Positions 1 to 64,000 of a stretch of DNA of 64,000 bases are shown here, piece by piece. The notes beneath the pieces were generated by a model. That model was not told where the DNA came from. It saw nothing but the letters and a program-made list of their open reading frames with translations, and ran no database searches. Both the position numbers and the translations under genes were made by a program. This DNA is from Eledone cirrhosa (taxonomy: Eukaryota): NCBI GenBank assembly GCA_964016885.1, contig OZ024745.1, positions 116,436,001 through 116,500,000 on the forward strand, read 5' to 3'. How positions within the stretch are numbered: the stretch's first letter is position 1; the number at the start of each line of letters is the position of its first letter.

Positions 1-835
1 AGTCACATACGTCAGCACTGTCAAACGATCCCATGGAGACGTCGAATAGGTCTGAAGTTGCAGACTTCTTTGCCCAGGCTACTTCGTCGTTGAAGAGTAG
101 GGCTTTTTCGGCAGTGAGCGATGATTTCCCTGTCTAAACCATCGACGGTGGTATAAGTGGTAGCGAAGTCCAACGCTTTGTTTAACAGGGTCTCTGAGAT
201 CGACGGGTAAAAATCGACAATGTCAAACTGTGTGAACTTAGCTTTTTTGGATTTTAAGGAGTTAAACCACTTAATTACGGAGTCGCTGTTCTCCCACTTG
301 GGCAGGTTGGACTTGGTCCTAATGATCTTAACTATGTTTCTAAGTATGGCCGTACTGATTAGTCCCATATCTGTGCGTGCCGGGTTTCTTAGTCTACATG
401 TGGGATTAGAAGTAAAGTCTACCTTGTGATCTTTCAGGGCGAGGGACGCCTCCCGCTTAGCTAGAGATTGTAGCTTCTTATCTACCTTAAGGTCGGCGGC
501 AAGTTCCTTGGCCTATGTATTAATGTCGTGGTAGGCCATAGGGTTAGCTTTCTTATAATTAGAAGTAATAGCGTTATGGACCAGGTGGGTGAAAGTGGTG
601 TTGTCGACTTCGTAAAATGATTAGTTTTGTCGGAAAGAACGAAGGTGTTATTAGAAGACCTAAATTTCTTAATATCATTTCTGAGTTTCGTTTAAAAGGT
701 GTTAGTGTGTTTGCGAAAGGAAATGTTAGCGACTAAGTCAAGAAGGTCCATCTCGAAAGGAGCAAGTTCATTTACCTTAGGAGGGTAGGCTCTAGATTTC
801 AGGTTGAATGTGTTGTTGGTGCCTGTAATTTTCCC
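1..835 (-). mobile_element. Penelope-like element reverse transcriptase fragment (decayed, runs off window start)
   Basis: Minus-strand translation gives W.NSDSVIKWF, KFTQFDIVDFYPSISETLLNKALDFA and IIAHCRKS, then FDVSMGSFDSADVCD after a frameshift at 1-46. These are PLE RT motifs. Confidence 0.85.
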
Positions 836-859
836 GTCATATATATATATATATATACG

Positions 860-1117
860 GAAAAAAGATGAAATCGAATATGCATCTGGAGTCTTTTTTT
901 ATTTAATATATATTTATTTGGTTCCTTTACATATTTCGCAGTTCTTCAACTTTTCAAATGTAGGATTGAGATGGAGGGTCTGTGGTTTACAGACCCTCCA
1001 TCTCAACTCACCTTTTGAAAAGCCGAAGAACTACGAAACCGGTAAAGGAACCAAATAAATATATATATTTTTTTTTTAAATAAGACTTCAGTTGCATTTT
1101 CGATTTCATCTCTTTTT
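860..1117. repeat. Fold-back palindrome (~125-bp arms, centre ~985)
   Basis: TTGAGATGGAGGGTCTGT..ACAGACCCTCCATCTCAA at the centre; the arms extend imperfectly to AAAAAAGATGAAATCGAA / TTCGATTTCATCTCTTTT. Confidence 0.85.
1011..1048 (+). ncRNA. Putative minimal hammerhead ribozyme, U3-A8 core variant, weak helix II
   Basis: CCTT-TTGAAAA-GCCGAAGAACTAC-GAAA-CCGG-TA^-AAGG: helix I CCTT/AAGG and palindromic helix III ACCGGT. Confidence 0.45.
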
Positions 1118-1179
1118 CTTTATACTTTCACTCGTGTAGGACACCTCGGTTATTTTTCATTTTGTAAAAAAAACCTCAC

Positions 1180-1556
<377 letters not shown>

Positions 1557-3149
1557 AATAAATGATCGATAAGCTTTTTAAAAGTCGTTACAATGCAGTA
1601 GAACATACAAAGGGCAAAGGATTCTTCACCGCTGAAAAATGAGGCTTTGCCCTGAAATATCAAATTTCATTGGGTAAAACATTATTTTCCTTTGTTTGGT
1701 TTTGTTTTATTTACCATTATATGCCCTTCGTAGGTTCTACTGCATTGGATCGGATTTTTAAAAAAAATCGAATATATTATTTGGCCATTTCATATAGAGA
1801 TATCAGGGCAACAAGAAACTGACCATCGATCCCATATTCCTAACTCAATAAGCGTCAATTCCTTGCAACTAGGTCGCTCTTTGGGCTTTCACCATTCCCC
1901 CAATCTCCACTTAATATTCTTAATGAAAATATGCTAATATCAATGCTAGTAAGGTAGGAATGTCTCTCTCTCTCTCTTTGTCAATAAATTGGTATAGCTT
2001 AATGATTCTTTAGAAAACTGTCCCAAATTACTTCAGAATAGGCATGAAATCTTGGAACTTTATACCAATAACTTCTGTAGTATCACAGAATACAAATCAC
2101 CACTTCGGACATGTATAGAAACAAATATTATGATGTGATTCCACTTCAATACCAGGGAAAATATATTTTCCACAAGAGAAAAAATTACGCACCGGATTTC
2201 CAATGTCATTTTTAATTAGTTGTCTGTTATAAAAGAAAGCGTAGAGTACAAAACATATGTTACAGAGATAAACTTTGAAGCTGAAAAAATTATAATTGCC
2301 TTCCCCTGTGATTTTCGTTATTGTAGAAATTATCCTGTTTGCAGTATTTTTTTAAAGATAATTCATGTGTCAGTCCATCTCAAGAGGCAGCTTTACTTCA
2401 TGATGAATGGCTTGCTGATACATTTCTAAGTTCTCATGTAGATTTTAGCATACATTTGAGCTTGATGGGCAATACATTTGAAATTGATGGCCAAGAGAGA
2501 AATCATTCAGTAACTTGCCCCTCATAAATAATTATCTGACAAAACCCGATGACCAACGAAAGATTATGAGCTCTCTACCTAATGGATGTTTGAAAGAAGA
2601 TGCAGTTTGTAGATGTCAAGTATAGAGAAAAAGACTTTGGAGTAAATATTATAGTGATGATTATAGATGAAAGGAGGTGTAAATTACTATACTTAATTTG
2701 GATATACTTTTGCATTGACAAATTCATATAAAATGTCTATAGAATATCTGGTAAGCTTTCACGCTCTTGCTAAAACTTTTGTGGCAGTTTTTAACCTTTC
2801 AGTGTTGCATTTAACATTTAAATACTGCATTTACAACTTATGTATTTTTCTATGTAACCTCGTAAATACTAGAATGTAGCATTTATATATTCATATATTT
2901 TTCATAGTAATATTTATGTATTTGCATTTAAGTATAACATGTTAGCTTTATGTATTTAAGTTTTGTATATTTGAATGACATGTCAATTACATGTATCAAG
3001 TGGATCTTGATCTTTACATTTAGTCATTTGCTGTGTTTGCTGAGTTGCTATATAATGGAGAAATTATAGAAGATGTATGTTTCAAATGTGAGAAGGGTAA
3101 GAATTTATGGAAACGAGACGTGAAGGTGTAGAGATTAGGAAAGCGCGGG

Positions 3150-3560
3150 AATTAGAATGTTTTGTGGATGGTGTATTTGCTGAGAGAAGAAAGTCGAGCA
3201 ATGTTTTGTGGATGGTGCATTGCTGAGAGGGAGAAAGACTAGCAATAATTTGTGGATGGTGCATTGCTGAGAGAGAGAAAGACGAGCAATGTTTTGCGTT
3301 GAATGTTGTGAAGAAAAGTGGAATGATACAGATGAGTCGTCTGTTGAAGAAGGGTGAATGCGATTGAATGAGAGAAGTGATGGAAATGAATGTGGAGAGA
3401 TGTAAATGAAAGAGAAGACTGACAAAGACAGGCCCGGAGGTGATGAAGGAAGAAATTAAAGCCAGGGTTTGAGGATGTGAGTGCAATTCACTGTTGAGAG
3501 GCTTTAGCGGAGAATTAACATTCTTGCTGCTATTATTGTTGTTGTTATTGTTATTGTACA
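3150..3560 (+). mobile_element. Degenerate LINE-like 3' fragment with ~50-bp internal tandem and (TTG/TTA)n tail
   Basis: Three copies of TTTGTGGATGGTG(C/T)ATT(T)GCTGAGAG; a purine-rich stretch loosely resembling an RTE C-terminus; simple-repeat tail at 3531-3556. Confidence 0.3.
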
Positions 3561-4214
3561 AAGAACCCATGAAACCTGTAGTGCCTCGGTCTCACAAAGT
3601 GAACATCTGTGTGTTTATATTTGTGTATACAGAAAACAGCTATTTTGAAAGTATTGAAATTATAATTGTATTCTGATTTTATTTTTCATCAAATTTTCCT
3701 GTAGATTTGTAGTAGGACTAGAGGTATAGATATTGCATTTGAGAAACTGCAGGGAACTCAGAAGGAAATATCTGTGTTGCAACTTGGCAGTGCACACTTA
3801 CTTATGTCTGGGGGCTGAAGTAGAGAAGATAATGTATTCAGAGAAGATTTTTTCTAGATATCATCTAACGTAAATTTGACTGGCTAATCTTAAATAGAGT
3901 TAGCATTAACAGCGTGATTAATCAGAATACAGGCGTTCCTAAACACTAGTACAATAATCTTATGTACAATAGATGTCAGTCTGTAAACCATTTCTCATAC
4001 ATCTTAATTCTGAATCACGCTGCATCAGTGGTATCGCTAATTAAAATTATCAAGTCAAGCATACATTACACGTGAACAAATATTCGCCAGGTATGTATGT
4101 ATTTAAAAACATTTTTTTTTTAGTCGATTTACTTTCATCAAATCAGACCGAGAAGACAATGTTTCCATTGGTCTTTCCAATTGCTAATACTATCTGTCGG
4201 TCGCAACTTCAGAT

Positions 4215-4274
4215 AGAAGGAGCAACGTGAAATGAAGTGCCTTGCTCAAGGACATAACGCACGCCTGGTCCGGG

Positions 4275-4278
<4 letters not shown>
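4215..4278. mobile_element. SINE fragment
   Basis: GAGCAACGTGAAATGAAGTGCCTTGCTCAAGGACATAACGC..CCGGGAAT resembles CORE-type SINE segments; truncated at (TA)n. Confidence 0.5.
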
Positions 4279-5273
<995 letters not shown>

Positions 5274-7739
5274 TTTAAACGGAAAATAAGTAGACAACAA
5301 CGATACAGTAGAATAAAGACATATATTAGTTTAACGCTTTATATTCTCCTCTTGAAAAAGGGAGAGAATGGAAGAGAACATTATTGAATAATGTTTCCAG
5401 TTCCATTATGCTTTCAGGAATACGACTCAGCAGAATTATCAATGAACATAAAACATATGGTTTAGAGCGATTACTATATATGAATCTCCTAACTAGCCAG
5501 CGTATTCATAGATCAATGGCACTTAGACGGAATTTGAGAGATATAGATATCGGATTTTTTGTAATGGTTAATGGCCGCTATTTTTAGTGAAATAGGGGTG
5601 TTTTACCAGATTGTCTAGGTTATTATTTCTAGCATTCGACTGCTTGTACAGCTATTTTCTTCGTATGGGACATTTACTATATTTATAACTACCCAATTAT
5701 TTGATAGGTCGATATATTACATTCAATGTTGATAACATCCAAAATATCTTTCATTTAGATTTCTGCTTTAGACAGAACTTGTTGTCAGAGGTTTCTTAAC
5801 TCAATGTTAAAACTACTCAAGGAAGTGGGGATCGATTGACGCATAACTCCTTAAGGAAGTTTCTTAATATATGTTCTTCCTACTTGGAGAAATAAAAGAA
5901 AATTGTGTAACCCTAAGCATGGACATAAATCAAAAGAGGGAGCTAATCGAAATAACCCAAGTTGTGACTTTTAGTAGCTAACTTATGTGTTAGGAATTTA
6001 CAATGGATTGCTATTTACCTCTTAGTTGAACGAATAAATCCAAAAGAAAAGTGATGTTAGTAATGTTTCGTATGAATTAGTCTTACTGATTTAATGTTTG
6101 TGTCTAAGGAGGAAAACCTATCTTCGTTAGATTGAATGCTTACTACTATTGACATGTTTCAATCGACTTGACATTCATCAGTATACATTAGTCTACTGAA
6201 GCATGCCTCGATCAGTTGACCGAGATATTTACCTATGTAATACGTATTAAAACGACATTTGCCTAGTAGTATTTGTACACATGTGCTTAAAAATTTAATC
6301 AACAAGGCCTAGTTTGCAAAGTAGGCCTTTAATATGAATTTTGATAATTTATGAAAGGTTCATTTAATGAAAAAATTCGAAATTCTTAAGGAATTGCAAT
6401 GTAACGCATTATAGGAGAAAGTGTAAAACATAATGTTAATTGTTTGTGACTTTCAAAGTAAAAGGATGCTGGTTTCAAGAAGTTAAGAATCAATATATTC
6501 TTATATCGTTCTCTGTGCGCGAGTGTATACATCTAGACAAATAGATTTGCTATTTTCCTTGAAATTAATAGGTAAAATAACACTTTAACACTGTAAGTAG
6601 ATAGATACTATAACTCCCTAAGGTTCTGCTCTAACTGCTTTTAATAAATTATATATTTGTTTAATCTATAGATTTGTTTTCCAGCTCCAAAAGCATGAAC
6701 TTTGCTTCAAATTTCCCTATTTTATTTCCTCACATTGACATATCTTCCTTCCAAATCGATAGAATTATATTAGTAGTTATTCGAGGCTTACAAAACAAGG
6801 ATATTTTATATTTATTTTAATGTTTTGCCCATGAGTCAATGCAAGTAGCTACTAAATTGTAGATAATATGCCGAATAAATAAATAAATAAAATTCACTTT
6901 AGTTAGATTTATACTGAAGAAAGAATTGGATTTCTGGAAGCATATCCATTACTGATTTTTAATTGATAACCCTAACATCACTGGATTTTCTTTTCAACAG
7001 CACAATAAAAACCAAAATTGATACCACTTTGCAAAGTCCTATAACACATTATACCAAAACCAGAGCTTTTAAATATAGAGCCATGAATAGATTTCCCCGT
7101 ATTATATTCGCATGGAAAACAATTTCACATGCGTTTAATTGCACTAGGTTTAATTAATAAGGGAATTGGTATTTACGCAAGAATAAACAAGCTCAAGCAT
7201 AGTGTATCTTTATGGTTATGCCTACGTTAGGAAGCATTTTGTCACAATATATTTTACATTAACTTAGAAGAACCGTTGAAATCCTAAGCATACCATTGAA
7301 TATTTCGCCACGAGCTTTGATATACCAGTAAAATACAATGCTTTCAATAGAGCACCCTCATAACCTAACACCTTGCACCCCCAACGACTAAACCTGCTGT
7401 GATTTTTGTTTTATATATTACGAACTAACTTTCGAGGCATTAATTAATGCAATGTATAAAATCTTAATATATTAAATAATGCGATTGCGTCGAAAGCAGA
7501 GTTTATAATTTCTGAATATTTAGATGCCTCTAACGCAAATCCACTAATCCATTCTATCAGAATTGATGTATATATACATATATAATATAGGGGGGGTGCT
7601 TCCCTCTCTCTCTCTTCCCCTGACTCTCCCCCCCCCCCTCTCTCTCTCTTTGAAACAGTGAGCAGGTTTGAAATTAGAAAATAGAATAGCTTTCACCGTA
7701 TTTTTTTACTAAACTATTTTACTAAACTTATTTTACTAA

Positions 7740-8281
7740 ACTTATTTTACGTCTCTCATATTATTGTTCTGCATCCCCATGCATTGAACCACAAAGTTAC
7801 TAAGACAAAACCTATATATTTGCTGGCATAGGTATGCATCTGTATATATATGTTAGTAAATATACTAATTCTTTATAATTATCTCCAAATTATTTTGTCG
7901 AGCCAAAATTAGCCAAAACTGCTACTATAGTTCATAGTAACAGTCCGGCTGCTGTCTTCTTAACAAACCACTCTTCACTGATTGACCTCGATGTCACGTG
8001 ATTGATTCTTTTGAATTTGCCACCGACGCAGTAGGCAGTGATTTTTTCAATGGCTTGGAACCTAGCCCACGCTTTGCTTTTTTCCATCCGCTGAATTATT
8101 TTTGTATAAGTTCCCTGTGTCCACGTATTGCCTGGAAACTTAGCTGAGAATAGACTTCCCTGATGACGAAAGGCTTCTCCGTACGTTTCTTCGGAAACTA
8201 CGTTTATTCCCTTTCAGAAACTAATTAGTTGGAGTGAAATGTTAGTAAGTAAGTTATTTTTTATAATTTTCTTATTTTAGG

Positions 8282-8290
<9 letters not shown>
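7740..8290 (+). mobile_element. ~530-bp HHR-bearing repeat (family C) with short terminal direct repeat
   Basis: Homologous to 42474-43080. CTTATTTTA(C/G)GTCTCTCATA occurs at both ends; the element ends in (TA)n. Confidence 0.8.
8155..8235 (+). ncRNA. Type I hammerhead ribozyme (family C)
   Basis: TTCC-CTGATGA-C-GAAAGG..CCTTTC-A-GAAA-CTAATTAG-TT^-GGAG, with palindromic helix III. Confidence 0.7.
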
Positions 8291-8356
<66 letters not shown>

Positions 8357-8357
<1 letters not shown>

Positions 8358-10205
8358 CGCGGGTAAAATTCCCGAGATCCATGGACGAGTTCTCTCCAGT
8401 GGTCTCTGTCCCTCGTTATCGCTGCCATGTCCTGCGTCTCAAACAGACCGGTGTCTGACCTTAGGGCATCAACATACGTTAACCTTGGTCTTCCTCTTCC
8501 AGTGTATCCATGTAGGGGCTCCCACTGGTGTACTGAGTGCAATGTCAACTCTGGATGTCGGTGAGCATGTCCAGTTAACCTCAGTCCCCTCTGTGTCACT
8601 TTTAATCCGACTTTTTGGAGGCTCCCATACAGCTCTGAGTTTTTCATCCTCAGTGTATACTGATTAATGTTCAGAGCCATCCTCAGCATTCTCGAGTAGC
8701 ACCCATCCACCATCTGAGTGAGTTTCTTGGTCAGTGTCCAAGTCTCAGACCCGTACAGCAGAACAGACTCCACTACAGCAATGAAGAGGCGGAATTTCAG
8801 GTCTTTACCAAGGTCCGACTTCCACACCGATCTCAAGCTGTGGCACGCCGCCCAGGCTTTGCTCTTCCTCTCAACCACATCATCTTCCGCATTCCCAATC
8901 TTTGCTCCCAAATACAGGAAGTCTTCAACCAATTCTAGCGTCTTCCCGCCAACATTAGTGATCCCCTCTGGATTCTCAACATTCTCTACCATATATTTTG
9001 TTTCAGTCTCATTCATTCTCAGACCCACACTCATCGACACAATCTCAACCTCCTGCATCAAATCCTCTGCCCCCTTCACTGTATTTGTCACCAAAACTAT
9101 GTCGTCGGCAAATTCAGCATCTGATACCTTTTACGCCTTAACTCTCCTGCTCTGAGCCGGTGCTACAGTAAAGCCAGAGTCCTGGTGTTTCTCCAATGCA
9201 AGGCGCATACAATAGTCCACTACGATGATAAAAAGGTATGGAGCCAATGTATCTCCCTGGAGCACTCCAGCCAGTATCTCAAAGAACTCTGTCATCCCAT
9301 CAGGTGTAATGACTTGGGCTTTGGTGTTGGTGTAGAGCAGTGATATCAGGTCCACTATCTTCTTGGGGATTCCATAAGCCTGTAAGATCTTCATCAGGCA
9401 GTGACGGTCCACAGAATCAAAGGCCTTCCTAAAGTCAATGAAAACAATGACCGCAGGAAGGCACTTTGCTCTAGCTCCCTCTAATATCTTCCTCAGCATC
9501 AGGATGTGACTGGTGGTTGATCTTCCCTCTCTGAAGCCGTTCTGGTTGTCCCTGAGCTTCTTCTCCATCTCATGCTTGATCCTGTTAAGAATCATCCTGT
9601 TGAGATTCATTGCCACAAGTGACACCAGTGAGATCCCCCTGTAGTTGTTGGTGTTAGAGAGATCTCCCTTTTTGGCACTGGGAATATGTTACTGATCCTC
9701 CACTGATTCGGGGCAACTGCTTTCTCCAGTGCCTGGTTACAGAACCCTGGGATGATATCATCAAAATCACACCTCTTCATCACCTCTGATGCCACTCCAT
9801 CTTCTCCATGAGCCTTGCCCTCCATGATCCGCTTCTTGGCTTTCTGAAGCTCCTCTCTGGTGAAGGGCTCTGTCTCAATATCCAGTTCCTAAAACAGCCG
9901 CCTGATCTCCCCAGTGCTCTGGGCTGTTGACGGTGGCTCTCCTAGTAGGGTCCTAAAATGGTCTAGCCATTTCCTCTTCCTATCCTCGGGCCCCTTTCCC
10001 TGATCTGATTCGAACACCTTCTCTTCCTCTCTGTGATCTCCTTACATGCAGATCTGTCAACCGCTCTCTCCACATTTCTGATCTTCTCTATCAGTGCTTC
10101 CTCTCTGGCCTCAGTGTAAGCGGTACAAAGTTCTTCCCTCATCACCTCCATAGTCTCCATCCCCTCTTCCGTAGGATTAGCATAGAATTGGTCCTTGGCA
10201 GCTTT
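8357..10205 (-). mobile_element. RTE-clade LINE, 5'-truncated decayed copy
   Basis: ORFs 9131-9625 and 8261-9094 contain QNGFREGRST, FIDFRKAFDSV, GVLQGDTLAPYLF, LLYGSETW and GRGRPRLTY. Closely similar to 15540-17414, with stops and frameshifts. Confidence 0.95.
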
Positions 10206-10233
10206 AGGGTTAGGGTTAGGGTTAGGATTAGGG

Positions 10234-10236
<3 letters not shown>
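10204..10236 (+). repeat. Interstitial telomeric repeat (TTAGGG)5
   Basis: TTAGGG x3, TTAGGA, TTAGGG, TTA directly at the LINE truncation point. Confidence 0.9.
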
Positions 10237-10284
<48 letters not shown>

Positions 10285-10419
10285 CAAAAGGGATATTTAA
10301 TTTGTTGGTAATTCAACAAATATAAATATTTATAGCTACGCAAGTAACAGACCTCGTTGGATTATTTATTAATAAGGTGCAGCATAGAAATATGCCAGAG
10401 ATGACCGGAGGTTTATATG

Positions 10420-11580
10420 TTACTTTTAATCGAAAACCATAACAATAGTGAAATTAATAGGAAAAAGAAAACCATAATATAGTTTTTCAACAACTATAAA
10501 CTTAATTTAGAAATCGAGAATAATTATAAAATCGTTAACTTCTTAGATGGAACCTTAAACCTTAGTTCGGGTCTTTATTATCCATTCCATAAAATTAATG
10601 AAAATCTAAATTACGTAAGTTTCAATTCTAATCATCCTAGAAATATAAAAAATACTATTGTCAATAGCGTCCAGCAACGGATTTCACGCATCTCTGCTAA
10701 TAAAAAATATTTTTAATAAGGCATAATATTACAATGAGGCTTAACATAGAGCAGGATGCTCGAATAAAATGAAATACTTAGACAACAATAACATGATAAA
10801 TCATCCTAGAATTCATTATAATAACAACAAGCATTTCAACTTAAATAGTAAACCAAACAAAAAAACTAGAACTAGAAATATTATTTGATACTCTCCCTCA
10901 TTCTCATTAGGCGTTAAAACACCTTTAGCTAAGCTGTTGGGTAAGTGTTTTCCTAAAGCCCACAGATACCACTCTATTTTTAACAGACACACTATAAAAC
11001 TATCCTACTCTACTACTTTGAACATAGCACAACATATAAATAGAATTAATAATAGAAACTTAAATTTAAACCCTAACCATACAAACCAAGCTAGCAATAA
11101 AAATATTTCTAATAACAATATTCATCATAATAGTACCGTTTCTAATAACAACACCAGCAAATGTAACTGTAGAATTGAATCAAACTGCCCTTTACAAAAC
11201 AATTGCTTAGACAAAACTTAATTTATAAATGCACAGTAAAAACTGGAGACAAAATATTTAACTGTATAGGTGCCACTTCTACAAAATTCAAAGAACGCTG
11301 GTACAACCACAAACATACATTTAATAGGTCCGATAAAAAATCTTCAACTTCACTTTCACATTTAATTTGGGATTTAAATGACAACAATATAGACTATTCA
11401 ATATCTTGGGGAACGATTTCGAAAGCACCTGCATACCGAAATATGGCGTTCTCAAGAATCTGTCATTTGTGTATCGAGAACATTTTTTATATAATTAACT
11501 GTCAAAACTATATTAATTTAAAAACAGAATGATTCAGTTCTTGCAGACATCGACAAAAATCCACTTTCCGAAGTATTTTT
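10420..11580 (+). mobile_element. Penelope-like element remnant: RT thumb, Cys-rich linker and GIY-YIG endonuclease (Neptune-like)
   Basis: VNFLDGTLNL..YVSFNSNHP; IFNRHTIKLSYS; CNCRIESNCPLQNNCL; LIYKCTV..CIGATSTKFKERWYNHKHTF; TSLSHLIWDL; ICHLC. Frameshifted. Confidence 0.9.
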
Positions 11581-11764
11581 ATAATATTCATTACACTTGA
11601 CTACATCTTATATATCTTTAAAATGATCCTCTTATTTACTGAGCTTTTCTTTAAAAAATATAAATTTTTAAAATGATCTTATTTCTTAAATTTAGTATTT
11701 TTACAAATTGATATTTTTTTCCTAATGATACTCTTCTTAATGTATTTTTTAGATTCACATATAT

Positions 11765-12240
11765 ATAAATGGAAAAAATTAACTTTCATTTCTCACTCTT
11801 AGTACCGATGATACTTAAATGTAAGTATGTATACGTACATACATGTATGTATACAGACGTACAGTAGTATGTATATACATACATACACACATATATACAT
11901 GTACGTATGGGTTTACCGAACATTTATTATAATGCTCGGTTTGTTTGTAAACAAACAGCCCGAATTATTAACCGTACAGTGTTCGGCAACCATCGCGGGC
12001 CTATTTGTTCAACACTGCAAAGGAACGATGAACTAGTTTCTAGCTTATTAGCTGTCATCAGCAACGTATACCTTTCTCTCAGTTGTTTGAATGTTTGAGA
12101 GTATATACTTTCCTTATGCATATTAACGGCTGCGCAGCCTAATTTGCATATCGAGTGAGTTAGTCGGCCGGGCGTAACGAAAACGATAAATGGAAAAAAT
12201 GAAATTTCATTTCTTACTCTTAGTACGGCTGTACTAAGAA
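11765..12240 (-). mobile_element. Diverged solo copy (1 unit plus ~50-bp terminal repeat) of the 479-bp family A
   Basis: Colinear with the 24437 unit (TTTCATTTCTCACTCTTAGTA, GCAGCCTAATTTGCATAT). Its start is repeated at 12186-12235. Confidence 0.85.
12025..12067 (-). ncRNA. Minimal hammerhead ribozyme (family A, diverged)
   Basis: rc: ACGTTG-CTGATGA-C-AGCT-AATA-AGCT-A-GAAA-CTAG-TT^-CATCGT. Confidence 0.75.
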
Positions 12241-12827
12241 TGAGTCTTACTTTATATATTACAACCCCTCCCACTTACTTTCTCTTTGCCTTAATTTTTT
12301 ATTCTTTTCTTATATATTATTTCATTTATTCATCATATTTTATATTTGTATCGACCTTCCGTCTGACACTGCGTTGACTTCATACACTCCTCCTTTGTAT
12401 ATATCACATAAATGTATGTGGTTGTGCATGTGTGTATGTTTATACGCGTGCCTCCTTTCATCGTTGTATGTGTATATATTTCAGCCCTTAGTCCCTGAGT
12501 CTGTAGATACGCTAACTCTATTATCTTACAATTTCTATTTTCAACATATATATATATGTAATTGTGGTCACACATACACTAATATGTTTGCCCTCATGTA
12601 TGTACTTACGCACACATTTGTTCACTATACACATGCAGTTGTACATACACACACATGTACATATGTACATATGTATGTGCATATACACACATTTACACAC
12701 ATCCCCTTACTATATTTCTTTATTTTTATTTTTATACATTTCTTGTATTATTACTTTTATTTATGTTTTGCTCGTTAAACTTTTAGCCTTTCTTGAGGAG
12801 ATTTTTCAAATAATCCACTATGTTTTA

Positions 12828-12905
12828 AATTGCCTTTTCTGACGAACGAATGCGGACGTTTCTTGTATCCGTCTCATTCGGGAAACCTCTGGTAATGAGG
12901 TAATT
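12828..12905 (+). ncRNA. Type I hammerhead ribozyme (family H)
   Basis: AATTGCCTTTT-CTGACGA-A-CGAATG-CGGA..TCCG..CATTCG-G-GAAA-CCTCTGG-TA^-ATGAGGTAATT. Confidence 0.7.
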
Positions 12906-13004
12906 ATATTGTATTGTTTATTATACATTAAATATTTAGCTCTGTAAACTTACATAGAGCACTCTTCATTCCTCTGACTTTTTCAACGGAAACTTCAACA
13001 CATA

Positions 13005-13100
<96 letters not shown>

Positions 13101-13934
13101 GTGTATGTGTGTGCTCTCCATAATATTAGATCGAGGTTGACCATACGGAATGACCAGCTCTATCCAGTGGTGAACTAACAAACCCAAATATATATATATA
13201 TATATATTTTTTTTTTTATTCATAGTAATGTGCTGTAGTTTCTATAGTAATGTTCTATAGTAATGTGCTAGGATGGTTTGACGTTATATTTCTGTAGTTG
13301 AACAACTTAGATTTTCCATACTTAATGGCATTATTTCGGATTTTTTTTTAATGTAATGAATTTTTTAGCTGCTTGTTGTGGATTTTCTTGGTGAGATTAT
13401 AATAAGGCTTTATTATTAAATAACTGGTTTTGAAAATGTATTAAATTAATCTATTTATTTATTTAAATATATATTTTGGAAGTATTTTTAATATAATGTG
13501 TGAATTATAAAAAATGTGTTAAAGTGATAGGATATCTTTCACATTTTGAATTAATATTCTCTCACTTTAACACATTTATTTATAATTGACACATTATATT
13601 ATAAATACTTCCAAAATATATAATTAAATAATTAAATAAATAAAAATAAATATAATTATTTCATTCTCTCTACACCCTTGCAAATATGTTTTGGAAATTA
13701 TATACGTACATTCCTATAATTATTCTGTAAGAAGCTTTAATATTTTTTTCTTAAAACCTTTTCTTAAATTTCCTAATAATTATTTAAATATACCTAGCGT
13801 CTAAACATAACGATCTTTTTCAGTTGTAACGTTATCCTCATTAATATATTCATCTCGAGGTTTGAAGTTTTAGAATAGAACTCACAACATTAAGTTCTTG
13901 TCTGAATATGTCACTGTCTGTAAACCAATTTTTG

Positions 13935-13995
13935 TATTTTATCTGATGAGAGCGTACCAAAATTTTGGTACCCTTGAAATATATATAATAAAATA
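13935..13995 (+). ncRNA. Minimal hammerhead ribozyme (family B)
   Basis: TATTTTAT-CTGATGA-GAGCGTACCAAAATTTTGGTACCCTT-GAAA-TATATA-TA^-ATAAAATA, with a perfect 8-bp helix I. Confidence 0.8.
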
Positions 13996-14036
13996 AATAT
14001 GGTTTTATAAAGATAGCTTCCATTTATTAATATTAT

Positions 14037-14106
<70 letters not shown>

Positions 14107-14111
<5 letters not shown>

Positions 14112-17100
14112 GGGTATGACATTAAACTACATCCAGTGGCAAGGCTCCAGTTCGGGAGTTCAGGAGATGTGGGGAATGTGGAGTTACCCCTTAGCTGTCA
14201 TGACTCCCAGGTCTGCCCTGGCCCGGGGTGGTAGTACCTGTTAGGGCTCCATTTATGGGTTAAATAACTACCTTATTCGAGTGGCGCCGGTAAGGTATTG
14301 TCAGCCATTGAAAAGAAATATGGAGAGTCGATCTAACAGCACTAGGGTTAGAGCCCCTAATTACACTGTCAAGGAGCAGCCTGGTCATTATGACTCTGCT
14401 GGCTTAGAGCCACAGAGAGGGCCAGTGGATGATGGATCAGCTGTCTCTGAGACAAATATAAAGAATGCAGTTTTGTCGTGCAGAAGAGCCATCAAAATGG
14501 GCACTTTGAATGTGAGGACTATTCGAACGCTGGAGAAGAGAGAGGAGTTGGGACATCTGTTCGAGGAGAGTGGTATACAGATACTTGCGATCCAAGAACA
14601 CAGGATTCTACACGATGAGCCCGTGAGGAGTGTGATGATCGGGAGGAAGAGCCAGCTCATCACTACATCGGCAGTGAAGAACACAACAAATGCTGCAGTA
14701 GGAGGAGTGGGTTTTGTGTTCAGTGCAAAAACCAATTTGTTGGTGAGGAAAATAATGCCTATCTCCCCGCGAGTGTTGAGGGTGACCTTCAATGGAAACC
14801 CAAGACTGACAGTCATCTCAGCCTATAGTCCAACCGAGGGGGACAGTGAAGTGAATGCCGAGGAGTTCCATGAGGAGGTGTGTAGAGCTGTCAACACCAC
14901 TCAGGCACACAATATCCTGCTTGTTTTGGGGGACTTCAATGCACATCTGTGTTAGGAGGGCAGTGAAGATCCTTGCTGGTACTTCCATAACAACACCAAC
15001 CGAAATGGAAGACTACTGAGAGACACCCTGCTGGAGGCGAACTTGATGGCGACCAACCTAAGGTTTAGGAAGAATCTGGGGAAGATGTGGACCTACATCT
15101 CAGATATGCACCTGTCCAAGTCCCAGATTGATTTCATTCTGGTGAGGAAAAAGTGGCGGAATAGTGTTCTGAACACGGAACCATACAGCTATTTCAGTAC
15201 ACTGGGTAGTGACCACCGGCTTGTTATGAGTGAGGTCCGCGTGAGCTTAAGAAAGAGCAAGGCTCAGCCCCGGAGAACAATCTATGACTGGGGAGCTTTC
15301 AAGGAAGATGATAAGCTACAGGAGAGGTTCACAGTGGAAGTGAGAAACAGGTTTAGTGCTCTGTGTGGAGAGTCAGAGGAGAGAGAGATTGGATGGACTG
15401 AGGAGAGGGTGACGAGGAGGTACGGGCACTTCACCAATGCAGTGGCGAAAGCAAGTGAAACCCTGGTGCCGAGGAAAAAGAACAAAGGGAAGCACGTCAG
15501 CTCTGCAAACCCAAAAGTGTGTGCAGCCAGAGAACACCTGAAAGCTGCCAGGGACCAATTCTATGCTGATCCTACGGAGGAGAGGACGGGGACTGTGGAG
15601 GTGATGAGGGAAGAGCTCTGTACCGCTTACACTGAGGTCAGAGAGGAGGCACTGATAGAGAAGATCAGAAGTGTGGAGAGAGCGGTTGACAGATCTGGAT
15701 GTAAGGAGAGCTGGATGATCATCAACGAGATCACAGGGAGGAAGAAAAGGTGTTCGAGTCAGATCCAGGGAACGGGGCCCGAGGATAGGAAGAGGAAATG
15801 GCTAGACCATTTTAGGACCCTACTAGGAGAGCCACCCTCCACAGCCCAGAGCACTGGGGAGATCAGGCGGCTGTTTGAGGAACTGGATGTTGAGACAGAG
15901 CCCTTCACCAGAGAGGAGCTTCAGAGAGCCAAGAAGAAGATCAAGGAGGGCAAGGCTCATGGAGAGGATGGAGTGGCATCAGAGGTGATGAAGAGGTGTG
16001 ATTTTGATGATATCATCCTGGGGTTCTGTAACGGGGCACTGGAGAAAGGAGTTGCCCCGAATCAGTGGAGGATCAGTAACATCGTCCCAGTGCCAAAGAA
16101 GGGAGATCTCTCTAACACCAACAACTACCGGGGGATCTCACTGACGTCACTTGTGGCAAAGACCCTCAACAGGATGATTCTTAACAGGATCCAGCCTGAG
16201 ATGGAGAAGAAGCTCAGAGACAACCAGAACGGCTTCAGAGAGGGTAGATCAACCACCAGTCACATCCTGATGCTGAGGAGGATATTAGAGGGAGCTATAG
16301 CAAAGTGCCTTCCTGCGGTCATGGTTTTCATTGACTTTAGGAATGCCTTTGATTCTGTGGACCGTTACTGCCTGATGAAGATCTTACAGGCTTATGGAAT
16401 CCCCAAGAAGATAGTGGACCTGATATCACTGCTCTACACCAACACCAAGGCCCAAGTCATTACACCTGATGGGATGACAGAGTTCTTTGAGATACTGGCT
16501 GGAGTGCTCCAGGGAGATACATTGGCTCCATACCTTTTTATCATCGTAGTGAACTATTGTATGCGCCTTGCACTGGAGAAACACCAGGACTCTGGCTTTA
16601 CTGTAGCACCGGCTCGGAGCAGGAGAGTTGGGGCGAAAATGTATCGGATGCTGAATTTGCCGACGACATAGTTTTGGTGACAAATACAGTGAAGGAGGCA
16701 GAGGATTTGATGCAGGAGGTGGAGTCTATGTCGATGAGTGTGGGGCTGAAAATGAATGAGACTAAAACAAAATATCTGATAGAGAATGTTGAGAAGCCAG
16801 AGGGGATCACTAATGTAGGCGGGAGGCCGCTGGAATTGGTTGAGGACTTCCTGTATTTGGGAGCAAAGATTGGGAATACGGAAGATGATGTGGTTGAGAG
16901 GAAGAGCAAGGCCTGGGCGGCGTGTCACAGCTTGAGATCGGTGTGGAAGTCGGACCTTCGTAGAGACCTGAAAATCCGCCTCTTCATTGCTGTAGTGGAG
17001 TCTGTGCTGCTGTATGGGTCTGAGACTTGGACAGTGACCAAGAGACTCACTCAGATGGTGGATGGGTGCTACACGAGAATGCTGAGGATGGCTCTGAACA

Positions 17101-17420
17101 TTAATCAGTATACACTGAGGATGAAAAACTCAGAGCTGTATGGGAGCATCCCAAAAGTCAGCTCAAAAGTGACACAGAGGAGACTGAGGTTGGCTGGACA
17201 TGCTCACCGACATCCAGAGTTGACATTGCACTCAGTGCTCCTTTGGGAGCCCCTACATGGACACACTAGAAGAGGAAGACCAAGGTTAACATATGTTGAT
17301 GCCCTAAGGACAGACACTGGTCTGTTGGAGATGCAGGATATGGCAGCGATAATGAGGGACAGATACCGCTGGAGAGAACTCGTCCATGGATCTCGGGAAT
17401 TTTACCCGCCTTAGATAGAT
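14107..17420 (+). mobile_element. Near-full-length RTE-clade LINE (APE endonuclease + RT) inserted in (TA)n
   Basis: APE motifs GTLNVRT, ILAIQEHR, SAYSPT, LGDFNA, QIDFIL, SDHRL; RT motifs NYRGISL, QNGFR, QGDTLAP, FADD. One stop (14953-14955) and one frameshift (~16638); short TAGA tail; ~200-bp 5' UTR. Confidence 0.97.
14281..17414 (+). pseudogene. Disrupted RTE ORF (EN-RT polyprotein, ~1030 codons)
   Basis: ORFs 14281-14955 and 15043-16671 share a frame across one TAG. 16557-17414 continues after a 1-nt deletion relative to the minus-strand copy. Confidence 0.9.
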
Positions 17421-17706
17421 ATATATATATATATATATATATGGGCAGGGTCATATCGTTATAATATTGCCAGGAATAATAATAAAACGCACTCGCCGCT
17501 TAGATTTGATTGCTTTTCATTTCTGTATCTTTTATATATCCTTAGTTAATTTATCTGGCAATAAATGTTTATCATTGTTTGACCAACGGTTAAAACTATG
17601 GATATGAATATATATACAATACATTATGAAGAGAGAAGAAATATTAGATATAATTAGTAATAAGATATATCATACCTAAACTGCTTCTAAATTCCGTAAT
17701 GAGATA

Positions 17707-17796
17707 TCCTCTTGATAAGTCGGCAGACCTCACAAAAATTCTATATCTCTGTGATGTAGTGTTTTTGCATATGCCACGAAACTACGTAGTCGAGGA
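17707..17796 (+). ncRNA. Type I hammerhead ribozyme, U3-A8 core variant (family E)
   Basis: TCCTC-TTGATAA-GT(C)GGCA..TGCCAC-GAAA-CTACGTAG-TC^-GAGGA. Preceded by an inverted copy (17612-17695) of its downstream flank (17794-17876). Confidence 0.8.
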
Positions 17797-18473
17797 ATTT
17801 AGAAGCAGTTTAGGTATGATATATCTTATTACTAATTATTTCTAATGTTTCTTCTCTCTTCATAATGTATTATATATAGCTCTGATACTGAATCAGTCTA
17901 ATCCATTCGGATTGGTTTGTCCCAGTTATTCATAGAGCAACATCGGTTAAGGTTGGCACCACTAACTCATGGATATATGTGGATATATTCATGTATATGT
18001 ATGTGTCCGCATGTATCTGTGTTTCTCTATATATTGTATATATATATATATATATATATATAGTCTATAAAAGTTCTTTCATCACATACCTCTGATACCA
18101 TCAGTGGTACTATTATGTTTCCTCCCGTTGCATTGTAATGTTTATTCCATTTATTTTATTTATTTATCCTTATCTCTGCGCATGCGTTTGTGTGTGTGTT
18201 TTCTGTTTGATGTGTGGTGTGTGTTTGTGTCTTCGTGTCTGAGTCTGTGTTTTTGTATTCTATCTATGTTCACAAGTGTGTGTTTATGTGTTGTTGTTGT
18301 TATTGTACCTGTGTATATTATTTCATTTATATTTATCTTAGGTCAGTATATATGTGTTTGTGTATGGTTGTTATTGTTATTCCATTTTTTTTTTTGTTCA
18401 ACTTCGGTTTTTTTAATTCTATCTCAGTTGCTTCTCTATCTCACTTCTTTTCGGCAAAAGCAGGGGAGTACGT

Positions 18474-18515
18474 GGCTCTGATGAACGTCAACCAGCGTGA
18501 AACGGACTGTCAGCT
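18474..18515 (+). ncRNA. Hammerhead ribozyme (family D, C3-G8 core)
   Basis: GGCT-CTGATGA-ACG..CGT-GAAA-CGGACTG-TC^-AGCT. Helix I is extended by CTTCTTTTCGGC..GGGAG / CTCCC..GCCAAAAAGAAG. Confidence 0.75.
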
Positions 18516-18664
18516 TCTCTCCCTTCTTTCGCCAAAAAGAAGTAAGTGACATAGTCACTACTTTAAAACTGATAGCGTATGGTATTCTAAATGCTTTTAA
18601 TTAAACATATATACTATCCATCCATTCGTGTATACATCGCTATTTCAGAACACCAATCCTCCTA

Positions 18665-18848
<184 letters not shown>

Positions 18849-19029
18849 TTATATATATCGTGAAAGAATGAAGAGTAACATTGTTGGCTGTACAACAAGG
18901 GGCTTTATTTCTAAAACTATCCACGACACAGAGTACTCACAACCTCTAACTGGATTACCTATAACGATAACATGTTATACCATATATATATATATATATA
19001 TATATATGAACACCCTATCCCATATCATA

Positions 19030-19390
19030 TGACCTCTATTATTCTCCGGCTTACTGACCTCGTTCTCTCTCAGAATGGCTTTTCCTTTTCCTGAGAATTT
19101 TACCAACAGGTCTCTGTGGTAGCCATTAACATAGGGATGGGCCCAAACTACTATAACTTGTTCGTGTTATACGTTGAGGCCATAATCTTCACCCACTACA
19201 CTACTCCGATTCTCAACTATAAGGTCATTACATCGACGATTGTACCAGCACCACATCTCTCCTATGAACAACTTGACTCCTTTCTTTCTTTTCCCCAGTC
19301 TTTCCATCCAGCCCTCAACTTCACCACCCTAGTCTCTAACACTTCTGTCCAATTTCTTGACATCTCTGTCTTTTTGAACACACTCACCAC
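19030..19390 (+). mobile_element. Penelope-like RT core fragment (decayed)
   Basis: LTDLVLSQNGFSF.EFYQQVS.VA..GMGPNYYNLFVLYVE; TACATCGACGATTGT encodes YIDDC; FHPALNFT..VQFLDISV. Confidence 0.8.
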
Positions 19391-20375
19391 ACACGCTCCA
19401 TTGAGTACACTCGCCACGCACTCTCTGTCTATTGACCACACTCACCACACACTCTCTGTCTATTGACCACACTCACCACACTCTCAGTCTATTTACCACA
19501 CTCACCATACACTCTCAGTCAATTCACCACGCTCACCACACACACTCTATTGACTACACTCAACATGCACACTCAGGCTAGTGACTATACTCAACACACA
19601 CTCTCTCTATTGACCACACTCACCACACACTCTCTGTCTATTGACTACACTCGCCACACTCTCTGTCTATTGGCCACACTCACCACACACTCTGTGTCTA
19701 TTGACCACAGTCACCACACTCTGTCTATTGACCACACTCACCACACTCTCAGTCTATTGACCACACTCTCAGTCTATTAACCACACTCACCACACTCTCT
19801 CAGACTATTGACTACACTCACCACACTCTCTGTCTATTGACCACACTAACCACACACACTCTGTCTATTGAACACACTCACCACACTCTGTCTATGGAAC
19901 ACACTCAGCACACTCTGTCTATTGACCACACTCACCACACACACTCTGTCTATTGACCACACTCACCACACTCTCTGTCTATTGTCCACACTCACCTCAC
20001 ACACTGTCTATTGACCACACTCATTGTACACTCTCAGTCTAGTCTATTGACCACACTCACTACACACTCTCTCTATTGACCGCACTCACCACACACTCTC
20101 TATTGACCACACTCACCACACACTGTTAGTCTATTGACCACGCACACCACACTCTCAGTCTATTGACCACACACACCACACTCTCAGTCTATTGACCACA
20201 CTCACCACACACTCTTAGTCTATTGACCACACTCATCACACTCTCTGTCTATTCACTACACTCACCACACTCTCAGGCTATTGACCACACTCTCCACACA
20301 CACTATGTCTATTGACCACACTCACCACACACTCTCAGGCTATTGACTACACCCACCACACACTCTTAATCTATT
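19378..20375. repeat. ~29-31-bp minisatellite (CTCTGTCTATTGACCACACTCACCACA)n, ~30 copies
   Basis: Read directly; copies are imperfect. Confidence 0.95.
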
Positions 20376-21412
20376 AATCAGTGTAGCTTACTCTAAATGT
20401 GTTACTTTAGTTTGTTTCTTTTCAATATAATGTCTTAACATTCCGCCGTTGGTTACATAGAATTCGGCCTTTCAGAATCCTTTAAGTGTTTGAAATATGT
20501 TGTATTTATGATAACACATCAGCCCAAATTTCCACTATATAAGGTTTTGTAGTAAATGTAATTACTTTTAACTTCCGAGTTGTTTTCTCAACCTCGATTC
20601 TTCTCAATTTAATCATTAAGTTAATATTTCTCCTACTCAGTGGATACAATTACTACTACTTTTAGTGTTTTTCCTCTACATTTAGTATGTTAACAGAAGT
20701 CCCCGTAGGAAATTTCACTCAAGCGTAATTTTATCTGCTCTCCTATTGGATATAAATATTTTATACTCGAAATGAATAACCTTTAGTATACAGTAGACGT
20801 AAAATGGCATTTAAATGGCTTCAAACAAAACCAGATACTGGCTTTCATTCGAAACTGTGGTTAGGAGTTACGTTTTAACCTTTCACATAGCCACGAAAAT
20901 GGGACTAATAAATAACTCTGGAAATATTTACATCAAATATAATGCTCATGATTTGAATCGCCTGGTTTACGATAAATACGACCTGACCTTCCATATCATT
21001 TAAATAAAACTATTTTAATGATACACGCCATAAAATCAATTTATTCTCGATTTCAGTCTTGAAATTTCAGACCACATTTATGACTAATATGGCTGTTGGG
21101 GTGGTAATCTTTCTGCGGTAAAAGGTCTAATTTACTTTCTCGATATTAGTTAACTAGTTAGAATATTTGGCTGATTAACATTGCATAATTATGTCTCTAT
21201 TTTTTTCTCCTGAAAGGATTCTAATTATTCAAGAGAATCGATAACTCCATTAAGAACATTTAAATGAACAGTTGATAGGGGTATTTGCTCAGGTTGAAGA
21301 TAATTAATTTGATAGCAGAAATGCTCTACTATAAATGCAGGCAATTTAGAATATTGAAATTAGACCGTTATAGTAAATTGTATTCTATTACACGTAGAAA
21401 AAATGTATTACA

Positions 21413-21511
<99 letters not shown>

Positions 21512-22439
21512 TATTCTGTATATCAGTGTTAAAGAAACCAGTAATATCCACACAAATCCTATCTGCTAGGATGTAAAATGTGTTTCAGAGATGGTGTATT
21601 AAAGAAATAAAAACAACGTACATTTTGCCTATGGTATATGTAAAACGATTCCCTTCGGGACAGATATAGTATCGATAATGGCAATCCTTGAACGTACCGC
21701 TTTTTATTATTTAATACGATTGTAACTATTTTCTCCTTACTCCTTATAGAACCCCCCCCCCCCTTCCCACACACACACACGCCACCACCACTACCACCAC
21801 CACCATCACAAGCATTTCTAATATCCGCAGGTTTTTTGAAAACGCTCAGATTGATTTTCTGCCGTGGAACTACTCTTAAACATAATTAACTAGGCTAAAG
21901 TTTCACAGGTTGATGTCTTATATAGCGAATAAAACAATTATTTACACTAATTTCAATTTAAATTATGATATTGTTTCCTCTGTCTTCTTCGCCCAAATTT
22001 ATTTATCAAGCTAATACATTTTAATTTGATTTATTGAAATTTCGTTTTCTATTTTATTCAAACATTCTGTATGTCAAGAGCATATAAGTGCAACTGTCCT
22101 CAACTCAAGATCTACTTATGTCAGTTCAGAAGGGACACATCCAGCCTAAACAGAGCATGTCTCAATGATTTATGAGTGCGAGCCGACAAAAATGACCTCC
22201 GTGTTTCTGAGATTAGTTGACTTTGATTTTCTGCTCACACAAGGCGATCCAACTAGCTGTCGTCTTACATCATTTTCAAAGAACACCCGAGATATTTTGA
22301 AGAAATATTTTCAATTATACATCAATTAATACACAAGAAACTGGATCAAATTAGAAAGTCGATTAGCCGTAAGTTTCTCATCCCCCTAATACAGTTTGTT
22401 TTGGCAAATATGGAATCAATAAGGCAGCACTGACCAGTA

Positions 22440-23490
22440 CAGATCCAGGAGATTCCGGAGAGGGATTTCGACTTATCCCTCTAAAAGCTTACATGGGCAA
22501 CATTACAGACTTTCTACGAAGGATAGCCTGCAATCTGCAGTTATGTGGATCTTAAAGCCCCTGCAGATACACGATATCAGCACTAGTATAGCGAAGTACA
22601 TGGCCACTAAAATCAACGAATATAAAAAGAAGTGCCATGATGTCCCAAGCCAATCTGAAAATGCATTTCAATCCCATTAATAAGGATTACAAACTTGGTG
22701 AGTCAAGGCCCATCAGAACGCTTGGTGACTCGAAAGGAAACGTTGTAGGGTCGACTGGGACCAAACTAAAGACAGGTAGAAAATGGATAGGACGGGAGGC
22801 AGCGGATGCAGGAGCGGGACAGTCTCAAATTAATAGGCAGGAACTAGGTCCAACAAATGGTGATCAGACTCCAGTGGAATCACGGAGAAATATCTGAAAT
22901 TACAAAGCAGATGCCGTGAGAATCTGAAGTACAATACAGCAGAGCCAACTAAGGCAAGGAACGAATGTGCTTTCCAAAGACTTTTCCGTGGGAATAACTT
23001 ATCTATGATCTCATGCCCTCGAATGCAAATTTAGTGAAGTAGATAACCGTTAGTGTCTTCTCTGACCACTCGAACTTGAACTCGGACTTCTTTTGTATTA
23101 ACCCAATGAAGATACACGTGGAAGCACAACCAATATCTATAGGAGATCGAACATATATGTTCTGCCACAGAAAACTCCATACCGTCAGAATCTCCAGCAA
23201 CATTCTTTACGACATTAGATAGCAAATTGTATCCTGGAACAGCTATGTTATCCAGGGTACGAGAGAGATATTTTTGGTGTGGAGCGGATAATGATCGTGA
23301 GTGTACAGCTTTTCTACCAGAATTGAAACAACAACCAGAAACTATCAGCAAGTGTTACTTAAAGCCAGATATTGTACTCCTTCAGATCATCGAAACAGTC
23401 TAATTTGAAAGAGCTCACTGTTCCATTTTAAAGCAGAATAGATGTAGGGGACCTGGTCTACTTATAAGGTAAAGAGTTAAGGTACGAAAT
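22440..23490 (+). mobile_element. Decayed RLE-type non-LTR retrotransposon C-terminus (HERO/NeSL-like)
   Basis: LKTGRKW..EAAD; IYDLMPSNANLVK; RYTWKHNQ; KPDIVL..ELTVPF..RI..K..RY (restriction-like endonuclease), read across frameshifts. Confidence 0.65.
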
Positions 23491-23555
23491 ATTTGTACGA
23501 GATGGGCTTCTTCTCTGCCGAACATAACCTAAAAATATGTTTCTGAGCGTTCTTA

Positions 23556-23735
23556 TAATGGTTTCTTATATAGGCACGGCACAAGCCCAGCAATTTTGGG
23601 GGTGGGGAAAGTCGATTAAATCGAGCCCAGTGCGTTACTGGTACTTTATTTTATCGACCCTGTAAGGATGAAAGCCAAATTAACCGCGGCGGAATTTGAA
23701 CTCAGATCATAAAGGGCCGTAACTCGATGCTGCAC
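23556..23735 (-). mobile_element. tRNA-derived SINE
   Basis: Reverse complement of the 44628 element; ACTGGTACTTTATTTTATCGACCC..GGATGAAAG..GAATTTGAACTCAG. Confidence 0.85.
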
Positions 23736-24203
23736 CCTTCTAAACTTTCTTATAATAACACTTAAACCATATGTTTATGATATTACCCCTGACTATTTTA
23801 CAACAATCTTAATATGAATGAAATTAGTATATTTCTGAAAGAGAGCGTTTCCGTGTTAAATTCTATCAAAATTACGTAAAATTATTTCATTGTAGTTTGG
23901 AATATTTTGCCATTGGAATGCGTCGTGTACTTTGCTGAATAAACTATAAACGATTCAGCTTTGTACATGATTCTCGAAATATAATTATCTGAATCCTCAC
24001 AGAAAAGGGAATAATATTATCTCCACAAAGGGTAAAAGATCTTGTTTGACAATCACCGGAGAATTTGAGAATGTTATTCACTGAAGTTAACAGGGAATTA
24101 AAGGGACTAGTAACAATAATGACTCGGTAAAATATTTGATTATTAAAGAATACGAATATATATTTCAAATGTATATATATATATATATTGCTGGACCAAG
24201 GAT

Positions 24204-24333
24204 TTTCTTCTTCTTCTTCTTCTTCTTCTTCTTCTTCTTCTTCTTCTTCTTCTTCTTCTTCTTCTTCTTCTTCTTCTTCTTCTTCTTCTTCTTCTTCTTC
24301 TTCTTCTTCTTCTTCTTCTTCTTCTTCTTCTTC
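24204..24333. repeat. (TTC)n microsatellite, ~43 copies
   Basis: Read directly. Confidence 0.98.
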
Positions 24334-24362
24334 ACCAACTTATTTCTGAGAGGGTCGTTATT

Positions 24363-24440
<78 letters not shown>

Positions 24441-24751
24441 TTGAAAAAAATGAAAACGAAATTTCATTTCTCACTCTTAGTATGGCACTTACTTAAATGT
24501 AAGTATGTATGTATACGTACATACATATATGTATACAGACGTACAGTAGCATGCATATATATATATATATATATATACATATATACACATATGCATACAG
24601 GTACACATACATATATGCACGCATCAGTTTAGCCGACGTTTATTATAACGCCTGCTTTGTTCGTTTGTTTGTCAACAAATCGAACAGCCTGAATTTATGC
24701 CATACGGTGTTAAGGCAACCACGTCACCTTTTTGTTCAACACTGACACAGG

Positions 24752-24796
24752 AACGATGTACTAGTTTCAAGCTTGTTAGCTATCATCAGCACCGTT
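24752..24796 (-). ncRNA. Minimal hammerhead ribozyme (family A); second minus copy at 25231-25275
   Basis: Reverse complement of the motif at 25731. Confidence 0.85.
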
Positions 24797-25730
24797 TACC
24801 CATCTGCCAGATAGTTGAACGTTCGAAAGTATATACTTTCCTTATGAAAATTAACGGCTGAGCAGCCTAATTTGCATATTGAGTGAGTTAAATCGGTCAG
24901 GCATACCGAAAACGATAAGTTGAAAAAAATGAAAACGAAATTTCATTTCTCACTCTTAGTATGGCACTTACTTAAATGTAAGTATGTATGTATACGTACA
25001 TACATATATGTATACAGACGTACAGTAGCATGCATATATATATATATATATATATACATATATACACATATGCATACAGGTACACATACATATATGCACG
25101 CATCAGTTTAGCCGACGTTTATTATAACGCCTGCTTTGTTCGTTTGTTTGTCAACAAATCGAACAGCCTGAATTTATGCCATACGGTGTTAAGGCAACCA
25201 CGTCACCTTTTTGTTCAACACTGACACAGGAACGATGTACTAGTTTCAAGCTTGTTAGCTATCATCAGCACCGTTTACCCATCTGCCAGATAGTTGAACG
25301 TTCGAAAGTATATACTTTCCTTATGAAAATTAACGGCTGAGCAGCCTAATTTGCATATTGAGTGAGTTAAATCGGTCAGGCATACCGAAAACGATAAGTT
25401 GAAAAAAATGAAAACGAAATTTCATTTCTCACTCTTAGTATGGCACTTACTTAAATGTAAGTATGTATGTATACGTACATACATATATGTATACAGACGT
25501 ACAGTAGCATGCATATATATATATATATATATATACATATATACACATATGCATACAGGTACACATACATATATGCACGCATCAGTTTAGCCGACGTTTA
25601 TTATAACGCCTGCGTTTTCGGTATGCCTGACCGATTTAACTCACTCAATATGCAAATTAGGCTGCTCAGCCGTTAATTTTCATAAGGAAAGTATATACTT
25701 TCGAACGTTCAACTATCTGGCAGATGGGTA

Positions 25731-25775
25731 AACGGTGCTGATGATAGCTAACAAGCTTGAAACTAGTACATCGTT
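25731..25775 (+). ncRNA. Minimal hammerhead ribozyme (family A), first of 11 plus-strand copies (CTGATGA at 25738 + 479n, last at 30528)
   Basis: AACGGTG-CTGATGA-T-AGCT-AACA-AGCT-T-GAAA-CTAG-TA^-CATCGTT. Helix I is extended by GTTCAAC..CTGGCA / TGTCAG..GTTGAAC. Confidence 0.87.
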
Positions 25776-28700
25776 CCTGTGTCAGTGTTGAACAAAAAGG
25801 TGACGTGGTTGCCTTAACACCGTATGGCATAAATTCAGGCTGTTCGATTTGTTGACAAACAAACGAACAAAGCAGGCGTTATAATAAACGTCGGCTAAAC
25901 TGATGCGTGCATATATGTATGTGTACCTGTATGCATATGTGTATATATGTATATATATATATATATATATATGCATGCTACTGTACGTCTGTATACATAT
26001 ATGTATGTACGTATACATACATACTTACATTTAAGTAAGTGCCATACTAAGAGTGAGAAATGAAATTTCGTTTTCATTTTTTTCAACTTATCGTTTTCGG
26101 TATGCCTGACCGATTTAACTCACTCAATATGCAAATTAGGCTGCTCAGCCGTTAATTTTCATAAGGAAAGTATATACTTTCGAACGTTCAACTATCTGGC
26201 AGATGGGTAAACGGTGCTGATGATAGCTAACAAGCTTGAAACTAGTACATCGTTCCTGTGTCAGTGTTGAACAAAAAGGTGACGTGGTTGCCTTAACACC
26301 GTATGGCATAAATTCAGGCTGTTCGATTTGTTGACAAACAAACGAACAAAGCAGGCGTTATAATAAACGTCGGCTAAACTGATGCGTGCATATATGTATG
26401 TGTACCTGTATGCATATGTGTATATATGTATATATATATATATATATATATGCATGCTACTGTACGTCTGTATACATATATGTATGTACGTATACATACA
26501 TACTTACATTTAAGTAAGTGCCATACTAAGAGTGAGAAATGAAATTTCGTTTTCATTTTTTTCAACTTATCGTTTTCGGTATGCCTGACCGATTTAACTC
26601 ACTCAATATGCAAATTAGGCTGCTCAGCCGTTAATTTTCATAAGGAAAGTATATACTTTCGAACGTTCAACTATCTGGCAGATGGGTAAACGGTGCTGAT
26701 GATAGCTAACAAGCTTGAAACTAGTACATCGTTCCTGTGTCAGTGTTGAACAAAAAGGTGACGTGGTTGCCTTAACACCGTATGGCATAAATTCAGGCTG
26801 TTCGATTTGTTGACAAACAAACGAACAAAGCAGGCGTTATAATAAACGTCGGCTAAACTGATGCGTGCATATATGTATGTGTACCTGTATGCATATGTGT
26901 ATATATGTATATATATATATATATATATATACATGCTACTGTACGTCTGTATACATATATGTATGTACGTATACATACATACTTACATTTAAGTAAGTGC
27001 CATACTAAGAGTGAGAAATGAAATTTCGTTTTCATTTTTTTCAACTTATCGTTTTCGGTATGCCTGACCGATTTAACTCACTCAATATGCAAATTAGGCT
27101 GCTCAGCCGTTAATTTTCATAAGGAAAGTATATACTTTCGAACGTTCAACTATCTGGCAGATGGGTAAACGGTGCTGATGATAGCTAACAAGCTTGAAAC
27201 TAGTACATCGTTCCTGTGTCAGTGTTGAACAAAAAGGTGACGTGGTTGCCTTAACACCGTATGGCATAAATTCAGGCTGTTCGATTTGTTGACAAACAAA
27301 CGAACAAAGCAGGCGTTATAATAAACGTCGGCTAAACTGATGCGTGCATATATGTATGTGTACCTGTATGCATATGTGTATATATGTATATATATATATA
27401 TATATATATGCATGCTACTGTACGTCTGTATACATATATGTATGTACGTATACATACATACTTACATTTAAGTAAGTGCCATACTAAGAGTGAGAAATGA
27501 AATTTCGTTTTCATTTTTTTCAACTTATCGTTTTCGGTATGCCTGACCGATTTAACTCACTCAATATGCAAATTAGGCTGCTCAGCCGTTAATTTTCATA
27601 AGGAAAGTATATACTTTCGAACGTTCAACTATCTGGCAGATGGGTAAACGGTGCTGATGATAGCTAACAAGCTTGAAACTAGTACATCGTTCCTGTGTCA
27701 GTGTTGAACAAAAAGGTGACGTGGTTGCCTTAACACCGTATGGCATAAATTCAGGCTGTTCGATTTGTTGACAAACAAACGAACAAAGCAGGCGTTATAA
27801 TAAACGTCGGCTAAACTGATGCGTGCATATATGTATGTGTACCTGTATGCATATGTGTATATATGTATATATATATATATATATATATGCATGCTACTGT
27901 ACGTCTGTATACATATATGTATGTACGTATACATACATACTTACATTTAAGTAAGTGCCATACTAAGAGTGAGAAATGAAATTTCGTTTTCATTTTTTTC
28001 AACTTATCGTTTTCGGTATGCCTGACCGATTTAACTCACTCAATATGCAAATTAGGCTGCTCAGCCGTTAATTTTCATAAGGAAAGTATATACTTTCGAA
28101 CGTTCAACTATCTGGCAGATGGGTAAACGGTGCTGATGATAGCTAACAAGCTTGAAACTAGTACATCGTTCCGGTGTCAGTGTTGAACAAAAAGGTGACG
28201 TGGTTGCCTTAACACCGTATGGCATAAATTCAGGCTGTTCGATTTGTTGACAAACAAACGAACAAAGCAGGCGTTATAATAAACGTCGGCTAAACTGATG
28301 CGTGCATATATGTATGTGTACCTGTATGCATATGTGTATATATGTATATATATATATATATATATATGCATGCTACTGTACGTCTGTATACATATATGTA
28401 TGTACGTATACATACATACTTACATTTAAGTAAGTGCCATACTAAGAGTGAGAAATGAAATTTCGTTTTCATTTTTTTCAACTTATCGTTTTCGGTATGC
28501 CTGACCGATTTAACTCACTCAATATGCAAATTAGGCTGCTCAGCCGTTAATTTTCATAAGGAAAGTATATACTTTCGAACGTTCAACTATCTGGCAGATG
28601 GGTAAACGGTGCTGATGATAGCTAACAAGCTTGAAACTAGTACATCGTTCCTGTGTCAGTGTTGAACAAAAAGGTGACGTGGTTGCCTTAACACCGTATG

Positions 28701-30967
28701 GCATAAATTCAGGCTGTTCGATTTGTTGACAAACAAACGAACAAAGCAGGCGTTATAATAAACGTCGGCTAAACTGATGCGTGCATATATGTATGTGTAC
28801 CTGTATGCATATGTGTATATATGTATATATATATATATATATATATGCATGCTACTGTACGTCTGTATACATATATGTATGTACGTATACATACATACTT
28901 ACATTTAAGTAAGTGCCATACTAAGAGTGAGAAATGAAATTTCGTTTTCATTTTTTTCAACTTATCGTTTTCGGTATGCCTGACCGATTTAACTCACTCA
29001 ATATGCAAATTAGGCTGCTCAGCCGTTAATTTTCATAAGGAAAGTATATACTTTCGAACGTTCAACTATCTGGCAGATGGGTAAACGGTGCTGATGATAG
29101 CTAACAAGCTTGAAACTAGTACATCGTTCCTGTGTCAGTGTTGAACAAAAAGGTGACGTGGTTGCCTTAACACCGTATGGCATAAATTCAGGCTGTTCGA
29201 TTTGTTGACAAACAAACGAACAAAGCAGGCGTTATAATAAACGTCGGCTAAACTGATGCGTGCATATATGTATGTGTACCTGTATGCATATGTGTATATA
29301 TGTATATATATATATATATATATATGCATGCTACTGTACGTCTGTATACATATATGTATGTACGTATACATACATACTTACATTTAAGTAAGTGCCATAC
29401 TAAGAGTGAGAAATGAAATTTCGTTTTCATTTTTTTCAACTTATCGTTTTCGGTATGCCTGACCGATTTAACTCACTCAATATGCAAATTAGGCTGCTCA
29501 GCCGTTAATTTTCATAAGGAAAGTATATACTTTCGAACGTTCAACTATCTGGCAGATGGGTAAACGGTGCTGATGATAGCTAACAAGCTTGAAACTAGTA
29601 CATCGTTCCTGTGTCAGTGTTGAACAAAAAGGTGACGTGGTTGCCTTAACACCGTATGGCATAAATTCAGGCTGTTCGATTTGTTGACAAACAAACGAAC
29701 AAAGCAGGCGTTATAATAAACGTCGGCTAAACTGATGCGTGCATATATGTATGTGTACCTGTATGCATATGTGTATATATGTATATATATATATATATAT
29801 ATATGCATGCTACTGTACGTCTGTATACATATATGTATGTACGTATACATACATACTTACATTTAAGTAAGTGCCATACTAAGAGTGAGAAATGAAATTT
29901 CGTTTTCATTTTTTTCAACTTATCGTTTTCGGTATGCCTGACCGATTTAACTCACTCAATATGCAAATTAGGCTGCTCAGCCGTTAATTTTCATAAGGAA
30001 AGTATATACTTTCGAACGTTCAACTATCTGGCAGATGGGTAAACGGTGCTGATGATAGCTAACAAGCTTGAAACTAGTACATCGTTCCTGTGTCAGTGTT
30101 GAACAAAAAGGTGACGTGGTTGCCTTAACACCGTATGGCATAAATTCAGGCTGTTCGATTTGTTGACAAACAAACGAACAAAGCAGGCGTTATAATAAAC
30201 GTCGGCTAAACTGATGCGTGCATATATGTATGTGTACCTGTATGCATATGTGTATATATGTATATATATATATATATATATATGCATGCTACTGTACGTC
30301 TGTATACATATATGTATGTACGTATACATACATACTTACATTTAAGTAAGTGCCATACTAAGAGTGAGAAATGAAATTTCGTTTTCATTTTTTTCAACTT
30401 ATCGTTTTCGGTATGCCTGACCGATTTAACTCACTCAATATGCAAATTAGGCTGCTCAGCCGTTAATTTTCATAAGGAAAGTATATACTTTCGAACGTTC
30501 AACTATCTGGCAGATGGGTAAACGGTGCTGATGATAGCTAACAAGCTTGAAACTAGTACATCGTTCCTGTGTCAGTGTTGAACAAAAAGGTGACGTGGTT
30601 GCCTTAACACCGTATGGCATAAATTCAGGCTGTTCGATTTGTTGACAAACAAACGAACAAAGCAGGCGTTATAATAAACGTCGGCTAAACTGATGCGTGC
30701 ATATATGTATGTGTACCTGTATGCATATGTGTATATATGTATATATATATATATATATATATGCATGCTACTGTACGTCTGTATACATATATGTATGTAC
30801 GTATACATACATACTTATATATATATATAGATATAGATATATATATATAGATAGATAATTTAATATATCTACTAACATAAGCGCACAGATGTACGCTAAT
30901 GCCAGCAAATACACAGGTTATGTCATAGTACCTAGGTGGTTCAATGCAGGAGAATGCAGAACAATAA

Positions 30968-31261
30968 TATAAAAGACGTAAAATAAGAAAATTTTTTTAA
31001 AAAAATTAAAAAAAAATTAACTTACTTACTTAAATTTTCACTCCAACTAATTAGTTTCTGCAATGGGATAAAGACAGTTATGTAATGAACTGTTGAGAAT
31101 TTCATTGCTGATGACGCAATGAAATTCTCAACAGTTCATTACGTAACTGTCTTTCTGTCTTTATCCCATTGCAGAAACTAATTGGTTGGAGTGAAAATTT
31201 AAGTAAGTAAGTTAATTTAAAAAAAAAAATTTTTTTTTTAATTTTCTTATTTTACGTCTTT

Positions 31262-31265
<4 letters not shown>
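30968..31265. repeat. Fold-back palindrome of a family C relative, hinged at the HHR core
   Basis: ~140-bp arms; centre CATTG-CTGATGA-C-GCAATG; downstream CATTGC-A-GAAA-CTAATTGG-TT-GGAG. Confidence 0.85.
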
Positions 31266-31329
<64 letters not shown>

Positions 31330-31335
<6 letters not shown>

Positions 31336-31885
31336 TGTATATACAGTGTGTTTTGCAATACACTGTATGCTTAATTAAGACCATACGCTATTGTTTTAAA
31401 CTAGTGACAATGTCACTTACTTAAATTTTCAGCAAACAGAGGACAAAAGCTGACAGAGCTCTGTTTCGTACTTGTCTTCAAAATGCTTTTAATTAAGCAT
31501 ACAATGTATTGCAAAATACACTATATATACATTCATATATATATCGCTATTTCAGAGCACTAATTCTAATTTTCAATTTCTGCTGGACCACCGACCGCTC
31601 TGTATAATCAATTCCTGATTACTACTGAAATTCTATAAGAATCCAGCACACATAATTTTCAGCAAACAGGAAGAGTAGTGAGCTTTGATAAGTACCAACA
31701 AGAACGAAACAGAGCTCTGACAGCTTATCTCCCCTGTTTGCTGAAATTTTAAGTAAGTGACATTGTCACAACTTTAAAACAATAGCGTATGGTCTTCAAA
31801 ATGCCTTTAATTAAGCATAGTGTATTGCAAAATACACTATATATAAATTCATATATATATCGCTATTTCAGAGCATAAATTCTAG
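31330..31885 (+). mobile_element. Family D element: inverted partial copy plus ~1.3 tandem units; HHR at 31681-31725 (U3-A8, cleavage triplet mutated to GAC)
   Basis: AGCT-TTGATAA-GT..AC-GAAA-CAGAGCTCTG-AC-AGCT. The inverted partial copy at 31448-31470 retains GTC. Confidence 0.8.
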
Positions 31886-32048
31886 TATATGTATATATAT
31901 ATATAAATACCTGCTGATAACGTGATATTCCTTGTTCGATCATTATACCAAATGCTTATAGTTTTAAGCAGACAGCATTATTGATTTAGGTGTATAGAAA
32001 ACCTATATTTGGATTTTACCATCAATTCCAATGGGCCCAGGTTTGTTA

Positions 32049-32144
<96 letters not shown>

Positions 32145-32356
32145 CTTTTATCATTTATTTTGTCTGACTTGTTTAGCTTGACTTGTTTTTTGGCTTAGGT
32201 GGTTAATGCCTTCTTGACTGCCTTTTCAGTTTGTATGGCGTTTATAACATATGCTTATAGCTCTGTTTTTTTTAAATTATGGAGCGCTTGCCAGCATGAC
32301 TCTGGATTTGTGTCTCGGTTCGCTTTTTCTACCCGCCGAAATGCGATTCGGGCTGA

Positions 32357-32410
<54 letters not shown>

Positions 32411-32414
<4 letters not shown>

Positions 32415-32810
32415 GAAATAGGATTAGCTTCAAGCATACCTGTATACATATATCTATAGAATGTTTCGTAATTCTAAAGATACACGGTCTGTTTATACAA
32501 ACATTTAGGAAGCTGTAGCTATGCAAACACCGGGGCTAACGCCCTCTGGTTGTTTGTCCAGCAGAAGCGAGGGGGACAACCGTCTATGCATTTCAGACTT
32601 GACTGGTCTTCATCAGGACGGTCCCTCCCACGCTTGCAGCTAATGGACTTAAAAACAGTCGAGAATATATAGTTTACTCGTCTGTGAAAATGTGGTGGTT
32701 AATCCCATTTGCATATGAAGCTGCATAAGTTGGCTCAACTTATAATAGAATAGAATTAGGACTTAGCTTCAAGCATAGCTGTATACATATATCTATAGAA
32801 TGTTTCCTGT
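32411..32810 (-). mobile_element. ~340-bp HHR-bearing unit with ~55-bp terminal direct repeat (family F)
   Basis: TTAGCTTCAAGCATA.CTGTATACATATATCTATAGAATGTTTC at 32424 and 32763; flanked by (TA)n. Confidence 0.8.
32579..32622 (-). ncRNA. Minimal hammerhead ribozyme (family F)
   Basis: rc: ACCGTC-CTGATGA-AGAC-CAGTCAA-GTCT-GAAA-TGCA-TA^-GACGGT. All helices pair and helix III is palindromic. Confidence 0.88.
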
Positions 32811-32840
32811 AAACATACAGAATTTCTTTAGAAATACGTA

Positions 32841-32930
<90 letters not shown>

Positions 32931-32969
32931 CAAAATATTAATAAATGAAGACATTCACATAATAAAATA

Positions 32970-33035
32970 TGTTTTATTATATATATTTCGAAGGTACTGT
33001 GCTGTTGTTTCAGTATGTTCTCCTCAGATAAAATA
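32970..33035 (-). ncRNA. Minimal hammerhead ribozyme (family B relative)
   Basis: rc: TATTTTAT-CTGAGGA-GAACATACTG..CAGTACCTTC-GAAA-TATATA-TA^-ATAAAACA. Confidence 0.7.
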
Positions 33036-33053
33036 CATGAATATATATATATG

Positions 33054-33119
33054 TATTTTAACTGACGAGAGTGTACTGAAAAAACACCAGTGTACCTTCG
33101 AAATATATATAATAAAACA
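33054..33119 (+). ncRNA. Minimal hammerhead ribozyme (family B relative), inverted partner of 32970-33035
   Basis: TATTTTAA-CTGACGA-GAGTGTACTG..CAGTGTACCTTC-GAAA-TATATA-TA^-ATAAAACA. Confidence 0.65.
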
Positions 33120-33279
33120 TATATTTTGATTATGTAATTGTCTTCATTTATTAATATTTTGAATAATATTAATAACTCCAGAAAACTTTACTCTAGAGTG
33201 CTTTTAATCTATTGTAAATCTATATTCATTGAGTAATCAATGAACCATATGAACCATATGAATCATTGGTTATATATAC

Positions 33280-33406
<127 letters not shown>

Positions 33407-33700
33407 TATATCACAATAACCTTGATCTTCTCTCCTTTCTTTAGAAAAGGGAAAGCAAAATAAAACAGAAGAGAAGAAATAAAAGATGAATAATGTTATT
33501 ATTCTCTGACGTTTGAAGACAAAAAACCTTCGTAGACGATATTTCATGTCGAATTGTCTTGAAAATAATAATAATACATTTTTATTGTCTGTAATAAAAA
33601 AAAAATACGAATTTCAAAATGTTTTATTTCTCAGTTCATCTGAATAATTATTTCAACTAAAACAATCTCTTTTCAAGTTGAATATATATATATATATATA

Positions 33701-34607
<907 letters not shown>

Positions 34608-35422
34608 TTGTTTCGACACACGATTTCATATAAAAAAAACCTCCCAAAACTAATATATATATATATATATAGTAATAATAATAAATTTGAAGACTAAAAT
34701 CCATAGAGGGCTCGATAAGGATAAATATATATCAAATATATAAGAACCGTAGAGCAAATATTTATTAAAATAACAGATTAAAGTTTAAGCAAAGAATCGC
34801 TGCTTTCACCCTTAATGGGATCTTCTGAAACTAACAAAGTCAATCTGTGAACGCGGAAGTGAATATTTCAAAAAACGTTGCAACCGGAGGAAGACAGGAA
34901 GACGATACTTTGGTTCGTGGAAACGTTCCCTGGCAAAGAACGGGAATAAACGAATATAATACGTCATTATTTTGAGCGGTGAAACACAATTACACGCAAA
35001 GACAAAACCACGTTTATGGTATAAAAGAAGTCGTAGACTAATATTCTATTAGGTGGTTCATAGAGACGTTCTCTGGCAATGAACGAAAAAAACGAAAATA
35101 ACACGTCATATGTTGAGCGGGGAAAACAATTACACGCAAAGACAAAACCACGTAGACTAAAATTCTAACTAGGAAACCGAATGATTCTCGGCTTCAGAGT
35201 TAAGAATAAAGTAAAGAAAATACAGAGGTAATCGAAATTAAATAAATACAGACACGCATCCATATACGTACATACACAAGCATACGCGAAAACAGTCGCC
35301 ATAGGTATACAAATACACGCACGTACACAAAAAAAGAAAAAACCCGCACGCACATACAGAACCCACACAACACCTGTAACCGCATGCATACGAATGTATA
35401 CACCAAATACTCATAAAATTAA

Positions 35423-35469
<47 letters not shown>

Positions 35470-35713
35470 ATTAGTTTAGCGAGGTTTTTTATATGAAATC
35501 GTGTGTCGAAACAGATATTGTTATACTTGGGGAGGGTCATATTTGCGTAATATTATTTTTGACCGTCGGTCAGTCAATGGCAACATTGAGGACCGAGTAA
35601 GTTAGATCGAAGATATAAAAGACAGCGAGAAGCGAAAACCAACCAAACAGTGAGTGTGTTCTGTTATTAATTCTGGCAATATTACACAAATATGACCCTC
35701 CCCAAGTATAACA

Positions 35714-35809
<96 letters not shown>

Positions 35810-35944
35810 TTTATAAATATGGTTTTATAAATATAGTTTCCATTTATTAATATCATTGATATTATACTCCACAAAATCTGTCGATCGCTTCGAAACTGTT
35901 ATAAATATATTTGTGGAATTACCAACAAATTAAATATCTCTTTG

Positions 35945-36020
<76 letters not shown>

Positions 36021-36899
36021 CAAAGAGACATTAAAGTTTTGTTGAAGTGGTAGAATATCAATCAAGAAATTTAAAATATAACTAAAGCATGAGTTATAAT
36101 ATTATATATATAATCATTATAATTAAATTATATGAGGAATTATGGTTGTTAGTACATTTTATCTGATATCTATATAGATAAATAAATATATAAATATAAA
36201 TATTATTGGTGATTATATATTCTATTATTTTTAATAGATATATAACTCACATATTAATTCTATTATTTTTAATAGATATATAACTCATATATTAATTTGT
36301 TTACATTTTCAATATATATTACGAAGGATGTTCAGTTTACATTTTAAATATATAGTTATGAAATAGAAGTAGTTCAAAATTTTAGTATAGAGGAAAACAT
36401 TTTGTACATTCATATAGTTTCATCAAAGATTGAAAATATTTAGAGAAAATTATTAATTTAACGAAATTACATAGAATTTAGTATATATATTATTGTTACG
36501 AAGGATGTCTGTTTGCTTCATTATAAAGGAAAAGATAACTCCAATATTAGTTGTTAAACTATTAACGTTAGATTTGTCGTATATTTAGAATTTACTTGGA
36601 AAATGCGGAATGTATGTAGTGTAAGATTATAAGGTATTTTATATTACAGGGTTTTCAAGAATGAGAATTTCAATTATATATGTATTTAGATACTATCTAC
36701 GTCGATACTTGTGTGAAAAGTTTAAATGAAGAAAAAATATTATTAGAGATGTCATGAGTGTATTTAGAAAAACTATCATAAAAAGAGGATATCATTCAAA
36801 ATATCAATTAAAAAAATATATCAATCTAAAAAAAACAATATCATTGGTTAAAATATTAAATTAAGAAGAATAAGGAAAAAAGTCATTTAAAAACCACTA

Positions 36900-37093
36900 A
36901 AACATTGCCAGAAGCATTGTAAAGATATATAAGATGTGGTCAAATGAAATCAATATTATAGATTGAAAATACTTCGGAAAGTTGATTTTTGGCGATGCCT
37001 GCAAAAACTGAATATCTCATTTTTTAAATTAATAGAATTTTGGCAGTTAAGTATATAAAAAATTTCCTCGATACACAAATGACAAATTTTTGA
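36900..37093 (-). mobile_element. PLE 3'-end fragment
   Basis: Reverse complement resembles 11455-11620 (ICHLCIE..YI.NCQN.INLK, SFCRHRQKSTFRSIF). Confidence 0.75.
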
Positions 37094-37200
37094 TCATTTT
37101 AGATATTTATATATTTATAACCTGTTGTAATATTATAAGATAAAATGTATTTACAACCATAATTCCTAATATAATCTAATTGTAATGATTATATATATAA

Positions 37201-38102
37201 CTAGAAGTGGTACCCGGCGTTGCACGGGATAAGGTATTTCGGAACGCGGGCCACCAACAGACCTAATCGTGGAAAGACTGCATGCCTGGACAATATGTAA
37301 AGAAAATAAACCAAATATTCTGATGGCTGGATAATCTTTCATTTTTCCTCAATGAAGCAGGAAATATGCAGGTTTTCCCCTAGGGGATCATAAGATAATT
37401 TTTTATCTGCATAATATGCCTTGAAATTTCAGGGAAATCGGCTAGACGTAACGCCTCCAAAAAGCCCTAAAAACCTGAAAATATGAAGTTTTTCACCTAA
37501 TGCGGGTCCTAGTCCATAAACAGTTGGATTTTCCTTGCTCACGGTATGAAGAAGAGACTAACTAATACATAGTTAAAATTTCAAGGAAATCGGTCTGACG
37601 TAACGCCTCAAAAAAACCCTAAAAAGGTTTACAAACGCAGTTTTTCACCTAATACGGGCCCTAGGAGATCAAAATTTGTGTATGTGCATAACACTCCCTG
37701 AAACATACGTCATACACATGTAAAGTTTGAAAAGATTCGGTTGGGTACTTCTCGAGTTTTAGGGATTCAAACTCACAGACACACACACGGACAGACATCC
37801 TCATGGAAGTGACGTAATGCAGACAGACAGACAGACATACAGACAGATATTATAAGGGAGCGCGACGTTATATGTATGTATCTATCTAAAAAGAGAAAGA
37901 CTAAGAATTATAGAGAGAGATCGCTAAATCGCCTAATGCGGTCCCTAGGGCATTGAAAATTTGAAATTCATTTTACTCAGAACACTCCCTGAATCATATG
38001 TATTACATGTGTAAAGTTTGAAAACAGTCGATTGGGTGCTTCTCGGGGTTTAGGGATTCAAACTCACACACAGGCAGACATCTTCAGTTTTATATATTTA
38101 GA
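37201..38102 (-). mobile_element. Non-autonomous Helitron (902 bp)
   Basis: rc begins TC and ends with hairpin CCCGTGCAACGCCGGG followed by CTAG. Inserted between A and T with no TSD. Internal subrepeats and (CAGA)n; an empty-site paralogue lies at 36075-36120. Confidence 0.88.
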
Positions 38103-38448
38103 TATTATAACTCATGCTTTAGTTATATTTTTAATTTCTTGATTGATATTCTACCACTTCAACAACATTTTTATTTTTAACGTTTTAATTTTAAATTCAC
38201 GTACACTCTAATATTAATATAAGCTTCTCTTTCTTCTTTATATATCGTAATACTTATTTAAAAATAACGATTTTTCAGCCCTACGCTTCAACTTCATTTG
38301 CATATTCATCAAAATAATTTGAAACATTTGTTCTTTTTCCTTTCTTCCTCTTTTTTTCTTTTTTCCTCTATCCTCTCACTATCCAAACGGAACCTGAACT
38401 GTTAAGGTATGATTCCTGGGTATGTCACTATATATGAAACAAATTTTG

Positions 38449-38509
38449 TATTTTATCTGATGAGATCGTACCAAAGCTTTGGTACCCTTGAAATATATAT
38501 AATAGAATA
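38449..38509 (+). ncRNA. Minimal hammerhead ribozyme (family B)
   Basis: TATTTTAT-CTGATGA-GATCGTACCAAAGCTTTGGTACCCTT-GAAA-TATATA-TA^-ATAGAATA; paralogue of 13935. Confidence 0.78.
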
Positions 38510-38680
38510 AATATGGTTTTATAAATATAGTTTCAATTTATTAATATCATTGATATAGATATATATACAACGGAGGAGTTGTGGTAAGGAACCAGATGGA
38601 CCACAACACACTAAAGACTTTAATCCAGAAATAGCCGTCGAAACGGCTTGAGCTCTGCCGTCGGGGTCATACTTTCTCAC

Positions 38681-38738
<58 letters not shown>

Positions 38739-38739
38739 G

Positions 38740-38875
<136 letters not shown>

Positions 38876-38878
38876 TAT

Positions 38879-38928
<50 letters not shown>

Positions 38929-38937
38929 ATATATGTG

Positions 38938-39088
38938 TGACCAAGGTTAACATATGTTGATGCCCTAAGGACAGACACTGGTCTGTTGGAGATGCAGGAT
39001 ATGGCAGCGATAATGAGGGACAGAGACCGCTGGAGAAAACTCGTCCATGGAACTCGGGAATTTTACCCGCCTTAGATAGATAGATAGA
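38938..39088 (+). mobile_element. RTE LINE 3'-terminal fragment (~150 bp) with (TAGA)4 tail
   Basis: Near-identical to 17278-17420; embedded in (TA)n. Confidence 0.95.
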
Positions 39089-39105
39089 TATATACATATA
39101 TATAT

Positions 39106-39156
<51 letters not shown>

Positions 39157-40140
39157 ATGTGTGTGTGTGTTTCATATATGTGCGTGTGTGTGTGTGCGGA
39201 AATATGTATATATATAGGTATAATACAAAATTAATACCAAGGTTCTTATTCAAATTCCATCGATAATTTCTACAATTGTTTCTATGGAGATAAAAGTAGT
39301 CCTAGTAAGTAGAATAAATCAATTAATCAGTCAGACATAAACGTAGTAGCCAATCAATCATAAGCCATCTTTAATTACCAGTAGCTTAACCCTTTAGAGT
39401 TGTCCTTTGGATTGGATTCCTGCTTCCTGTTGAATTTAATAACGCATTGAAATTGACGCATAGCCATTTGTGTAGGTGTAGTTAGTGTGTTTTGATAAAT
39501 AAAAACATCGGTAGAGTTACCGAAATATTTTGTTTTTGTTTCTATTCAATTAGAATAACGAAACAGTTGTCTGACATTCTCAACAGCTACTGAGATATAT
39601 GTGGCATACTCGCAGAATAAAGGAGAGAAAAAAATATTTTTATAACTAAAAATATATTTTCTTTACTTATAGCGAGGCTCTCAACGCTACTTCCAAAAAA
39701 TTATAACCAGCCAAGTTGAGAAAATATGCAAATAAATATCTTCAGCCGGTGTGTTTTATTTGCTATATGCAAATGTGTATCTCAAGCAAATGTTGCTTAC
39801 GCAAAATGTATATATGCTTTAGTCTATTCTCATCTATATATTTTTGATATACTCTTTATATGTTTTTTATACATGTTTTGGGTTACCCTTTACATTATTC
39901 CTATGAACTTCCCATGTGTAATTTTGTTTATAAGGTTTCTGTATGTAGATTAGTTCAAATATTTTCAAATATTTTTGTACAGTTTATTTTCATATATGTG
40001 CGTACGTGTGTTTGTGCGTACGTGTGTATGTGTGTTTGTGCGTACGTGTGTATGTGTGTGTATGTATGTGTGTGTGTATGTACAAGTACACACACGTATA
40101 TGTGTGTGTGTGTGCGTTTGCATGCACATACATATATATA

Positions 40141-40177
<37 letters not shown>

Positions 40178-40270
40178 GTGTGTGTATATTTATATGTGTG
40201 TGTGTGTAAGAGTATGCTTGACTGAATGCATATGTAAGCGCGTGTGTGTAAGTATGGGTGAGCATATATA

Positions 40271-40314
<44 letters not shown>

Positions 40315-40344
40315 TATATATATATATGATTTTTCGTTTTCTAT

Positions 40345-40424
<80 letters not shown>

Positions 40425-40443
40425 CAACTTTTAATAGAACTTT

Positions 40444-40552
<109 letters not shown>

Positions 40553-40708
40553 GAAAACGAAAAATCAGTGATGCATCTGAACTCGATTTATTGTGTGTTA
40601 GAACTGTTTCCCCGGCGGACAGCTCGAGACGCGATCATTGTGTGGATCTGTATGATTCTGGACCCGCAGGTTCGACGGACACGTCTAATGATTTCGGAAC
40701 ATATTCTC

Positions 40709-40788
<80 letters not shown>

Positions 40789-40832
40789 ATAAATTTCGAT
40801 GCATCACTGATTCTTCGTTTTCCATTATATAT

Positions 40833-40878
<46 letters not shown>

Positions 40879-40996
40879 CGAAGGAAATGTGGTAAGGAAC
40901 CAGGTGGACCAAAACGCACCAAAGTACTCAATAGAGTGGGTAATAGAAGGAGTAGGACCCCGACGGCTGAGCTCAGCCGTAGGGATCCTACTCGTT

Positions 40997-42304
<1,308 letters not shown>

Positions 42305-42473
42305 AAAATTAAGATAAATCAAAGTGAATTTAATCTATATCAAAATTATGGGTGATATGCCATAAAGACATGCGCCATATCACCCGCAAAATAAGCTCTA
42401 AGATTATAACGAATAGGTCCGAGCATTTTATAATAACTAGAAATTGATTAACATATAAATAAACATGAATAAT

Positions 42474-43079
42474 AGTTACTAAGACAAAACCTATATATTT
42501 GCTAGCATAGGTATGCATCTGTATATATATGTTGGTAGATATACTAATTCTTCATAATTATCTCCAAATTATTTTGTTGAGCAAAAATTTGCCAAAACTA
42601 CTACTATGGTTCATAGTAATAGTCAGGCTACTGTCTTATTAGCACCCCACTCCTCACTGATTAACCTTGATGTCACGTGATTGATTCTCTTGAATTTGCC
42701 ACCGACCAAGTAGGCAGTGATTTTTTCAATGTCCTGGAATTTAGTCCTCGCTTTTTTCCATCCACTGAATTATTTTTGTATAAGTTCCCTGTGTCCACGC
42801 ATTGCCTGGGAACTTAGCTGAGAATAGATCTCCCTGATGACGAAAGGATGTTCTCAATGTTGTTCTATTCGGAAACCATGTTTATTCCCTTTCAGAAACT
42901 AATTAGTTGGAGTGAAATTTTAGTAAGTAAGTTAATTTTTATAATTTTCTTATTTTACGTCTTTCATATAATTGTTCTGCACCCCCTTGCATTGAACCAC
43001 AAAGTTACTAAGACAAAACCTATATATTTGCCAGCATAGGTATGCATCTGTATATATATATGTTGGTAGATATACTAAT

Positions 43080-43080
<1 letters not shown>
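42474..43080 (+). mobile_element. Family C unit (~529 bp) with ~75-bp terminal direct repeat
   Basis: AGTTACTAAGACAAAACCTATATATTTGC.AGCATAGG at 42474 and 43003; paralogue of 7740-8290. Confidence 0.85.
42830..42912 (+). ncRNA. Type I hammerhead ribozyme (family C)
   Basis: CTCC-CTGATGA-C-GAAAGG..CCTTTC-A-GAAA-CTAATTAG-TT^-GGAG. Confidence 0.72.
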
Positions 43081-43142
<62 letters not shown>

Positions 43143-44486
43143 GTGTGTGTTTGTGTATCTGTTTGTCTGTGTCTGTGTGTGTCTGCGTGTGTGTATGTGT
43201 ATGTGTAATGCATCATAAATATTAATCTTGATGACTGGCCTCTTGAAAGAATAATATCGCGAAATGTTTCTTTCATAAATTTGTTTTTCATCTGTATATA
43301 CGATGTTGAAGCTCAGAAATCTATTCTCAACACAAGTCACTGATCGTTCATCAAATATTTATGGAATTCCTTTTAAATTTGAGTTATATGTTTTCCAAAT
43401 CAGTTAAATAAATATAAATGCGACTATAAATATTTGATAAAGAAATTTCAAGTAGCATCTGTATAAAATTACTGTCATAAATCTAACAGCTATTCATCTT
43501 AATAAGATTTGTATAAGAACAGAATAGATTTCCATGGCTTCTAAGTAATTTATATACATTAAAGGTATGGTTCACAAACAAGGCTTCGTGAAATCTTCAG
43601 ATGTAAAACGTTTCAAGTATTGTTAGTGCATGAATTATTTCTAAACCTTAACAGCGCATGAATTATTTCTAATCCATAACAGCGAAGGTCTCGAATAAAT
43701 CAAGTACTGAAATTGAAATGAGTCCAGAGGTTTGGAAGCGTGAATTCAAATTTACGACTGGGAAATTTGTTTTGTATTTGCATGTTCGTTTCTGACAGGC
43801 ACACATAATTCTATATATACTTTGTTCTGATCACAAATCAAACCATCTTTTTAAAATGTGTACCTTTATCAAAGGAATATGTTAATATACATGTGCGTTA
43901 CTGAACACACGCTGTAGATTGCATCAATAATAATTGGCTGACGATATTATTTCAGAAGATTTAGGATTGAGGTCATGTAACGCTTTATAGATGGATATGT
44001 TTGATGTTATATCAGGTCATAGAATTTATATATGCTCTAAATTACTTTACATAGTCTAACTATTGTGATTCAGTTGTGTTATCAGATAAGAATTTTTGAA
44101 CTTCAAAGTTTACGATTTCAGATTCAATGGAGTTGTTGTCAGGCTCTGTCTGATTAATAAAACACACTTTAATTTATTGATTTTTTTTATTTTCATTGTT
44201 ATATTGCTCTCGTAAATGCATTCATTTGATTGGCCTCAGAGATACAACGAAAACCATGAAACTATGTCAAATGGAATATAGTGTGCAACTAACACATTGT
44301 AATTTCTCAACGTAAACAAGAAAGGTAGGTGACAAATTAAAATCGACTACATATATCTTCATTCACAGATTAAATACACTCTATTTTACTGTCCTAATAT
44401 TTATGTCACTTCGATAAGAAGATTCACATTTGTATTCTAGTATACAGTTAACATCAATATCCGAGGCCTATCATTATTAGCCGCAT

Positions 44487-44846
44487 GAAAGGCAAAGTAA
44501 ACCTCAAATCCCGCCGAGGTTTACTTTGCCTTTCATCCTTACGGGGTCGATAAAATAAACTACCAGTAATGCACTGGGCAATTGCTGGCCTTGTGCCAAA
44601 AGTAGAAACAATTATTAGCCGCATCAAGGGCAGTGGATTTGCAGTATCGGTAGAGTGTCGAACACCATGCTTTGAGGCATTGAGTTACGGCCCTTTATGA
44701 TCTGAGTTCAAATGCCGCCGAGGTTAACTTTGCCTTTCATCCTTACCGAGTCGATAAAATAAAGTACCAGTCACGCACTCGGGTCAATTTAATCGACTTT
44801 CCCCTCCCAAATTGCAGGCCTTGTGTCTATATAAGAAACCATTATT
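44487..44846 (+). mobile_element. Two tandem tRNA-derived SINEs (5'-inverted partial copy 44487-44617; full copy 44628-44846)
   Basis: A-box-like TTGCAGTATCGG and B-box-like GAGTTCAAATGCC; core GCCTTTCATCCTTAC.G.GTCGATAAAATAAA.TACCAG; TTATTAG.CGCAT repeated at the boundaries. Confidence 0.85.
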
Positions 44847-45934
44847 AGACGCATCACGAATCAACATTTATTGACTTCAATCAGGTTGATGATTGGTAAA
44901 AAATGTGAACTCCGGACACGAGGAGCCGAAATAGATAATAAAAGGTATCTCATCTAATGCTCTAGCAACTTCACCTGTACGACCCTGAAAGTATGAAAAA
45001 CAAACCTAAATTACAGGGTATTCCCGAAACAAAATAATGAAACGCTTTTTATCTAATTGTTATAATTCATATTCTCACCTGCTTGCTATTGTTTGCCACA
45101 CGCTTCAGCATACACACACATACAACACACACACATATTAATACATATACCATTTATGTTGGATGGTTTAACTAATGAATAGATCTGGTCATCACCATTA
45201 GCAGAATTTAGGCATAATCATAAGCACTCAACGTTAGGCGAATCATTTATCGTAGATGTGATATATTATGGTTGGTGCAGAAACGGGGCTAAATACTTCA
45301 ATGAAAAGAGAAGGCTGAACTCCAAATATTCCTTTAATGCAGCAAATATCACAATACGTATTTCTATAGAATACCCACTGCAATGGATAGTCTTGGGATT
45401 CGCCCGTCCATACCTGTGAATTATGTCTGCCGGAGGTGGTTGAAATAGCGACCGGAAAGGACTTTCTAGGTTCCCGGCATAATAGAATATTAACTGGCAA
45501 ACATAAGGTTCTAAAATCTAGACTAGAACAGGGTTCGATCTCGGATATCTGTAATTTACTACATTCTATTTATTGTATCTAACCTGTGTCATTTGAACTT
45601 CTCACACTCCACCCAAAGAACACAGTAATCTTCAAAACCATCTTACTTCCTCATACATCCCTTCATTCCGCTCCTTACCCCTTATTTCCCTCCTTACCCC
45701 TTATTTCCCTCCTTACCCCTTATTTCCCTCCTCCACTAGTATTGCACTCTTGATTATATATGGCGAACTCTGAAAGATTCAGCCATGTCAATAGTCAAAG
45801 AAAACGTTATTCCACATCATAGCACATAAAGTAACAGTGCAAAACCCTTCTCCCCATCCAGTCGCTTCCTAACTTTCTCTACTTCTCACTCTAGCTTATT
45901 GTATTTGATTTGATTTTATTGTCATTTGTTTTAT

Positions 45935-46032
45935 TTTCGTTTTATTTTATTTTATTTTATTTTATTTTATTTTATTTTATTTTATTTTATTTTATTTTAT
46001 TTTATTTTATTTTATTTTATTTTATTTTATTT
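45935..46032. repeat. (TTTTA)n microsatellite
   Basis: Read directly. Confidence 0.97.
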
Positions 46033-46967
46033 CATCCTTAAACCTAAATACTGATTTATCTCGACCAACATAAAACCCAACACATTCCTGAGTTCTACAA
46101 CATGCGAAAAGGACACTACCAAACTCAACTCTAAGATTTCAGAAGACGTGCGAAAAGTGATTAAGTATTGCATATGATTTATTGAACAATATATATTGTA
46201 GTCGGCATATGTAGACTATCATAATGGACACTGAAACATATGTTAAAGTCAATAAATTCTTCTACTATGTCCTCTCACCGAAATCTATATTGTTCATAGA
46301 ACTACACTTGCTTAAATTATTTTTCCAGTGGGGAGTCATAACAAATTAGTATCCAGCTCTGAACCCAATCACTAATACTAATATACACTTTGCCAGTTAG
46401 ATATTATTCTTAGCATAATGACTGTTGTCTAGTTTTCTGAACTTCTATCTTTTAACGTCTGAAATTTAGTATTTATTGGATTTTCGGGCTGTGAAATCTT
46501 AAATATTTTCTATAAGTTATATTGACCATAACAGTAGGAACTTTCTCACTCTGTATATTATCCTGTCATAAACGGGTAACGGATACAAATGCACTAAAAT
46601 TCTACTGGTCACTAAAGCTAGCAGTAAAAGAATGTTGGTTTGTACTCCCACTGACCATATAGAGTTATTGGCCGAGGTGGTGGGGGACTGGTAGCTATAG
46701 AGAACAAATAAGGTCAGTCTTATTCTTGGTTGTGCCACCCACTCCTCTACGACTGCGCAGTGCTGTCGGGATGTTCTGTCTGAAAGTTAGAAGGAAGGGG
46801 ACACTCAAAGCAAAAACACACATTTTTTAGTCCGCACTGTTTTCTCGGAAATATTACCTTTTAATCAATTTTTCTGTCTGAAGAAATCATGATATATATC
46901 GTCATTGAAATATGCATAACAGCTCAATTAATAAAGGAGCCTAACATCTTCAGCTTCGTATTTTCCT

Positions 46968-47057
<90 letters not shown>

Positions 47058-47726
47058 ATAAAAAGTCTCTAATACTTGAGTATCTCAATGAATGGATAAA
47101 ATATACAGATAAAATATCACTCAGAGAGGGTATTTTACATATTAAACTTATACCAAATAATCAATATAGGGGAGTATTATCAGGCAGATTAAAGTAAATT
47201 AATATAACTAACTCTCTCTATATATATATTAGGACAATGGGACAGGCTTATAATGAGGTCATTGTAAGTATGTCACATTGTTCTAATATATATACAGAGA
47301 GATTTGTTCATTTAGTAGTTTAACAAAGCAGCCTGTTGGACACCATGCGGTTTCGGCAATGAAATGATCTGTATACTTTATGATCAATATCTCCTCTTGT
47401 TCCAGAAACACTTCCCTGGTGATAACTGGAATTCTTTCAATATTGGTTATTCCAATTATTGGAAATGGTTGTTATTGTTTCTTTTGGTATTGAAACCATG
47501 GTTGGGAGACTACTTACTGTAGTCTGTCTGATTTATACTTCCTCATATATATTTATATATGGGATAACAAGTTATCGTTTTAGGAAATCCAATTAGAGTT
47601 TGTGAGTACTCAGTACTATGGATAGTTTTAACGTACGGGGTTGTTTGAGGTTTGAGGTTTCCTTAGTTAGGTAGCGCGTTTGCGAGAATTCCAGGTTATT
47701 CTTGGAGTAATAGTAGTGAATGAGTG

Positions 47727-48156
47727 AAGAATAACATAGTCGGGTGTACAGAAAGGGTTTTATTTACAGTATTAACAATTGTTTCATTGATCAGGTGAGT
47801 CTAAAGGCCGATAATCACACGAAGTTGCGTCACTCGACCTTAAATACAGTATGTGCCTCTGATCAAATCATCGGAATACTGGAGGGTCTAACTCATGGGA
47901 TTGGTATTTATAGATACATCGGAGAATCAAGTGAATGAAAATAATAACATCAATAATAAAGGATAATAATAAAGAAGTGAAAATGATAAATATGGAAAAT
48001 ATAAGTAAAAAATATTTATCAGAGACACACACTGTATTTAAGGTCGAGTGACGCAACTCCATGTGTTTTGTGGCCTTTAGACTCACCTGATCAATGAAAC
48101 AGTTGTTAATACTGTAAATAAAACCTTTTTGTACAGCCGACCATGTTATTCTTCCA

Positions 48157-48158
<2 letters not shown>
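47727..48158. repeat. Inverted repeat with ~135-bp arms (47727-47863 / 48017-48155)
   Basis: GAAGAATAACATAGTCGG..GGTGAGTCTAAAGGCC..TTGCGTCACTCGACCTTAAATACAG and its reverse complement. Confidence 0.85.
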
Positions 48159-48197
<39 letters not shown>

Positions 48198-48250
48198 AAT
48201 CAATAAGACTATGTGTTTTTGTCTCTGCCTTTATCTTGTATATTTCTCAG

Positions 48251-48301
<51 letters not shown>

Positions 48302-48382
48302 CGTACGTGTGTGTGCGTGCGTGTGTGTGAGAAATAAACAAGATAAACGCAGAGACAAAAACACATAGTCTTATTGATTTCA

Positions 48383-48425
<43 letters not shown>

Positions 48426-48945
48426 ACTTAATATAAAAACGGCTTCTATAGGACTAGATCTGTTTCATGCGACGGAAATCACCAGGAAAGCTTACCTGAT
48501 TATTTCCTTCGAATGAAATAGTTCTAGTCCTGTAGAAGCCGTTTTAACAGTCAATGTTGTATATACGCTACTATGTATTGAGTACCTTACTTACTGTGAT
48601 TACCCCGATTGAACCCGGGACACATGTATATATACCACACACTTGCATATTGCGCAAGTAGGATTGTTGATTTTGGATTCATAGAAACCTATCAGAGGTA
48701 TTGCATGACACCCTTCAAGACGGTTCAGGTTTGGTATGTAATCTGATTACAATATCGTGGTTTTGGTGAATTATGTGGCTAGGCCACGCTATCTAACGTA
48801 TGTTAATTACTCTAAGGTGTAACCTCTCGATTCATCGATACATCCTTATTGCGTGCTTTTGTGCAAACCTAATTGTATCTCGTTAGCTTGGTCACCGCCA
48901 TAACTTCGATTTTACTAAGCTTCCCTTCGTATATATATACATATA

Positions 48946-49007
<62 letters not shown>

Positions 49008-49897
49008 CGACGTAGCATAGAACTTTGTTATTCTGTTATTCTGGAGATTCGGTGGTGCACTGGCATGATTATTAGACAATTCCAAGCTACAGTTTAGATA
49101 GTAACTTTTCCACTCAAAACTTTGTTTTATACTATTAATATTATCTACTTTTTAGTTATTTATTTATTTTTGTATATTTAACATAATTATTAATTATCTT
49201 AACTTGAGTTCATTCTATTAGATTCCCCATAATCCTGTATTTATGTAGAAACCCTGTAAATTTCTTGTCACAATGGAACCCACCTAAATATACCTCCGCA
49301 CAAAGACACTCACCTGAAAACAAAACGCCATCTGGACATTTATTCTGAATATAAAAGGAACATTCTATTTAATATATCGAATGTTCTATTAAATCCTGAC
49401 ATTTTGAACCCCTCTTTCAAACTCACCAGCCAAACTTCAAAAGAAAATATATATGAGAACACCATTTGAGGCAAATTCTCGTATGTTTTAGCTGCCTACA
49501 CAATATGAGATCAAACTTGTTCTTATATGTGTGGGAGATAGATATTTCAATTGGTGCTGCTGCTTATGATATGGCTAGAGTATCAAGTTACCAGATTGGT
49601 CGTGTGACTCCTACTGAGGCATCTAATAATTGTTAGTCGATATTTTTATTTTTTTCATACTAGATTTTATTCACTTAGATACTAATTCTAATTTTAGATA
49701 TTTGTACTTTGATACTGATTTTATAATAAAGCTACATATTAGTGAGTGTTTAAATAATTATTTGGTGGTCTATTTAACATTATTTAAGTTTCAAACATAT
49801 ACTCTATGAAATGTCTTATAAATTTTGTGTCAACAAAAGTAAAAAATTTCAGAGCGTTTATTAATAATTTTAGGTCTACTATGATGTTTAGAGTCTC

Positions 49898-49972
<75 letters not shown>

Positions 49973-50149
49973 GATAACAAGTTATCGTTATAAGTAATCC
50001 AGTTATAGGTAATCCAGTTAGAATACTCCGCGTCGTGGATAGTTTTAACGTACGGCTTTGTTTGACTCAACAAGATGTTTCCATAGTTATGAAGCGAGCT
50101 CTAGGCTCTAAACACACCTGATCAACGAAACCCTTAAATGCATGTTGCA

Positions 50150-50512
50150 TGTTGCAACGCGGCGCCGCTCGAGCAACATCGCCTCAATCAAAACATCAAA
50201 TTCATAGTGAAACTAGGGTGAACAGCCAAATCATTGACGCTCTGGAGCAACTTTATGGAGACAGTACCATAAACAACCTACAAATGGATAAGTCGTTTTA
50301 GAAGTGGAAGATGATCCCCAGTTGAATATGTAAATAGAGCTGCTTTGACATGGTTTAACTCGCAGTGTCCTTAGATTTACACAGATGGTCTTACCAATGG
50401 TTGCAGAAGTGTATTGACCTACATGGAACATATGTTGATAAATGAACATCATAACTTAAACAGTTTCTTCGAACTGTTCTTTTCTCACGAACACTTTGGA
50501 GTTTAGTCGTAT
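50150..50512 (+). mobile_element. Internally deleted mariner transposase remnant
   Basis: N-terminal NIKFIVKLG..IIDALEQLYGDS..YKWISRFRSG..EDDP joined to C-terminal TWFNSQ..YTDGL..QKCIDLHGTYVDK*. Confidence 0.65.
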
Positions 50513-51811
50513 ATGTATATATATACGATATATATGTATATATATGTATATATATATAATAATGATACTATTTATAGTTATGTATATACTATACTATAAA
50601 CAACTATAAACAGGAAAGGTCAGTAATTTATTACTACCTTATTACCAGTAAGAGATAAATCAATGTAAGAACATCAGGTGTTTTACAGAGCAGGAATATA
50701 AATTATAAATTACACAAATATCAAAGTTATGTTCAAATCATTTAATCGCTGACAATTGTTTCTTCCAAACTTTAGTTTGGATCCATCGGAGCATTATCAA
50801 TGTTTGTACATATAATTAACCTCCTATTCAACTGAACAATCATATAGATACATATATATATTGATGTTGTGAACAACAGTTTAGTATTTACAGGGTGTAA
50901 TGGATGCGACATATATTATACGAGAATTGTACAATAATTCAAATTAAAATTAAAAGCTCAGAGTGGAATACATGCGTCAAATAATACAAGAGAATAGTCT
51001 AATAATTAAAGAGGCAATGAAAATGAAGTACATATTCAAGCGTGTAGAGATTGCACATGCGTTAGTCATATATATGAGAAGGAAACAAGCAAAGGTATTA
51101 GGCATATATAAATACTGTATGGCAAGCTATTACATAAAATACAAGCACTTTAAGCGAATATGTTAGTGTCTTATGGAGGATGTAATGCGATGATAGTTTC
51201 TGTAGAATTCAAATTTGTATGTGTGGAGAATATGAAAGTTATTGAATTCCTATCCATTACATATGTTAAATTATATTTTAGTTAATGTTTGTATTGAATG
51301 TTTTTAGTTGGTTATAGTAATGGATTGTAAATTGGTCTTATTGTATTCTTATTCATGGATTAGAGCTGTTCTACAGCGAGATTTTCCAGCGGTTTAATAT
51401 CCGGAAGTGGATATGAGATCCAAAATTAAGGGGAGCTAATGCGTAAGGGGAGGTAACTAGCTCATTAAACTATTTAAATTATTTGCTCTAATAGACATTA
51501 TATAGTGTCACAATGGAATCCCTTTTACATAATGTTATATATTTATATTTAATTTTAAATACAGTCTACTCTCTCATAATATATTAAAGGTTTCATTAGA
51601 TTGTTATCTACCCAATACTAAGCAAGATATAGAATAATGTGTAGCTGTTTACATGTCCAATTAGATAAATCCCTTATGGTAATAATTCAATCCTTTATAT
51701 ACAATGTTATTAATTTATACATTTAATTATAAATGTATATATAATTCATTGTCACGTATTACATTTAATGTCTCTACATATTATATATCCATTACTGTAT
51801 ATATTATATTA

Positions 51812-51850
<39 letters not shown>

Positions 51851-51866
51851 TATGTGTGTGTGTGTT

Positions 51867-51954
<88 letters not shown>

Positions 51955-54900
51955 TGTGTGTGTGTGTAAACATTATGCAGTTCAAAACTTTAAATAATTT
52001 TTCTCCTAATCTTCGCATTGTACAATATCACTATCGACTGCTTCAATAGTGAATATAATGTTCTTTTCTCATACGCGCATTGTTGCAATTGTGTGCATGT
52101 TTTCCTGAAGCTAATCCATGTTTTATAATTTAAATTTGTGCCTTAGTATAATCAGATTATTCAATAATAACTTTCGTCCCATATGTCTCTTTCTTGGGTC
52201 AACGTCTTAAGATACTATTAATGACTAAATGTGTAGAAACTTCAGGTGTGATTCTACAACACGGTAATTTGAACTAAAATTCCAAGAAGGAAAATGAACG
52301 TAAACTCTATCCATAGGTCCTATTCAAAATGAAGACATATATTTATTCTTTTCCTAGCGGCGTATACATTTGTATAACATGTTACATATGAAAGAGAAAG
52401 GGGAAAAATCATTTCATTGAAGCAGTTTGATATTTATGAATGAAATAATTTAATCGTCAACCATTATCAGTTTGTGAACGAGGTTTTGTTTTCGATTCAC
52501 CTACTAACATTTATACTTATTACATAATCACTATATACATCTTGTTCCAGGAGTCATCAGTGGTGTAACTTGGCAATAATCTTACGGGAAATAGCCTTGA
52601 CTTTCCCTCAAACTTCACTGAAAATCTTAAAAATAAGACATATACGACAATGTTGTTATAGATATGCCAAATATTGGACGATTAAGGTTGGTGGTTTTGT
52701 GATTATCGGTCTGCATCATCAGTTCTGATTTAGCAATAAACAACAACAACAACAACGTTAATGTCTCTTAATGTCTGTACGATTGTAAGTCTGTCTCACC
52801 CAGAAACGGCATACCTAATAAGCTTGAAGAGGGTCTACATAAACAAAATATTTCAATAGTATGGTGTCTGATAATACATTCACATTCGTTTAGATAATCG
52901 ATTGCAACATAGATTGAAGGAATAGTAATCATAAAACGTAGTCGCCATGTTTAAACTTATGCCTAAATTTCGTTGCATCTAACAAATAAGGATGTAAGCC
53001 AGCAGGAGCAGGCGGAGAGAAATGAGACGAAGTGGCGTGATTTTATAAAATAAAAGCTATACCCATTTTCACAAGAGAATATATCTGTCACTCACCCAAA
53101 GTGGGTGGGAGATCTGTCCGTCGGACAGGAAGAACTGACAGGTCTGATGTATGGATCCGTAGCGGTGCCATATTGACATATGGCGTTTCTAGATCATTTA
53201 AAACTCGGCGGAGCTCATCTCCAATCTATGTCTGAATGCAGCAGATTTCTTGCAGAAAAGGATAGAGAGTGAGAGAAAGGATGTGAGAAAGATATATAGA
53301 GGAAGGATGGACGGTATCATGGTCGATAAAATAGTACCAATTAGTACGGGGATCGTTCCTTTCTGTATATTTCTTTCTCACTTACATTCCCTCAATCTCT
53401 ATCCTTCTCTTGAAGAAATCTACTGTAATCCGATCTGTATAGGATATGGGCTCCACCAGGTTCTAAAATGCCGTGTGTCAATATGTCGCCCCCATGACTC
53501 CTTCAGGAGTTACAGAACCATACTTATATTAAGAGTTTGGTCCATGTATTATTTTGACAAATACTTTTCTGCTTAGCTATAACCTGTATAATGTTCCTGT
53601 AAATAGAACTAGAGATGTTTTCAGATATTCCTTCCAATATTTTATTTATCTGCCTTCACATTCCTTTCACCTTTAATAGGCAATCTCCGTTGATAAAGAT
53701 GGAAATATAACATCTACATATAACGTGATATTTCATGGTTTATTACCAGGTTGATTTCACTATTCCAAAAGGAACTTTATCATAGAGAATATTTCAATAA
53801 CAAATTTACAATTGATATGTGTCCACATTGCTATGAATTCTATTGCCTAAAACAACCCGTTCTGCTTAAACCTTTCCTTCCAGAATATCACAACTCTAGA
53901 TTACTATTCTGCTGCATGTTTTTCTTCCTAGAGAATTCAACGAGCAGCTATTCGAGGGGAATCACAATGACATAAATCACAGTGGCACTTCTGAGACCAG
54001 TAATGTCGATGACAGAGTCTTCTCATCTCTCCTATAAAACTATTACAAAGAGGCCAAACCCATTCTCCTCTTACAAACCAATAAACAAAAATGTGATGTA
54101 GCCATTAAAATAATTCATGGCTGTTATCTTTTACCCAGTGATCACATTATTTCGTTACACTATTTTATTTGGTGTCAAAACTAGCAAAGAAATGTCTAAT
54201 TGAGGGCTTAAAATATCTGATACCGTAACGTAAACTTATTAATAACGTCGTTTATGTCTTATTTCTCGTGGCAAATATCGAGATTGGATTGGTGAGGGAA
54301 AATAACAATCAACAATGTATACATTTCCCTTCCAATTACACTATTTCTGATTGTTTTATAGATAGAGAAACTACGATACACTTGTGTAAATGTAATATTA
54401 TGCAAAAAAGAAACATACAATTCTATTCACCTTCCAATGTACAATGAACAAGCTAAGGAATATAATCCTTTTGTACATTAGAAAATTTAGTTAAGTGTGA
54501 AGTGGACTGAATAGGATTTGGGGAATATGTCAAGTACTTGTACATTTATCGAGGTAACCATTTGCTGTTTCCAGAAGAGGTTTTGCTTTATCCTTACATT
54601 ATATATCATTTTCGTGGGCAGCATCTTTAAATAAAACTAAAATTGAACTATCCGATAAAATGATAAAATATATCTACACTTTAGAGTACAGATAATGGAA
54701 TTCTTTTGAAACTTGTGATACTTTGACACTTTTGGTATCTATCTGATCAACAGAAGCATTGCAATGCCCAACTCGTCATTACAATTGTTTACTTTTTAAA
54801 GTATGTTAGGATATAATGTTCTATTAGAATCATTTGTGCCCTATATATCCCTCTCTGATTATCTTACATCTGAAGATAAAAGCACATCGATTGAGTTTGT

Positions 54901-55112
54901 AAACTTATGCCAATGATTGTCAGGTGCAGATATTGATTGTTAGTGTATTCAGAATATTGTGAGGTAGGGTTAAGTTATATTAGAAAGCTAATGAGCGTCG
55001 TTTCATGAGCATTTACATGACTTGACACAGTGATTGATTGTATGAATTCAAAATTTAAACAAAAACTATTACTCTTTGGTGACAGATGAGCTAAGAATGT
55101 CAGAAATAGCAT

Positions 55113-55192
<80 letters not shown>

Positions 55193-55506
55193 ACATATAT
55201 ATATATATATATATGTGTGATGGCTGCAACTCAATTTCTAGTATTAATATAATAGCGTAAGGTCTTCAAAATGATTTTAATTAAGCATACAGTGTATTGC
55301 AAAATACACTGTATATACATTCATATATATATATATATATATAAATATATATATGAATAAATTCAGGACCCCGACAACTGAGCTCTGGCCGTTTCAACAG
55401 CTAGATCCGAAGTTTGGAGGGGTCTTGAATATTTCATATTACCCATTCAGCTAACCCAAATATCGAGTACTCTGGTGGGTAATGGTCGAACTGGTTTTTA
55501 CCGCCT

Positions 55507-55599
<93 letters not shown>

Positions 55600-55604
<5 letters not shown>

Positions 55605-55905
55605 GAGTATATGTATAGTATATTTGGCAATATACTCTATGCTTAATTAAAAACATTTTGAAGACCTTGCGCTATTACTTTAAAGTAGTGACTATGTCAC
55701 TTACTTCTTTTTTCAACAAACGAAGGGAGAAAAGCTAACAGATTTTTTCCACACTGTTGGTAATCATCAGAGCTTAGCACTCGCCTACCTTTGTTGAAAA
55801 TAATAGAGGCTGGATTCTTATAGAATTCCAGTAATAATCAGGAACTGATTATACAGAGCGATTGCCGGTCCATCAAAAATTGAAAATTAGGATTGGTGCT
55901 CTTCA
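55600..55905 (-). mobile_element. Family D diverged copy; degenerate HHR at 55733-55774 with C3-G8 core
   Basis: rc: AGCT-CTGATGA-TTACCAACAGTGTG-GAAA-AAATCTG-TT-AGCT. Flanks are homologous to the 31.5-kb and 41-kb copies. Confidence 0.75.
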
Positions 55906-55909
55906 AAAT

Positions 55910-56547
55910 GTAAATTAGCTCTAGGAAAGAGGTTTTTCCGAGCCGTATAATATAACTGACCTCTTTCCTAGAGCTAATTTACTGTAATGAGATTATTTTG
56001 AGTTTCTAACTCAATACATGCCTTTGATATATTCGGCTCCGTTAATTCGTCGAGCTAATTCAAATGTCGAGTAAATCCGGCTGCTATTTTTAGTGGCGTG
56101 AGTTTGCGAGACACGCTAAGTTCTGGAACGATGTGCGTTACATACACGCACACTATCCATTTTTTTAAATTATTTTTGGAAGTGACCAGGATACTAATAA
56201 TTCTTCACCCGCTGATGAGCTAGAATCTTGGTATTCCTCTTCACAATTAATATTGCGAAACAGTATTATCAAAACTGTCCGGGTGATCGGTAGTTACCAC
56301 AATTCTGGTTTGTATTTATTTTTCTTGATTTATTCTTAAATTGAGTCTAGCAAACCCTATTATCTGTATTTAGTATTCTTTTCACCTTAGCGAATCTGGT
56401 CCATTACGATTTGAACACATATATGTATATGTCTGTGTTCGTTTTTCTTTTTGTTCAGTTATATTATACGGCTCGGAAAACCCTTTTTCCTAGAGCTAAT
56501 TGATGTAATGAGACTATTTTGAGTTTCGAACTCAATACATGCCTTTG

Positions 56548-56550
<3 letters not shown>
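55910..56550 (+). mobile_element. ~520-bp HHR-bearing unit (family G) with terminal direct repeat and short 5' inversion
   Basis: TTTCCTAGAGCTAATT..CTCAATACATGCCTTTGA at ~55964 and ~56486. 55913-55959 is the reverse complement of 56456-56501. Confidence 0.82.
56205..56286 (+). ncRNA. Canonical type I hammerhead ribozyme (family G)
   Basis: TCACCCG-CTGATGA-GC..GC-GAAA-CAGT-ATTATCAAA-ACTG-TC^-CGGGTGA: perfect 7-bp helix I, G10.1-C11.1 pair and GUC site. Confidence 0.9.
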
Positions 56551-56644
<94 letters not shown>

Positions 56645-58123
56645 ATACATTAACAGAGAAAGCTTTAAGCGATACTCTGACCAACTCCATCTCACTCAAC
56701 AAACATTACGATATACCTAAGTATAATCCCAATTTAGTGTTTAGGGTGCTAACTATACAGTATTCCGTGGATAGCTGGTTGTATTATTTTATATGAGACA
56801 TAATTAAATAAATCTCTCTTTCCTTCCATACGATCGTTTCGTTATAAGATTTCTACAAATTGGGATAAATAATGTCCATATATATATCAGCGAGAAAGTG
56901 AAAGCCGTTGAACATCCCTTATCACAGTCTTGCTATCAATAAAGCAATGATTCAGTATTTCGATCACTGGAAACCTGTAACTAACGATTCCTACGACAAT
57001 TATATATATCATCCATACATTTCTCGAGCATATTGCAATCACATACCATTCTGGGACGGAAATATAATTATGAGGAGGATTCCTATCAAATATTTTGATT
57101 GGATTTACCACCGAGTCAGTTTTTAATTCCTTTTCCGTTTCTAATGTAGTTACCACACCTTAGTTGGCACATGTAACATAGAATTCAGAACCACTGTGGA
57201 ATAGAGCATCATTTAACTGTACTATTCAACCTGTACTTAATCACACGAAATGACAACATTATCTTCATTATCTGCTTATTGGCTTAATAAATTGGAATTC
57301 GATGTGGCTGTATTTCAATCGGAAACTTGTATTTGTAATTCCCTAAACGACTTTTAGTATAATTTCCATACTACCACATTTGAAGCCTAACACTTGGTTT
57401 TGGTTTGGGAGATTTCTTTTCCATCGCTTTCATTTCAATTTAGTAATGTGCCTAGATTTGGGGTAAAAAAAAATTAGTCATTCTTACCATTGATATAAAT
57501 CATTCAACACAAGGCGTATAGTTCAAATGTTTGTATCAGACACACAGTACGTACATACCAACAAACAAGTTGAGGCAATATATAGGCAAGATTTGGCTCC
57601 GGAGTTCTCAATCCCACTGCAAACCTTTATTGAATTTATTGAACCACAATGTTCATACCATGGTTTATTTCATGATAATTAATAATAGATATACATTAAG
57701 TAATTAGAGAAAGTTACGCAAGTAAGTAATGTTGTGGCTAGGTCAAAACTAGACTATACAAGCGTGCAGGTATAGATTAGTATCCAAGCTGCAACAGGAA
57801 ACCTTATTCGATTAACCACAGTACTTCAGAATACGAATATAAGCTTGGCAGAATCATGTTATATCTAGGTAAATATACCTGTTGCTCACGTCAACTCATT
57901 TGACCAACTCTTGGCTTACTGTATGTCTGAGAGGACCTAATTCTATAAAATATGAGACAACAATAACAATACTCCAACATGATTAATAAACATAAAGATC
58001 AATTTATATTCTATATTTATGACATATATCATTATATATTCTAGAGCATATTTGATTCTATCCTTTACCAGTTGTATTTCTACGGCTATAAAATCTAGAT
58101 TATATTTAGAATATTACATTAGA

Positions 58124-58751
58124 GCTTGACAATAATTTGTTATGTTATAATGCCAAGTATTCAAACGAAATTGATGAATATTTACGGTTTCCAAAAAGGT
58201 ACACTTCATATTATCACCAATATTTAAGTCATGAGGGAGTTTCAAATAATGTTCAATTTTATCATAGTTCGGAGAAACTGCTTCGTGTAGTACGTGCAGA
58301 ACCTATAGTTTTAATCTCATATTCTATAAATTATGCCAAACTTCCATTGTGTTGGGAAATACAATAAAGATTCGACAATCCTCAAGCATGATAGGAATTC
58401 TTTCAACCCAATAAAGAAACTAACCCAATTAACTTGCATTAAGGCTTGACAATAATTTGTTATGATATAATTCCAAGCATTCAAAGGAAATTGATGCATA
58501 TTTATGGTTTCCAAAAATGTACACTTCATATTATCACCAATATTTAAGTCATGAGGGAGTTTCAAATAATGTTGAATTTTATCATAGTTCGGAGAAAATT
58601 CTCCGTGTAGTACGTGCAGAACCTATAGTTTTAATCTCATATTCTATAAATTATGCCAAACTTCGATCGTGTTGGGAAATACAATAAAAATTGAATAATC
58701 CTCAAGCACGATAGGAATGTTTTCAACCGAATAAAGAAACTAACCCAATTA
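58124..58751. repeat. Tandem duplication, 320-bp period, two copies
   Basis: GCTTGACAATAATTTGTTATG at 58124 and 58444; TAACCCAATT ending at 58430 and 58750. Confidence 0.92.
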
Positions 58752-59743
58752 GCTTTATTAGATGTATTTACAAAACAGAAACATGTTTACATTATAAATT
58801 GCAGTGAATGAAATATATATTTACATACGATGAAAATAATATACAATTCCGCCTAGATGAAGTAAATATTATTAAGAGTTCTCCCGGAGCATCGATAGAA
58901 ACGTGCATTGTTTAAATCATATAAGCGTCCATAAATATATATTACGTTCGTATATCCTCCACGCAATATTATATTACAGGTTTGTCAGTTCTTTGAGGAC
59001 ATTTACATGAATTTAGTAAAAGATGCATAAATCATGAATGGAGAGCTGTAGAGAATCTGGCGTTAGAATTGATGACTGCTTCAATACGAGGTATAAAATG
59101 TTGACATGCATGAATCAGATGATTTTATGTTGACTGAACTCTGGGCTACGGCTTCTACGTAGTAATCCGCCGGATTCAGGTATGGAGAGCTAGCATAGGC
59201 CATGTGTTTGGGTTGCTACCATTGATTAGATTGCCGCTCATGAATTCCTGAGTCAACTTGGATTTATGCATCGGCGTAGGAGATTTTTGGTATGTGTAAT
59301 GCTTTGCTTTGCTCAAGCTCTCTATCCAAGGCTTCACAATAAAATCTCCTTAAATCTTATTTGTAAATAATATTATTCTTTGTTCCCCATTTCCTTAACA
59401 GGTTCAACATCACATCATTTTCTCTCCAACATTTTACACCAATACAAATTTGATAATGCATAACATGCTGAAACGGTAATAGACAATTATTAAAAATATA
59501 AATAAATAAATGCCATTGTCAATTAATAAATAAATTAACTAATAGCTTAACACTTCACACAAATTCAAATATTTTGTTTTAAACATTTTCTAACCCAGAA
59601 AATAGAGAAAAAAGTAAAAGGTAAAAATATATTTTTCTTCATAATAATCGTATTTTTCTCTCCCTAATAGAATATTACTCTACGACTTCATCTATACCAT
59701 AAACGTGGTTTGTCTTTGAGTGAAATTGTTCTCACCGCTCCAA

Positions 59744-59935
59744 ATAATTGTTTCTACTTTTGGCACAAGTGCAGCAATTAGCCAGTACATTACTGGTACT
59801 TTATTTTATCGACCCCGTAAGGATGAAAGGCAAAGTTAACCTCGGCGGGATTTGAGCTCAGACCGTAAAGGGACATAACTACGCTGGAAAGCATGGCGTC
59901 CGACCCTCTACTGATACTGCCAATACATCGCCATG
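59744..59935 (-). mobile_element. tRNA-derived SINE
   Basis: Reverse complement of the 44628 family. Confidence 0.88.
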
Positions 59936-60862
59936 TCCCATGTCTGCCAACCTCTAAAATCCCAAACGGGAACTACCATAAAAAGGTGCCCCAAAACGGA
60001 GAGAAATGAGGCAAAAAGGGGGGATTATACATTATGAAAGCTATACCTATTTTCACAAGAGAAGACATCTCTCATCCATCCCAAATTGGGTGGGAGGTCT
60101 TATGTCCACCATGTTCATGTAGATTATAAACAGGAGATATGTCAATACGCACCCTGTGCGTGTCGATTGGTTTCGACTAGAAATGTTGCTCTGTTTATCG
60201 AGGAAACTCCATGTTATATTTCCGCAGTAAAGCATATGCTAAGATTGCATGCTTGTCGACGTAAGCTTCTTGTTGACTTCAAAATCTGTAGATAAATACC
60301 AAGTACTTATATTCTATTGAATGGTGCTAAGTTATAATACTGTTTAGACTTAAATTTCGTAACGACAGAATAAGTATAACCCTTGAGACACAGGATATAT
60401 TTCTGTTAGATTTATAATGAATTGGTTCTATTGGGCCGAGAGCTATCTCTTGCTTCCGAGGTGCTAAGTAGAGAAGTAAATATCTTTTGTCAATACATTG
60501 GTGTGTAGATCTTAGCTGATGTCACATCACAAATTGAAGGTGGAACTAAATACTAATCAAGCAATAGTCAACACCCTTATCCTACTTACTGCAATAAATT
60601 ATATGGCTAAACCTACCCGATTGTAATATATACACCTGGTAGTTATATACACAAACCGCAAACGAAAGTAGACTAGCTGACAACTGGTTTCATCCTGTAT
60701 ACCACATGATTTCGCCTTTATCAACATAGCCGATCTGATATGCATTTAAATTAGTATTGGAAAATTAATCAAATCTAATTACGATAAATCATTCTTTTAA
60801 CAGCTTAATTACTCTCTTTGTTTAAGACTGTGTCTCTCTGAGCAATAAATCGTTCTAATCTA

Positions 60863-61010
60863 AATAATTGTTTCTACTTTTGACCCTAGGCCAGCAATTA
60901 CCCAGTGCATTACTGATGCTTTATTTTATCAACCCCGTAAGGAGGAAAGGCAAAGTAAACCTCGGCGGGATTTGAACTCAGATCATAAATGGCCGTAAAT
61001 CTTTGCTGCA
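60863..61010 (-). mobile_element. tRNA-derived SINE, 5'-truncated
   Basis: Same family; CTAATCTAAATAA on both flanks (60855, 61013) looks like a TSD. Confidence 0.85.
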
Positions 61011-62047
61011 AACTAATCTAAATAACGGGCGTAGGCGTCTTTACGTGAATTTTAAAAGAAGCAGTATGTAGTCAGATTTAGTAGTTCACAGTACTTACTC
61101 TCCTCTTTCTAAATTTAAATTTAATGTTTTCATTCCACTATACTATTTGCAAGACACATAGTGTTACAGGAAAAGACATTTTTTAGTTATGGCTATATGA
61201 TATCCAACAGAAAAAACAATTTATTTTCATTAGATGTAAACATACGTACTTTATTTCAATATCGATTTCCTTCAGATTTTACATGAAAATACGTCTTAAA
61301 GCAATTATCTTTCAAATACTGAAGCAATAATTGTAGAGAGGAAGATGAAATGTAAGTATCCATAAATCGAAGGCTGGAGTATATTAAATTGTTATATATG
61401 CTAATGCCTTTTGTAACATTAAGAGCATTACAATTCCCTAAAACATAATACATTTCAGCGAGAGAAATAGCGCATATATGTTCAATCAGTATGCTTAACA
61501 TAGTAACCAATGTTACTCAAATTGAAACTTACCCTTGTAGAGAGAAACATATAGAAGTGATTTGTCCTAAATTTGAAATGCCTGAGAGATTGAAGTAATA
61601 CTTGAAAACCATTCAATTGAATTATGCTGCCAATTCTCACAGGAAAGTATGAAAGTCTCTTATTCACCATACCCGTCATATATCCATTCTGTCCTCATTT
61701 CTTTTTTCATTTACTAGCTTGTCAAAAGTAATAGTTTTACGCGATTTTATGATACAATAATTTTTCTAAAGTTTCCATTCAATATGGAAAGCAATTCTAT
61801 CCATACTTTCAAAGCTAAATATGCAATTATCTTAAATATTCTGTTTCATATGCATTTTTAAAGAGATGGGAAACAGGTCTGCGTTAAAATCATTAAAAAA
61901 AGAAACAAATCTCTTATCTTTCCTGTCCATATAACCTCGTGTTTTACATGATAATTAAACATGTTTAGATATATATATTTGTAAAATAATATATATGTGT
62001 TTGTGTGTGTGGGTGTGTGTGTGAGTGCAAGCGCGTGAGTGTGAGTG

Positions 62048-62115
<68 letters not shown>

Positions 62116-62207
62116 TGAATATGTGTGCGCGCGCGCGGTTGGATATGGGGAGTACATGTGAGAGAGTTTGTATAAGTGTGTACGAGTTTATATAAATATA
62201 TATTACA

Positions 62208-62247
<40 letters not shown>

Positions 62248-62345
62248 AATATATACATACATATATATATATACATATATATATACAAATCTATATACAT
62301 ATATATACATATATATATATACATATATATATACATATATATATG

Positions 62346-62459
<114 letters not shown>

Positions 62460-62496
62460 TATATATACATATATATATATACACACACATACGCAC

Positions 62497-62577
<81 letters not shown>

Positions 62578-63242
62578 CCAAATTGATAATTGCTTAATAT
62601 TTGCTGAATTATATATTTGTTTAGCTCATAAATATTCCTGAATGATAACATTTTTTTCTCGTTGAAATGACTGAAATATAAGCCTGAACTATTGACGTTT
62701 TTCACTAAAGTGTTTATTTCCGCTGTATCATATTAATATTATATGAAGTCATTGTAGCCTCCATCAATTCTGGATATTATGATGTCAACGAAATCCAGGG
62801 ATTTCTAAATTTCTTGATGTCAACATTAGTTTACGCTAACAATAACCGTGATATATGCAGTATGCAGAGCTATCGTATGATTCAGTATCAATATTATTTC
62901 CTTCCAATCGTGTGTTATGCAGCATTGACATTAAAATAGCTGCGTTGCTACATCATATGACAATTAAGGTTAACTTGAGGGGAAAACGTATCTACATCGA
63001 TTGTATCTATTAAAGATTAATAGTTCTACGCCGGTCATATAGAAAGATGTGTTGAGCTGTAAAGGTTAGCACTGTTATTATCGATAACGAAACATTTGTT
63101 TCAATAACTATAACATTATATAAATATATTATTCTGTTTACCGTCTTCACCTTTGTTCTTATAGATACAACGTTTCTTGGTGTTTTAATCTTTCGCCTTA
63201 TCTATGTGCCTGTCTTGTTCTAGTCAAAGACTTAATATAAAT

Positions 63243-63522
63243 CAGTCACGGGCAACCTGCGGCCCGCGAAGCTCTCTGAATAGCTCGCCTAAGTCACCTA
63301 ACCGAAATATTTCTGATTATTTTGCCCTGACGTTTCAGTCGTAATTTATCTTTCTATAATTTTTACGATCGAGGAAAAATAACGTGTACGAATTCTGAAG
63401 AAACAAATCAAAACAACCTGAGTTACCACCCTTTTTTATAAAGTGGGCACGAATGTAAATTAGCGCTTGCCACCCACCATATCTCATGCGGCCCGCTTCT
63501 CGAAAAAGGTTGCCCATGCCTA
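63243..63522. mobile_element. hAT (Charlie-like) MITE, 280 bp
   Basis: TIRs CAGTCACGGGCAACC / GGTTGCCCATGCCTA; subterminal TGCGGCCCGC at both ends; 8-bp TSD ATATAAAT/ATATAAAC. Confidence 0.8.
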
Positions 63523-63627
63523 ATATAAACTATGGATTATGATAGCCGTCATTCCGATGTCCAGGGTAACCATATTGTTGTATCAGCTATTAACGAACTT
63601 CCTTCTTGCTCGTTAAACATAAATATC

Positions 63628-63817
63628 ATATAATTGTTTCTACTTTAGGAACAAGGCCAGCAATTACCCAGAGTGCATTACTGGCACTTTATTTTATCGA
63701 CCCCGTAAGGATGAAAGGCAAAGTCAATCTCGGCGGGATTTGAACTCAGATCGTAAAGGGACGTAACTATGCTGTAAAGCATGGCGTCCGACCCTCTACC
63801 GATACTGCCAATCCACT
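63628..63817 (-). mobile_element. tRNA-derived SINE
   Basis: Reverse complement of the 44628 family; ATCATATAAT on both flanks. Confidence 0.88.
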
Positions 63818-64000
63818 TCATCATATAATGATACTATACATTGAAAATGATTTGATTACTGCAAGTAACGAAAATCATAATTAGTGTTCTTCCAATATTT
63901 TATCATTTTTATTATTATCTATTTATCTATTTAGAATTTACACCAACTAAAGTAAAGTATTAGTTTAATAAATTGAGTCTTTTACAAGAGCTTACGTTTT

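Follow-up and report, generated by a model that had tools for sequence, protein, structure and literature searches.

The 64,000-nt stretch of Eledone cirrhosa DNA analysed here (the window) carries an array of a 479-nt unit, arranged as two arms lying head to head within (TA)n and totalling 6,382 nt, or 13.3 units. Judged from its sequence, the array appears to be a very young non-coding repeat that combines the anatomy of a non-LTR retrozyme, including a predicted hammerhead, with the two-ended footprint of a Penelope-like insertion. An origin in a single event, counting circular and linear templates together, is likely. As to the form of that event, we tentatively favour, with confidence a little short of even, a scheme in which a Penelope-type enzyme cut the (TA)n tract and extended both DNA ends from two fixed sites 64 nt apart, rolling on a 479-nt RNA circle. 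Very young multi-unit, two-armed insertions of this kind record both the start and the stop points of the enzyme, and the choices between circle and linear multimer, and between one RNA and two, therefore become countable in the genome and testable in vitro; the array, being a single locus, illustrates the pattern and does not decide it.

Layout of the array and its junctions

The left (TA)n target (24359..24438) ends in an ATA that overlaps the outer end of the insert, and both flanks of the array are TA repeats. The inverted arm (24436..25613, − strand) measures 1,178 nt, or 2.46 units, and covers unit positions 260 to 479 followed by the whole unit twice more. Followed from 25613 back to 24436, it agrees with the unit at every one of its 1,178 nt (0 mismatches), and the last matched base at its outer end (..CAACTTAT) is unit position 479, here called site B. 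At the inner head-to-head junction (25613) unit position 260 of the inverted arm is joined to position 1 of the forward arm, with a single base, C25613, common to both arms as assembled. The forward arm (25613..30817, + strand; 5,205 nt, 10.87 units) starts at unit position 1 (CGTTTTCGG) and consists of 10 full units, each exactly 479 nt long, plus 415 nt, so that on the outer side it finishes at unit position 415 (site A). The outer ends of the two arms lie 64 nt apart in the unit, and the intervening 64-nt ‘tail’ (unit positions 416-479; 24436..24499, − strand) is carried by the left outer end only. To the right follows a TA/GA-rich target (30818..30859), directly after which the next two-armed element begins (30860-31267). 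On the other side, a (TTC)43 tract lies at 24205-24333 beside the left flank.

The units are almost free of differences. Only two private substitutions occur in the 6,382 nt, 26931 (G>A) and 28173 (T>G), each confined to one unit of the forward arm, and the internal TA run is unchanged in 12 of the 13 units, the 13th being accounted for by the G>A substitution.

The first-pass annotation had described the outer end of the inverted arm and the start of the forward arm as exactly adjacent positions of the unit, with 1 nt shared at the inner junction and both outer ends merging into (TA)n. This description is borne out: C25613 is the shared base, TA repeats lie on both sides, and position 479 abuts position 1, given a breakpoint at 476-479. 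The range arises because 3 nt at the left outer end, ATA, could equally belong to the TA run, and ‘exactly adjacent’ amounts to choosing the last of the four possible breakpoint positions. With a random inner end, adjacency would be expected by chance in 2/479 to 5/479 of cases (0.4-1.0% per locus), a rate that applies to a locus picked after the fact, for its adjacency. Were a genome to hold a thousand two-armed arrays, this rate would make 4-10 of them exactly adjacent by chance.

Public contigs over 25575-25652 (runs X1, X2, X3 and X6, perhaps from another individual) were compared with the inner junction; none of the 26 of 144 pieces listed bridges 25613, and the longest covers 40 nt. In two contigs over the same interval, which spans unit positions 1-40 and 260-298, the template stops on its 5′ side at unit position 8 or 10 and meets a TA-rich or unrelated flank; both were left out of the counts given below.

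That the array is an assembly artefact, with units miscounted or homogenised or with a chimeric fold-back at the junction, is very improbable. The almost perfect identity of the units speaks for such an error, and assemblies are known to have difficulty with Penelope structures that are tandem or inverted (PMC8557442), but the two flanks differ and are unmirrored, the two private substitutions survive, and the outer ends both fall on TA joins, one of them at a site that an older copy has also used. Moreover, five other two-armed inserts in the window have the same layout with diverged arms.

The repeat unit and its predicted hammerhead

A hammerhead motif is found on the + strand of each forward unit, in agreement with the ribozyme sense assigned in the first-pass annotation. 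The copy in the first forward unit, a predicted minimal hammerhead of type I, lies at 25731..25775 (+), and the array holds 11 forward and 2 inverted copies of the motif. The predicted parts are a 7-bp stem I with one G-U pair, the core CUGAUGA at 25738-25744, a 4-bp stem II, GAAA and a palindromic CUAG, the last of which could pair between two hammerhead copies. Cleavage is predicted after A25768, which corresponds to unit position 156. A small hairpin, predicted by folding only, lies at 25618..25635 (+) and begins ~6 nt past site B.

Rfam returned no match at the gathering threshold, and a hammerhead only below it (HH9, 18.5 bits vs a gathering value of 52); Rfam miRNA matches, located on a TA-rich stretch, were rejected as low-complexity. 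Free folding of 25720-25785 was no better than that of shuffled sequences (z −0.27) and left the core buried, so folding energy does not support a ribozyme; the support comes from the order of the motif, the intact core in a 74%-identical copy and the variation within the family. The differences listed among family contigs are located in the stems, in loop 2 and at N7 and H17, with none in the core, and the stem I variants are partly non-compensatory (25771 T>G, and a U-U mismatch in the older copy). The 479-nt family is abundant and diverse in public runs: in run X1, 811 of the 3,421 contigs retrieved at 85% likeness are 99+% alike. Because the family is diverse while the units of the array are near-identical, the template of the array is taken to have been homogeneous. 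Scans of metagenomes with two motifs gave 0 loci each. No open reading frame of at least 120 aa lies inside the array, and a single low-complexity frame reaches in from the flank across its left edge.

The array is similar to metazoan non-LTR retrozymes, in which every one of the tandem, non-coding units bears a type I hammerhead (PMC7229834; 10.64898/2026.07.22.740005), and its 479-nt unit falls within their range of 51-972 bp. Mobilisation of retrozymes by Penelope-like enzymes, via tandem cDNA made from a circle, has been proposed (PMC7229834; 10.64898/2026.07.22.740005), as has a rolling reverse transcription that turns hammerhead circles into tandem cDNA (PMC7229834; PMC4209133), and hammerheads are also found in Penelope-like repeats (PMC4209133). 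Head-to-head arms, fixed ends and the junction geometry seen here are, in contrast, undescribed for retrozymes in the available text of these reports, where the word ‘inverted’ appears 0 times in PMC7229834 and once in 10.64898/2026.07.22.740005. For the array, hammerhead cleavage and circular RNA are predictions.

Start sites of the arms and the other two-armed insertions

An older relative of the 479-nt family is located at 11765..12229 (− strand). It is 74% identical, has a period of 421 nt, comprises ~1.1 units and retains an intact hammerhead core, and its outer end, joined to TA, is the equivalent of unit position 479. Because this copy, one independent copy, ends there too, position 479 looks like a family-fixed, Penelope-type start site rather than a chance primer of the L1 type. 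The spacing of 64 nt between the two sites in the array corresponds to one of 57 nt in the older copy. Site 415, at which no other copy in the window ends, is a putative fixed start site as well.

Similar pairs of ends recur in other hammerhead families of the window. In a family with a 320-nt unit, four of the seven arms end at unit position 48-49 and the other three at 72-82, and in a family at 33986-35717 two arms end at 312 and two near position 360, ~50 nt further. The outer ends in the array and in these families look like the Penelope ‘tail’ with fixed starts. Penelope-like elements end at fixed points, and the Penelope-like enzyme of the anole, a predicted dimer, cuts and extends both strands of AT-rich DNA, starting at two internal RNA sites whose spacing equals the tail (PMC11167929). 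Endonuclease-bearing Penelope-like insertions with an inverted pLTR and a tail share with the array a 5′-truncated inverted copy upstream, an apparent one-ended tail between putative internal start sites, a (TA)n target and a hammerhead with a small palindromic helix III (PMC8557442; PMC3846280; PMC11167929), and elements of the Hydra clade insert into (TA)n and carry hammerheads (PMC8557442). The array is unlike these insertions in having no open reading frame, in its multi-unit arms (2.5 and 10.9 units) and in a tail of 64 nt, compared with a published length of 30-40 nt. Both PMC3846280 and PMC8557442 describe inverted pLTRs and tails, and PMC3846280 puts forward self-priming on an antisense template as their source; the origin of the tandem, inverted and tailed Penelope-like ends is stated to be open (PMC8557442; PMC11167929). 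In the literature covered, which lay largely outside the subscription journals and was in part available as excerpts, nothing was found on two-armed, multi-unit retrozyme junctions or on twin priming applied to Penelope-like elements.

The motif AAGTAAGT is common to three otherwise dissimilar hammerhead families, at most ~110 nt from their ends (8247, 18540, 31020, 31201, 31415, 31751, 41175, 41447, 42925, 55699 and the 479-nt unit), and may be a protein-binding signal.

Contiguity of inversion breakpoints had been put forward in the first-pass annotation as a property to be checked across genomic copies, and as a general rule it fails among the neighbours: none of the five other two-armed insertions (41036, 31323, 33986, 35469 and 30860) is contiguous, the arms overlapping by ~70-300 nt. 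This count covers insertions with a usable family template, nine more fold-backs without a family template being left out. In these five copies both arms span the same template stretch and the arms have diverged; coverage of the same stretch by both arms fits two RNA molecules or displacement. Taken together, the two-armed fold-backs noted at TA tracts besides the arrays include those at these intervals (33986-34671, 35469-35717, 30860-31267, 31323-31884, 32923-33169 and 17436-17878), with the tail on either arm. Single arms slightly longer than one unit are present at 11765-12229, 42474-43087 and 7741-8292.

The 320-nt-unit family forms a two-armed array at 41036-42200, with 3.2 forward units, a 158-nt inverted arm and an 82-nt overlap. 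Within it (41190-42200), units 2 and 3 show no difference from each other; unit 1 departs from them by 7 bases and a 2-nt insertion (~2%), and the inverted arm has 2 differences in 158 nt, a pattern that points to later unit duplication or a mixed linear template. Copies of this family at 41382-41408 (and its repeats) and at 31685-31712 have the core UUGAUAA, not CUGAUGA, a double change that preserves the 3-8 pair, while those at 18478 and ~55765 (−) have kept CUGAUGA. A hammerhead core with U3-A8 retains some activity. The single 320-family arm at 55596-55902 (−) is almost exactly one unit long; it ends ~10 nt before reaching the site where it began, the outcome expected of self-collision on a circle. 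Other hammerhead-like motifs, representing at least four families, occur at 8160, 13943, 18478, 32616 (−) and 42834.

Priming, template and origin of the array

The first-pass annotation interpreted the geometry of the array as twin priming, and its target-primed copying from both DNA ends survives. In the form of twin priming known from L1, the second primer anneals by chance within the RNA and the first cDNA stops nearby (PMC2837659; 10.1101/2024.08.27.596794). The array shares with L1 twin priming and dual priming the use of two DNA ends as primers, the short target overlap and the head-to-head inversion, here an inverted 5′ segment set against a forward 3′ segment of the same template, as well as contiguous breakpoints, with a 0-nt gap (PMC2837659; 10.1101/2024.08.27.596794). 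Two other elements of the L1 scheme are not borne out, namely the chance internal primer, as site 479 was reused by the older copy, and the poly(A) primer at the RNA 3′ end. The right end of the array is an internal unit position, 415, with no poly(A), and does not coincide with the predicted cut site at 156; the second site seems to be family-fixed instead of spurious, and priming at a chance site through spurious complementarity does not appear to apply. The neighbours of the array are also unlike L1 in the size of their overlaps, 70-300 nt as against median deletions of 14.5 bp and duplications of 22 bp in L1 (PMC2837659; 10.1101/2024.08.27.596794).

The adjacency of the two breakpoints had been taken to favour a circle, an argument that does not hold: an enzyme rolling on a circle would already have gone past 479|1 ten times, and it is from a linear multimer that a stop at this point follows directly. 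Because the second site is apparently predetermined, the adjacency reduces to the long arm having stopped at 479|1. It is a true feature of the array, but it is neither diagnostic nor evidence for a circle, and gives a hint, not proof, of one template molecule. The identity of the arms likewise does not require one RNA molecule, because the exact variant is abundant in public contigs.

In the scheme that we tentatively favour, Penelope-type copying of a circle, tandem transcripts would self-cleave and then be ligated into circles, as has been shown for other animal retrozymes. Nicks in (TA)n would prime at position 415, with a TA overlap, and at position 479, with an ATA overlap, and strand-displacing synthesis would then take the long arm through 10.87 rounds and the short arm through 2.46; the simplest arrangement for this is a dimeric enzyme with two RNA molecules bound to it. 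Joining of the cDNA 3′ ends at one common base would complete the insertion, the long arm having stopped at 479|1 either by chance or because the enzyme paused where the start site was bound. The predicted cut site was passed 13/13 times without a scar, and template jumping over a nicked RNA in each round is disfavoured, since the unit boundaries and cut sites show neither gained nor lost bases.

Several observations count against the circle. The exact stop at 479|1 is not predicted by it, and late priming would probably be hampered on a circle already covered with its own cDNA. Of 13 non-focal 5′ ends, 2 lie within 15 nt after a start site vs 1.0 expected (P=0.27, from hand-entered coordinates), which gives no significant sign of a pause. 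The 64-nt tail exceeds the published length, and the unit pattern of the 320-nt array would be impossible to obtain from one circle. The anole enzyme used mainly uncleaved RNA in vitro (PMC11167929), and eight of nine Xenopus retrozyme dimers were without cleavage (10.64898/2026.07.22.740005). The most specific form of the idea, that one enzyme complex copied a single ribozyme-made circle more than 13 times from both ends of one cut, with the long arm halted at the protein-bound second site, is doubtful. If it were true, a single step would suffice to produce satellite-like arrays at full size, and the fixed sites would serve for stopping as well as for starting, which would account for the ends of Penelope-like elements, be they tandem, inverted or tailed. 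Single-event, Penelope-type writing of the array would help to explain the spread of such repeats in animal genomes.

A linear template would also give the array in one event, by twin priming on one uncleaved multimer of at least 13.3 units, with no rolling circle involved in this step: one DNA end primes at 415 in a downstream unit, the other primes at 479, eleven units further upstream, and the first enzyme is brought to a halt on reaching the second primer. This reading, which we regard as rather unlikely, predicts the exact adjacency, and the ratio of long to short arm, 4.4, departs in the same direction as in L1 twin priming (2.6-fold; 10.1101/2024.08.27.596794); uncleaved RNA is, in addition, the dominant substrate in vitro (PMC11167929). 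It demands, however, that 13 tandem hammerheads stay uncut, even though a dimeric active form is favoured (PMC4209133), and that a homogeneous source array of at least 14 units existed. A linear multimer is by itself unable to increase the number of units, and the contiguous breakpoints that belong to it were seen in 0/5 neighbours.

The preference of the first-pass annotation for one reverse-transcription event over later growth is upheld in part. With two private substitutions, identical arms, no microsatellite slip and no scar, a single event is likely for the array itself, although the 320-nt array looks duplicated later. The alternative, a short two-armed insertion of at least 1.87 forward and 1.46 inverted units that was later expanded by unequal exchange or slippage with its three junctions kept, must be considered unlikely. 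It is compatible with the geometry of the ends, the neighbouring 320-nt array has two identical units beside a 2%-divergent one, and local amplification via unequal crossover is favoured in 10.64898/2026.07.22.740005. Set against this, ~9-10 units would have to be added within 0.03% divergence with no variant common to units, and the rate taken from the neighbour, roughly one duplication per 1-2% divergence (n=1), makes 9-10 units unlikely.

A candidate for the class of helper enzyme is present at the left edge of the window, where a Hydra-type Penelope-like reverse transcriptase fragment (21..512, − strand) is 44% identical to P0013. Its full-length homologues carry the motifs RWK, DKT and CxCx5C, read by eye, which mark the Hydra clade. 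Pfam has no family for the fragment, nor for four of five homologues, and a search of the PDB gave nothing useful. The fragment shows that such enzymes exist in the host, as a candidate helper class that is unlinked to the 479-nt family. The window also contains a broken LINE at 14245-17414 (+) with endonuclease and reverse transcriptase matches, which we take to be an RTE element, together with an inverted partial copy at 8326-10205 (−) at 93%. Some 5.5 copies of TTAGGG lie at 10204-10236. A short reverse transcriptase-like frame with no Pfam match is found at 19095-20366, followed by a 29-31-nt minisatellite of ~34 copies, and an unrelated 320-nt repeat is present in two copies at 58114-58755.
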